Shown here: piece after piece, positions 1 through 64,000 of the stretch | Layout: each line of letters begins with the position of its first letter | Numbering within the stretch: the first letter of the stretch is position 1 | NCBI GenBank assembly: GCA_965637545.1 | Contig: OZ281497.1 | Location: 18,290,001 to 18,354,000 of the forward strand | Direction: 5' to 3' | Length of the DNA: 64,000 nt | Source of the DNA: Phallusia mammillata | Taxonomy: Eukaryota | Notes under the pieces: generated by a model | What the model saw: the letters and a program-made list of their open reading frames with translations, nothing else | Database searches by the model: none | What the model was told of the DNA's origin: nothing | Program-made: the position numbers and the translations under genes

Positions 1-2706
1 AAAATAGTTGGAGACATGCAATAAATGGGCGAAGGCAACGCAGTCAGTCGATTTTGTGATAAGAGTTAGGTGTCAAAAAGATTAAATTATGGTTTTGAAT
101 GACTAAGAGGTTTTGAGTAAGCGTGGGCAACAGAGTATGAATTGCCTTGAATTTTAGACACAATGCGACTTGACTAGGATTTTTGTCTTGGCACTTGGTC
201 GACCCCGGGTTTACGTGGATCTCAAAACGATAATATCGTTGAGTCGGCTGCAGCAAGTGCCCCGACCCGGGGAGAAACTGAAGTTGCTTACGCCACAAGC
301 GTTTCATGCGACATTGCAAATGACTGTCATCGCGATCTACAGTGTTGCCGATAAGAGAAGATAGGAAGATTGGTAATTACGACGACCTCCGTTGCATATC
401 CCACACCGCTTTCAATCGACATTTGGGCCAAACGCTGAGGTCTTTGTTTGAACGAGGAGCATTGTGCATTTTGCAGATTTGAACTTCGTTTGCATATGGT
501 TTATGTTCCACATAATTAAAAGAAAAGGTAGAGCCTCACGTAACTTAAATTGTTACCAAAAAAATATTTTTAGTTGTGAAAGGATTTTTTATGTTTGTCG
601 GCCGAACATGTTTTACATAAAAATATGTTTTACTAGAATTTAAAGCCGTACAGTGAAATTAGGGCTGCATGTATGTTATATGGGTACCTTGCCAAAAGAT
701 GAGGTTTTAATCGAGGCGGAAAGTTAATCTATGAGCAACATTTGTTTTGGATTTAAATACGCCACACGGTGTATCAATGTTTATGTGGCCCACAAAACAT
801 GTCGGTCGGGGCTTTGTGCAAGCTTTACATTTAAATACAGCAGCAGCAGCAGTGTAGCCGATAGGGATGAGAATTTATTGGTGTCAACTGGCATCCCAGA
901 CGGAGATAAGTTGAGACAATATCTGAAGCCATTTGATAAGAATTGTTTAGCGCGCACCTCGCGTTGTTTGGCCTCCTGCGGGTTTATCCACCCAAAGTGT
1001 GACGAGCAATAAATTACGGCAAAAGCTTTGGCGCGGCTGATTGTTTGGAATACGGTCGCATGCGCGGAACCCGCTACTGTTGTCGCATTGTCGCACGAAC
1101 GTCGTGTCACTTTATGGATGAATAATGGCGTTTGCTTTCGTGAAAAATTACCAGGCTGTCGAGAGCAAAGATCTCCCAAAGAGCGAATGCCGAGGACGAG
1201 TCAAATTACTTGCGATGTTTGCGTTTTGAATAATTGGCCTTGTGTATCGATACGAAAAGCCGGCGCGTTATGGAATATACACGACCTATACAAACAGGCT
1301 ACTCCCTCTCTCTGCATTCAAACATCGCCGATGGAGTATATTTTTAAAATGCATCAAAAATTCAGCGCCAGATGTTCCTTTCATTATGTGAACCACCTCT
1401 ATTTGCCACATGAAATTTTGTCGTGCTGTTCGTTTATCATCGCGACGGCCGCATTTTGAAAATTAATAATTGCCGCAATAAATTCAAAAAGACAACATCG
1501 TGTGGACTGGTGGATGATTGTTTTGTTGAATAAATACGCTCGAAATAATTCGTACGGTAGTAATAATTTCGTAGCGCATGACTAAAATAAACGACTCAAA
1601 TGTTATTGCTATTTGTGAAGTACATTTATTCAAATATATATGTAGAAATATATATTTAAGGTTTGGTAAAATATTACAACTGGAAGTTTATTAAAGCAAT
1701 TTAAGATAACCACATTTGAGGCATGTTTTCGCTGTTAAGATTTTCGGCTTGGAGATTTGTTTAGTGCAATTGTGTTGCTATGTTGTCTTTCAACAAGCGA
1801 AAAAAACTCAACTCAGCTCAGTCGCAAAACTGTTACAATATGTTCAATATCATTAAATGTTTTTAAATTGCGTGCCCAGAATTGGCCCCCAAACCTTTTG
1901 CAACAGTAGTGTTTCTGATAAAAGACAGCATTCCAGTGAGTCGATCGCTGACCAAATATCGCTCATCTGCTGCCCCGAGTCGCGACGCGAATCTTTTCCT
2001 CACCGCAAGGGAGAGGAACAACGAGAAAAACGTTGTTGACCGTATCTCAGCCAGACCGAGATCATTCGAAATTATTATCGCCACCAGAGCAGACAGCCTG
2101 GAGCTTCTACTTAGTCACCAGGAAAATTCAAACTAAGCATACTTACTGATAAGGAATTTGAAAGTATTATTTTAAGTAGTTTTATTGTCAAACCTTGCTG
2201 TTTAGTTCTTATTAATTAAGATTCGTGTCGAGTTAGTGATATTAGGAAGTTTTATAGTTTTCTTTACTGCGTATTTTAATTTTTCTTTCGGTTTGTTTAA
2301 GTATTTGTCACGTAATTTATGTTCATGCTTTTAAACAGTTTGGAGAAACAATGCTGCTTAAAAAAAGCTTTTGATCTTTTAAAATGCGGCGCCAAAGAAG
2401 GTGTATAATTATTCTGAAAGTTAACAAGCTCTTACAAGTCGAGTAACCAAGTTTATACTGACAGACGTTGTTTATTAATGTTGTTGTATCACGTCAACTA
2501 TACGAGCTAATGCGAAGCCCTAAAACATTATGCGCAACCACATAAAACGGTTCGATTTTAGCCCGAAACTTGATTGTCGCGGTTCTGCTTCTTGTCCCGA
2601 CAGCTGCTCCCCTGAGTAAATGTTGCTTTTACATGCCAGTTATTAATCGGTGCCGTGCTTTGTTGTGTTGCAGCCTAATATTTTTGATTGATAGCTATTG
2701 ACTGAC

Positions 2707-5700
2707 ATGGCTGACTCTGGTGCATTCATGTTTGGCGGCAACACGGCAGCGGTGGCCTTGCATGTCGCCGCTTCGGCCGGTATGATGGAGGGCAAGAAGG
2801 CCAACTGTGCAATGCCATTCTACCCATATCCGACATTCCACAACGGAACCTCCGCGGCGCCACCTCGTTCTATGCCGTCGTCTTTGGCAGGTGGCACCCC
2901 GTTCGGAATTGATCACATTCTGGCCAGACCCATTGCCACAAGTGCATTAAATTGTGACAGCGATGTGGCCAGGGCCGCTAGCCACAACACGAACACGAAC
3001 AAATTCAGCACGGCCATGGGCCAAAACGTTGCCATGGCCCAAGCGGTTGCCATGTACGGGGGCATCACCAACTGCATGCAAAGTCAAGCTAATGCGCGAT
3101 ACCCGAAGCCTCTCGCCGAATTGCCAGGTCGACCTCCCATCTACTGGCCCGGTGTAATATCAGACGATTGGAGAGATAAAATGAACATTCAAGGTATTTA
3201 GAAATCTGTTTCAAGGCTAAGCGAATTGCCAGGAGTTGGTAAAGGTGAAACGGTCACTCTGTTACCCAATTCAAAATGGCGACATGTCCTTTATTTGCTA
3301 TTTCCGTTTATTTGTCTGTGGTTTTAAGGCTCGAAACTTATATAACTAGTGAGACAATGCAATATATTGTAACAACTGTTATTTGTTTCGATATAGTGTT
3401 ATATACTTAAAAAGCAAAAGGTGGCGAAAAAAATCGCCTTTATTTGTTCTTTTATCGCAAATGTTCTTTTTTTCTGCACGAATTAACGTTTAACACTCAA
3501 ACAAGGTCCCTAAAAATAAATTGCATATCATAAAATGTAAAAAAAATTCGCCGATGCAAGCTTCTATTTTTGTTTTTCCCGAAATAAAAAAATCAACCGC
3601 TCAGCTATAACAGTTACGTTACATCAGCGCAAACAAGGTTTTATCAAAGTTTAATCTCAATAAACATTAATATTGCAAGGAGGGTCGACGTGCAGACAAA
3701 ATAGCTTGCGACACTTGCGTACATTACCAGATCAATTAGGGTTTGCTTAACCCAATTTCGCCGTTCATGCATTGCAATTTACCAACAGGCAACCTTGAAC
3801 CTTAACGCACGACAAACAGCTACGTGTTATTTTTCACCGACGATTTATTATATGCGCATTCGATTTTTAGATTCTATTACCGACAATTTAATTGGCATCA
3901 ATTATGGATGGCTTAAACATAAATCCATTGAACCCGACAGGTGCTCCCTCCACCATCGTAATGGAAAAGTATGGACGCAAAAAGCACACGCGACCCACCT
4001 TTTCCGGACAGCAGATTTTCGCCCTGGAAAAGACCTTCGAGCAGAGCAAATACCTGGCGGGACCCGAACGGGCGCGACTTGCCTACTCTCTTGCAATGAC
4101 AGAATCACAAGTCAAGGTGAGAAGCTAATTCGGGCAAAAACACCCACATTTCGAAACAAAAAATTAAACTAAAAAACCAGCGCAATTTTTTTATTGGCCC
4201 GGGTTTAGACCACATGCAATATTTCCAGGACAAAATACATCGCTATCGAAAGTTATCACTCACCCAATCGAACAGCCGTCAAACTGCAATGAAACATGCC
4301 TTGAACTTTCGTTCACTCCCGGTTAAGTGCACTCCGGGGTACGATATCGAACCAAGATTTATAACGCGAATCGACTGCTGGCGGTCAGGGCCCCATTACA
4401 ATGCCAATAGATACAAGCCACGTGACAAATAACCACAGTTTAATCTTGAAGTTTGGCATTCCCGATTGGGCCTTGTGCCTTCAATCGAGCGGGTGAGGAA
4501 TCACCTAAAACAATTAACAAATCTTGTTTCGAGCCCCCGGCCATCCCCAGCGAGCTAGCAATCTCATTGGGCGACCCGTGGGTCTTGCTCCGCTCTTCAA
4601 TTACTTCGCGTGCCAAGGGATAATTGCCTGAATGGGTTTGGCCCTCACCGAGACAAGTGAATGTAGCGCCGCGGCACCTTTAAAACTACGAGAGAAAAAT
4701 AAGGACTTCGTTTTTACTTTATTTCCAATTTAAAGTTAAAACAGCACGCCACGAAAAATTAACGAAAAAATAGTTGATTTGGTAAAGTCGGTTAGAACTA
4801 ATTTGGTCGAATTATTTTAAGTGGTTTGATGGGAACTAGGCAAGTCATAGATCTAAGTCTCGACGATAAAATCGAATTGACACGCATTAACGATTAACTC
4901 TTGTGGATTAAAGCAAGGTCATTGGCGTTGACTCTTAAAGCGTAGCGAATTAATTTGAATGCCGAGGACCACTGGCGTTAATTTATAGCTTGTTATCCTC
5001 GCTAACCCGTCGATCCCGGCGAGTAGGGTGGGAATACACTGTCCCATTGATCACATGCTTGTTGTTGATAATTAGCGCAATGGACGGGCCCGACACGAGC
5101 TTATCTCCATATTGTTGACATTCGACCACAATAGGAATTAATCGCTTGAACTCACTGGCCCATAGTCGGGCACAGGCACGTGTGGGCTTGGAGAGATCGG
5201 CGTTGGCAACCTATTGTTCTGTATTGATGTTAGACGGTGCGCTGCATTGGTGAGTGGCGAAACAATAGTTGGCGTACCGTATGGCCACCGGCTAATGAGG
5301 CTGGTAAACTTTTTACTGTCAAGCTGTTGTTTTTGACGCGTGTTTTTGAATTTGTCAGGTTCGTGTTGTGAAGATCGATTAAGCAGGTTGTACACGCGGA
5401 AAGTTGAACCGATTTGGGGCATGTATTTCTTGTCGACAAGACTGGAAACCAAAACTAAAAAATCTCAAACATTTTGACGACCTTTTATAAATAAACAGTT
5501 TAATATGTTTTTAAATAGATTTTAAAATAGGAACAATATTAACAAGCGCATTTTCATTCTCAAAGGTGTGGTTCCAAAACCGACGAACAAAATGGCGTAA
5601 GCGTCACGCGGCCGAAATGGCGTCAGCCAAGAAGCGACAAGACGTCGAAGTTACGCAGAAGATGAAGGAGATGGACAGCGCCCAGTTGCAAACTTCTCCC

Positions 5701-6282
5701 TCACAAAAATGTGACGAATCATCCAACAACATCGCGACATCACTGGAAAGTCCCGAGTATGACAACGGCGTCGACAACTACTCGGAGTCACACTCAAGCG
5801 GAGGATCTTACACAGCATCGAAACGAGGCACCGATAATGAGGCGAGCGATAACAGCGAGGTGGACGACAACGACGATAAACCGCTTCAACCAAATCGCCC
5901 GTCCTCACAAGAAGTCGCTACTGAGCAGCCGCAAGAAACTGAGCGGGAGCGACAGTTCAAATCCCTGCTCTACGGTGGCCACAAGTTGCGTAATGAACTT
6001 ACCGCCGGCAACCACCCAGCAAGCAGTATGTACTCCACACAGTTTTCAGCTGTGTGTTCTGGGGATGCCCACGCGGCCACTCTTCCTCCGTTTAACGTAG
6101 GAATGTTGTCAAGTAGCAAAGTTACACCTGGGGGGTCGCAAACGTGGACTGGACCCCAGGAAAACGCTTTTACATCATCATCATCATCGCCCATGGGCCT
6201 TTCCATGGACTCACTTTTTCCCGGCTATGTCACCTCCATACCGAACGGGGTAACCAATGACGCGATTGTGCAGAAGTTTTAA
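2707..6282 (+). CDS. Nkx6: NK6-class homeobox transcription factor, 3 exons, ~459 aa
   Basis: Exons 2707-3193, 3941-4116, 5566-6282 join in frame with GT-AG. eh1/TN motif [12 protein letters not shown] and the Nkx6-typical [19 protein letters not shown] are present. Homeodomain [46 protein letters not shown]|[14 protein letters not shown]. Confidence 0.97.
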
Positions 6283-8821
6283 TCTGCCGCATTTTAGTGT
6301 GATATGACATTACGTTTACACGAGGTCAAATTAAGTCGCGCGATAGAAAAGTTGCATGCAAACCCCTCAAACCTATCACGGTTCTAAATCATTCTCCGTG
6401 TTCAACTTTTTCTTTCATAGTTTGTTGTCGTTGTCATCTGAAGTCCTGTCATGTGTTTAATTTATTTTACATCGTGGGGAATTCAACATGTACGTTGTCG
6501 CCCCCGCCCAGTGCGATATTATATCGTATCGTAACTCGTTGTTATCGTGACATATAAGACCCTTGTGTGCGTGTGTAATCAACCTGCATGGATCGTTTGA
6601 AATATACCGGCTTACAATTTCCAGTGACACGGGCTTGGGTGTGCTGCAGGTGTTTCCCCATCAGGCGTTAAAAGCAACATCCGCTGGTCGAACACGAAAC
6701 ATCCGCAGTCGATTTCACTTTCAGCAATTAATCCCAGCCAGCCAAGATGTTTTTGGCATTTTTAGCGGGAGCGCTTAATTGCAGGTGCTTCCTTCTAAAA
6801 GCGCGCCCAGAACGGAGGTGCCCCTCGCCGGGGCGGGCTTAATCTTGTTAGCAAGTTGCGCTGTTTCTTAAATGCAATCGATACCGGGATCTAACGTGAT
6901 AGATAGCCGCGGGCCCCAGTACACGGTTTTAATTGAAGTAATGGATACCGAAAATGCACTCATGATGCTGTTACACGGTATTGATCACGGCTGCGGTTTA
7001 GCCGGGATTGAAACGGTTTTAGCGATGGCGCCTGCTGCTTGGTTGAACTAGGGAGACCCGAGGTGAGGCGCGTGAGCTGGACGATAAAGTCGAATAAAAA
7101 TAAATTTGTAAGACGGTCGAATACGCGCCGGATAATGATGAATAATGAAGCAATCGTGGAAAAAAACGAGGCACCATGATTTCATTATTGGTGCTCGGCG
7201 CAAATCAATTATGCAACTTAAACGAATTATGACGCAGTAATAGTAAAAAGGCGCAAATAATCAAGAAGCACGGAGCAGAGGGAATTCACGCAGTGGGTGA
7301 GGTCAGAAGCAGCTCATTGAAAGCGAAGAACCACCGAGCGATTAACAGCGGAGAGATTTATGACCGTTTTAACAAATAGCCTCTTCGTTGCTTCCGTGAA
7401 ATTATCTTAAATAAACCTTTGTGTATTTTGTACCGGGTCCGATGCGAAATGGCTGACACCGATGTAGAAGTTAAACATCAGCAGTTCCTGTTGTTGAATC
7501 ACATGGTGACGTCACGAGTCTGTGACTGTCACAGTCGTAATTCATCTCTGGTACGTAACGGACTCGTAAAGCTGATCGGTAAACAGGCACATCAGTTTTA
7601 TGGGCACTCCACAGACTTTCAATTTGCTTCGAAAACAATGCTGGTGCTTTACCATATCGTGGGAATCAAATAAAATTACTTACGAGTGAAATACGCTGAA
7701 CTGCAGAGCAAAGATTTCAAACAGAACAAAACAGGTCATTTTGCAATAATTTGTGGTTAATCACCTAATAAAACTTTGCAAAAACTTGATAGAGACAATT
7801 TTTTTTGGTCACCACCAGTTAAAGAAAGTATTTAAACATTGTTGACAAAATAAGGCCAAGAATATGTGTAGTTTTCTTGGTGTTAATTAAAACCTAACTC
7901 TCTTTACCAATAAGTACACATGCGTATAGCACGTACACTGATTTCATCAGCGATCATCGGTGAATTTATAGCCTAATCTCTGCCTGCTTATTAGGCTTGG
8001 ATTATGTGGGCACTACCATCACAAGTGTTTATAAACAAGGGATAACCCCAGTGACACGAGCCTTTCTTGTGGTCAAAGCTAATGACTGGCGGTTTGATGT
8101 GCATCACATGCATGTCTGAAGGTTTTAACAGTGCCCGTCAATTCACTGTTTGTTTATTGCTTACTGCGACAAATGAGCACAAATTACAGAATTTGTTTTC
8201 GCAAGATTCAGAACGTTGATAGAAATATGCCACAAACATCATAAATCTGGTTTACTGCGACAGATGTCATTATACGCTTGGTGTCGCCAAAGATTCGTAA
8301 TTTAGACCTAAAAAAAACTTGACAAGGAGTTTACCCGTTTCACCCCATTAAGGACACTTTCACACAAAGAGTAGATGTTTATGAACGTGTAGCAGCAATC
8401 ACGTTTTACCTTTTTAATAGAAGATTGTAAACGATTGCAAGATCACAACGCCCGGCTTGCTGATAAGCAGTTGAACCTTGACAGATAGAATTAAGATAAT
8501 TGACAGCATACGGCCATTTATGTAGTTTTGGGTGTAACATGAGTCAACATTTCAGTGACTGTTATTCATTGCCAAGTGATAGGATCAGGTTTAAAATGTC
8601 GCGCGTTTGGTTATTCTTGATCTTTTGGTACAATCGGCCATATCAAAGCCTAATTTTAGTCTATAGGTTTATCAGAACACACAAAAACTCTTTATTGTTC
8701 AAGCAGAATGTTAACAACGAATAAACATACGTACCAATGTAATGCAATGTTCTTAACCAAAACATATGTTGCACAGCGGCAACAAAGAAAACAAATGTTT
8801 TGAAAACGAGGTCGCTATTAG

Positions 8822-10136
8822 TCATGTCACAGTAGCGTAGATGCTGTCGCCTTCCATAACAACTCGCGCAGACCTTATTGCATCTAACGGACTCGAATAT
8901 CCCGGATTTTCAAGTGCCCGCAACGATCCCACGCTGCTTTCTGCCTCTGCCGTCTCGAATTCTGCAAAATCCTTTTCAATCCTGTCTCTGTGTCTGTTTT
9001 CCCGGCATTTTATAGCCAGAAATGATAAAATTGCAAGTAGCACAACACTCGCTGCGCAACTCGCCAAGATTAAAACAAGTTCCTGGTTTGGTTCGGAATT
9101 GGGACACTGATCCGCTGCAGTCTGGGTTATTACTTGTCCAACGCATCTTTTTGGAAAAACCTGACAGATCCGAATTCTTTGTTGTTTGGCCCCTGGCTGG
9201 GGACAGACACTCCAAGTACCCCATTTCTGCCACGTAATGCAGTTTTCGGTAATACACTGACCCGAAGCGGCTTTCAAAGTTGTTGTTTTTACACTCAGCG
9301 GTAGTGTTGTACTGGTACTTGTGTGGGAGGCTGTCATTGTTTTTGTGACAGATGTTGATGTGGTTGATGAAGAAGAGGCTGTCATTGTTTTTGTGACAGA
9401 TGTTGATGTGGTTGATGAAGAAGAGGCTGTCATTGTTTTTGTGACAGATGTTGATGTGGTTGATGAAGAAACACCGCACTCCGCGAAGTTGAGTTGATAT
9501 GGTGGACCACCTGTGGTCTCCAATGGGCATGGATGTGTTTGATTGCACCGCCTAATAACAAGCTTACGCTCTGTGCCGTTGCATGTATCTCCGGTATCAT
9601 CAAAATTTTCCCAACTTCCCCAGCTGCCATGGACGCATTCATGTTCGTTCACGCAACTTCGAAATTGAGTTAGCGTGCAAGAGGAGTTTTTACTGCACGT
9701 CAAAATGCGAGAATGAATTCCTTTGTAACAAACGCTGGTGCATGAACCAAACCTGCAAATTAAATCACCTAATATATGTAACCATTTAAAAAGCGAGCAT
9801 ATTTCAACGCGCTAACAGCCACTTATTAACACCGTAAGTCTGTAATAGCCTTAAACTTAATCAGATTTTTCGTAGGAAATCTTCAAATCAGGACCAACAA
9901 ACTCACCCTGAATTAAGATTAATGGCCGCTTCACCAATATTCTCGCACACATCTCTGCAATTTCCACTTGTTTCCTCTTTTGAGACGCACGTGATCGCTA
10001 AATTAGCGCAGTCTCTGTATCTTTGTAGTATTGTACCATTTGACAATGATTGCCATTCTCCCCAACTTACGCAGTCGATAACACAAAAATGCAGAACAAA
10101 CAGCAAAAACAATATAGCACTTCTTCGAAATGGCAT
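8822..10136 (-). CDS. Type I membrane protein: signal peptide, degenerate thrombospondin type-1-like repeats, Ser/Thr mucin stalk, TM helix, Tyr-motif tail (~386 aa)
   Basis: Exons 10136-9907 and 9752-8822; the phase-2 intron joins in frame. Signal peptide MPFRRSAILFLLFVLHFCVIDC. WGEW, WGSW and WQKWGTW plus R-x-R-x-C motifs. TM LVLILASCAASVVLLAILSFLAI followed by KCR. An alternative in-frame ATG lies at 10181. Confidence 0.8.
9327..9470. repeat. Three identical 48-bp tandem copies encoding (ASSSSTTSTSVTKTMT)x3
   Basis: Unit gaggctgtcattgtttttgtgacagatgttgatgtggttgatgaagaa at 9327, 9375 and 9423. Confidence 0.97.
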
Positions 10137-12352
10137 GTCGGTTACTTTGTGAAGTTCCACAGTGATACAAAACAGAAGCATGAGGTTGTGAAGTCAGGTG
10201 ACAAGCAGTGAATCACGGTGATTCACTACCTTGCTGTCGAAATAGGATGTCTGCATGTGAATGTAGCATAAAAGGCCAGCTCGGATGCTTACTGTGTGGT
10301 GGTAATATCCTTTCTTGGCAGTTGGTGTTGTCACGTTACAACACAAATAGATATGAACACTATACGTGCTCATCCTATTAGTCTGTTATGTCAGAGTCAG
10401 GGTTGTTCTTAATGGATTGCGCGATACTTTTTATTCGCTTTGCATTCTATCGTCGGTGGCAACATAACGACCAGAAATAAAATTTTCGTATTTAGAAGGC
10501 CCAAGTCGAGAAATTAAACCTGTTTGGCAACCCCAAACTTACAAGCTCTTCCATAACAAATAAAATGTTGCAGTGGGTCCGAATACTTCGCGCCATATAA
10601 AATCGCATTTTGAGCAAATCTGAAAAGAAAGGGTTAGGGTTAAAAGAGAAACATTGCATAAAACATACTTGATGCTTACATAATCCATTGAATGGATATA
10701 ATGATGTTGTATCTGAACCGGTGATAAAGTTGCTTATCAAGAATGTGTTAACTGCAAAAAGGTACCATGAAATTGTCCGCAACTTGTGATTCACATCGCT
10801 GGCTGCTGGTTGAACATTTTATTCCCAAATAAACAACCAAGTATTGCATGACACAACTACAGGTCAAACAGCAAGACGCATACAATCAACCAAAGGCGAA
10901 CATGTAGAAATATTTATATATTAGTTTTCGTGCCGGCATCATCGCAGCAAAAGTTCATTAGTGGGACAAAAACAATCGCAACAGACAGCATGGTGAGAAA
11001 AAATTGACACAAACAGCACACGAGCTCCACCTAGCGGCGTTTGTCCAGCTTGACTTCATCAGACTAAAAATCGTTTTAAAAGCATTTTGTTAGGGCGCGT
11101 CTACTATTACAGAAGAGGCAGAACAGAAAAGCAAATGTGCTGCACGAAATAGCATAGCGAGCGCGAATATAGCAAGCAGGTTAACAATCACCTGGCAAGA
11201 TCAAGGACTCGATCAAGTGGTAGTATATTGGTATTATCACACGTTGAAGTTAAAACACAATTTGCCGCAAAACAGAAAGATTATTCTTTGACATAAAAAA
11301 TCCACAACTCTTTGAACAATCGTCAACGCAAATTAAAATGAAATTCGTGGATGTAACAGTTACTTACAAATCGAATGACGTCGCTGCGCAAAAAAGAACG
11401 AGTGGTAAAGATGCTTAATGTGTAAAATAAACTGAAATACACAACGACATACAATATTTTAGTGCAAAGCAGTCACTATTCTGCCAACGGAACATGGCCG
11501 TAACCACTAAAATTGATCATTGCACGAAGGATAATGTTGGTATCAACGAAGCTTCTTTTTTTGCAATACTGTGAAGAGGTTTTTAAGCGTAAAGCGGATA
11601 ATCTCAAGCAAATGTTGTAATACAGGATTTTTTTACCAATTGCACTAAGTAAATGAAACGTATTGCTTATCTTTAAAACAAATAACTCTATTCCTGGCTA
11701 ACAAGCATTTTCCATGCAAATTCAAGCGGGTGTAACAGACGTGCTTACGTGTTCATACGTTCACAAGTATACAAGTTCAGTGCAAAGATATTTATAGTTT
11801 GTGCGCAGTGCAGCAGAATCATAATGTACAGGTTATTGTTCGCACAGATCAGTCTATTGCTCTTCCACTACATAGGCGAGTAACTTTAGGTACCTGGATT
11901 GTACGCACGTGTATACGGGCTGGGCACGTACAAAAGCACTCTTTCTGTACGTATTATTTAAGGTACCGGGTATAATCACACCACAGGGAACGTAAAAGGC
12001 GAGTTTACAGCTGCGAAGTAAAAGCTCAGGCGGTACAGAACTCCGCCATGTTGAAACCTTGTTATATATCGCCGCGCTGCAGGTAATCATTCGTCGGTTT
12101 ACGCGTCGGCAGTTAACTTAATGCCATGAGGTAGCACGCAAGTTAGCGACTAAAATATCACAAACCAAAAACCAACGCCACCAAGCAGTAAAACTCGTTG
12201 TGGAATTGCAAACGAAGGCCTTTGGCGGCCCTTGCCTAGTCGGAAAGTAAAATATAAAACCCTGTACGGTGAAAAGCTAGTGTATAAAAATTTTCGGGGA
12301 TTGAGGGTACATTGTCACAACGTAATTCGCTTAGACACGGCTGCTTTGAGAC

Positions 12353-15300
12353 TCAAGTTGTTGCTTCATCAGTGGTGGAACTCTGGGCTTTGTCCTCTGG
12401 CACTGGTTCGTCAGGTTTCTGTGGGGCAGCGGTAAAGGCAAGGTACACGGGCTTGTGATCTCCCATACATACGTTGCTTCCTATCGTGTCGTAAACAGCG
12501 TTGCCGTGATTCTCCTACAAGGCAACGGAAGCAGTTATGCTTATTGAATGAAGGATGACGTCAGATGTTGTTGTTGTTATATGCATTGACGGGAAACTTA
12601 CCTTACACTATGTATGCGACGATGGCCTATAATGTCAACCACAACCTGTAAGTTCTAGCATGCTGGTTTGTTTTTATTTCAATTTTTCGTCGTAAGGTAA
12701 GAGAAACAATACCATACACTGCTAGTTAATTCCAATTGGACTTAAAATGAATAAAGTTCCGTTCAATGGTTTTAATTTTCAAATGATAAATTAAATGATT
12801 AAAGATTACTTCAACTTTCACGTATAACTTGTCAGCATGACAGTTTTTTACTCATAGGGTAACGTAAACGACACAAGCAAAATCAAATCTCCAGTTTGGA
12901 AAAATCATTTAGGCGACACATAATCAAGTCAGGTTTGATCAGGAAACAGGACAAAATACGTAGATACGTGCGTGTATGGCGAATTCTCAACGTCAATCGT
13001 GCAAAGCTAAGACGCACTGACATTTCCGTTCAACTTTTCCAGTTGCTAATGGTCCTAGCTCACTCGACAGCAACGCCTTTATTTACGCCACCGATGTCAG
13101 ATGTCACGACATAGCGACTTTCGGATATGTTACAACACGTAATATACTACATGGCAGGCGAAAACGCCAATTTGTGCTGGAAATAGCAGCTGACGGCAAG
13201 ATAATTTAGCTGGAGACAAGTCGCTTGGGGAATGCAACACGCAATTAGAGATATTGGTTGACTTGTCCGTACGCCTCAATCGGCATGATATTATGATTAG
13301 AATGGGAGACGTTGGATGTTACTTGCACATATGCTGAAAAAGTAAAAGGACCGACCAAAATACATATTATTTTTAACTGTGCATTAATCACACCTACACC
13401 GTCATTAGGGTAGCTCATGTTGTTACGAAAATTTTTAGTCATTAAAAATATTAAAACCTGTCATTTACCTTACGCGATAACAATGGACGGAAATAATAAT
13501 GATATGTTATAAAAATGTTACTGGGGCAAAATGAATGTACTACAAAACTTTAATTTATTCAAATGAAAATCGTACCACACAATTGGTACATTACAGAAAA
13601 ATTAATTCTTTTGAAATGCGGGGTACTGTCTTTTAATAACCTTACACAATGTAAAAAGCCGCCCACTACCTTTTGTGTTCCCCGTGGCTCATGATAACAT
13701 TATCTACCTTTGACGTCATTGCGGCTTACCGGATGTACGATGGATATACAAAAGGTATTGTTCTTTTCGGCATTGTCAGCAGTGTGAATAGACGTGAGGT
13801 CATCAAAATTTAAGTAGCATTACCGACACTACCTGACAGCAACCACATCGTATTTTTCATATTCCTGCGTAAATTGCCTACACATGTGCCAGACCACAGC
13901 GCAATGTAACAATGACTTTGAGCAATTGCAGCGCCCCGGAAGTTGTAAAAATTGTGCAATACTCGCATCAGGTAGCCCACAGCCTGCTAATTGCACATTT
14001 TTTACAAGAAAACGACGCCGAGGCAATCGTCCGCATTGATCAGTGGAATATTGGTGACTTTGTACTCGGAATTACATGTCCGTTGATACGCATGTTTACA
14101 TACGCTGTGGTGATTGCATGACCTTGTCTTCAAAACCGTGCTTACCGCGTTTTGTTTTGTAATTTGAGTTAATCAAGTCCATGTCCATACAAAAGAAAAA
14201 GTTTCACACTTGGTCATGGTAAAAATAGCGATGCTATAGCCTGCTAGGGTCAAAACGCAACTCAACAACATGACTCTATAAATAGCGTTAAGAAGACAAA
14301 TTCTTATGGGAGCAAACAGTCGGCTTACAAATTCATTCAACTGAAACGCTGTAACGGGTGATTTGTGTTCCGCACAACTGAGTTGAACTTTTGCATTAGG
14401 GCAAGGTAAATTTGCAGGTTAACAGTTGACGGGGTCGTAACAACATGTTTTTACCTGTGAGTGGATCCAATCCCACGAATCTTGTGTGAGAAGAATTCGG
14501 TCGCACCAGGACGGGCATCTCGTATCCATGTATCCTTCTCCGTTGCTCGTATCTTCCGAAAACGGATACCTGCCGTTGTATACAAAGTGAATAGGCGTTC
14601 ACGGTCAGTTCACAAAACAAAAGCACGTTTTGTAAGAAAGGTGAGGATATCGTGATGGCAAGTCTTAAAACAAGACATACCCAGCCTAATTTCAAACAAT
14701 ACACCGTTTCCATCTGAATAACGAAGACATGAGAACCGAATATGTCAAAACACCAACATTGAACATAAACGTTGGGAAAATTTCACAGTTTTAAAGACCA
14801 GTGGGGTTACCATTATTGAGGTTACAAGTTGTAATACATCACTTCGAAAACCTATCTATCACGTGCAAACAGTAAGGAATTTTAAATGTCTATTTTACGA
14901 TCCAATGAAGAAACAAACCAGCTGAAGAAGACAAAACAGATGGGAAACGACATGTGCTTTGCCTTTCTTTGTTATGTATCAACCTGTTTAACTTACGTAG
15001 GTGGGAAAGATACGTCAAATTCCATGAGCTTTCCTTCCACATCATTTGGTTCCAGATCGAAACGTCGAAGCTATACACAAGAGATTGTTTTGCATACAAT
15101 AGTTAGGATAAATAGCTACCCTTCTCATGGCATTGTTCAAATTTTACGCCCTTTGTTTGCGATGCAATAGAACTTTGCACGCAGTTTTGTTGCAAGCAAT
15201 AAGCAAACAATCTGCTGAATCGATATCTGTTTAAATTCGAATATACAGTACAGTCCTGTGAGTTGTGACATAACAATACCTAAAATGCGGGTTATTCGCA

Positions 15301-18300
15301 AAATATCATCCCAATGAAAAACAGTCATTAGGACGCGTCTTTAAAGTTACGTCAGTTTTGCTTCAAATTCGGTTTTACTCTGAAAATGCCGAGGCCGGTT
15401 TAGGGGCATCTATGGTATCAGACCGTTTTAAACTAACAATTGTTGTGAAAACGCGAAGTTTTAAAAAAATCGTTGCACTATAGAATAATTCTCTAGGGCA
15501 GCAAGAAAATTCAGTGTGAAAAACCACTAAATCTGTCGCTATATTTTATTTGTTTTATCAAAACAAATGCATTTCGCTATAAAAAGCATCATCAGTGTCT
15601 TATTCAAATAGAATCAGATGTTTGGAATCCCATCACCAAGTAAAACCAGCATCTTGATCTGATTGTAATGACCCTGAATCGTCGCGGTCGTTTTACTTGA
15701 AAGGAGATTTCAATAATAAGAAAAGAATTACTACGTCTCTAGGACAGCGTTTTTCAACCAGGTTTTACGAGAAGAAGTGAGATAAGCTATGCAGGAGTCT
15801 ACTGTGCCGAGGAAACTATATTAATTCTTCACATGTTTTATAAACCGGAGCGATTGTTTTCACACAATCCCTGAATTTAATTCATGTTTAGTTGTGTCTA
15901 GTTTTGATTCTAGTCGTAATTTATTTGCGAGTCACACAGGAGTAAAAACGTTCACAAAAGCTGCTTTCAAAAGTTGGATAGTAAACATAGCAGTTTTTGT
16001 GAACATTATTCCCCCTGCGTAACTGTTAAATATAAAATGGATGTCCTAAGACGTAAGAAACACCTGTGCAAAAAACAAAACATTTTGGGATTTTATTAAC
16101 AGATCTACACGTACGTGAGAATAGCTGGAGTTGGGCCGGAGAAGGGATTGCTCCACCTCAAACACTTTCTTTTCAATCTTCACAAGAACTTCATCGCTGG
16201 TGCTCTCTTCGTTGCCATTGGTGACTGAAGCTTCGTCGTCAGTGCTTTCACTTTCACCGTTTCTATACACGACACGTATTACTTCTTCCTCTTCAGTGGG
16301 CGCGCGCACGACTTGCTGCTTCGACGCTGGACAGAGTTTCTAAATATGACAGGGGATGACGGGGAAGTACGGCACGACTGTACGTGGTGAACATGATGAT
16401 ACAACCCGAGGCCACATTTGCACACATACACGCTGCAATCCCGCATATTATCTTCGGCAGTAATTGGCATATTCACCATTCCTTGTTATCTTGTTAAGAA
16501 AAACTTTTATCGTGAAAGGTTAAAGTCTCTACGTGACTGCGCACTGTCAACGTTGCTTTTTAGGCAACAAAGTCGCAGGTTTTTTTAATTAAAGACCTAC
16601 CAAACCCTGGCTACCAACAACTGTATATGTATCATAGGGTTATGATGCCTGTGTCAGTTTTCCCGTTTTCCCCAAATCCAAACCATTTCGGCTGCAAACA
16701 GTGCTTAAAAGTCACAGCTTGAATGCCTGATCTTTGCATTTTTCGCAGCGTTACAGTGATCGACTCAATATACAAGGTGATTGGCGTATCCTTTTACGTT
16801 GTCGTACGTGAAGTACACAGCTGACAGGCAGTGACAGTCGAAATCGAAAACCGCCCTTGCTCAGCCGTAAATAGCACTCGTGCGAGGAGCGAATGATACA
16901 GAGGAGGTAAAAATAATTGGTAACACGAGTGAATAATGTTCGCTGCCACAATGCACGCTCGGCTAAGCAGAAACCCACGACCTTTTAAACGGTTGCACAC
17001 CGGACACTTGGACGTGCTTTTAACCCAACTCGTAAAAACCTGCTAAGATGTTGCATGTGAACAAGTTACGGATAACGAACCAAGCTTTGCAATTATCTGG
17101 GGGGGTTGGCAAGCACGCCAATTAAAGGGATTTATTGATTGTCCTGGTCGGATTATTGAATGTGCAACAGGCATAGGGGCGAGCGCCTTCCACTTATCGT
17201 TCAGCTACTAATAAAGGCGATTTCCCATCGGGATTTGCAAGCAGACTAGTTAGATCAATCAGAAATGCAACGACAAAAATATATTAGAGAGGCGATTTTT
17301 AATTCCTAATCAAGCAAGCTCCAAGCATGCAACTAATATAGAAAGTCGTTTTAAGTTTTATTAGAGGGTACATCCAGACTAAGTTAGAGGGCATCCGAAA
17401 ATTGTATCGACAGACATGACCGACAGCACTGGCGCACTTGAACATTGTTTATTTATCCACCATACATGCGTCCGCCCAATTACACACAAAATAGCACTGA
17501 CCTGCACCAGCGATTTGACGTCAAGACGAAAATTGAAGTCTCCACAAACAAAACTAACACCATCTCGACAGGGACTTTCCTCTTGCAACCTGCGGAAATG
17601 GTCATTTAAATTATATATTCCTGCTCATTTTTCAAAACAAAGTGTCTAAACTTTTGTCAATAATGTAAAACTATTTGGTGAATGGCAATCTGGGCCATTT
17701 GTGCACCTTGTAATAAATGACACAATGTAATCACTAGGTCGTAGCGAACGGTAAGCCAACAATAAATACAGTATTCGTCAAGGCAACACGGTTGTAGAGA
17801 AAGCGGTCGAACCTATTTAAGACAAACTTGAGCGCCCGTTTTCGGTAAGAGGTGTAGGGGGAGGGACTGCTTTTTATGGAAACCAAATTGTTGTCATCGT
17901 GGAAGAGATGAATGTTGACAAACTCAATTACCCTGTAACGAACATTAAGGGCAATAAATCGACAACCGAGGGTTGCGCTGATGACTTGTAAGTGCACTTA
18001 CTGTCCATTGATTCTCCAACGGACACGACAATATCCTTTCCTGGACCATCTGCACTGAATATAAGTACGTGTAAGGTAATTAAGACTGCAAGGGTGCTAC
18101 ATGAATAAAGTAATGGTACTCACATCTGGAAAGAAGTTTTGTTCAAATTTCTCTTTTTTAACACAGGACAATTTAGGGATATCCTTTGAAAACACTTTTT
18201 TCTCTGAAACATCCTCGAATTCCCCACCTACAGAAATGCAATAAACGGTGTTTTTTGTTAACCAGTTGGTGCAGTACCGACTCTGTTTCAACACAAATAC

Positions 18301-19601
18301 CAAAACTTACTGGTGTAGTTAAACAGCATTGCATTGTTCACTGATTTATGAACAAAGTAAATATTGCCAAGAGCCTGGGAAACAAAGCAAAAGCATTTCA
18401 ATTCTCAAATGTTTACATACAATGCTCACAAACATACTGTGTACTGATCAACATGGTCGAAGTCTCCATCCAAGTAACCACGAACAATCACAAACTCATT
18501 TAATGCTTCAGAACTCATAAGTTTGCTGGGAAAAATAAATGTTTGGAGTAAAGTTCTGATCAAGGCATACTTAACTTGGAAAAAATAATTATTAACTACT
18601 GTTGTTAAACTAACTTTTAGCACGACAACAACAACAAAGGCCAGTACAACTTGCATGCTGCTGCATTTAGTAGTTAAAAGAACACCTACTAACTCAAAAA
18701 ATTCTTTTACAGGTTCCATTGAGGACTTGTAATCTTTCCCTCCTATTTCTTGGCAATGCATAGCAATAAGATGGGGTTGGCGTTCTTTGACAACCTACAA
18801 ATGTGCAATTAGCACCATTATTTCCAGTAATTGTTCGTATCACTGATACAACAATACAAAATCAAATAGGTATATATATTAGCGAACATGTGAAGTTTTT
18901 AAGATAAGTAACCAACCTTGAAAACTTCTTCCATCCACACATTTTGTATTCCTTCAGGCTGCAAAAAAATACAACAAAATGTCAAATAAATATATACTAA
19001 AAAAAAGTAGGCAAACTACTTGGTTTGGTGCAACTAAACTTCTGGAATCGAATTGGTCGCTATACATAAATTGGTTGTGTTTGTTTTGTAGTTTACACCC
19101 AAAGTTTAATAATGTACACATATACAATTAGGCCAGACTTTATAATTCTTTATAGCAACAGTCACTGTGGGTGATTGAGACTTCCTCTTGCAATAGCTTA
19201 GTACTAACGCACACAGTATGTTTTGATGCAGGTTCCTAAACTAAAGGATGTCTGGTGTGCATGATCAACTGCAGTTAATAATTTGAGGTGACTTGCATAC
19301 AATTAAAATACCCATAGTATGTTTCTATGTATTGGTATGATATTTACAAGATTATTGTCAACACAAAAACAACAATAATTTAAAAAGACCACTGTAAACA
19401 TATGTTAAATTTGTTGTTACCAACACACATACTTAGAAAGCTTGAATCTCCGAAAAATAAAATATATCTACTGCTTATATTACAATTTCAAACATACACA
19501 AATTTGCCTAAACTTACATCTTCAAACAAGGTGCCAACATTTGCAGTGATAATTAAATAATTCATATTTTCCACTGCATCATTACTTCTACTTCCAGTCA
19601 T
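12353..19601 (-). CDS. INPP5A: Type I inositol-1,4,5-trisphosphate 5-phosphatase, 13 coding exons, ~439 aa
   Basis: Exons 19601-19518, 18958-18917, 18794-18694, 18525-18438, 18374-18311, 18227-18124, 18054-18002, 17932-17813, 17589-17502, 16339-16115, 15070-14997, 14569-14455, 12514-12353, all in frame. Motifs ITANVGTLFED, HCQEIGGK, WSRKG, VNIHLFHD, GDFNFRLD, TRCPSWCDRIL, CMGDHKPV. Confidence 0.95.
15599..15614 (-). other. Exact genomic copy of the Ciona-type 16-nt spliced leader ATTCTATTTGAATAAG inside an INPP5A intron
   Basis: Plus strand cttattcaaatagaat is the reverse complement of ATTCTATTTGAATAAG. It is followed by ACAC rather than GT, so it is not an intact SL RNA gene. Confidence 0.6.
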
Positions 19602-20015
19602 CGTATCATCTCTTAAGATTAAGCCTCGTAACTTGCTAATAACTCCAAGCAAAAAGGAAGTCATGCATATAGGTCGAAGTATTTAAAGCATAGAAATGTT
19701 TTGGCTTCGCTATTCAGTAAGCATGAGCTTTGCTTTTGACTACGAATTCTCAGGGTTGGACGCAAATTACGTACAAGCGCAACTAACTACATGCAACGGC
19801 AACTTGTTTGTTTTGTGGCTAATAATATGACGCATAAAAAAGGTAAACCATTACTACACAAACGGAAGACCTGACAGCAGAACAGCTGAAGCTTGTCTGA
19901 CCAACAATGCCATCTGCCGGTCAAATGAAAAAGTTGCTGATCCATAAAATTTGTGTTGTTGGTGTGTACTGTGTACACGACACAATTCCTTGAGAAACAC
20001 TCTCCAAAAAGCGAC

Positions 20016-20100
20016 TTTTTGACGTAATAATCTTTGACGAAACATTTTTTGACGTACAAACGATTTTTTAACGTAATAATCTTTGACGTGTTTTTGACAA
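20016..20100. repeat. Short imperfect tandem repeat rich in TTTGACG(T) between divergent INPP5A and B4GALT7
   Basis: tttttgacgtaataatctttgacg (20016-20039) recurs as tttttaacgtaataatctttgacg (20065-20088). TGACG occurs at 20020, 20035, 20050 and 20084. Confidence 0.75.
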
Positions 20101-20515
20101 AGAATCTGGTCAACAATGTTAGTGCGAAAAACACAGCTTTTTAAATTAATTTGATTTCCGTTTTTTCAACGCTCTTTCAAAGATTACATGCTTCCAAGCA
20201 CGCTGCAAATATGCAGGAAATACACGTAGCGGGTGGGTCATCAAGCAAAACATCCCATGTGTGCGCCGCCGCCGTGTACACAACTTGCGACGGTGGAGTG
20301 TGGACGCCTTAAGTTAACAGAATCTCGAAAATACAACGGTGAAACAACGACAGTAGCACCAGACGTCTACGTTAGCAAATGAAACGACAAAAAAACGCGG
20401 TGTTGTCCACTTTCTTACGTGTCAAGAAACCATTAGTGAGAGCAAGGAAATCGCAACAGTTCTGTAATACATAACGGTTACGAATCATGAATTCAGTTTG
20501 AAAGTATGAGCAAGG

Positions 20516-21814
20516 ATGGTTCGAATTTCAACAACGAAATTTGCGCTTTTGTGTTTTACCGTCTTCGGTATCACAGCAATGCACATATTGTTTAGCTGTG
20601 ATAATCAAGATTCTCAAAACGTTAAGTCAGTTCATCAACAACATGAAGTTAAAAAAGAAAACCAAGTTGTCAAGTATGTACAAGATTTGAATAGATTGAT
20701 GTGCTAATATTTAAATTTTACAATGTTTTTAGTTGTATTTGTTGCGTTATAGAGAGTCCAAGGAACCTGATAATACTTGGCAGGCACAAAAACTTGCAGT
20801 TATTGTGCCATTTCGTGACCGCTTTGAAGAACTTATGGTATTTATTCCCTGGATTCATAAGTTTCTTAATGCCCAAAAAATTCCACACAAGCTGGTGGTT
20901 GTAAACCAGGTTGACATGCACAGGTACCTAAACATTTCATAAAACCAACACAATTGATGTTGAGCCACATTTGCTGCATACAGGTTCAATCGAGCATCAT
21001 TGATCAATATAGGATACTTAATGTCCAAGGATGAATGCGACTATTTGGTAATGCATGATGTTGATCTACTTCCCAATAACCCAGACCTCCTTTATCGTTA
21101 CCACCCAGATGTAAGTTATGTACCTCAAGACAGCACTAAACTAGAATGATTGTTTAAGAATACCTTTTTTGGCAGGGTCCTTATCATTTAGCATCACCGG
21201 AGTACCATCCCATGTATCATTACAAAACCTACATTGGAGGAGTCCTCATGATGACCAATGAACATTTCAAATTGGTATGAGATATTACTTTTACCCATAA
21301 AAAACTTTGTATGGTAACAAAGTTACAATTTAGTGCAGAGGAATGTCAAACATATTTTGGGGATGGGGTCGTGAGGATGATGAACTTTTTTTAAGGTACA
21401 AGGACAATCAACTGAAAGTAAGTGTAGTCGGTATGTCATTTGTATGTAGGCGTTGGCCTATAACCTTTTTTATGTTTTATTCACAGCTGTATCGACCCAC
21501 TGGTCTGACGACAGGCTATGACACTTTTAAACACATTCACAACAAAGAGCGAAGGCCTAGAGATTACAACCGGTATGGGGACCAAAAAAAGGTAAAGAAG
21601 CAAATTGTAGTTTTTTATTCTATGCTATTAAAAAGGTGTTTTGTCCCAGGTGCAATTTAAAAGAGATGTTGAGACTGGATTTGACACAGTGCAATATTCT
21701 TTGGAGTCCAAAAGAACAATTTCGATAGATGAAGCTCAAGTGACTATTTATAACGTTGAACTTCAATGCGACAAAGACAAAACACCTTGGTGTGACCATG
21801 GTAAACGCTCCTAG
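20516..21814 (+). CDS. B4GALT7: Xylosylprotein beta-1,4-galactosyltransferase 7, 7 exons, ~302 aa
   Basis: Exons 20516-20673, 20753-20923, 20984-21110, 21176-21274, 21334-21417, 21487-21591, 21650-21814. N-terminal type II TM. Motifs [32 protein letters not shown] (DxD), [10 protein letters not shown]-terminal CDKDKTPWC. Confidence 0.96.
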
Positions 21815-22098
21815 CACCAAGTCATCAACACAAAAATGGTGCCATTTTCTTTTTTAAATAAACATATATTTAAATTTCATGCTTTGTATCCACTGTTGTT
21901 TTTATTTTCAAGGCATTATGTGAAATTCATTTTTTTTGCATACTGGCAATCGAGTCTGACAAACATGTGTGCACATAAACTTTTTATTGTTGCAAAAACA
22001 TGGATAAAATATTGTCAACATAAAATGAAATTGTAGTATGTTACTGTATTTTTGCACTTATTGTGTGTCTCTGTCAAAATACAGCATACCACAACTAT

Positions 22099-24642
22099 TC
22101 ATGTGTTTTCACTCTCTGAAGGCTCTGGCGAGGTTGCATTATTATCTGAAACATGTTCGCTTTCATTGCCTGCTTTTAGCTTCGATGCATTTAAGTTCGG
22201 ATTATATTCCATATAACACATGGGACATTTATCCTGAATGTAAAACCATTTCTTCAGACAATTTTCATGGAAAAGGTGACCACAATGCATTATCCTGACA
22301 TCAGCTTCCATACCCTAATACAAAAATGTTTATCGAATACAGGTCAAAATTAAAATGTCAAACTCTTGTATGCTAAATATACCAACCTGGTAGCATATGG
22401 GGCAAAGGTCACCTTTCTTTTCGATTAAGTCTTTTTTGGAAGCTTGGGGAAGGGAGCAAACTTTATTGGATGCCTGCCTTCTCATTGTCCAAATTTTCCA
22501 ACCTTTACCACCTCTTTGCACTATGCAGTAGTAAGTGTACACAGCCAGCATTATTATGCCTGAAACAAAGGACATTTAATCATTTATTTTAATTAATGAT
22601 GTTGATTTAAACCAAATAATGAGTTGTGATTTGTCTAAAACTGAATATTTCAAGCAGAAAAATATAGTGTCTTGATTTTGAAACACCCACCATAGCATAG
22701 CACCCTGTTACAAATAATTTCTTATTTAGCTGGATTGATTAAAAAAAAAAAATGTCCGATATTGTTCAGTCTGAACCAAATTTCAATGTTTGGTGCCTAA
22801 CATTTTAAACTCCAGACTGTACATAAAATAGGACTTACCAGCCATGCTTGTCATTTCGGTATAGAAGGTCATCATGATATAACCACACATACACAGTGTA
22901 ACACAAAATTCAACAGCTCTACAAGCACCACGGATGTAAAACATGACATCATCCAAGCTATTCCACCCGCGAATTGTCAAATAGTCAATCATCAATATGA
23001 AATAAATTGCTAATGATCCCAACATTAAAGAGAAGGTGTTGATGTAATTGTAAGCCACAATAAATATCCAAAATGTGGACCTGAAGTAAAAAAAAACATT
23101 ACAGTACCTGTGACACACAAAAGTTATTATAGTTTACCTCATTGTAAAAAGTGAAATGTAGGAAAGAAGACCTGAAATAAAAAGAAGCAGAAAGGCAAGG
23201 AGCACTGTTCTAATATGCTTCCACACTGAACCTGTGTGGGCTGTTGCTAATGTCATTAAGATGGGATCCACAATGCTGAAAATACTCTGAAACTAATTGC
23301 ACCGTTTGTTATTACTTTGTGAACTTGAAAAACTTATATTATTAAACACAGATTAATGCAAACCTGGGAAGATGCTATTGTAAATAAGATGTAGATTAAA
23401 AGGACAAATCGACCCTCATCATTGAAATGTAAGATATCTGTGTAAAGTGTCATAATCAACAGTGTGACTCCATCGATAGCACCTGGGGATGAAATAGAAA
23501 GTGTACGACTGGCTCAGGGGAAAACATGTCAAGATAATGTATACACACCTGTTAAAGGTCCACTCACTGAGTCAGGAGGATGGTCAGTAACTGACCAATG
23601 TAACCAAGACCTAAACAAGAAATATATTAGGTACACAGTGTGGCAGCATGCAATAACTCTCAAATTCTGACCTTATCAAAAAATACTGCAACCTCACAAC
23701 ATCTTTGACAATGCAAGCAAGTCCAAACAAATTTACAGTTGTTGTCAGACATTGTACTGCAGTATAAAAGCCAACAAAAATCAAGGAAGCAATGTTGGAC
23801 ATTTCTGTAGGATTCATATCGAGCATGTTGAAAAGGGAATAATACAGTCCATCCAATGAAATGCTTGTATAGAAGTTAGAATATAACTGCACAGTGTATC
23901 TTAACACCCAACAGGTAATCAATAAATACTGAACCCTGTATTCTTCCTGGGCCCAAGTAATGATTCCTTGCCATCCAAATATACCAATAACGAGTTTGAT
24001 TTTTAGCACCATCAGTTTTGCTTGCAAAATCACTTGTTCTACTTTGGAAGTCAGGTAAAAGACCACAGTGGCGATTGACAACAAATGGCAAAGCTGCAAC
24101 ATCTGAACTAAGGTTGTTGAGGAATAACCACCAGTTATCCATGGAACAAGAGGCCACACATATAACATCAGCTTGGTACTTTGACTCTTTATCATCCAAC
24201 ACGACAACAATGTCAAAAACACTTGAAAAAGGAACACCGAAACACAATTGTCCATGGCACCATGCTGGCAGGCAACTTTAGCCCAAGGTTCACTTTGTAC
24301 AGAAGTATTTAACTGTAGGTAATAATTCAGGTCTTTATTATCTTCAAAAATCTTTCTCTTTACAAGCAAATTGAATAAAGCATAATGACTGCCAATAATG
24401 CATAGCCCTGCCACAACATGCAAATAAACTTTTAGGAGAATTCTTAGTGGCATTAGAACCAAAGACCATGCAATCAAATAGAGTAGAACATCTGGGTTGA
24501 AGGCAGTCACAAAAAAGCTGTTTGACAACACTGTCAAGTTCTGCAAAGATATTGCTTCCATGTACAGCATTTCAATCATTACGACTCCTGGAGTTCTTAA
24601 AATTATTCCAAGGCCCATTTGTGTCAGCTTGGTGTCCTCCAT
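22099..24642 (-). CDS. RNF145: TRC8-family multi-pass membrane RING-H2 E3 ligase (RNF145-like), 7 exons, ~643 aa
   Basis: Exons 24642-23672, 23610-23549, 23482-23364, 23286-23138, 23080-22839, 22559-22387, 22314-22099. N-terminal LRTPGVVMIEMLY. DGVTLLI and WKHIR resemble RNF145 more than RNF139. RING-H2 CPICYQ...CGHLFHENCLKKWFYIQDKCPMC. Confidence 0.88.
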
Positions 24643-26071
24643 TACAGGCTGCTTACATGAAGCTCTTGTCAAAGAAAAACATCAACTTAATGACAGGTTC
24701 ATCACAGTGCTGGTGCACTCTTTTAAATGTAATGGAAGTCAAATCGGATTTATATTTCAACAGCCTGAAAATCACAATGAAATGAATACTACCAAGTTTT
24801 GTACCACATCATAATGAATTTTTATCTCACTTTATGGTATTTAAACAGCTAGGTACCCAACCCACATACATGACTTTAGACTTCAGGCCCAGTGCCACAC
24901 ACAAGCACACACACAAATAGTGTTCCAGGGTCCAATTAGCTCCATACAGTATATGCTTGTTTGCAGCTGGGTTGGTGTTAAAAGTAAACCCGAAAGCTGA
25001 AATTATTGTTATTTTGTTGCAGTATATCCATGTTTATTGGGACTAAAACAGTGTCAACAAGAAAAATTATATACATTCATTTTTAAAACTGACACAACAC
25101 AAAAATTCAGCTACTGACGCCGATGCGGTCGGTGCCCCTTCCCATTTGATACTCAAAGCTCAAACCATGGGCACGTGCTTACTGCTTACTTTACCTTATT
25201 GTTAATCCGGATGCACATACAGACTGACATTAAATGACCACTAACTATAAGCGTCACAAAAACACCTTGTTGCAAATTGCAATAGACAGATTTATATACC
25301 ACAGTACCACTACCACACAGACACATCACAAACGCATTCACCCTTTGGTCCTCGAGACCTGCACACATGCGTTCAAGCGTACAAACAAAACAAATAATTT
25401 GCTTACAGATTTCACACTCATGGGAGCAACAGGGTTTTTCTGGTTCTGAAACTTCTTACTTACGCACAATGAGCTTCGTTTTGACTATTTATTACGTCAT
25501 AGTTTGCACTTTGCCCAATAAAGCTTGTTTTCTTGTGTCACGTTGTCAGGCTGCGTGCACGTGACCGTGCCAATGCTGGGCATATCCTCACAAACAACAT
25601 TGGTAATTTGGTACCAAAAGGCGCAAATCCATTACAAATATTGCGGGGCAATCTTTTAACTTGTAGAATTGTTGTTTCTGTGAATGAGTTCGTCATAATA
25701 CACAAATACGGGTTGAACAAGTGGTTGCTTAACAAATAACAAGGCCATTAAAAACACAATGCGCATTTGCAATCTGTAATGGAATACAAGAGCTTTGTTC
25801 GGCACATGAGACTGCATGGTGCACCTCTTATAAGTTTACATTTTTGCAGGACCTGCCATTGAATACGATTGCAGAAATACATCAAAAGTATGGGTTCCCA
25901 GTTTACAAAATGCTCGGTGGTGGATGGGGGCGACAGTTTCGCACATTGCTGACCGACCGGCCACGAAAAAGAAACAAATTTACGTTGAGTTTGATATATA
26001 TTTCATAAAATAAACTCGTTTCCCATTCTTTCCAAACAAACGTATCAAAAATAGTGTGGAGACATATGCAT

Positions 26072-26429
26072 CAGAGTTGCAAGTCGGGCTGGACTTTTCG
26101 GGCCGGGTTCGGGCTTAGGTATTTGTGAGAAAACGGGCTTAAAACGGGCCTGACTTTACGTTCCGTGTCCGGCATTGTTTTTTAAATAAAATTACTCAGC
26201 TAAGTAACAATTCTCTGGCTTTGACCTAATGCCCACCCTCCTATAAAACGTATTGTTTACCCCATTGTCTACTAGTGTTCATTGTGTTTGTTGTCTTTCT
26301 CATCCTTTGTTGCAAGGCTTTCTTGGATAAGCCTGTCAATCAAAATTTCGGGCCTAAACGGGCTTTGCAAAAACGTTTCGGGTTTGGGCCGGGCTTATAC
26401 TTTCGGGTTCGGGCCCGCTTACAACTTTG
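26072..26429. mobile_element. hAT-like MITE (358 bp)
   Basis: Imperfect TIRs cagagttgcaagtcgggc / gcccgcttacaactttg. Perfect 8-bp TSD ATATGCAT at 26064-26071 and 26430-26437. Subterminal cgggc repeats. Confidence 0.85.
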
Positions 26430-27162
26430 ATATGCATAATAATCTTACTTTACCTAAAATTTTAGCGTCATATTCCTCTTCGGGAATTTGCGCGCGTGAT
26501 TGGTACTGTAGCTACTTATTAAGGAGTCCTTAATGTGATCGAGAACAGCTATTACGAAGAAAAAGCGGTCCGCTACCACTACCCAACTGTAAACAATTAT
26601 GGAACGTTTCGTTTCATATCTTTTTGGTGGCTTAACGACATCATATGAGTCCATATGCAAAGCTACACCAGTTTATAACACCGACGATGGCGTGACTATT
26701 TGGACCATCGTGCTCCACAGTCGTTCTAAAACTGTGATCCACGGAGTTGTGGGGACTTGCATCAATTTGGTACATATGCTTGTGATTGCGCAATTTCAAA
26801 ACTGCGCATTGCAACATGTGAAGCCACACAATGATTTAAGACAAAATATTTTGACCTGTAATTTTGAAATACGTTCTTTAGTCAAACGCAAAAAAACAGT
26901 TGCCGACTTATTAGATATTATCGTTCGGCTGACAATTTTTTCCAATTTTGCCACGGTAAGTCGCAGTATCACGAAACGCCCCACTTGACACATAAACCAG
27001 CAGACAAAGATATATTGTAGATTTTTGTGTGTATGTGTACAAAAGCTTGTGTTCTATAAAACGATACGAGTATAATTGATTTGAGATATATACACAACCA
27101 AAGAGAGACGAGACGTTTACAGCAAAATGTGTATAACAAACCTACATACAAAGGCATATATG

Positions 27163-27543
27163 CAGGGTTGCCATCGACTTGAAACCAAAAATAAGGACAA
27201 TCGAAAAATGAATTTTTCATACGAAACAAAACAAACGTTTTTGGACAAATCTTTTGCAGTTATACAAGCCATACCATATCATATGCAATATTTTGGCAAA
27301 AACAATCTGTTTCAGTCACTTCTTGTTCGTAGAAAATACTTTGTGCATCTCACAACAGCTCAGGTCTATGTTTACTTTTACTTGTAATAGGGATTTGACC
27401 AGTAATTGTTGAAAATAAGACAAAAGAAGGACTCAAGTCAAAAATAAGGACATTTCTTAGAAATAAGGACAATAAACTTTTCTAAGACATAGCCCTTCAA
27501 ACTAAGGACAAATCTTAGAAATAAGGACGGTATGGCAACCCTG
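27163..27543. mobile_element. hAT-like MITE (381 bp) with AATAAGGAC subterminal repeats
   Basis: TIRs CAGGGTTGCCAT at both ends. Perfect 8-bp TSD CATATATG at 27155-27162 and 27544-27551. Confidence 0.9.
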
Positions 27544-28716
27544 CATATATGTATATAATGGTGCGAATAAAACATAAAAAAGGTGAAGCAAAAATTATGT
27601 AACGAAGCCGCCGCCTAGCATCGCTGGATGAAAACGAACTGCTACAAATGACGGCTACGAAACAATACTGCATTTGCGGAACCACTGCCAATACATTGCG
27701 ATTAGTAATATGTATAGTGTGCTGGGTAAATAGGATAAATATAGTTGCAAAGCGGTGTGATGATTAGTAATCTAGCAGTAATCGATAATGTACAAATGAT
27801 TATATGGGACGGACAAAGCAACGACGCACCTACGAATAACTACGGTTCAGGCAGTTTCTACTGTCAAGTTTGTGTGTAAAAAAACGATCCGAAAAAATCA
27901 GAGGTCTTGTGCAATACTAAATAAATAAAAAAGCATTTTCGAGTCATGGTATTGGTGTTAGAATTACAAATAGACACGCCTAACTGAGTACAACAGGTTT
28001 TGGGCCAATTCGTGAAGAAAAAAATGCGTTCTTGGTGTACTACAAAAAACAAATTTATACATTTTTTTACAGCAACACAATTTTTTTGGTTATTTCACGT
28101 GCTTCAAACGCTATTATCGAAATTCTGTACCAGCAAATATCGCAAAATTACAGAATTGACACTGTTTGTTACATTTTTCCTGTATACTTGATCAGCGAAT
28201 AGGAGGATGCGTTAAGGGGCCATGGTTAAAAAATTACGCAGTGGGACAACGACGTATGTACATAAGCAACTACGCAGGGGTAATACTGGGACGGCACGCA
28301 CTAAATACGATAACACGTGACAGTACCGTTAGGATGTATCGCGACTGAGTGTGATGTTTACATGATAGTAAACAGACTGGACATATTTACAGGCGACGAA
28401 ACGAGAAAAGGACACATAGAACATACATCGGTATTAAAACGCTTTACAGAGTTTTGCAAAAATTCTTGCCTCCAAACAGTGAGACGTGTACGCAACATAC
28501 CAGAGGTTTCTTAACCCAAGAATGATTGGTGATTTCGGTTTATCAATTATGTATGCACACGTAATTAAGCAAGCAGGCCAAGATTATTTTGTCAGTCAAT
28601 TGTTTAAATGTGCATGGAAAAAAATTAGTAGGCAGGCATGCTATTTTTATCCCAATAATATTTGAAACTTGCTTTGTTTTGGAAAGTTTGACAAGATTTA
28701 AACCAAGCAATCTAAA

Positions 28717-31586
28717 CTAGTGAAGGACTTCAAGTAAGCTTCTTTCTGAGACTGATCCTCTGTTGTTTGAGGCCAAACACTCATACCAACCAGCATCATC
28801 ACCAGTTATTGGGTCAACCTGAAATAAAAAATTATGTTATGTCGATTGTTATATAAGACCAAAGACATCTAATAGTAAACATTTAAAACACGATCCGTTT
28901 CTTTATTAAAACACACCAAGATGCTGCTGTTTTGTAACAAAGGATTAAACTTACCAAAACCCAAGCTGATATCTTATTCTTGTCAGGCCCACCACGTATT
29001 TGAACAGCTATGTTTAATCTGTCTGAAGGCATCTCCTCAAAAACATTTTGGTCTTCCAGCAAAACCTATCAAGAGTGGGTAATGATTTCAAAGTAACACT
29101 GGCTTATTGGATGGCCAATAAAACCCACCTTTCTAAACAATATTTGTGGAGTAGGAATTCCATAAGCTTCACAGGCAATGTACACTCTCTCACCAGTTCT
29201 GTTGGCAACATTTACTGGGATTCTGGTCAATACTGGTGCTGAAATACAAATTAATGAAGAAATTTAATATTATCATATGTAAACAATTTCAATGGGATAA
29301 AATTGGCCCAGGATTTGTGTTTGGGGGATAATTAAAGCTTGAGCAAACGCCCGAGAATACCAAATCAATTGTGCCAGCTTGACAAGCTTGTGATGTGAAA
29401 TTCAATAACTTTGATTTACAGCATAAAAAATAACAAACCAATGACCTAAGTAAATCTTTTACACAAAAGTGATTTAGTCCCTCTCAACATAGAGTAAATA
29501 TTCAACTGGCCCATATACAATACAACCAGTCAGTCTACTCCCCTTATGTCAACAACTTGAGCAGTCTAATATCTGATATAACTGTAGGGTGGCAAAAAAC
29601 AGGAAACCGAATACCAGAAGGTTTTTCAAGTAGGATTTATAATGAAATGCTTGATACCTTTGCTCGGAACAGAAAACATTTCATTAAGTTTAAAGTTTTG
29701 TAGGACATAAGAACTGAAACACTTTCAGTTTGAAACCGCAAAACTATATGTGTAAAACTGTAAATTTGTGATATTTTTGTGACACTTAAAAATGCACCAT
29801 GTTACAAGAATCTTTTGTTGGTAAAAAATATAATTACCGTTTTTTTAACACCTAATTATAGATGTTTATAACTAAGCAAATAACTATACTGGCAAGAACC
29901 AAGTTAACAACCTATCTCCTGACAAGCATACCCTTTTGTCAAGATTGCTTAATGTCAAAAGACATCACACAGAGATGTATTTTTTTATAAATATGTCTTT
30001 AATCACAACATATCCATTGTCTAGGAACTGTTCTTTTGTTAAACTTAAGCTAAGCCAAACATTGCCAAGAATTTACTCTATTTAAAATGCGAGAATCAAA
30101 CCAACTGATCAAATGTTAAACCTATAATTTGCCCAACAATGTACCAACCTTTTTGACATTCACCACCATAAACAACTCGCAGTTTTGATCCATTTCTTTT
30201 CTTACGAAGCCAAGAAGCAATTTGGAGATCGCATTTTGTGTTATAAGTAATTCCATCTTGCCCACACATTGGTCCCTTTTTAGCATGTTTACATTGGCAT
30301 TGGCCATATACGTCTTCATTATCTAAAAGTACCCAGCAAAAGTTCTTGTAATTAAAAAAAATCTTGATGCTAAAAAAATTATGCAAAGTATAATACACAA
30401 ATGAGATGCAATCGTTTTTTAGAAGCCTACAACAGAATTTCCATAAACATAGTATGATGTAACTTTGTATGGCGACATTTAACAGCTCACCTGTTATGCA
30501 AGAAAATCCATGCCTGTGATCAGACAATGCACAAGGTATTTTAGTTGGACCACCACATATGTCTCCCTCCAGGCCCAAACAAACATCACAGCACTTGCAA
30601 TCATCTTTTACCACAAATTCTGGATGTTCACAAGATACCTAAGTGATGAAAAAAGTTTGGTTTTCTGCATTTTGTAATGGCGCATTTTGCATGAAGTGAG
30701 ACAAACATTTTTTCAATGCCTTTCACATTAATTTTACAAAACTGCTTAGCTATTTTAAATTTAAAACAAGCCAACATTACCTCTGGACAAACATCGGGAC
30801 AAACACATGTTTCGTCAGTTGCCTTGCTCCAATTACAATGAAGTAGAACCAGTACAAACAAAAAAATATTGTTCATCACTCTCTGCAATACAATCTGTTA
30901 TTCATGAAATGTGTTGTTTTATAAATACCAAATTAATGACAAAATGTTAGAATGTGTACAACGCTGCATATACAAAAAACTCAGGTTGCACAATTGGTCG
31001 CTCTAGATCAGTGGTTCTCAACATTTTTTCTTTCTTGGCCCATTTTCGTTGCATGAAAATTCTGTGGCCCAGTAAAATTTTATGAAAGAAAAAGAAAACT
31101 ACAAAATTGGTTCAGAACAAAACAACAACTGCAGAACATATTTACAACCCTCTTTCTTGACCAAACACATTTCACAAACCAGCATCAGACAGAAACGAAT
31201 ATTTTGGGGTTTAATGGGTAAATCTTTTTTTAAGGTACAAAATTCTTTGAAATGTCTTATATTGCACCAAACAACAAAGCATATAACTCCTTAATGAAGT
31301 ACTTTAGCAAGTATAGCCAAAATTTCACGTTTTGGGGGTCTGTGGGTGAACCGAGGGATCAAACGGGGTCAAAATTCACATTCACCATCTTTAGACCAAT
31401 ATCTATAATGTGTGTAAATTTGAAAAAGTTTGAACCATTCTTTCTTGACCAAAATGTGGGAACAAATCCGCGACAGAAAAAAAATAGACAAAAACAATAT
31501 GTGTCCCCTTCAGGGAAGGGGGCCCATAATAACTATATAATAAAAACCACCAAATGAGTAGCACTTACCTTTGTTTCTTTGGCCAT
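28717..31586 (-). CDS. Secreted IGFBP-Kazal-Ig protein of the IGFBP7/KAZALD1/IGFBPL1 family, ~254 aa
   Basis: Exons 31586-31569 (MAKETK, tentative; alternative ATG at 30876), 30882-30781, 30638-30491, 30322-30149, 29238-29129, 29065-28955, 28818-28717. Signal peptide. IB domain DDCKCCDVC...CGG. Kazal CGQDGITYNTKC. Ig domain IACEAYGIPTP...IAVQIRGGPDK...DAGWYECLASN. Confidence 0.9.
31009..31080 (+). mobile_element. Left-end fragment of a hAT-type MITE related to the 45442 element
   Basis: cagtggttctcaac...tggccc start preceded by ctcTAgat. No right TIR found. Confidence 0.5.
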
Positions 31587-32277
31587 GACGACGAACACCG
31601 ATCTCCCCTCCGCACGGCTGGTGTAGGTCGGGCCGTGTATTACGGCTGACTGGCAAGTAATCGCCGATTCTATGGCGCCTGTTGGAAGAAGGAAAAACGC
31701 TTGTTGACATATCGGACGGCAAGATTGTCCGGTAGCTGCTGCCAGTTGTCTGTTGCTTGGGGTGGGGAGTTGAATTGACGGCGCAAAATATGTCACATTA
31801 TTGTTGACACCAAAACGGTGCAGAATTTTCACCCCGAGAGTTACGACTGACCAACATGAATTTGGTATACATACCAGCGTGTGTTAATAATGCAAGAAGG
31901 GCCATTGTGTTTTTACATCTGGCTACCAGTCCGCTTTGGGGAGAACCAAATATCTTCGCTATTGTTAAAGTAATCCTTGGGCAGGTCCTATAAAAGTGTT
32001 TGTCGAGTTTATACGTGTAATTGTGACAAAACAGTCAATTTAATGGCCGAACAATGAGGTCGCTCCAATCGAATCGTTGCGCTCAGTGGTATTTTACAGT
32101 CTTTCGTGATAGCTTAGCAAACTAAGTTGCTAGGTAATTTGGCGTTATTGTTGCGTATAAGTGGAAAGTTAGTGCGTGTTGCACAATTGCAGATGTAGAC
32201 TACTCCGCCCGTACACTGTGACAATTCTTGAATCTTTCACTGCGTGTTCAGTGGAGGTTATCTGTTTGAAGGGGACC

Positions 32278-34102
32278 ATGTTGCAAAGACTAGCCAAAGG
32301 GGCCCATCGATCCAACGGCGCCGACGGCAATACGCCCAATGGAATGCAAAATAATCAAGGTAAAAAATCTTAAATTGTTGGGGGATGTAATCAGGACAAA
32401 ACTAATGTCACTTAAAATGATTAATAGGAATGTTTGCAGTAAATGCACCAGAACCACCTACTGTAGGAAAGGTTGATCATCACAGCATAGAACTGTTTTG
32501 GGAACATGATAGTGATGTCCATTCTGGTGACAAACGGTACCGATGGTGTTGGGTAGTCATTTAAATGTTTTTGTATTATCTATTTATGTTTTGGCAGAGT
32601 CAAATTTACACTTCAAGAGGAAGACCGAAGGACAAAAGAGTACAAAACTGTTTACAAGTAAAATTACTGATCACAAAAATGTTACAATTTTTGTACTGAC
32701 GCCACTTTGTTATTGCATGTTAGTGGGTTTGCTGATACATATAAAATTGAGGGTCTTGATCCACTCCAAAAATATACTTACTGCTTGCAAGTGAGCACAA
32801 GTGCTGGAGACATTTCAATCAGTCCACCAATAACTGTTTGCACAACAAGTACGATGATGTTTATTAATGTGCATGCAACGAAGTCTAAATGTTTACCATT
32901 ATATATACTTTGTAAATAAATGTAGAAGAGCCATACAACAGTGAACAACTTCACCGGTCTGTTTTGAAAGGAGATAAGGAGACACTAATAAAAATATTGG
33001 AATCTGGGTATGAGTTTTATGTGTATCTATTTATTGGTTCATTATGATGACATTAAATAAATTGTCTTTGCAGGGATGTGAATGTGGATGTGACTGATAA
33101 ACTTGGATTTACTCCTCTTATGAATGGTTCACAAAAGGGTTTTCTTGAGTAAGCAACCCACAATGTCACTAACTTTTCAAATAGTGTAACTTTAAAAATA
33201 CTTTGCAGTATTGTGGAAACTCTCATAGCTCATCGTGCAGATGTCATCATGACAAATAGCATCGGAAAAAATAGGTGGAAGAACATTGTTTGTAAATAGC
33301 AGAAACATCATATTGATCACAGATATTTTGTAGTATGATGCTTGCATGTTTCTCTGGGCATGAGGCTGTTGCTAGGAAACTAAAAGAAGCTGGAACAGCG
33401 TGGGATTGCACTGACAGGGGAGGAAGTACTGCTCTGCACTGGGCAGTGGATGGTGCTAACTGCCACCTAATTGAGTGGATGATTGAAGATGGTGCCCCAG
33501 TATGTTTATTATTTGCCATGTTGCAACTGTATGATGATTTACCATTACAACAACGATGTAGGTGGATATTCATGATAAAGCTTCAGAATGGACACCACTG
33601 ATGAGATGTGCTGCTTTGAGTGGCAATGTTAAAGTTGCAACAGTTCTGATAAAAGCTGGGTCTGCAATAGATGCTGTTGACAAGTAAATATTTTTGTTCC
33701 AACTATAGTTGCCATGAATTGCCTTTGTTACTTAACTTCTTTACAGCAAAGGTAACACACCACTGATGATTGCTGCTCTAAATGGACATTTGGCATTGGT
33801 AGAGCTCCTTGTTTCCAGTGGTGCAAACCTGCTTGCCAAAAGCAAGGTTTGTTAACTAACCAGTGTTTGCTGTCTTAGAATGACATGTTAATAAAAGTGA
33901 ATTATTTTTAGCATGGAAAAACTGCCCTGGAAATGGCTCATTCTTTTGACAGGAGGGTAAGTTTATAGAATGTGAATTACTTAGTTAAGTTAAACTTCAA
34001 TTTGTTTGTGGTTACCAGCCTGTTGTGAAATTTCTGGAATCTGCAATTGAAGCAATGAATGAACAAAGAGCAAATACAAGTGATACCTCCATCAACATTT
34101 AA
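32278..34102 (+). CDS. FANK1: Fibronectin type III and ankyrin repeat protein, 12 exons, ~367 aa
   Basis: Exons 32278-32359, 32440-32536, 32598-32657, 32724-32848, 32926-33007, 33074-33148, 33209-33274, 33334-33499, 33562-33683, 33747-33846, 33912-33956, 34019-34102. FN3 (PEPPTVGKVDHHSIELFW...YTYCLQV), then ankyrin repeats (GFTPLM, GSTALHWAVDG, WTPLMR, GNTPLMIAALNGH, GKTALEMA). Confidence 0.92.
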
Positions 34103-34475
34103 TTCTCCAAAATCTTCTTCATGCGAGTTCCAGGGTGTTTTTAGCATTTGCACTGCCTGTACAACTACATTGTCCAAGTCGATAGCCACCAATAGTGGTA
34201 GCAGTATTTTATCACTTGTGTGCAGTCATTTTCTCCTCAGTGACTTATGTTGCTTGGGTGAATTGTACTGCTGTTTAATTAGCTGCAATAGGTTTTGTTA
34301 CTGTTCATATTTTACACAGTTCGGTGTACATATTTCATTAGTATTTCAACAGAAAAAATATTTTTTTGTAGAACATTTTAGTTGTGATAATATATTCACC
34401 CACAATGATTGTCTATGTGTATATCAATAGGTAAAGAAAAGTATTGCAAGGGAAATTGCACAGGAAATGGAAAGA

Positions 34476-36587
34476 CTATAATTCAGTTTTTGACTTATGT
34501 TGCTTTCTTTGTATTTCTTGATATGACATATTTCTAGAAACAGTGTAGTCCAACAAGTTTGAGTAATTCAACAGAAGTTTTTTCCAGTAGCATTCCACAT
34601 CTTCCATTCGCAGCCTTTGCTCTATGAACCTTTTGCCCCTATAACAAATGACAAACCATGTTAAAAACATTCTATCGAGTTTGTTGTCCAGACAGCAATG
34701 ATTTGACACAACATGTTGCACAAACCATTCCTAAGTTCATAAAAAAGGGGATAGTTAGCCAACATCCTCCAGGGCCTGAGGCCACGAAACTATTCACAAC
34801 CTCTGCAATAGCTCTATTTTACCCAGACAAACAATATATTTTCCTCTTAACTTTGATCAGTTTTTGATTCAGGAGGCAAGGGACTACTGCCCAAGCATTA
34901 TGAGTGAGTCAACAACACTACCTTGTGGCTATCTGTTTCATTAGGTCATCATTCTCCCGAGCGAATTCCAGTAATTCCTCAACATCTTTTAAATCAGTAT
35001 TAACTGGAATGTAGTGAACCCATGGTTTCAAAGCTGGATAAAAGAACTCCAGCCACTCATGTCCAACATGGAACACCAATGAGTTACACAAAAACAGATG
35101 CTTCAAACGAAAACTTGCTGCAACCCCACGAAAATTGAACAGGTATCTAACCAAAAGTAGAAAATAGTCTTTAGAGAATGCAGTGGCATTTTCAGTTATA
35201 CATTATTTAAAAACTGATATATATCGATGCTTAAAATTGATGTCTTGATTGACTAACAAAATTAATTACCATGGCTGCAGAAAATTATAAAAACTACCAT
35301 TTTTTCAATGTTAAGATTTATTTGAACTGCAGAGTGAATAAGTCAAGACTAGACATACCAAAAGTAACTTACTTATATTTGCAGTGATCAATAAGATGTA
35401 CAACTTCTGCAGGCTCTGCTCCGAGAGTATCTTTTTCTGATTTCCATGCCTGATTTTTTGTGTACTGTGCATCAACCAGCTCCGGCTTTTTCCTTGAGAG
35501 CAAAACCAATGGATCTCGTTGACTGCTGGTTCTTGACCCTCTGAAGAATGCTGTATTTTGCTTTAAACTCCATGGAAACTCTTTTGATTTTCTAAAAAAG
35601 TTAAGTTGTTAGGTTGAGCTTAAGTCGTTCAACACTTTGTAAACACACACTTCGCAAGTTCTTCTCTCATTTGATCCCATCTACCGAGACCAGTAGGGTA
35701 AAGTGGATACACAGCTGGACCACCTTGCCAAAAGGTCCATGCTGGATACATTATATCACAATGCACATCTTTCTATAACACACACAATGTATCAAATTCC
35801 TTTAAACAACTTTGGGCGATTGTGTACATTGCACTTACCACTTTGCTAAAGGAAAAAACTGGTAGATGCCTTGCATGCCGATTGGATTGTGGCCAATCAT
35901 GAACATTGATGCCAAATTCCATGTTGGGAAGTTCATCAATTATGTTCAAAATAAAATGCTCCACTCCTGAGCACCTACAAATGCATGTTAGCTTAACTTT
36001 AGGATCATACTGGTAATATTTGCAATCGTGTTGTTAGTCTTAACAAATATAGATGTGAAGATTTATAGCCTACATGAAACTATTCAAGGCACATTTTTTG
36101 TTTTCTTCACTGGATGTGGATGTGTTTTAAAGTATTTGCTAACCAACTATCAATGTTACCTATTTTTTAAAGCTAATCATAATCTAGGTTTTTTATAGGC
36201 ATTAAATATTACCTGCTTGGAAACATACATTTTTCCTCTCGATACAATTTGTGGTCAATTATTTGATAGTGAACAGATTTTTCCAAAGCACTGTCAACAT
36301 CATCTTTAGTGATTTTTCCCTTTTCTCTCCAGATCTTCAAATCATAATCTATCACATCAGCATGACAGGTGCAATTACCCTTGCATGGGACATAGCTTTT
36401 CTTTGCTGCTTCAATTTTCTTGATATACTTTGTCCATCTGTCTAAATATTTGCCATATTGTAAAAAACATAGTAAAACTATGTTTGAATGTATTTTTACC
36501 TTTGCCAGCTCCATTGCAGGTCAAAACTGTAACTGTCAGAAACAGAAAATGAAATAATGCAAGTCTAAAACAAATACAAACCTTCAT
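34476..36587 (-). CDS. POGLUT1: Protein O-glucosyltransferase 1 (Rumi/KTELC1), 7 exons, ~393 aa
   Basis: Exons 36587-36500, 36441-36213, 35974-35839, 35772-35651, 35591-35373, 35146-34922, 34638-34476. Motifs [63 protein letters not shown]-terminal ER-retention signal KTEL. Confidence 0.97.
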
Positions 36588-36966
36588 TACTTTTGCTGCA
36601 CAATAAAAATGAAACATAATAATAAAAACATAACAACATTGCACTTCTGAGGGTACAACATAATAAATATTTATGGCACAGCTACTGTGATGTTGATTTT
36701 TTTTAAAATATCAGAGTTGTTTTGCATAATTGAGCAACATAATCAATACATTGTATGTAGTTCACTATGCAGGTGTGTATACACTTTCATAGACACTTAA
36801 AAAAGGGTTTGAAGCACTTTTTTAGTAGCCATACAGTGTTTACTAAACACAGAAAGACCCATCACTTTATTTTGCACGGTGCAAAAATCCAGTTGCACTT
36901 TAGCACTCTTCTTTTGAAAGTGGAACCAACTGCTTGCTATGCTAGGAAATATCAGTAAAAATAAGA

Positions 36967-37533
36967 CTAGCTGGGTGTACTTTGTTGATCAATGCCTCCT
37001 GTTTGTGATAAATGTTTAATTGGGTCAACCCAGTTCCACCCTCTTGGTCTTTCACCCATCATGTTTACCCTGTCCGCCATTTTACGTTTCTGTGCTTTTG
37101 TAAGCTGTTCTTTTTTAACTTTTGGTTTAGCAACAGGCTGCTTTGGTTCATTTAATGGTTCATCGACAGGTTTGGAAACCTGTAACAGCTGGTTTTTCAT
37201 AAGATCTTCATGATTTTCCTTTGCCCAATCAATAATTGAGTATAACATGGCTTCTCCAATGAGTCCACTAGCTTGCTCGGTCAGCTGATTTTGCACATCT
37301 GCTTTAACAGAGTCCAGTATGTGGTTGTTGTAGAAGGCATCCAAATTAATTTCAGGTGGAACCTCAGGATAGGTTGGAGGCCAAATAAATTCGATAAGAA
37401 ATGACTTTGCATGTCCGTCTTCACCAATTTTATACTGGTAACATGTGTCATTAACTTGTTTAAAGTTTGAATCGTCTTCAAAGATCGAGGCAAGAACTTC
37501 TTGTTCCTCACTTTGTTCTTCAGTTAACGACAT
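36967..37533 (-). CDS. RWDD4: RWD domain-containing protein 4, single coding exon, 188 aa
   Basis: EQEVLASIFEDD, YPEVPP, and the C-terminal KKEQLTKAQKRK...GERPRGWNWVDPIKHLS typical of RWDD4. Confidence 0.93.
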   Translation of the reverse strand: MSLTEEQSEEQEVLASIFEDDSNFKQVNDTCYQYKIGEDGHAKSFLIEFIWPPTYPEVPPEINLDAFYNNHILDSVKADVQNQLTEQASGLIGEAMLYSIIDWAKENHEDLMKNQLLQVSKPVDEPLNEPKQPVAKPKVKKEQLTKAQKRKMADRVNMMGERPRGWNWVDPIKHLSQTGGIDQQSTPS

Positions 37534-38263
37534 ATTATTACACATACAAAAGTACCTTTGCAATAAAAAATCTATTAATTTTTACAACTACATCAACACT
37601 TCACAATAACTTGTGCCTTTCATTATAGATGGCTTTTAACTGTCCTTTTGATCAATAATTGCTGGTTGATGAATTATGCCTGTCAACAACATCATATTCA
37701 TTGATGCACGATAATGGTTTAGACAGGCCAGTATTCATAACGTATTTACATCGAGTTTTGTTGTTGGCAACAAGTTTTAAAACTAATTTGAATCAATAGG
37801 TTTACTTTTGTGTTTACTGAACAATGTCCACAGTCACACTCCACATCATAACTTTCTAGTTCTACAGCAGAGAGCGGAGTGCACACTGCTTTCCCTTTTG
37901 TCACGTGCGGCAGTTGCAAAACCTGTTTTACAACAGCATCAATATAAAAATTGTACCCGAATAAAATAATCTAAAATGTTTGAAAAAATATGTGATTTGA
38001 TTTTTCAACTATAATATGTTTTTGTTTATCTGTTATTTAAACAAACAAGACTAAAAAATGAGTTCTTATACTTTGCATTCGTATATTTAGGAGTTTTCTC
38101 ATGGAACATGAACAGGCGGGAAATGGTGTGTTTTTGTTTTTTGATAAATTTGCAACGCTAATTGTTAAAAGTGTATGTGACTATCTGTGTTGTATTTTGC
38201 GGAGTGCTCTGATTTAAAATAATCTAGTTGCATTTTGCGTTCAGTGCTTGAGCCGACATTGTG

Positions 38264-39595
38264 ATGAACTTTATACAAAATTGTCTGTCGAGGCATTCGT
38301 CCGAAAAATTTTCTGCAACACTTGAAGAAATTTTTGAAAAGTACAAAGTATTGTACAATGAGATTGATGACTCCATCATTGAAACACGCTCTGGGAGAAA
38401 AGTATTTGTAGGAAAACCGCATGATTTTGAAGTTGAAACTAATCCATCATATTCTTTTCATGAAGATGTAGATTTGTCCTCAGAAAGCGATGATGCTAAA
38501 GGTGAACAATGGGACAATGTAAGTTTGCTTTCATATTCACATTTAAATGGCATTGCAAATGTTTGTGGGGCAATAAACAAGCAAAAACATATGACCGAAA
38601 GCACCAGACTAAGTGACCTATCAGAGGAATCAAATCACAGCTGTGAAAGTGAAAATGATGATGATTTCTGGAAATTGCCCCTGAAGAGTTTTTCCATGGC
38701 ACATTCTGTTCAAACAAATGTTTCAAAACATTCTGATTTTCTGAGAAAGGATATTTTAGAAGATAGCTTCGATGTAAATGAAGATCATGGAAAATACAAA
38801 ATGAGTGCAGCAAAAAATGAAACTGTGGGCATCAGTCAACATCCACGGAATCGATTGTTGGATTTTGATGAGGATGAAACAACTGTCCAACAGGATGAGG
38901 ATCGCCACACTGACTCATTTAGCTCTAACGAAGAAAACAGTTTAAGTTTAAGATCACATCTTCATCCTGTTCCAGCAGTTTCCAGTACCAACCAACCTTT
39001 TTCACCCACAAATCACTTATCTTCTCCATTTAAAAGAGTTACTTTGGGTCCTGTACACACTGAAGACAACATACTTGCAGCTTCTCCAGAATGTAATTCT
39101 ACAATTAGTAACCGTCATTCTTCAATGTCATTAGATGGATCATATTGTAAACGACATGAGTCTCGAACTAATAACCATGTCTCGAATAGAGAAAAGGACA
39201 TTGTAACGATTAGGCCAAAGACGAAATCGAATTGGGAGTTTGATAAATCCTCCAACATCAGGAATTCAGGTCAGACAAAGTTAGTTAAGTCAAGCACAAC
39301 TCCAGAATGCAGATCAGCACCAAAGGTTTTCAATAGAGTAATTACTAAAAGTTCATCCAAAAAACATGTTCGCAAAATTTTTCATGAAAACTGCTCACAC
39401 AATCAATCAGAAAATTTGGCAATAAAACCAAAGCATAAAAAAATACCAGTGGATATATTGTGTTCTTCTGATGAGGAAAACTCCAATGACTTCAACTGCA
39501 AAACTCCGAAAAGGCACTTTAGGCCACAAAAAACTGTATCAAGTACAATGAAACTTCGTAGTGGGAAAGCAAAGACAAATATATTTCATTGTTAA
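38264..39595 (+). CDS. 443-aa single-exon protein: putative Scm3/HJURP-like N-terminal domain plus long Ser/acidic disordered region and basic C-terminus
   Basis: Long open ORF. An acceptor ttcag ending 38244 and an in-frame stop at 38249 fix the ATG at 38264. The N-terminus SSEKFSATLEEIFEKY...IIETRSGRKVFVG resembles the Scm3 domain by eye. The CDS is well supported; the family call is tentative. Confidence 0.7.
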   Translation: MNFIQNCLSRHSSEKFSATLEEIFEKYKVLYNEIDDSIIETRSGRKVFVGKPHDFEVETNPSYSFHEDVDLSSESDDAKGEQWDNVSLLSYSHLNGIANVCGAINKQKHMTESTRLSDLSEESNHSCESENDDDFWKLPLKSFSMAHSVQTNVSKHSDFLRKDILEDSFDVNEDHGKYKMSAAKNETVGISQHPRNRLLDFDEDETTVQQDEDRHTDSFSSNEENSLSLRSHLHPVPAVSSTNQPFSPTNHLSSPFKRVTLGPVHTEDNILAASPECNSTISNRHSSMSLDGSYCKRHESRTNNHVSNREKDIVTIRPKTKSNWEFDKSSNIRNSGQTKLVKSSTTPECRSAPKVFNRVITKSSSKKHVRKIFHENCSHNQSENLAIKPKHKKIPVDILCSSDEENSNDFNCKTPKRHFRPQKTVSSTMKLRSGKAKTNIFHC

Positions 39596-40665
39596 ATTAT
39601 AGCTGTGTCATTTCTGTAGTAAATTTACAATTTATACATAAACAACTATATGTATATTTATGTTGTTTTAAACATGTATAAATTATTTTCTTTAACCATT
39701 TCACGATTTTATTGAAAGCTCTCTTTTAGTCACCAAGTAGAATTTGACAGTTAGCGGCATTGAAAGTTGTTAAATAACATTGAAAGCAACTATTGGTCAA
39801 GGCGAAGAATCCAGTTCAAGAATGTTTGCCAAACCCAACACTGAGAATTATCCTGGAAAGTTTTACCTTGCAACGAAGTTACAGGCAAGTCCATTCGGTG
39901 TTAAATACAACAGACACAGTTTTTCATAAATTATGTCAATCATTTCTTACAAGTTTTCACTTAGTGCAATAATCTTAATATTGTAGTGAGATTTATCAGT
40001 CCAGTGTCATATAATGCAATTAGTCATTGTTCAAGTTTAAGTAGTTGTAATAATCAGGGTTTTGTAGTCCTAGAGTTGAACAGTTAGATTAAAGTCAAAT
40101 ATTCGTAGTCTTTATCACTGCAACCAGAAATAAACAAAAAAGCTATAATTGCAGTGGGCTTACAAACATTCTCCAAGGTATGTGTCTTTGTCAACACCTA
40201 AAAATGTATTCGAGGTGTCAGCATGCGCTTTGTCACTCTAAAGATTTAAACTGCACAATCACAAAACAGCCCAGAGCTAACAGAAGTATATTTTGTTACA
40301 ATATGTTATGATGTGAGGTAATACGGTTTCATCGATTATTGCCAATGGTCAAGTCTGATACAAGTGGATTTCACCTCTTTAATGTACAAACTATATTTTT
40401 TGCTGCTTTCGTCAATATCATGCACAAATCATGTGCATAAAACCTCTGTGTTGATTGACTTTAAACCAAACGTTATTGGCCTACAGGTCATGTAAATGCA
40501 GTACAACGAACTGCATTTTATTTGACATATAGGATGTAACGTTTTGTGTCAAATTGTCTACAGAGTTTGTGTAAACAACCTAATAATCGCATATTTGTGG
40601 TTATAGTGCGGCAGAGTCAACTTAATATGTTTTTCTGATTGACTGTAAATCCTGACAGTCTACAG

Positions 40666-41023
40666 CAGTGGTTCCCAACCAGGGCCCATGGCCCCCCAGG
40701 GGGGCCACGAGCTGTGTTCTGGGGGGGCACGGGTGTAGATTCACCAGAAACACCCACTAACAGCCATTTTCTTTTTAACATTATTCCCTAATTTAATCGA
40801 CTATTTCACATACTATTTGTGTATAGTGAGGTTTTCACAATTACAGATTCTTATTTACGCTATTGGACCTGTTTAAAGCCTAAATTAGTACCAAATTTCA
40901 ACACGAGATTGCCATTTACATTTTTAGGGGGACCACAGGTCCTACAGGGTTACTTGAGGGGGGCCACGAAGCCCAAAAGTTACTTTTAGGGGGCCACGGT
41001 CCACAAAAGGTTGGGAACCACTG
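40666..41023. mobile_element. hAT (Buster/Charlie-type) MITE (358 bp)
   Basis: Perfect TIRs CAGTGGTTCCCAACC. Perfect 8-bp TSD GTCTACAG at 40658-40665 and 41024-41031. GGGGGCCAC subterminal repeats. Confidence 0.93.
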
Positions 41024-41117
41024 GTCTACAGTTTCAATATTCGAAAACTGCGCACGGTATGACACAATAATTTTTTTATGACACAATAAGAAACGTAAAT
41101 TGCCGTGTTGCTGTCCA

Positions 41118-44100
41118 CTATGCATCTTCAGATGACGATCTCATTCCTGCCATTTCATTTTCAATTGCTTGCAAGGAATGCTCCCTTGCTTTTTCCCATT
41201 TGTGAGGTCCACTTAAACGGAAGTGATACGGGAGTGGAGGTCCAAAGTAAACATTAAAGGCAAGCTTGGGGTCAGTAAACAGCAGCCATGAAAATGACGG
41301 TAACAACTTCATATACTTGGCTAATTCTTCGCGATATTCGAGTATAGTTACCTGTTGTAACAAAACATGCACATTCATAATACAACAACAACATCTTTTT
41401 ATCTATTGCTAACCCGGTAAACATATTCGCCCTCCGCTCTTCGAATGATGCTCTCCCTTTGTTGCTTCCAAAGTTTTTTCATTTCAATCTTTGACGGCAA
41501 AGATCTCTCACCGCTTAAAACTTGAGCAACATATCGGCTCTAGACAAAACATTGGACAAGTCAGATACACAGCAATAAAGTGACTTGAAAACACCACACA
41601 AGGGACAACCTGTAGTTCTGCTGTCGAATTCACAGGACCGTTGCCGATTGGAATTAATCCAACAAAAGTTAAAGTGTCGGAATGTTTGGCTTCAATCGGA
41701 AATATCCACCAATGTAGTTTACGGTCACTGGCATTTGCTAAAGAGTAATAGCTTACATATTGCCAAGGTAGCTTCTAAGGTATCACCGTTGAACAAAACC
41801 TACCTGGAATAACGTGTTTAGGCAAAAACGGAAATTTTGAGGTGTACCCTGTGGAAACCACAACGATGTCCACATGCTCCTTGGATCCGTCTTCAAATGT
41901 AACACTGTGTTCATCGAAGCATTTTATACCAGGCTTTACCTTAACTTGTCCGCTGTATATTTTAATCTGTATTTGGTCGTTCATAGCAACGGTGCCGCGC
42001 AAACTGCCTATTGGATACCTAGAACATAAATGATTTACAATTGTAAGGTAATTCCTAGTAGGCCTAAGGTCACTTACTGTGAGGTTAGGCCACTGGCTGT
42101 ATGGTCAAATCGGCTTTCAAATAGAGATCGCAAGATTGATTGTACCATCCAGGTGGGGGCAAGTTTCACCAGCGAGGCTTTAAAGCGATTTATGCCGGCC
42201 AGATCAACAGGCAAACCTTTGGACTACATATATGTTAGTTGGTGTTTCGTATCTAAACAAAACGCTGAAGGTTTCCTTACCAATGACATTCGTGGTAATA
42301 ACCAAGCTCCATGTCGTGCGCTGATGTAAATCTTTTGTGTTAACTCGGCACATTCTACGGCAATGTCACAACCCGAGTGTCCGCATCCGATAATCACAAC
42401 CGACTTATCTGTTAAAATTATTGTAGGCTATCAACAAAATGTGACAGGAATTTTTTTTACTTTATGTACCTCGGAAACTTTCGTTGGCTTCGAACACTCC
42501 ACTAGAAATTATTTCCCCTTTGAATTTGTCGCTGAGACCCGGGATGTCCGGACGAATTTGTTCGTTCAACTGACCCGTCGCGACGATAACTGCTCTGAAT
42601 TCCTTTTCAATTTCTTCCTTACCAGTTTTAATGCAGACTATCCAGGAGCCTGAAAAGCAAGGGTTATAGGCAGGGTTGCAATACTGTCCTTATTTCTAAG
42701 ATTTGTGCTTACTTCGAAGGGTAATGTCTTAGAAAAATTTTCTGTCCTTATTTGTTAGGACTGTCCTTGTTTTTGGCTTGAGTCCTTATTTTGTCTTATT
42801 TTTAACAATTACAAGTTAAATTCCTGCTAAAAGTAAACCTAGACCTGGGTTGTCGTGATATGCAAGAAGTATTTCCTACGAACAAGGAGTTGCTGGAACA
42901 GATTGTTCCTGGCAAAAAATATGACATGTGATATGCCATGGCTCGTTTAAATGCGAAGATTTGTACGAAAAAGTTTGTTTCGTTTGGTATGAAAATTCAA
43001 TTTTTCGGTTGCCCTTATTTCGGGGTCAATGTCGATGGCATCCCTAGTTATAGGTGAACTTGTACAGTAACAACAGTTTTCACAAGCACTTTTGGTGACA
43101 TCATTGTTTCCTTGTGACGAACCAAAAGTAACAATAATAATACTTTGGGCCTTGTGTACCGGTTTCATCGTGGGTCGCTGATTCTCGAACCGAAGTAACT
43201 TCTGTATTATAAATCACGTGTTCAAGCAGGTTGAAATGTTCTGCATACATTCGAAGATATTCCAACGTTTGTTTCTGTCGTAAGTAAGGTGGCCATTCCT
43301 GTGAGAAAATGAGAAAGAAGTTCAAAGTAGTAAAGCATCTACTCTGCTTAATTGGGTGGGACTAAAACCAAATATTCGGCACTTATGCTGAATAAAATCA
43401 ACCGAATCACTTATGACGTCACGTGAAATTGTACGCAACAATTTTGACATAAAAATATAAGTTTTACTACAAGGCAAACAGCGGCGTTTCCACAACAGCA
43501 TAGTTGTGTTTTAAAATCATATTATTTCTGGTTTTCAATGCTTTAGAAATTTATATTTTGGGTTATTACGCAATTGAAAGATTATGTATTAATTAAGCAG
43601 AACAGTTACTTTTTACCGTCATAAAATTGTGTTCGTAAAGATGCGGCTTTTGCCTTACCTTGGGAACAGGAAAGTCAGAGAAACACGACCCTTCCTTGCT
43701 AACGTTAGCTACCAATGACTCGTAGATTTGCGGAATAAATCCAGTCCGTTTTCGTTCGGCTGTGTTCCACAATCCTCCTTTACAACAATTCTTTTTAAAC
43801 AACTGGATAGTTTCGGTAGTTAAAATGTTTCCCTAATTTGTATATGTTATAGACATAAACGTCTTGTTCTCATGTACGCTATATAACCTAACACAGGCTA
43901 TATAGTAAGCTCCAAAAGGGAGCTTATACATTATGATGAATTATATTACATTATGATGATACATTATGATGAATTATACTTTATTTCCGTTTATAAAACT
44001 CATAACAATGTACATGGTCGCGTATATACCTATGTCTGATGCTTTCTCATAGCACACTGGTGTAAGTCCATACTCCAAGCAAGATTTTATGGTCGCCAAA

Positions 44101-44147
44101 CCAGCAGGGCCGGCTCCAATAATACAGATCTTATCCTTTTCTGCCAT
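41118..44147 (-). CDS. Flavin-containing monooxygenase (class B, FMO family), 10 exons, ~510 aa
   Basis: Exons 44147-44030, 43777-43659, 43298-43160, 42649-42470, 42408-42281, 42223-42078, 42018-41804, 41737-41610, 41539-41414, 41351-41118. FAD motif [24 protein letters not shown], second Rossmann [41 protein letters not shown]. Confidence 0.93.
42681..42945. mobile_element. Truncated inverted copy of the 27163-27543 MITE family in FMO intron 3
   Basis: cagggttgcaatactgtccttatttctaag matches the reverse complement of the right end of the 27163 element. Similarity continues to about 42945. Confidence 0.85.
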
Positions 44148-44336
44148 TACTACTTAAAAACTAAACCACCATGTCAATGCTAGTCTGCAAGTTAAGCGAC
44201 TTGTATAAAAACTTATCACTACTAGGCTACGCACAAAACGCCTGTTCAGCAAACAGTGCCGGCACGTCATGTAAACAAACCCGAAGGCAACTACAACCAG
44301 TGCACAACATAAACGCTGTTTCCTCAGGCTTTGTAA

Positions 44337-44615
44337 CAAGGGTTGGCAACCTACGGCCCGCGTATGGGATCCGGCCCTCGAGCCGCACGCGACCGCATTT
44401 AGAAGTTGTAATTTTTTGAACGGGCGGATGCAATATATGCTATAAATCCCATTCAAGTACCAAAGAGTTTTCAAATTAAACGCTGATAGTTACTAGTTTA
44501 TTACTAAACATAGGCATTGTTACGTACAAAGATAACATTATTGTGTGCTTGTGGGCTTGTCTTGGAACTGTGTCATATTTTTGGCTCGCGCATGCAAAAG
44601 GGTTGTCCAACTTTG
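44337..44615. mobile_element. Degenerate hAT-type MITE (279 bp)
   Basis: caagggttggcaacctacggcccg start and gggttgtccaactttg end. Perfect 8-bp TSD CTTTGTAA at 44329-44336 and 44616-44623. Confidence 0.8.
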
Positions 44616-45168
44616 CTTTGTAACTACGTGAAGTGCCCCATGCAAGGCGCTTGTTAATTTGCACCTGTGCGGCAACAACAAACGTGTAAAATGAATACAA
44701 AACCGCTTGGTAACTTGACTAGACTTCTTACTTGCTAAATATAATGGTGCCTGAAGATGTAGTCTTAGCAAATTACTCATGCACTTGTTGTTCACACCAT
44801 ACGACTGACGATGCTACACTGCTGCAAATTGATGTTTACATTTGTTGCTGATGTAGTTAGTTTTAACTCGAGAATGTCAGCTGGTTCTGCTAGGCTGCTT
44901 CCGTGGTCGCCCTAAGCGCTAGACATTTAAACTGGGCAAAAACAAATCACGCGCATGCTGTGACGTGCTGCCCAACTTTCATGTCACGTATACAACGCGC
45001 TCCCAAAAGGCCAGGCATCAACTGACGGAAATAACAGCTTGATTACAAACTGTTGCCTTTTGACATACCGCTTGTTTTGAGACATCTCATTGTTGAGATA
45101 TAAGTTTATTGCGAAAACAAAGAAATCGTAAGTGCATAGAATTGTGTATCGTGGCGGAATACACTGGA

Positions 45169-48100
45169 CTAGAGCCGGGTGTCGTAGCAACGTAAAACAT
45201 CAACTGACGACACTAAAAGAATCGAAGCCGTCACGCAAGACACAACTTTTTTCGGAAAATCGTTCATTTCATCCAAAGCGGAGTATAGTCGAATGAGGGC
45301 AAGGTAGTTGTCGGGATGGTCGTTTTTCCAAGTTGTCAAAAATCTCCAGGCTCCTTTCCAGGGGTCCTATACAACACACCAAGCATATTAGTGATGAAAA
45401 CAAGTAGCCTACCTGAGCAGTTTTTACAACTTAGTATAGGCCAGGGGTTCCCAAACTTTTTTGGTCTGTGGCCCAAATGTCTATTTAATAGCGATTCGTG
45501 GCCCACCACGTGCTGTAAATTTGGGCACAAACAAAAAAATAACTCAAAAACAGGCGAAATTTTCCAGCAATTTATTTTAAATGAGATACATGCTCCTGAA
45601 ATTTAGCTACAAAATTCAGAATTCTTTGCAAAAATTACGTTTTTCAAAACAAAGCGCATAACATCTACAGTATTACAAAACAGTAGAATCTATTCAAATG
45701 GCTCTGTGGCCCATTGAAAATGTCTTGGTGGCCCACTACTGGGCCATGGCCCACAGTTTGGGAACCACTGGTATAGGCGGTTTGATTGTACGTTTACCCG
45801 ATTAGTTTCATCACACATGACATACATTTAGCTGCATTAAAATAACGGTACACGGCCATACCAATTTGTCAGCTTTTGACTGTTTTGTTATGTCTCCAAC
45901 TGTATTGTTTCCATATCCAAGCTTCTGTGCTAAAGCCGACCAACGGTTGGCGATTGCCAAGGCAACTGAGAAGAGACAACCGTCGATAACCAGCTCATTG
46001 ACAAGCTCGTATTCTTCAGCATATAGAAGTGCTTTTATGATTTCCTGACAGGGTGATTTTAGGCGAGGTCCAGATGAACAGTACTCCTGGCGAAAACAAA
46101 CAAACAGTATTTTAAAACGGAAACCCTTATAATAGTGTTTGCTAAAAAAATATTTTATGGCGGCCTATCTTTTCTCTGTTGACAGTAAAAAAAGCTAAAA
46201 ACAGTTACGTTTAAAAATACCTTGTATTTTGAAAAAAAGTGAGCCAACATATTGATCTTAGTCGAGGATGCGATTTCAGCGCTTACTGCTTTTAGCACAA
46301 ACGATCGGCCATACTGAATTGATTCCATTACGGGCTGCCACGCGATGTCCCTCTCGAGCAATTTCTTTTGTATTCGCGGAAAGGAAAAGTTGAAATGTTG
46401 CACTGCGGATAAAAAAAACGTACTTCACACCTTCTGTTCATCTATGTGCTGACAGCTTTGGCTATTATGTTTGAATGGTGGATAATAGGACCAAAAGAAT
46501 TATGTATTTGGAGCGTAAACATCGATGTCGATGGAATCGCAGTCATTTTTTTAACCGAAACTTTAGACACACAAAAAGCATTGTTCCTTTTAGGCTCAAA
46601 TCAAATTAATGATTTGCATTTACGTGGTTCGGTGACAGCCTCCACAACGCTCTTCACGGACGGCCTCGCTTTGTTCCAGTCGTAAAATTCGTCAAAAGCG
46701 ATGTGGCGCACGTGGTTGGTTTGAACAAGTCCTGTAAAGTATAGGTAATTACCACTAAAGCCACTTTTATGCGGATGTTTTCCCACATACAACATTTAAT
46801 ACTATTCTAACCTGATTTATGTTTCGCGTATGCAAGAAGGCATTCGAACGATTTCTCCCTGTCGTTTATGACGAGCGTTTTATCGCTGATCACCACAAGA
46901 TAATCAGCCTGGTCGTAACTTAACATGTGAGGGCTTGGTATTCCTTGCCTGTAAAACAATTAAAGTTATAGAGTCAGCAAAAGTAAGCTACATTACGTGA
47001 GATAAAACAAGGGCCCTTTTTGACATTTAATACAATTGATATTAGTTAAACATAAGGCATGCCGTATAAACCCACCTCCATTTGTCGCTACGTCGTTGCG
47101 TTATAGCCAAACGCAGAGGGCACAAACGTCTCGCGGAACCTGGGACAGAACGACCCTTCAACATGGATTTGTCAACCAGCTGTAGCAAGTGCCATTGGCG
47201 AACAAAATCACAATGAGCTAAGTGAGCATGCTTGACGGAAAGTCCTGCTTTGTTGAACCGGGTAATTGCTTTGTACGGCGACAGGTTGTTATCTCTTAAC
47301 GCTGGCGGGTCCAACTTGACCTTCCTTTCCCGTCGGTCCTCATTGCCTGTCAGCATTAACGTGAGTCCAAACTTTGACTTGGGAGATACCGGGGTTGGGT
47401 CGTTGTCCGTAATCCGTATTACAAAATTGTGGTTGATTCGGACGGCAGTGTTTATGTCTTCAGTCGATATAGTGCAGTTCCAGCCACTTGTGTCCACCGA
47501 TAAGGAAGACAACTGCGGCGTCTGCACTTCGATGCCAAAACCTTGGACTAATTGCATTGGCATCTTGAAACTGTTCCACCGAAGTAGATTTAACCTGTGT
47601 ATTGCCGTATTGATGAATTTCTACGAACTTAACAAATGTTTTGAACATCATTTGTTACACCTTTTATACAACGTGTTTAAGCATGCCTTATCTAGGTTTT
47701 GTTGATAAAGTGTGATGCAAGCGCAGTAGCCTAAACTGTGATACATACTACATGAACAGCCAACTTACTTTTTTGTTCCGTGTGTCACAGTCAGAAAGGG
47801 TGGAACAAAGCCTGTTGGGGAAATGGAAACGCAGCAAATCGATTCAAAATCAATGTGCTTAGGTCCGTACACACCCACACCGAGAGTCTTCAAACCGATT
47901 AGGTCCGATAACGCATAATGAAAACACACTTTCATCACTGGTACAACGTAAAGGGTGAAACTATCTGCAAAAAAGTAAAAATTAATTGAACTGCGAATTT
48001 CTGTTCAACGTTGACACTATTGCACACTTACCGTTGGTATTTTGCTGCTCGTTGCCTAAATCAAGAGTAGCCTGAAGAGTATCTCCGAACTGGAAGCAGG

Positions 48101-51100
48101 CCTTTACTTCACAAAAAGGTCCATCGAGCGAGTTACTTTGTAAACAGGTCATAACAAAAGCCTGCATTGATTTGTCACCGTTGGTCTGAAACTAACACAA
48201 AAACAACAAATCTTAAAATATTCAATACTCTTTTTAGACAGAAACTAATTTGTGTTCTTAAAGTATACCAACTGCTTGCTTTAGGCTACCTACTTCGTCA
48301 ATAAAACCCGGCGAAATTTTAAGATTCGTGCTGAGTTGAAGGGTGGCTTCGTGTTGGCACATTTTAGAGTCTACAAAATCCATTCTTACAGCGGGCCCCG
48401 CATGAGCAATTTGTTGAGGTTCGACTTTGCAGCCATCCTTGAAATCCGCTCCCGCAAGAGTCTTTGTGTCGGGTGGATCCTCTAACCCTAACACGATTCG
48501 CCCGTCAAAGTCATCCGGCCCCGGACAAGTAAAATCCCGAACGCTGGAAGAAAAGGTGGAACCGGTATAGGACGAAGAGGAAGCGTTTCTCTTTTTATTG
48601 GAGGAATTTCGCTTATTTTCCAATCTGGCGCCGCTTAGACTTCCGGCTCTCTCCCGAAGCTTTGAATTTGACTGTAAACCATTACATGAACACTCCGCGC
48701 ATTTTTCACAGGCGTTGATGTGCAGTGATACGTCGGTGCCTGAAATTCGCACCACTCCGCCGGAGCTGCTTACGTCCCTCCATACGTCACCACCGTAGCT
48801 CGTGGAGTTGTTCAGGGTGGTTATGCCATCTGGGGAGTCACGCGGACTGAGAGGTGATTGCGCAATGGCAAGGTCTTCGTACGATTTGTAAAAGCTCTCC
48901 TTGTGTGCGTCGTTTTTGTCAGAGGTCGAACTTCCCGCCCATGAGGTAGTGTCGTCCCATTTCGTTAGACTTGGAGACGATCGTATTGGCGTGCTAGGAC
49001 TGCTTTTGGATCCATGGCGTCTATCACAAAAAAATTTTTGATACATATTTATCGCGTGCTACATCCTCAAACACAACAAATCTTACTTATCTTACTATAA
49101 AAATGACAATTTATTAAGACAACCACATTTTAAAGTTGATTACTTACACAGTTTTGAAGAGTTTAACGGTTTGTGAGAAAGCCATTTGCAGCGATCCTCT
49201 TCCGCGCCGTTTCATTCTGTTGCTCTCAGCATTGGGAATATCGAACGAGGAAAACGAGCGCGTCATTGGTTTACTTCGCGTGGAGGTCTGAGACGGATCC
49301 TCTTCTTCGTCAACAGTTTTTAAAGAGCCACCGTGCTTATAGCTGCGTTCTTTCATAACTCGACTATCACTTTGTGAAACATGCTGCTGATTCTCTTCTT
49401 GGGCCGAATTAACGTTTTTTTTGCCATTTGAGAGGGCGTCAACGTGGCCTAAATCTCCTCCTACGTTATTATGTTGTTTTGTTGACATTGCATAATCCAA
49501 TGAAGTTTTGTCTGTTACATGGTCTTCATCGTTCCTTGCATGAACCCCGTGAAGTTGCTTGCTCGAAATGATGTTAATCGATCTGTGGTCAGTTAAAAAC
49601 ACACGTTTGGTGAATTTTTCATGCAGTGCAGACTAATGATTTAGTTTTGTTGTGCAATTAGCTGCGTCCACATTCGACTTCATCTATCTAATAGCTTTTT
49701 AGTTGTCCGCTTCAGTCTACATTCCGTTCAATAGAGCTATATTAACAGCTACCAATACGTCAGTAAAAATCAATGTCATCGTTTTAACAATCAACAGCTT
49801 CCATTCTGTGGAAATGCCATATGACACGTGCACAATGAAATATTAATGGACAGGTTATATTTCACGGCGAAATCCCACAACCGACAGACACGCGAAAATT
49901 TATGTCCTTCCAATAAAAATCACGATTTTAGTTTCTAAAATTCGCGAAAATGTGAAGTACTGTTGTGCGGTAGCCCGAATTCGTGTTGTTATCAACGTCA
50001 TTTTGAGCCCGTTTGGACCAGGGTTATTGATTGGTTACGTCAGTTACTTCTACAAAGCAGACATTGGAGGCGTCAGACACGAACGCATTTCAACTCCAAT
50101 CGTCATAACTCCGACGTGTAGGCCTGTTGCAAACTGTGCGCGTTTTTATCGTGATTCACGTTGTCCAAAGTTGTCAACTTTACATCGCAACAAAGAGCGG
50201 ATATACCACAGTCAGTAACTTTCAGCTAAATTCTCGGGAACTTCGTAGTTCAACGATAGTTAACACGTTTTGTTGGTGTTTTGTCGCATTAAAGCGCTGT
50301 GGCACATTTGGAGGTTCTCCAATAGCGCTCAATGGAAATATGCCAAAGTCGTGATTTTTTGTTACCACAAGTGTGAAGAGTTTCATGAATTCTTTAACGC
50401 GCTTTCTAGCAATCACATGATTCTAAAATGATCCTCTAGCAGTTAAGAGGCACATATATTTTCTAAACAGCCTCAATTACACACACAATCTCCACATTAA
50501 CAGCCTGAATACTTACGTCGGCCGGACAGGCTTCAGAGATGATTTAGGAGTTTCGACAATATCCCCTCTGGTCCGGTCGCTCTGTTTGTGCGAGGAAATC
50601 TAAAGTGACAGACGTACGTTGGTAAACCAGCACTTGCCTCGCTTGTATTTGCACAACAAGTGACTTACTCGAAGCGTTTCCGCACTTCCATATGACTGTC
50701 GTACATCTGCACTACACGGCATCTGTGCTGTAGGTCGGATGACACAGCGCTGCTGCCTGCGTATTGCACTGCTTTCCCGTGCGTTCTGGTGTGATGAGTC
50801 ACCTGCGATAACAACAGTCAAACGCGATAAATGGAGGTGGAACCGGAAGGCCACGTCACCCGCCCTCTCTATACGCAAACCGATCGACAATGTATTTAAT
50901 AGTTTACGCAAAAAAACTTAATTTAGAACCAACACTGCTTTGGCCTGCGTGCAACAAGGTGTGGCTGAAGTAGCCTACTTTACAAATTTGCTCTAGTTTA
51001 TGGATCAGTGCTTTCTAGTTTATGGCCTGTTATTATTCATACCTCTTCGCCGACGTGTATTGTTCTCGTTCCAGGTAGTGCTTTCAAACTCGGGTATACT

Positions 51101-51163
51101 AAAAAGCGAAGAACCGCACTGCAACTGAACTGGCGTTCCGTGTTTACCTTCTTGAAACTTCAT
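45169..51163 (-). CDS. SH3BP4/MACC1-family protein (ZU5-like, UPA-like, variant SH3, tandem death domains), 12 exons, ~981 aa
   Basis: Exons 51163-51043, 50802-50669, 50599-50517, 49582-49148, 49020-48294, 48161-48032, ~47541-47076, 46948-46812, 46731-46624, 46402-46221, 46086-45862, 45366-45169 chain in frame; the 5' three are less certain. GGVVRISGTDVSLHI, GLVQTNHV...KARPSV, QEIIKALL...LLSVALAIANRWSALAQKL, WKGAWRFLTTW and ILLVSSVDVLR match SH3BP4/MACC1 by eye. Confidence 0.85.
45442..45770. mobile_element. hAT (Buster/Charlie-type) MITE (329 bp) in the last intron of the SH3BP4-like gene
   Basis: TIRs CAG(G/T)GGTTCCCAAACT. Perfect 8-bp TSD GTATAGGC at 45434-45441 and 45771-45778. TGGCCC repeats. 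Confidence 0.92.
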
Positions 51164-52902
51164 ACACTATGTCAGTTGGTAGTTGGTACTTTTTGTGTTA
51201 CGCACATACACACATGACTGCTTATCGATATGCAACAACAAACATAGGACTCGGTTAGATATAAGCGTCTGTAGAGTGGGAACAAAGCAAACACACTCTG
51301 CATACTGACACAGGCAAAACTTTACGCTGAAGTGTCTGTTGGGAAACGACAATAAGGCTACCTTACAATTGAACTACTCGCAGCAGGGCTAAATGACGGC
51401 TCTTGAACACTTAACTTGAACTGTCTAAATGTCGGCTTCATGCAATTGAATGTGACGCGAATCGTATTTTTAACTTAACGCACGAACCAAGTCGGTGCTA
51501 TTGTGTTTTAACACAATGCCGTAAAACGTCAAGGTTTTTATGCGTTCGAGCCTTTCACTTCACGTTCACACTTGACCTTATCTTCATTCCTTTCTCTGCC
51601 TCAAACTTGTCGATTCGCACACTGTATCTATTAAAGATAACTGCCGGTGTATGTTGACACCAAACAAAAGTCCAGTAATCAACGTATTGGAGCAAAATAC
51701 TCCACAGCTGATAACTCGCTAATGCTAGAACAACAGATATCATAACAATTGTAGGTTACTATCTGTTAATCTTAGTGTTGCTTCAGTTTGTTCGCCAAAT
51801 ACTGCGGTGTACAATTCACCCTGTCCTGTCGCGTACATAAATAAGTTACGGGCGGCTGCCGGGTTTGTTCTTCGGTCGTGAACGAACGAGCACATAAACA
51901 ATCTGCTCTAGTCTTCTAAACGCTTCTACACTGGACACCGTATGCTGTTGATTTTACAAGCCCCATTTGGTGCGTTCTAATAAAACAACACTCATATTGT
52001 TTTGCACCAGGCCATCTGTCTTCTGCTATACCGCTATGAAAAACTAAAACATTCTTTCTGTCGATGAACAAATGAGTATTTCAATGCATTTGGTACATTT
52101 TTTGTAAACGACTGGTACCAGTCGTGTACTTTGAAACCTGACAATCTAGGGTTTAATCCGACAAGAAATCTGACACGACGCAAACTTTTCGATTTTCCCA
52201 GACGTGACGTAATTCATCGCTTTGCGATAACCGAAACCGGCGTGACGAATCGGCTACAAATATAGGCGAAAAAGTGGCAGGAAAATACAAATCACAGCAT
52301 AAAAAAGCCCGACTGAATTACATAAAAGGATTTTATTGTAAAATTGTATCAACAAGCAAATAGCCACTACGATAATGAACGGTTACTAACACTACAATTG
52401 TTCAAGAAATATGTTTCTTGGACTAACTTAATTAAGTCCAGCTGTGTTGTTTGTAACACTTTTTATTGGAGCAACTATTGACCAACGCGGTTATTATAAG
52501 TCTGTCCAAAAGTAAGGAGGTCAAACTATTCGGTCAACTGGTTTTATATCGCGTGTTGTATGCGGGTTGCATTTTATCTAGCGCCACTTAGCGATTTATA
52601 AATTTATAATTCGTCGACACTTAACAGGATAAATTATTTATTTTTACGAAAATACATTTATTGCTGCACAACAACACTGCAAACAACAACTAAAATCATA
52701 GTTTACTACTATCATTGCAAATCCGAATACAATTGGAAAAAGTAACTTAAAACAATTTATACAAAGATAGGATGAAAATTCTAGAGAATGTGCATGCATT
52801 AAAAACATACAAACAATAGTTTCCTGACAAATTATAATTGTCCAATTATTTCGTGCTTTGCACACCGGTGGAAATTAAATGATGTTACATGTTTTACAAA
52901 AC

Positions 52903-55900
52903 TTATTGCAATTTGCACGTGTCGAGTTTTTCTTGTAATAAAGTATACTCTTGTCTTAGCACTCTTAACAGCTTCAATTCGTTCTCAGGGTCTTCGCTGA
53001 TTTCTTTTAATTGGGCGGTGTATTTTTTCTCGAGCACATCGTTAATTCTACGTAGTTCTGCTCGTTTGCCGTACTTCGTCCATTTTTCATATATCGCCTG
53101 TGCAAGAAAAAAAATACACAAAATAATTAATCACAATGCACGAAGTCAATTCTTTCCTATCAAACTTGTCGTGGACAATTTTACTAAAGTTGCAACAATT
53201 GTGACCGAGCTATATGTAGCCTAACCATTGAACAACTAAACTAATTTTTTTCTGCTTTTTGTGTTCAAAATTCCGTGAATCGTGTCAACGTCGATTTATA
53301 TTACTTGTGACGTGGTGATTGTCGTGTCTTTTGTCGTTTGCCATACGTTTTACACGAGGTAGCCGACCGTGTTACAGTGCATTGAATGTTTAATAGTGCT
53401 GTAAGTTTATTCTCAAGAAATAGTTTCATAAAGTTAACTTAATGCGTGTGGTAATGATGCTGCTAGTTGCGTTAATGTTCGTGTTTGTATAGCATAAGTA
53501 AACTCTCTATTTTGTATTATTTTTATGTATGGGCGAAAAACGCTAATTTGGACAATTTAAAGTTGTTTAGCCTATGCTCACTTTATTTGCTTCGATGGCG
53601 TATTGCCCTCTCCATTCCGAAATTTTCGAGTTTACCATTCTTTCCTGGTGCTCCTTAGCATAAAAACAAACAAACAATTTGTTTTAACAGAACATTATCT
53701 GTAAAGCATGAACAGCAGGGCTTAAAGTGGCCACTTTTAGGTTTCGTAACTATAAACAGTAAAACCCTTGGTTTGAAAAGAATTAGTCAGTTGTGCGTAG
53801 AGAAATATATATTTCGCCGGACATCATAAGATCTTTTTTTTGAAAAAGAACGGTAGGCCTACGCTCAACGTGGCGAAACAACATGCATTGAAACAGGTAG
53901 TTGCCACCACCGACACCTGCTAAAAGGAAACAAACCTGTGACAAGGTGACTTAACCAAGCCAGTTAAAATCTAACGAAATGGAGAAAATAAGAAAGTAGA
54001 ACTGGCAAACACATGGCGATATAACAAAGATTAAGGTAAGAATATATTTTCATCTACCGGAATCTAAATAATTTTGTTTAAGCCATGCAAGGGTTTTACT
54101 GTGATATTTTAATTATAAAGTTGCATGCTTTTGTTATTCTTGTGAAAAAAATGACTGTTGTTTTCACGCTAAAATCTTAACTATTACAATTGGTTGGTAT
54201 TTTTAGGAAATTTATTTCCAATTACCTCGTTTTCTTCCATTTCCCGTAAGAAGCGCAGTTTAATATCAAGCATTTGTCTTTTTACCGCGTATTCGTATTG
54301 AAGTTTATTGGATACGCGACAGTTTGCTATTTGTTTCTGAAATGCGTCCATTGACTTCTCCATGATATCTGCTAGTTTCGCCTGTGCTTCCGTTCTACCA
54401 ACTTTCTTTCCCTTCATCTATTTCAAAAATGAGTGCGAAACGATTTTTCAAAATCAAAATGGATGATCATAAGGTCTTTATCTGATCATAAGGTCTTTAT
54501 CTGTACTTTCTGTACTTCTGTACTTATTCAAACAGTAAGGAAAGTTAATATCACTCTTTTCTGTCACTTTGGTTTAACCGCTAAAGAAAATGGGATTAAA
54601 TTGGCCCCAACGTTTATTCCAAATCAATTGTAAAATATATTACCTGTATGATTTCTATCCGCATATAAGCAACGGCCTGAGTAATTGCTGATTCCCCGTA
54701 GACTCTTGAAAAGTCCTAACAACCGAAACACGTTTTTGCCAAAAAGTTTGGAATAAATGAGTAGTGTTTTGTACCTGATATACGGCATGTTCTTCTTTCT
54801 TTTCTGAGACCAACGCCCCGAGTTTTTCCATTAGGTCTGTTGATATTGGATTTAGGATGCTGTGAGGAATTTCTCGTGTGTTCATGTTAAAAGTTTGTGA
54901 AACCCGAGCCATTTCCCTGTCCCCCTTTAAAATCATTTCATTTTCATCCAGGGATACAATGTCGTCCTTAAAAACACTTTAGATTTTTTTGACGGGTTCG
55001 GAAAAATACAGTCAATTTAAAGTTTTCGCAATCACCTCACTCAGTGCATCTTTAAGTTGTTTACAGGCCAAGTGCGCGCAGTCCTTTGCTTTGTTTTCAA
55101 ATTCTTCCTAGAAAAACATCCTTTTGCACAAAAACAATTAATATTAACTCAGCGAAGTTGTACCTTCTTCTTTTCGTTGACAACAAGTGCATGGTTATAC
55201 TTTTCCGTCATTTCAGCTACTAGTTCACTTTTTTGATTTTGTGAAACTTCAGGCAACGTTTTTGGATCCTTTTCGTCGAATTCGGCCATCGCCTCATCTT
55301 TCGCATGCTCATATATTACGGAAAGGGTTTTACCATCAACGTACTCTTGTACTTTCTATGAAATACACACTAATAATATGTGCAGTGCTTGTTAAATAAT
55401 AGGCTATATATAGACCAATGCAATTAAAATGTATACATTTTTTATCCGTGAAAAACTTCACATCATAAGTTTTTCATATTCGCCACCATTTAACCTTAAA
55501 ACATAACATTTGTGTTTCACACATGGAATAAAATCGTATTGTAGGAAATTTTCTTAAGAATGTTGGCAAGTACATTTACTCTCCTATAATTTGGTAAAAT
55601 ATAAAGTCGCTTTGTTAACTGGTTGCTTTAATTGCCGACAGCACGTGATATCATTTCGTACACTTGCCACTGTTTAAGTGTTGCAAAGGTTTACAAAATG
55701 TTGGCCGAAAAACTGTTTTTTATTGCTAGATTTGTGTTTGGGCCTTTTGACGGCGCGGTGTGACTTAGCCCATGTCCAATTAAAACCAGCTGTAAAGAGT
55801 ATAATGTCGAAAACATACGATGGCCAAAAATGAAAGAAGTTGTATGCTCGAATATCTTACCGCATGAATTTGTTCTGAGAAGATCTTCACTAGTTCATTT

Positions 55901-58900
55901 TTATTATCTGTTGCTTAGTTTGGTTCTAAAAATAATGATTTACATTTTATTAAAAATTGTTATTGTTATAGTCATGGCTGGGTTAAATTTTATGTTTATT
56001 TGATGTCATTTTTTAAAGAATAGAAGTATTTTGATTGAATTGACCAATCTACAAAAACACTTTTTACCCGTTTGAATTCATTTTCATCATCTATTATTCT
56101 GTAACTGGCAAATAAAGCTGTTAGAACTTCTGCTTTCAAATCTTTGCAGTTGTACAAGCGCTGGTTAGATGATTCCGATTTAAACATTTCTAAAGCTTGT
56201 TCCTGTACGCGGACGTGCTCTTTTATTAGATCATGATGTTCAACAAACGTTGTGAGGCACACCTAAAGAGGTTGTTACATCCAGTTTGATTTATCAACCT
56301 GCAGTAAAATCTGTTTAGGCTACACTCACCTCTTTGATTGTCTTCTCGTAGTAGGGGAGAGTGGGGTGGGTTGTTACAAAATTTGTTTCGCTGCAATTTT
56401 GGGGTTGAATTATTATTCAGATCATCCTGATTTTTTGTATGGAGTTTGATATGCCCCCAAGTCTAGTAAACATGTTACCAACAAAATAAATTGGTACTTG
56501 TAAAAAAAAATATTTCATGTTTTCTGGTTGATGCTCTGTTGTAACAACTCACCCCATGGTGGGGGTGAGTTGTTACAGTACTTTAGGGAGGTTTCCACAT
56601 CCACAAATGTGACAATTTTTATTTCTTTTATTGTGTGTTTTGTAACATAAATATAATAAAACCACTTTTACTCATCTTAACTATTTATTTTGAGTTATAA
56701 TCAATTTATACAATTTTGTTCATCACGATTCAGAAATTCCAATCCAAATTTGCTAAATTGGTGACATCTTTGTTTCTAAAGTGAACAAAACAGTTGTTTA
56801 GAGTCCAAAAGTAAACTTTTTGGAATGGTAGCAATATCAAGTATTTTGTTTTGCACCAACATTTAAGTTTATTTCATAAAATAGAAGTCACATCACAAGC
56901 TTGCATGTACAGTGTGAGTATTGTAATATCAAGTATCATTGTATGTCACAAATCATGTTGTTTATTAAAATAACAAAACAGATCAAAGGGTTTATAGAAC
57001 AAACACAACACAGTTTACAATCAAATTCATTTTTAAAGTACTTTATGTCAATGAATTCACAAACTTCAACTTTTGACATAACTTTAACCATGGAATGAAT
57101 GACATCCTATATTCCTTACAGTTTCTTGTCCTCGATATAGTAGTAAGTTTTCAAACTTGGTCCAAAACCTGGATTTTACACACATAATTAACTTTTTAGA
57201 AAGTAAAGAGCTTGCAATAACAACATATTGTCACCAAACAACATTTTAAGCACATTATTTATTTACAAAAGTTAAGTATTACCTTTCTCAGGCCCATATG
57301 TTAATCATTGTTCCAGATGTGGGACACCTTGTAACAACTCACCCCACCAGCATGGTGCAACTTAAACCAATCTGAACTTAAAATTAGCTAAAGTTTGCAA
57401 CTTTATTCTTTTACAAGTTACTAACATATCACTTGACAAAAAAACTTGCATGATAGAATTTTTTAAATTGTGTGCTTTAGGAGAGTCGATTTAGCTTAAG
57501 TCCAAAAATTTACTTTAGACACCTCAAAATAGCAAAATTTGAGAAGTCAGCGAATACCCGCACAAATTTAACCAAATTTTGTCGCGCTGGCCGTCCCGGA
57601 TGTACCAATCGACATGCGTAATTCCAGCGGTTTCATGAAAACATTGCCGAAGTTATTCGCGTTGTAACAACCCGCCCCTGTAACAACTTACCCCACTCTC
57701 CCCTAATGTACAGCTGTCTGAACATTTTTTGCAGCGGATTTTTCTGCTAGTTGCTGGAAAACGCCAAAAGTCATGATTTTTTTTTAATTTTTAGACGTTT
57801 TTACAGGGTTAATACAAAATTACGAACAAAATTTGTATTTTTACTTTTTTACAAAGTTTTCTGACAACAGTTTGTCTCTTTCCCCTTGTATCCAATCATT
57901 AAGCTGCGTTTTCATGTCTTCCTTTTGTTTTTGCCCGGCATCGGACACATCTAATGGAAAGAGTGCAAGTTGGGATGCTTGATCATGAAGAGTTTCAAAC
58001 CAATCCTCGTCCACTGGTTTGGTCAATCTCTGTGTTAAGCAAATGTTATAGGTTATAGTAAACCTCAGTTCATTCGAAACTTCGCCTAATTCAGATGAAA
58101 CTTGAGGTACAATTGCTTGGTAGTATTTTCGTTTAATTTAATTCAGATCCGGAGAAAAATTGCTTTTTCAACATGTCCTGACCTAGATTTCTACGTTACA
58201 ATTGCAATTTTGTACGTGTAACCACGTTGAAGTTAGGCTACTATGTGGTGGCCACCGGTAGATTACAAGAGCTTAATTAGGTCTACTGTTTATAACCTTA
58301 GCGTAGACCTCGGTTCACCACCACTGACACCCGTGCCAGGTTGGCATGCAATATGAGTTTTCGTGGCAGGTCAAGCAATTTCAGGTTTTTATTTAAATCC
58401 TACAGTTGGACATAATTAAAACTATTATTAAAGTGCTGTAAAAACATTAAAAAGCGTTTTTGCAAAAAACTATCTAAACAATTTGGAAAAATAAAACTTA
58501 CCTTTATCATGTATTCTCTGTACGTTTGTTGACATGACCCACATAGTTCAGATATTGCTTGCTTCTTACTTTCCTAAAGCAATAAGTTGTTTTAATGCCT
58601 TCACAGTTTCCAACAGAAAATTGCAATAGGCTACTTGTTCTTTTATTATTTCAGGGAGATAGGCCTAATATTGATATTCGTCTTCTATGGACTCTTGCAG
58701 TTTTGTTCTATACATTTGTTGCTCTTCCTGAAGATATTTTTCGCTTTTTACTTTGTTGTTAAACCGATTCATGGCGTTTTTGAGAGTTTCCTCGTGTTTT
58801 TTCTCAAATTCGTCTTGGTGACATTTATGCAGATTGAACTAAAAAAAAATTAAACGTCCGAAAAACATCATCTCACTGTAGTCGTGGGTGTTTTACCTGT

Positions 58901-61228
58901 TTCATTTCAGTGCTGTAGAATTGCAAACATTGCAAATACATTTTTTCGAAATCAAGTTTACGCCTGGTCTAAAAACAAAACAAACATCCTATGCTGTGTT
59001 TTGTTTAATGTTTGCAAAGCATGTTGCTTTTAAGCGTACCTTTACACTTTGATTTTGGTGCTTTAGAAGTTGAAGTTCATTTAGAAAAAAATCATCAGTT
59101 TCCTTCTTAATGTCTAGATGTTTTGGAGTCGAATTATCTTTTTCAAGTTCCATTACGGCGGCTTCACGGCACTCTTTATGCCAACAGTTCAATTGCTCAT
59201 CAGTCATATATTTGTCATCCTTCAACTTTTCCTTCTACATGCAAAAATATGCTTCAATAATGTAGAGCTGCACGAGAAAAGCATCTGTACCATTTTTTCT
59301 TTGTACGTTTTCTGGATTTTTTCCAAAACCTTGTACCTCTGCATTCTTTTCTTTTTCTAAAATATATGTCTTTTTGGTAACATGCAAAACGAAAACCGGG
59401 ATAAGACTCGTACACAAAACAAATAGTGTTTTACAAACTTTTTACCAACTCGGCTTCGTGTTGTGCTGTGTTTTCATCGATGTGTTTGTTTAATGTTCGT
59501 AGAAGATCATCTGAATAAGGTTTAACGAAGTCACATTTGTAGTTTTGGCTTTTTTCGTTAAAATGCATTTTAGCAACTTGTTTAGCTTTTTCCAAACAAG
59601 CACTGAAGTTGTCTTTGTGATTTTCCTGCCAATTAGGAAATGTGTGTAAACAATGACAAGTACAAAGAACAAAAAAGCACTAAAAGTAACCTACATATTT
59701 TAAGCTGTCCTTAAACTTGTCATAGGAATCTTCGACCAGTAAAGTTTTTTTTTAAACTTTACCTTTAATGAATAAATTGCATACAGTATGATAATTTGCT
59801 AGAACGTGCTTTAAAAAATATGTTTCATTTCAAAGGTTGTTGTTGCCAAGGATTTTTACAATACTAGTGTTGGTTTTATTACTTAATTACCGAAATTAAA
59901 AAAGTGCCTGAAACCAATGTAAACGTACTTGTTTGAGGTGGAGTTCATATGAACACGCTATGAAGCGACTTTTCAATTCGTCTTCTAAACTTTCGCCGTA
60001 CTTTTTCTTTAAACGTTCGTTTTCATATTTTTGTTTTTTGTGAAAGGCATCGACTAGCTTCTGTTGAATTTCGTTCTGTTCAGTTTCCAGGGCCACGAAG
60101 TCCAATGTTTCCACACATTTGTTCTAAAAATCAATAGCAGAAACACTTTTAGAGGTCATCTTACGTCGACGATCACAGATTATTAAAAAAAACTATTGTT
60201 TAGTAAAAAGCACCAGTGCTTCTGTACTAGAATCGGTCAACAAAAAATGTTTTCGAAGGAGAAATATATTTCACCCTTATGGATATTATCAGTCTTTGCA
60301 AACAATGACGTAGGCAACGAAAAATTGTGCTAATGTGTAAATATTTTTGTGTAATACCATTTTTTTACTAACGCCATATACCACTTCAATTTAAAAAAAA
60401 TCAAATTTGAAAAAACAGTAATTTTTTTTTCACCTTATGCGGTGTGTTAAATTTGTGACGTGTTTGATTGGCTTTGAGTTCACATCACCTTTTAAAGACT
60501 GGTCTACACTCGTTGTTTTTGCTTTGTAGAGGCTAATGATGTCCGCAAGGGTGAAATATATGCCCCTTTTCCAAAATATTTTTATTTACTAACTATAGGT
60601 TAATCAAACATACTTCAACGACATTTTTTCTTCCAGCATATTTTTCAACCACGTCTTGAACTTCCTTTCGATATTTTTGGTGCACAGCGTTCTTAATTTA
60701 AAAACAAAGTTAGTATCTATACAGGCGTAGCTTACCTTATTTTCGTACTTTAAGGCGGCTCAATATACAAAACGATTAGCTTCTTGGTTAACTGTGGCTT
60801 AAATTTTTATTCAAAGTCAATGACATGTATATCGGATTAATTTGCAATTGTACCGTATAAAATGCACTTACGTTTCTGTCAAACGGTCAAATTAATTAAA
60901 AGTCACAAAAAAGGTTTAAAAACATATCATTTATTTGGTGTAAAATTTAAAGCAAGTATATTTTTTTCAAGCAATATATAATGGGAGAAAAACAACAAAT
61001 TTGGTATTTTAAGTATAGAAGTAGCAAAAATGTTACCACTTTTCTTTTGTTGTTTTGATAGAACATTACAGTTAGTTGCTGTATCCTATTTTTTAGTCGG
61101 TCCCGTAGGTTGTCTTTAAATGTCGCTCCTCCGAGCAGCACTCGAGATTCAAAGTGTTCCATTACAGTCTTTTCAATACCTTTGACAGTCGACGAAACGT
61201 CTTCGTTTTGAAAATACGGTCCAGTGTT
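52903..61228 (-). pseudogene. 3' portion of a long GBP/atlastin-like helical-repeat gene ending in CaaX (CKLQ), probably inactivated
   Basis: Phase-0 exons: 61228-61040, 60691-60614, 60123-59929, 59762-59695*, 59625-59446, 59356-59291, 59234-59040, 58968-58897, 58838-58635*, 58573-58502, 58029-57853, 57753-57704+56351-56330*, 56262-56068, 55925-55861*, 55355-55164, 55107-55036, 54966-54775, 54715-54644, 54417-54226, 53653-53582, 53097-52903 (* = lesion). The exon chain is well supported. The family call rests on by-eye similarity to atlastin/GBP helical bundles; no GTPase domain was seen. Confidence 0.7.
56354..57703. mobile_element. Non-autonomous TA-flanked DNA transposon (Tc1/mariner-pogo-like, 1350 bp) inserted in a coding exon
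   Basis: 25-bp TIRs ggggagagtggggt(gg/aa)gttgttaca (23/25 match). TA duplicated at 56352-53 and 57704-05. Internal gtaacaactcacccca repeats at ~56541 and ~57331. No transposase ORF. Confidence 0.9.
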
Positions 61229-61570
61229 CTAAAAGTTAAAGTTGGGGGTACGAAGCACCAAAGCAGGGGGTACGTCATACAGTGTGAAATTATACGCTAT
61301 TAGGCATATTTGTGAAGAATGCGTACCAGTTACGTTGTTATATGTCTTTGACTGATTTGAATTGACTTATTGTTGGTGTGCTGTAAATATTGTTGAATTT
61401 ACAAGACTGTTTTAATGCACACATTCAACGCATAAGTTATAAATACACTGAGTTTAATTCCTATTAGTACAATTTTATTTACTTCCGTCGGCCATTGTAG
61501 ACAGTGGGTTACGAAAGAAATTTCATGAAAGCTCAAAGGGAACGAGCGCTAAAATGGTTAAGAAACACTG
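61222..61570. mobile_element. Older hAT-type MITE with GGGGTACG subterminal motifs
   Basis: cagtgttct... left end and ...ggttaagaaacactg right end. The flanks do not form a TSD. Confidence 0.55.
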
Positions 61571-62224
61571 CAGTACAAGATTAAAAAAAACATCGTATTG
61601 GCAAAAAGTCGGAAGTGTGTCGGCACACTCAATCTAGTCTGACACATAAACTTAAGTTTCGTAAACCAGGGATTTTGGACACAAACCAAGACTGGGTCAG
61701 GAGGTTATTTGTCGAATATCTTTGCATTCAAAAGCACGATCCCTAACTTAACGTCGACACAGTGTCCATGCGACTTTGTGTCTGTTCAACGCTTGACCCC
61801 TATTTCCGTTTCTTTCCCGTTTTTACTGCAACATGTTTAATTGCCAGTTCCCCGTGGTATATGTGACGTCACACTACAACTCTTGCATTTTACTTCTTTC
61901 TAAACTTAAAAAGGTTTCGCTGAAATATTCCAGTTTCAAAGTTTCGTCCTAATTTTAATTCTGTGGGGTTTAACAGTGTATAAAGCATGGTTTCAAACCC
62001 GACAATAATTTACTGACTTTTTGCATGCAAAAATATAATAATTGAAGCAATTTTCGTTGGTACTAAGCAGGAAAGACAATTTACCGCTTTAACTGTGGGT
62101 TCGTAATATATACACATATATATATATGCACCACCGAATAACGCCCAAAAAGCCTAGATTATTTTTCTTACTTGATGCACAAATTGAGCTGCTCACTGAT
62201 AAGATCAGTCTTAACTGTCTATAA

Positions 62225-63501
62225 CAGGGGTGGCCAGACCTGCTTCATGCTCGAGCCGCATATCACAAAACTTAGTTTTAAAAGAGCCCCAACACAAAAA
62301 ATCAAAAACGCGTTTATTCACTCACAATCAAGTGTAGGCTTTTAAATAATGATTTATTGTTGTGTGGTGATACTGTGAGTCTCCACCTGGGCTGCAAGGA
62401 TTTTGAAATTAGGCTTTTTTGTGTTTAGCTTTGTAATGACGTTTCTATTGGGCGTCGTTGTGGAATAATTTTTTCGACAACGGCGTCTTAAGGCCGTTTT
62501 GAAAACAAACAAAAAACTTGCAAGATAGCTAACTTGCAGGAACTTAGCGTTGCAAGTTAGCTAACCTGCCGCAAGTTAGGTTATCTTGCAACGCTAAGTT
62601 GCCGCAAGTTAGCTAAGTTGCTGCAAGATAGCTATCTTGCGACGCTAAGTTACCGCAACTTAACTAACTTGCAACGCTAAATTGCCGCAAGATAGCTATT
62701 TTGCGCCGCTAAGTTGCCGCAAGTTAGCTAACTTGCGACTCAAATAGTTAAGTTGCATCAAGATAGCTAACCTGCAACGAAATATAGCTAAGTTGCGGCA
62801 ACTTAGCGTCGCAAGTTAGCTAAGTTGCGTTGCAAGTTAATTAAGTTGCCGCAAGATAACCTAACTTGCGGCAAGTTAGCTAACTTGCAACGCTAAATTG
62901 CTGCAAGTTAGCTATATTTCGTTGCAGTTAGCTATATTGCGGCAACTTAGCTATCTTGTAGCAACTTAATTTATTCGACGACGGCGCCCCATACGTTTCA
63001 AGTTACTGGTTTTGTAACGATTGAGCGAATCTTGACAGATAAGACACACAGGTTTACCTTCATTATCAATGAATGGAAACTCCTCCTCCCATTCTGTTTT
63101 AAAAGTTATATTTTCCTGTTTATCTTTCTTTTTTTGTAATTATTACTCAGCAACATTTTTTGGGATAAACTTTGCAGTTATTGCTAGTATTAGCAGCAAT
63201 AAAAATGTAAAATGTTTTTAATGTCAGCCCTGACTTACAGCTTCAATCTGACAATATATTTGACTACAATGCACAAGCTAGCACGCTTCTGTACAATAAT
63301 GTTCTTTTCGGTTTTCGGAATGTACATTAGGCTACTTATTACAAACAGTCAGTCTATTGTTAATACGTGATAGAATGCATTATTTTATAACCAGGTTAAA
63401 CAACTCGCAACATGGGGAAATACATGTGCAACATTAAAGAGCCGTAAACAAAGACTCAAAGAGCCGCATGCGGCTCGGGAGCCGCAGTTTGGCCACCCCT
63501 G
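62225..63501. mobile_element. hAT-type non-autonomous element (1277 bp) containing a nested insertion
   Basis: TIRs CAGGGGTGGCCA at both ends, GAGCCGC subterminal repeats, imperfect TSD gtcTAtaa / atcTAtat (6/8). Confidence 0.8.
62448..62991. mobile_element. Nested TA-flanked element with internal palindromic ~10-bp minisatellite (foldback-like)
   Basis: Imperfect 24-bp TIRs (19/24) flanked by TA. Array of gcaagttagctaacttgc-type palindromes at ~62520-62968. Confidence 0.75.
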
Positions 63502-63699
63502 ATCTATATTGTAGCGCTTGTGGTACCCATTTTCCCCACACAATAGGCGTACTAAAAGTCAGACGCATGTGACTACTAGGTTGGTAATACTCTTTTTAGT
63601 ACCACAAAATCGGTAGATAGTAGTTTGAAAATCAAATATTTAGCAAAAGGGTTTCATTTATGTCCCAGTACATATATTTTAATCAACATGTTCACGGTC

Positions 63700-63759
63700 G
63701 CACAAAAAACCGTCTCTGCGACCGCATGTCGCCGTAGGGCTGCAGGTTGTGCCCCCCTG
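63700..63759. mobile_element. One-ended hAT-type MITE terminus
   Basis: ...gcatgtcgccgtagggctgcaggttgtgcccccctg followed by gtcTAaga resembles the 63460-63501 terminus. The partner end was not found. Confidence 0.5.
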
Positions 63760-64000
63760 GTCTAAGATTGTCGTTTAGTCCTTTTCCAACAAAAGATCAG
63801 TTACTTATTGGAAGGCTTGCAACGACGGCCCAGGCAACTCGAAAACCCACAGAACTCAGATAATAATGAACCAAATTAGCCGATTCGGTGCATCGTTTGC
63901 AAGGTTTCGGTACAACATTGTTGAAACGCCTGCACTGAGATGTTTTCTCATGTAGGTCTATTATACACAAGCTCTTTGGTAGTTTTAAGTTAGATTAAAT

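What the first reader, a model, noticed from the sequence alone, without database searches (positions are those of the whole stretch)
38264..38440. Candidate tunicate Scm3/HJURP CENP-A chaperone
Seen: MNFIQNCLSRHSSEKFSATLEEIFEKYKVLYNEIDDSIIETRSGRKVFVG at the extreme N-terminus of an otherwise low-complexity 443-aa protein. Known: human HJURP begins LLQKLRASRRRFQRRMQRLIEKYNQPFEDTPVVQMATLTYETPQGLRIWGG, and fungal Scm3 shares the helix ending I/L-F/I-x-KY followed by acidic residues and a beta hairpin. The spacing S-x3-F-x3-hydrophobic-x2-IFEKY and ETRSGRKVF versus ETPQGLRIW both align. Supporting context: the SH3BP4 homologue is 5.6 kb away, and human HJURP and SH3BP4 both lie in 2q37 about 1 Mb apart (recalled). 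Such fast-evolving chaperones are typically missed by BLAST outside vertebrates and fungi.
Basis: partly seen in the sequence, partly recalled or inferred. Interest (0 to 1): 0.82.

Follow-up and report, generated by a model that had tools for sequence, protein, structure and literature searches.

The report
Likely sea-squirt HJURP centromere chaperone
An expressed, intron-free gene of the sea squirt Phallusia mammillata most likely encodes this animal's very divergent version of HJURP, the protein that loads the centromere histone CENP-A; this would add tunicates to a family that a 2026 paper already showed to be widespread in animals.

Summary
Window 38264-39595 (+) is a 443-codon ORF with the quoted N-terminus. 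Four RNA-like contig sets from four studies each carry it as one unspliced ~1.5 kb transcript. The genome is Phallusia mammillata or a near relative.

Two sequence tests point to HJURP and nothing else. Pfam Scm3 is the only family hit (residues 8-36, 20-21 bits, E 2e-4 to 5e-4, below the 24.3-bit cut-off), with EKY on the same profile columns as human HJURP. A whole-protein language-model search of 7.7 million clusters returns as its top three the zebrafish HJURP family (si:dkeyp-117h8.4) and two tetrapod HJURP clusters, at lead-level scores of 0.76-0.81.

Against it, no orthologue was found: 1.84 billion representatives, the word search, a metagenome scan and six RWDD4 loci of Ciona, Clavelina and four unnamed assemblies were all blank. 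Human HJURP also fails to find yeast Scm3 by phmmer. The SH3BP4 synteny argument is not supported.

Verdict: probably (~0.78) a real tunicate Scm3/HJURP, a new member of a known kind. Hollis et al. (Sci Adv 2026) already showed HJURP is conserved across most Metazoa; tunicates are not named in the text held here. The scan's only other note here is this same stretch.

The parts
38116..38123 (-). E2F-type motif TTTCCCGC (GCGGGAAA on the + strand) at the 5' end of the longest transcript contig
   Evidence: only 4 matches to TTTSSCGC in the 64 kb window (7 expected), and one sits at 38116-38123; the longest contig begins at 38118. Post-hoc and weak, but it suits a proliferation-linked gene.
38118..39652 (+). 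Unspliced mRNA of about 1.5 kb (5' ends at 38118/38156/38173/38180; 3' ends at 39616-39652)
   Evidence: one contig of 1480-1499 nt without a joint in X1, X2 and X3; X17 has two abutting contigs. Depth is zero at 37576-37969 and 39743-40136. Neighbouring genes show CT..AC joints of 58-70 nt, so these contig sets behave as RNA.
38264..39595 (+). Coding sequence, 443 aa plus stop, single exon
   Evidence: in-frame stop upstream at 38249.
38285..38371 (+). Residues 8-36: match to Pfam Scm3 (PF10384) profile positions 4-32 of 53. An amphipathic helix with F16, L20, I23, F24 and Y27 on one face, ending in E25-K26-Y27.
   Evidence: 20.1-21.3 bits, E 2.2e-4 to 5.2e-4, gathering score 24.3. (same hydrophobic spacing as human HJURP F-x3-M-x2-LI-x2-Y).
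38372..38413 (+). Residues 37-50, SIIETRSGRKVFVG: putative beta-hairpin aligned to human HJURP TYETPQGLRIWGG
   Evidence: alignment. (a single-sequence AF2 model places strands at 37-40 and 46-49 after helix 20-33, but pLDDT is about 40, so this is only compatible, not evidence).
38414..38983 (+). Residues 51-240: acidic, Ser-rich, predicted-disordered half (net charge -1 to -8 per 40 aa; DDD, DEDE and DED runs; RNRLLDFDE at 195)
39104..39592 (+). Residues 281-443: basic half (net +4 to +6 per 40 aa) with basic clusters KKHVR and KRHFR and a full CDK-consensus site T414-PKR. A second CDK site, S254-PFK, lies just upstream.
   Evidence: Roles in nuclear import, DNA binding or centromere targeting are inferred only.
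36967..37563 (-). Context: single-exon RWDD4-like gene lying head-to-head with the candidate, with about 550 bp between the two transcript starts
   Evidence: RWD domain, E 4e-20; 99% identical to a Phallusia mammillata protein.

Best explanation
The ORF at 38264-39595 encodes the Scm3/HJURP-type CENP-A chaperone of Phallusia mammillata, or one such chaperone. Inferred mechanism, by analogy with the human HJURP-CENP-A-H4 structure (3R45) and the features listed by Hollis et al. 2026: the N-terminal amphipathic helix (about residues 12-31) lies along the alpha-2 helix of CENP-A; K26-Y27 contacts a conserved CENP-A glutamate; and the following acidic/short-hydrophobic stretch and hairpin (NEIDDSIIETRSGRKVFVG) pairs with the CATD strand. 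Together these would hold one pre-nucleosomal CENP-A-H4 dimer. The acidic disordered middle would shield histone charge. The basic C-terminal half, with its CDK-consensus sites, would give nuclear import, DNA contact and cell-cycle-gated centromere targeting. Shown here: the ORF, its transcription as an intronless mRNA, and the sequence resemblance by two methods. Inferred: every binding and targeting step.
For: Pfam Scm3 is the only family hit. It scores 16.4 bits (E 0.0072) on the full protein and 20.1-21.3 bits (E 2.2e-4 to 5.2e-4) on residues 1-40, 1-60 and 1-80, while residues 41-443 hit nothing. Rescaling the full-length E-value to one model and about 15-20 thousand ascidian proteins gives about 0.005 chance hits per proteome (my arithmetic; the gene number is my own knowledge). 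The register agrees with a real member: the verified human HJURP stretch scores only 36.4 bits on profile positions 2-38, with EKY on the same columns as the candidate's E25-K26-Y27 (profile 21-23), to within one position. The whole-protein language-model search puts the si:dkeyp-117h8.4 family first (0.81) and two 'Holliday junction recognition protein' clusters second and third (0.78, 0.76); 6 of the 10 best named hits share that family. si:dkeyp-117h8.4 is the zebrafish gene validated as HJURP in PMC13322267. The unaided MAFFT alignment and shuffle test give z 4.3-4.8. The candidate has the features that paper calls general: the KY dipeptide, hydrophobic residues every 2-4 positions, an acidic/short-hydrophobic stretch after KY, an N-terminal position, and a long polar, largely unstructured remainder. 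The gene is transcribed in four studies, with an E2F-type motif at the transcript start. Tunicates keep CenH3, in Oikopleura (centromere-localised) and in Ciona (PMC3156773), so a chaperone is expected.
Against: The Pfam score is below the curated cut-off (24.3 bits), and the match covers only the helix half of the model. The Atlas scores are under 0.9, which the tool calls a lead only, and the N-terminal fragments alone gave no usable Atlas hit. Both positive tests read the same single sequence, so they are not fully independent. No orthologue was found anywhere, so conservation of the motif is untested. The gene is absent from the conserved RWDD4 neighbourhood of Ciona and Clavelina. A joint candidate-plus-human profile did not reach yeast Scm3 or fly CAL1 in the PDB, and it picked up unrelated helix+KY look-alikes at 14-16 bits. 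The monomer model has pLDDT 40.7. No complex prediction or experiment was possible.
Confidence: 0.78

Rival explanations
1. It is a lineage-specific, intrinsically disordered nuclear protein of ascidiid sea squirts. Its N-terminal amphipathic helix ending in EKY resembles Scm3 by chance, and it has nothing to do with CENP-A.
For: There are no detectable relatives in 1.84 billion representatives. The gene is absent at the syntenic site in Ciona and Clavelina. The Pfam hit is below the gathering score. Helix+KY look-alikes such as NadR turn up at 14-16 bits. The Atlas scores are in a range that shuffled proteins reach a third of the time.
Against: Two different methods both pick the one family proposed in advance out of 24,736 Pfam models and 7.7 million Atlas clusters. 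The motif is at the N-terminus, in the right register, and is followed by the expected acidic/hydrophobic hairpin stretch that the Pfam match does not even use. Blank sequence searches are normal for this family: human HJURP does not find yeast Scm3 or CAL1 either.
Confidence: 0.17
2. It is a true Scm3-domain gene, but a retroposed or relocated copy: a paralogue, perhaps germline- or embryo-specific. A multi-exon parental HJURP elsewhere in the genome would be the main chaperone.
For: The gene is intronless although its neighbours have many short introns. It lies between RWDD4 and FMO, where Clavelina has an empty 2.2 kb gap and Ciona a 1.2 kb gap.
Against: No poly(A) relic or target-site duplication flanks the gene. 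Its RWDD4-like neighbour is also single-exon, so lacking introns is not unusual at this locus. Hollis et al. report a single strong hit in most deuterostome genomes. The rest of the genome could not be searched here.
Confidence: 0.2
3. It is a transcribed but non-coding or decaying locus, with an ORF that is open by chance.
For: Two of the three polymorphisms seen in RNA contigs change the protein (W324C, R358G).
Against: A 443-codon open frame in AT-rich DNA is far beyond chance. It is covered end to end by the transcript in four studies with at most one difference per contig.
Confidence: 0.02

Closest known systems
Human HJURP, Scm3 domain (PDB 3R45 chain C)
   Same: Both have an N-terminal helix with the spacing F-x3-(M/L)-x2-(L/I)(I/F)-E-K-Y, followed by a hairpin: (Y/I)-E-T-x2-G-x-(R/K)-(I/V)-(W/F)-x-G. 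There are 10 identical positions over about 50 residues. Both match Pfam Scm3 in the same register. Both are long, polar and otherwise poorly structured.
   Different: Overall identity is only 24%, and there are 5 fewer residues between KY and the hairpin. The candidate scores 20-21 bits against 36.4 for the human stretch. It is 443 aa against about 750. No HJURP_mid or HJURP_C Pfam domain was detected. It is intronless.
Zebrafish HJURP (si:dkeyp-117h8.4; Hollis et al. 2026, PMC13322267)
   Same: It is the best whole-protein language-model match (0.81, 151 of 256 features). It was also missed by ordinary BLAST and recognised only through the scm3 domain.
   Different: The zebrafish protein has been validated by centromere localisation and loss-of-function, whereas nothing has been tested for the ascidian protein. 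The cluster representative is 663 aa against 443. No residue-level alignment could be made, because the tools did not return that sequence.
Fungal Scm3 (PDB 2L5A, 2YFV) and Drosophila CAL1 (6XWS/6XWV)
   Same: All share the proposed job and the fold class: a helix along CENP-A alpha-2 plus a strand on the CATD, as described in PMC13322267.
   Different: There is no detectable sequence link from the candidate, from human HJURP, or from their joint profile.

Membership tests
Scm3/HJURP (Pfam PF10384) | The scm3 domain is recognised by the family profile at the curated threshold (24.3 bits) | tested here: inconclusive
   It is the only Pfam hit, at 16.4 bits on the full protein and 20.1-21.3 bits on the N-terminal pieces (E 2.2e-4 to 7.2e-3), which is 3-4 bits short of the gathering score. 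The human HJURP stretch reaches only 36.4 bits.
Scm3/HJURP | A KY dipeptide at the end of an amphipathic helix with hydrophobic residues every 2-4 positions | tested here: met
   F16, L20, I23, F24 and Y27 form the hydrophobic face, with K26-Y27 at the end. EKY falls on the same profile columns as in human HJURP, to within one position. The criterion is taken from PMC13322267.
Scm3/HJURP | An acidic/short-hydrophobic stretch after KY that forms beta strands | tested here: inconclusive
   The sequence NEIDDSIIETRSGRKVFVG fits the pattern and aligns to the human hairpin. Strands are predicted at 37-40 and 46-49, but at pLDDT about 40.
Scm3/HJURP | The domain sits at the N-terminus of a long, polar, largely unstructured protein | tested here: met
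   The match covers residues 8-50 of 443, with an in-frame stop 15 nt upstream of the ATG. The rest is Ser-, Asn- and Lys-rich with no domain hit.
Scm3/HJURP | A reciprocal or iterative sequence search links it to accepted HJURP or Scm3 proteins | tested here: not met
   phmmer against 1.84 billion representatives, the word search and the PDB searches found no HJURP. As a control, human HJURP also fails to find yeast Scm3 or CAL1. PSI-BLAST and the paper's HMMs were not available. The only link is the alignment-free Atlas hit list.
Scm3/HJURP | An HHpred match to solved scm3 structures (2L5A, 2YFV, 3R45, 6XWS/6XWV) | not testable with these tools
   No PDB profile library was on hand, and no orthologues were found from which to build a query profile.
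Scm3/HJURP | A predicted or solved complex with the species' own CENP-A-H4 that is selective over H3-H4 | not testable with these tools
   Only monomer prediction of unmodified sequences is offered, and P. mammillata CENP-A is not in the window.
Scm3/HJURP | The motif is conserved in orthologues of related species | tested here: inconclusive
   No orthologue was found by search or by synteny at six RWDD4 loci. The candidate's own protein is also missing from the collection, so ascidian coverage is thin.
Scm3/HJURP | It co-occurs with CENP-A in the lineage | tested here: met
   From the literature only: CenH3 is listed for Oikopleura dioica (centromere-localised) and for Ciona (PMC3156773). This was not checked in P. 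mammillata itself.
Scm3/HJURP | Centromere localisation, and loss of CENP-A on depletion | not testable with these tools
   This needs an experiment.

The most novel reading that the evidence does not exclude
Ascidiid sea squirts carry their only HJURP as a relocated, intronless gene that shares a roughly 550-bp divergent promoter region with RWDD4 and has an E2F site at its start. Tunicate HJURP has diverged so fast that even other ascidian orders share no detectable sequence with it. That would make tunicates the fastest-evolving deuterostome case of this chaperone. The basic C-terminal half, which lacks the vertebrate HJURP_mid and HJURP_C modules, would use a different way of finding the centromere.
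Probability: 0.25. Interest if true: 0.5.

Novelty: new member of a known kind. Interest (0 to 1): 0.4.

Why it matters
[quoted passage not shown] Neither the main text nor the supplementary PDF of the 2026 survey that found HJURP across most Metazoa names them, and no paper in the library links HJURP to an ascidian. A credible candidate would add tunicates to the deuterostome clades with a named candidate. [quoted passage not shown] Phallusia mammillata eggs and embryos are transparent and are commonly used for live imaging after mRNA injection (my own knowledge), so the prediction is cheap to test. The result is incremental, not surprising: the general conclusion that HJURP is hidden by fast divergence rather than lost is already published.

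Tried and rejected
- Word-index protein search with the full protein and with residues 1-80: no hits.
- Exhaustive phmmer against 1.84 billion representatives: 0 hits at E <= 0.001.
- Exact-sequence look-up: the protein is not in the collection.
- Metagenome contig scan: 187 pattern matches, none confirmed.
- Synteny walk: RWDD4 orthologue loci were fetched from Ciona intestinalis, Clavelina lepadiformis and four unnamed ENA assemblies; the Styela protein was not on record. Neither ORF listing nor tblastn found a relative of the candidate.
- PDB phmmer with the N-terminus: only an adenylate kinase at E 1.6.
- Joint candidate-plus-human profile against the PDB: it did not reach Scm3 or CAL1.
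- Atlas search with residues 1-80 and 1-60: no usable hit.
- Single-sequence AF2 of residues 1-100: pLDDT 40.7, so it is unusable for fold search and I ran none.
- Retrocopy hallmarks (target-site duplication, poly(A) relic): none found.
- SH3BP4 synteny: only faint Death-domain hints and no SH3 signature, so I rejected it as support.
- Table S1 and Data S1 of Hollis et al. are held only as unreadable archives. I therefore could not check whether a tunicate entry is listed there, nor use their HMMs.
- I considered TTTGAA (CHR-like) motifs upstream as a cell-cycle signal, but dropped this because such AT-rich hexamers are common in this genome.

Full report
**1. What is there.**
An in-frame TGA at 38249 closes the frame 15 nt upstream. 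The only upstream ATGs inside the transcript open a 12-codon uORF (38123) and a 1-codon ORF (38175), so the Scm3-like motif really is at the N-terminus.

The protein has two halves. Residues 1-240 are acidic and Ser-rich, and residues 281-443 are basic. There are two full CDK-consensus sites (S254-PFK, T414-PKR), basic clusters, and an RNRLLDFDE motif at 195.

**2. It is an expressed, intronless gene.**
I laid four small contig sets from four different studies on 36000-41900. Each covers the gene with one unspliced contig of about 1.5 kb; in X17 it is two abutting contigs. The 5' ends are at 38118, 38156, 38173 and 38180, and the 3' ends at 39616-39652. Depth is zero in both flanks (37576-37969 and 39743-40136). 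The neighbouring minus-strand genes show CT..AC joints of 58-70 nt, which are spliced introns.

The runs are only guessed to be RNA, but exon-only coverage with splice joints is what RNA looks like. An E2F-type motif (TTTCCCGC on the minus strand, 38116-38123) sits at the 5' end of the longest contig. It is one of only four such motifs in 64 kb. This is a weak, post-hoc hint of proliferation-linked transcription.

**3. Whose genome.**
The head-to-head neighbour (36967-37563, minus strand) is a single-exon RWD-domain gene. It is 99% identical to a UniProt 'RWD domain-containing protein 4-like' entry of Phallusia mammillata, against 66% for Ciona intestinalis. The window is therefore P. mammillata or a very close relative. 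This agrees with earlier agents' notes that this genome is a sea squirt.

**4. Tests of the Scm3/HJURP reading.**
(a) Pfam. Scm3 (PF10384) is the only family hit for the N-terminus. It scores 16.4 bits (E 0.0072) on the whole protein and 20.1-21.3 bits (E 2.2e-4 to 5.2e-4) on residues 1-40, 1-60 and 1-80. Residues 8-36 fall on profile positions 4-32 of 53. Residues 41-443 hit nothing. This is 3-4 bits under the gathering score of 24.3.

It scores only 36.4 bits on profile positions 2-38, and its match also stops before the hairpin. EKY falls on the same profile columns (21-23, to within one position) in both proteins. Rescaling the full-length E-value from 24,736 models to one model and roughly 15-20 thousand ascidian proteins gives about 0.005 chance hits per proteome. 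That is my arithmetic, and the gene number is my own knowledge.

(b) Alignment. R10, S12, F16, E25, K26, Y27, E40, T41, G44 and G50 are identical, and all the hydrophobic helix positions are matched. The local alignment score of 35 has z 4.3-4.8 and p about 0.001-0.002 against shuffles. The best-scoring place in the whole 443-aa protein is this N-terminal helix.

(c) Language-model features. With the whole protein as query, the three best of 7.7 million Atlas clusters are the 'Si:dkeyp-117h8.4 family' (0.81) and two 'Holliday junction recognition protein' clusters (0.78, 0.76), which carry HJURP_mid, HJURP_C and Scm3 domains. Six of the ten best named hits share that family. si:dkeyp-117h8.4 is the zebrafish gene that Hollis et al. 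validated as HJURP. The scores are under the tool's 0.9 line, and shuffled proteins often reach 0.8. The weight therefore lies in which families came up, namely the one family proposed beforehand, and not in the scores. The N-terminal fragments alone gave no usable hit.

(d) Published criteria. The paper names the general features of metazoan scm3 domains: the KY dipeptide, regularly spaced hydrophobic residues, an acidic/short-hydrophobic stretch after KY, and a long polar, unstructured remainder. It accepted first-pass hits with HMMER E-values from 0.99 down to 1e-16 before HHpred and AlphaFold checks. The candidate fits these features, and its E-value lies inside that range. I could not run the HHpred and multimer steps.

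(e) Lineage context. CenH3 is present in Oikopleura, where it is centromere-localised, and is listed for Ciona (PMC3156773). Ciona also has an M18BP1/KNL-2 homologue used in a published alignment. A CENP-A chaperone is therefore expected in tunicates.

**5. What speaks against it.**
No relative was found by any of these routes:
- the word search with the full protein and with residues 1-80;
- exhaustive phmmer over 1.84 billion representatives;
- a metagenome scan;
- PDB searches.

The candidate's own sequence is also missing from the 15-billion-protein collection, so ascidian coverage there is thin. Human HJURP itself finds no yeast Scm3 or fly CAL1 by phmmer. Blank searches are therefore the norm for this family and weigh little.

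The synteny result is more telling. The block Ank-GT90-RWD is conserved in Ciona (L001) and Clavelina (L002), and Clavelina also has FMO genes on the far side, as the window does. Yet the space where the candidate should lie (1.2 kb in Ciona, 2.2 kb in Clavelina) holds no long ORF and no tblastn match. The four unnamed ENA loci hold none either. The gene was either inserted here in the Phallusia lineage or lost or moved elsewhere. Being intronless, it could be a retroposed copy, although no target-site duplication or poly(A) relic remains, and the RWDD4-like neighbour is also single-exon.

The joint candidate-plus-human profile reached no further family member, and it picked up unrelated helix+KY look-alikes at 14-16 bits. 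That is a reminder that this motif carries little information. The monomer AF2 model (helix 20-33, strands 37-40 and 46-49) is compatible but has pLDDT 40.7, as expected for a segment that folds only on its histone partner. I did not use it for fold search.

**6.
The neighbouring minus-strand gene at about 45.2-49.6 kb gives only faint Death and DEATH_SH3BP4 hits on one 49-aa piece (E 0.04-0.07), no hit on its larger ORFs, and no SH3 signature. Human HJURP's immediate neighbours listed in PMC4614861 (ATG16L1, USP40, HEATR7B1, TRPM8, SPP2) do not appear among the window genes I identified. Given also the lack of synteny among ascidians, the SH3BP4 argument adds nothing.

**7. Comparison with what is known, and novelty.**
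Hollis et al. (Sci Adv 2026, PMC13322267) showed by remote homology, AlphaFold and genetics that Scm3/HJURP is kept in most metazoan clades. The species it names include coelacanth, zebrafish, a shark, lamprey, amphioxus and a sea star. Tunicates are not named in the main text or in the supplementary PDF. Table S1 is not readable here, so a tunicate entry there cannot be excluded. No paper in the library links HJURP with Ciona, ascidians or Phallusia in substance.

The finding is thus a probable new member of a known family in a clade with no named candidate in the text held here. It is not a new kind of thing.

**8. Verdict.**
My confidence is about 0.78 that this is a true Scm3/HJURP-type chaperone, and 0.17 that it is a chance look-alike in a lineage-specific disordered protein. 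Whether it is the only such gene or a retroposed paralogue is open (about 0.2 for the latter, which overlaps the main reading). Interest is 0.4.

Noticed in passing
window 36535-37572 (-) and 38118-39652 (+): The RWDD4-like gene and the candidate are transcribed divergently, with about 550 bp between their contig ends. Both are single-exon. This may be a shared bidirectional promoter region.
   Followed up: partly
window 33300-43300; L001 10001-18861; L002 1-18919: The microsynteny Ank-repeat gene, GT90 glycosyltransferase and RWDD4 is conserved between Phallusia, Ciona intestinalis and Clavelina lepadiformis. FMO genes also flank it in Phallusia and Clavelina, but not in Ciona, where an M20 peptidase takes that place.
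   Followed up: partly
window 39426: In runs X1 and X3 a low-depth contig follows the gene up to 39426 and then continues for 255 nt of unrelated sequence (GAAGTTATTCGGG...). There is no GT at the break, so it is not an obvious splice donor. It could be an assembly chimera or a rare joined form.
   Followed up: no
window 40661-40741: Short, very deep contigs (depth up to about 190) share this stretch but carry many different sequences before 40666 in all four runs. It looks like a short repeated element or a sequence shared by many transcripts near the 3' end of the FMO gene.
   Followed up: no
window 41058-41076: Run X3 lacks 19 nt here, and run X17 has one extra T at 41070. This is an indel polymorphism in the terminal part of the FMO-like gene.
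   Followed up: no
L003, L004, L005, L006 (ENA ERZ21736675, ERZ25067576, ERZ25067582, ERZ25067590): These assemblies hold animal-like contigs of 146 kb to 1.5 Mb with an RWDD4 gene. L004-L006 also carry GT90 fragments, and L003, L005 and L006 carry reverse-transcriptase or transposase ORFs (LINE-type in L003). RWDD4 identity to Phallusia is 56-59%. The organisms are unnamed in the output. L004-L006 keep the RWD-GT90 order seen in ascidians.
   Followed up: no
window 38123-38161 (+): A 12-codon uORF (MVCFCFLINLQR) is present only in the longest 5' UTR form (the contig that begins at 38118).
   Followed up: no
window 39235 and 39335: Two amino-acid-changing polymorphisms (W324C, R358G) and one silent change (T320, at 39223) appear among the four RNA contig sets. 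All lie in the basic C-terminal half and none in the first 319 codons. The numbers are too small to test constraint.
   Followed up: partly

Follow-up and report, generated by a model that had tools for sequence, protein, structure and literature searches.

Atlastins (ATL1 to ATL3 and Drosophila Atl) are ER-fusion dynamin-like GTPases that contain one three-helix bundle (3HB), a pair of transmembrane segments, and an amphipathic helix at the C terminus. Vertebrate GBPs are soluble and are encoded by a clustered gene family that undergoes birth-and-death turnover. The helical stalk of GBPs starts with two 3HBs (PMC4576867), and the C-terminal CaaX of GBP1, GBP2, and GBP5 serves in membrane and pathogen targeting (PMC9005921). 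The Sey1p stalk is made of four serial three-helix bundles, with the last helix running into the following bundle's first helix (PMC4576867). The Bombyx protein BmAtlastin-n has been reported to be antiviral (PMC9005921).

We analyzed a 64,000-nucleotide stretch of Phallusia mammillata DNA (the window) and consider it likely that the locus described here is the tail of a probable pseudogene in an ascidian-expanded family of putatively lipid-anchored, long-stalk GTPases that derive from atlastin and are devoid of its transmembrane hairpin. Like atlastin, the gene has the P-loop GAFRKGKS, DTQG, and RDW, and a three-helix bundle directly after the G domain; however, eleven predicted bundles stand in tandem in place of one, the transmembrane pair and the C-terminal amphipathic helix are absent (tail hydropathy of at most 0.75), and the gene ends in a CaaX-type box. 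With vertebrate GBP1, GBP2, and GBP5 it shares the GTPase superfamily (Pfam GBP), a helical stalk, and the C-terminal CaaX-type box, while its G domain is closer to that of atlastin and it has a strictly modular stalk of roughly four times the length. Sey1p/RHD3 also has a stalk of serial three-helix bundles, but these number four rather than eleven and are combined with a different G-domain family and a transmembrane anchor. An atlastin-type G domain without the membrane hairpin is likewise found in BmAtlastin-n and in the barnacle atlastin-1-like protein XP_043245738.1, which have one to three bundles versus eleven or twelve here. The barnacle protein has three module matches about 95 residues apart and ends in CTIL; from a low-confidence single-sequence AlphaFold model of its tail (pLDDT 48), we took no more than the all-helical pattern. 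We found no tunicate or ascidian expansions of atlastin or GBP in the literature.

Exon organization of the tail and its paralogues

The interval from 52903 to 61228 covers the 3' two-thirds of a gene on the minus strand, in which 11 long (L) and 10 short (S) exons alternate, as established with an AG/GT phase-0 enumerator and by hand. All searches were made exon by exon. In the order of transcription, the features are as follows.

61040 to 61228, minus strand: L1, helices 2 and 3 of the first 3HB; 189 nt, AG/GT phase 0
60614 to 60691, minus strand: S1, one helix, proposed as helix 1 of bundle 2; 78 nt (enumerator, alignment)
59929 to 60123, minus strand: L2, 195 nt; closest match is the paralogue L2
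59695 to 59762, minus strand: S2, frameshifted; 68 nt, 1 base short by an A9 run
59446 to 59625, minus strand: L3, 180 nt; z of 9.8 versus shuffles
59291 to 59356, minus strand: S3, 66 nt; Y-x-x-x-M motif, as in atlastin helix 1
59040 to 59234, minus strand: L4, 195 nt (enumerator, paralogue comparison)
58897 to 58968, minus strand: S4, 72 nt (enumerator)
58635 to 58838, minus strand: L5, 204 nt; in-frame TAG at 58665 to 58667
58502 to 58573, minus strand: S5, 72 nt; score of 47 versus paralogue S5
57853 to 58029, minus strand: L6, 177 nt (enumerator, paralogue comparison)
57706 to 57753, minus strand: S6, 5' part; 48 nt of the 72-nt exon that the transposon splits, read from the sequence
56352 to 57705, no strand assigned: nonautonomous DNA transposon that splits S6; 1350 bp plus TA target-site duplications
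56330 to 56353, minus strand: S6, 3' part, 24 nt including TA, donor GTGAGT; read from the sequence
56068 to 56262, minus strand: L7, 195 nt; score of 93 versus paralogue L7
55861 to 55925, minus strand: S7, frameshifted; 65 nt (72 nt in paralogue S7)
55164 to 55355, minus strand: L8, 192 nt (enumerator, paralogue comparison)
55036 to 55107, minus strand: S8, 72 nt (enumerator)
54775 to 54966, minus strand: L9, 192 nt (enumerator, paralogue comparison)
54644 to 54715, minus strand: S9, 72 nt (enumerator, paralogue comparison)
54226 to 54417, minus strand: L10, 192 nt (enumerator, paralogue comparison)
53582 to 53653, minus strand: S10, 72 nt; similar to S11 in the C7:268-283 kb paralogue
52903 to 53097, minus strand: L11, terminal exon, 192 nt (64 codons) plus TAA; CKLQ encoded at 52906 to 52917

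The tail totals about 937 codons, and its 3' end, TGC AAA TTG CAA TAA (52903 to 52917), encodes CKLQ and the stop. The alternation of long and short exons ending in CKLQ, which a first-pass annotation had described, is thus real, and the sizes fall within the ranges given there. Its reading of a single open frame, with all exons in phase 0, does not hold: the frame is broken by the 68-nt S2, the 65-nt S7, the TAG in L5, and the transposon in S6.

The array of 11 to 12 modules recurs, with position-by-position correspondence, in at least five paralogues. Exon sizes in the C7 and C3 paralogues match those of this gene, comparison with it gives an L-by-L diagonal of similarity, and L1 is 38 to 41% identical to the paralogue L1s. 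Since the array has been kept position by position, it must be old. In one paralogue, three tandem copies of a short-plus-long pair are found; the earlier proposal of serial two-exon duplication is therefore right in that the unit does duplicate, but the array is not an expansion peculiar to this gene. A search of tunicates for intact paralogues and for variation in module number had been proposed as a check; in this genome, neighboring members of the family that share this design look intact. For the C7 and C3 paralogues, a motif scan of the downstream DNA revealed no kinase or other end domain.

Lesions in this copy

Five lesions of three kinds are spread across ~2.9 kb of coding sequence, and this copy, as assembled, therefore cannot encode the giant protein. 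S2 lacks one base beside the A9 run at about 59745 to 59753, whereas the paralogue S2 is intact at 75 nt; S7 is frameshifted; and the place aligned to the L5 nonsense codon is open in the paralogue L5. S6 reaches 72 nt only after removal of the transposon, whereupon the frame is continuous again across the TA duplication. The ends of this element are 27-nt terminal inverted repeats, and at least 25 copies are present genome-wide, four of which are 99% identical and end exactly at the inverted repeats; this identity to other copies indicates that the insertion is very recent. Finally, the phase-0 GT donor, at about C4:18,356,752, has been lost from S0, the exon that precedes L1 and lies beyond the window. 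With two frameshifts, a nonsense codon, a recent transposon in an exon, and a lost S0 donor, this copy is most likely a pseudogene.

We think it unlikely that the gene is functional and encodes a long or variably shortened predicted prenylated GTPase, the lesions being accounted for by homopolymer errors of the assembly, by a TAG and a transposon private to one haplotype, or by skipping of the damaged exons. The three 1-nt deficits, all of them within A runs, may be errors of the assembly, and a transposon copy as recent as this one could be present in only one haplotype; 16 of the 21 tail exons, like the G-domain exons, are undamaged and have good splice sites, and because the tail exons are all nominally phase 0, the frame would survive skipping of the damaged ones. 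Loss of any one short or long exon by skipping, however, would break a three-helix unit. Moreover, the C7:300-309 kb paralogue from the same assembly has no lesion in its 21 tail exons, as against five independent ones here, and the fit of this copy's modules to the family profile is at most positions poorer than that of the intact paralogue's modules, which argues for a pseudogene.

Atlastin ancestry of the helical modules and of the G domain

The long exons share homology with helices 2 and 3 of the atlastin three-helix bundle. The two top PDB hits of a profile built from the 11 long exons were atlastin 3HBs, and atlastin-3 residues 357 to 408 still ranked first (E = 3e-4) among PDB sequences when a 20-module profile was built without either L1. 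Long-exon profiles matched ATL3 residues 357 to 409 and Drosophila Atl residues 355 to 413, and among 177,635 PDB sequences the module profiles had significant hits only to atlastin 3HBs, at homologous residues. A module scan of 1.84 billion proteins returned mainly canonical atlastin 3HBs and atlastin-like proteins with multiple 3HBs. The resemblance of the first module to the atlastin bundle, noted earlier from the letters alone, is thereby borne out for L1 and extends to the later long exons. An AF2 model of L1, the structure prediction that had been suggested, consists of a hairpin of two helices (pLDDT 85), and its top 10 Foldseek matches in the PDB were all atlastin-1 or atlastin-3 (TM, 0.79 to 0.89). 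When L1 alone was compared to the PDB, no atlastin match was detected, and there were only chance TIM matches.

Since the long exons correspond to helices 2 and 3, the repeat unit is a short exon plus the long exon that follows it. The module had been described as a long exon followed by a short one; this register is off by one exon, and the series starts with S0, outside the window. Each short exon (~24 codons, one helix) would form one bundle together with the following long exon (~64 codons, a helical hairpin). Assignment of the short exons to atlastin helix 1 is weakly suggested by their sequences: an atlastin helix-1 profile scored them collectively at a sum z of 3.3, with the paralogue S0 sequence, which was mis-cut, to be disregarded, while singly most were not significant, and a short-exon profile found nothing meaningful in the PDB.

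It is very improbable that the tail is instead a rod of generic coiled-coil or spectrin-like type, built by duplication of an unrelated helical unit. Module-to-module identity is only 8 to 18%, in leave-one-out comparisons within this gene alone only L3 and L5 were clearly above shuffles, and Pfam scans of the exons gave no family match. Those scans, made on 22 long exons, did not match spectrin at E ≤ 0.1 either, and the significant PDB profile matches (even with L1 removed), the library-wide matches, and the structural matches of L1 are all to atlastins. When a paralogue was added and both copies at each position (this gene and the paralogue) were scored against a profile from the other positions, one or both of them fit at z ≥ 3.5 at 10 of the 11 positions; position 4 reached only 2.8 (4 of 300 shuffles). 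The atlastin bundle thus remains the preferred origin of the modules.

A GTPase of the GBP/atlastin superfamily, which had been predicted to lie upstream, is present on the same strand. Six atlastin-type G-domain exons are located outside the window at C4:18,357,971-18,360,912 (window-equivalent positions 67,971 to 70,912), 7 to 10 kb upstream of the tail, and are followed by S0 and then by the 21 window exons. Four of them match Pfam GBP (PF02263) with E values from 1e-16 to 2e-3, the only family returned by Pfam scans of the G exons, in which no RHD3-type G domain was found; GAFRKGKS (the P-loop), DTQG, and RDW were found by direct reading. The solved relatives of two G exons are all atlastins (E = 1e-17 for one, with atlastin-1, and 5e-5 for the other), all 13 PDB sequences matched by a G exon at E < 0.01 are atlastins, and the best solved relatives of the G domain are atlastin-1 and atlastin-3. 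Judged by sequence, the G domain resembles that of atlastin rather than that of GBPs. Of the earlier label "GBP/atlastin-like," the atlastin part is supported and the GBP part is not: GBP_C (PF02841) was not matched on the 22 long exons or genome-wide in an exon-wise, and hence insensitive, search. That the GTPase exons and the helical exons belong to two separate genes is likewise very improbable, since, despite a repeat-filled gap of 5.5 kb between S0 and L1 and 1.1 kb between the last G-domain exon and S0, the same exons are consecutive on one strand of the compact C7 paralogue with introns of ~60 to 100 nt, and S0, the proposed helix 1 that belongs to L1, directly follows the G domain (the exon aligning to ATL3 residues 263 to 327), as in atlastin.

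Possible membrane attachment and role of the family

The CaaX-like end proposed for this gene recurs in its relatives: the terminal exon here ends in the Cys-x-x-x box CKLQ, and homologous terminal exons elsewhere end in CVVQ (the exon at C7:204,234), CQKI, and NCYKTL. Two of these three have the box, and it is not universal, since NCYKTL has its Cys at position -5. No transmembrane segment was detected in the tail exons (maximum Kyte-Doolittle 19-residue mean, 0.75). The terminal sequences suggest that the atlastin membrane hairpin has been replaced by a putative lipid-anchor signal.

The protein would consist of a G domain, then eleven bundles in tandem, and finally CKLQ. In intact members, the C terminus would be farnesylated, anchoring one end of a rod of perhaps ~50 nm on the membrane. 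By analogy with atlastin and GBPs, the distal G domains would dimerize on GTP, and the proteins may then tether or coat membranes, possibly for defense; the role in immunity is inferred. On a tentative reading, which we consider possible but not probable, the intact paralogues constitute an undescribed class of dynamin-superfamily effectors, derived from atlastin and independently GBP-like (soluble, prenylated, multigene, and fast evolving), with a rod of 11 to 12 bundles; how far the protein reaches from the membrane would be fixed by its count of two-exon modules, and these effectors would coat or tether pathogen or organelle membranes in tunicate innate defense.

This locus is of value mainly as a dated case of gene death within a family that turns over rapidly. 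In the family itself, 11 to 12 bundles are each encoded by their own pair of 72-nt and ~192-nt exons, a case of a mechanochemical stalk lengthened by exon-pair duplication, and a natural length series of 1, at least 4, and 11 to 12 modules is available within one genome. The family also bears on a question raised in the GBP literature, namely, whether invertebrate relatives of atlastin took over GBP-like defense.

The exon chain and its upstream GTPase domain

The gene tail at 61228-52903 was rebuilt in two ways, by listing AG...GT-bounded, stop-free, phase-0 segments and by reading the junctions; all searches were made exon by exon. The exon sizes obtained are exactly those of the first-pass annotation, so the alternation of long (L) and short (S) exons that it described is real. 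The reading frame ends in TGC AAA TTG CAA TAA (CKLQ-stop) at 52903-52917 on the minus strand. The window corresponds to C4:18,290,001-18,354,000; positions past 64,000 are counted on into the upstream DNA and called window-equivalent.

Exons of the tail and the exon preceding it
Minus strand, long exons L1-L11, in order: 189, 195, 180, 195, 204, 177, 195, 192, 192, 192 and 192+stop nt
Minus strand, short exons S1-S10, alternating with the long exons: 78, 68, 66, 72, 72, 72, 65, 72, 72 and 72 nt
Window-equivalent 66,826-66,752, minus strand: S0, the next exon after the G domain

The GTPase domain that the annotation expected beyond position 64000 is present on the same strand. An exon-wise genome search with Pfam GBP (PF02263) gave three same-strand matches 4.5-6.8 kb past the window end. 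Within the upstream region examined (C4:18,351,001-18,371,000), six well-spliced exons at window-equivalent 70,912-67,971, minus strand, form an atlastin-type G domain; four of them match PF02263, and direct reading gives the motifs GAFRKGKS, DTQG and RDW. For one of these exons, all 13 PDB sequences at E<0.01 were atlastins (best 1e-17), and the final G-domain exon aligns with atlastin-3 residues 263-327, where the protein passes into the three-helix bundle. The GTPase gene is closely preceded, at window-equivalent ~72,980-79,700 on the minus strand, by two tandem copies of a gene whose GDSL/phospholipase-B-like core (FIGGNDLCALDRDY...) is accompanied by a Thr-rich stretch and a hydrophobic segment at the C-terminus.

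Identity and register of the modules

The likeness to the atlastin three-helix bundle that had been read from the sequence was borne out by profile and model searches. L1 alone as query found nothing in the PDB. A profile of the 11 long exons had as its top two PDB matches Drosophila atlastin 355-407 (E 9e-5) and atlastin-3 360-411 (E 4e-4), and atlastin remained on top when L1 was omitted (E 0.06). With the long exons of an intact paralogue added (22 modules), atlastin-3 was matched at 2.5e-5; without either L1 (20 modules), residues 357-408 of atlastin-3 were matched at E 3e-4, the next unrelated match being at 0.2. Over 1.84 billion representatives the 22-module profile gave only 19 matches, mainly canonical atlastin bundles or multi-bundle atlastin-like proteins. 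An AlphaFold model of L1, with the 22 modules as alignment, is a helical hairpin (helices 8-29 and 35-62, pLDDT 85). A Foldseek search of the whole PDB with this model gave atlastin-1/3 chains as all ten best matches (TM 0.79-0.89, rmsd 1.2-1.7 A); the weak Foldseek E-values reflect the shortness of the model. Another fold had been considered, spectrin repeats among them, and no long exon matched spectrin or any consistent Pfam family.

The two-exon module proposed earlier holds as a repeating short/long pair, but its register was off by one exon. S0 occupies the position of atlastin helix 1 and L1 supplies helices 2-3, so the unit is a short exon plus the next long exon, which together make one bundle; the tail is therefore eleven three-helix bundles. 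The short exons share an aromatic-x-x-x-Met/Leu motif, and their comparison with helix 1 (sum z 3.3) supports that assignment at sequence level only collectively.

Lesions, mobile elements and paralogues

The continuous phase-0 frame of the first reading does not hold. S2 (68 nt) has one base missing next to an A9 run and lacks an in-frame acceptor, S7 is 65 nt, an in-frame TAG stands at 58665-58667 inside the 204-nt L5, and S6 reaches 72 nt only once a 1350-bp element is taken out. A fifth lesion is found in S0, where, relative to the paralogue, one A is missing and with it the phase-0 GT donor. The window gene is thus a probable pseudogene, a call that rests on the assembly being correct at these five sites. 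Its usually lower family-profile score than that of the intact paralogue is consistent with decay.

Element in S6
56352-57705: non-autonomous DNA transposon, 1350 bp, 27-nt terminal inverted repeats, TA target duplication

The inverted repeats begin GGGGAGAGTGGGG, and copies of the repeat motif also occur internally. At least 25 copies occur in the genome; four are 99% identical and have their ends exactly at the repeats, which indicates recent activity of the family. Separately, the 5.5-kb S0-L1 intron contains a short, partly palindromic GCAAGTTAGCTAACTTGC-like array (window 62500-62970) flanked by dispersed repeats (window 61243-61572 and 62994-63510); the repeats of this intron have dozens of genomic copies at 80-91% identity.

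Arrays of the same exon sizes, one strand each
C7:300.6-309.4 kb: compact, 21/21 tail exons intact
C7:172-185 kb
C7:268-283 kb
C7:204-236 kb
C3:23.23-23.25 Mb

Intact paralogues and variation in module number, which the annotation had proposed to look for, both occur within this genome, with 1, at least 4, 11 and 12 modules. For L1-L10, the same-numbered exon of the intact C7:300.6-309.4 kb copy scores best or near-best (59-130 on the diagonal, 17-50 off it; at positions 8 and 10 the diagonal ties with, or falls just under, one other exon). This position-by-position match argues that the array is older than the gene duplications. Profiles built from the other ten positions gave z of at least 3.5 for one or both copies at 10/11 positions, position 4 reaching z 2.8 only (4/300 shuffles). 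In the C7:268 kb gene the long exons number twelve, and the C7:172 kb gene (plus strand) carries one short+long pair of S10/L11 type in three tandem copies (positions ~13415-17196 of C7:171001-191000). The last two of these look closely similar, so the two-exon unit appears to have duplicated recently. The expansion includes further subfamilies: the C2:15.27 Mb gene (C2:15260001-15280000), with at least four bundle modules, and the C6:23.67 Mb genes (C6:23668001-23688000), with a single module each; the P-loops of the latter are altered (GPFRIGKS, GPLRTGKS). A rough count, based on Pfam matches to the most conserved G-domain exon, puts the number of GBP/atlastin-type loci in this 240-Mb genome at ~55-60.

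C-terminus, known relatives and possible role

The CaaX end noted at first reading is found as CKLQ-stop. The terminal exon L11 has three detectable homologues (33-40% identity), ending in CVVQ, CQKI and NCYKTL; two of these retain Cys at -4, which speaks for a genuine prenylation box, and CKLQ is a putative one. No tail exon contains a hydrophobic stretch (highest 19-residue hydropathy mean, 0.75).

Serial three-helix bundles are already known: Sey1p has four, and the GBP1 stalk starts with two (PMC4576867), against eleven in the window gene. A barnacle 'atlastin-1-like' protein (XP_043245738.1, Amphibalanus amphitrite, 641 aa) has three module matches at a spacing of ~95 residues, lacks a TM segment and has the C-terminus CTIL; a 650-aa ENA/JGI protein, likewise with three modules, has a hydrophobic tail anchor at its end instead. 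Neither the search of 1.84 billion representative proteins nor that of the literature yielded another case of eleven or twelve bundles combined with a CaaX end. Antiviral activity has been reported for a silkworm atlastin that lacks TM segments (PMC9005921).

If these proteins work as atlastin and GBPs do, their G domains would pair GTP-dependently at the end of a rod whose other end carries the lipid anchor. Eleven bundles would make this rod of order 50 nm if extended, and such a rod would suit membrane tethering or coating. GBPs act in defence; given this role, the reported antiviral action of the silkworm atlastin and a family that is expanded, clustered and decaying, a defence role for the Phallusia family is plausible.
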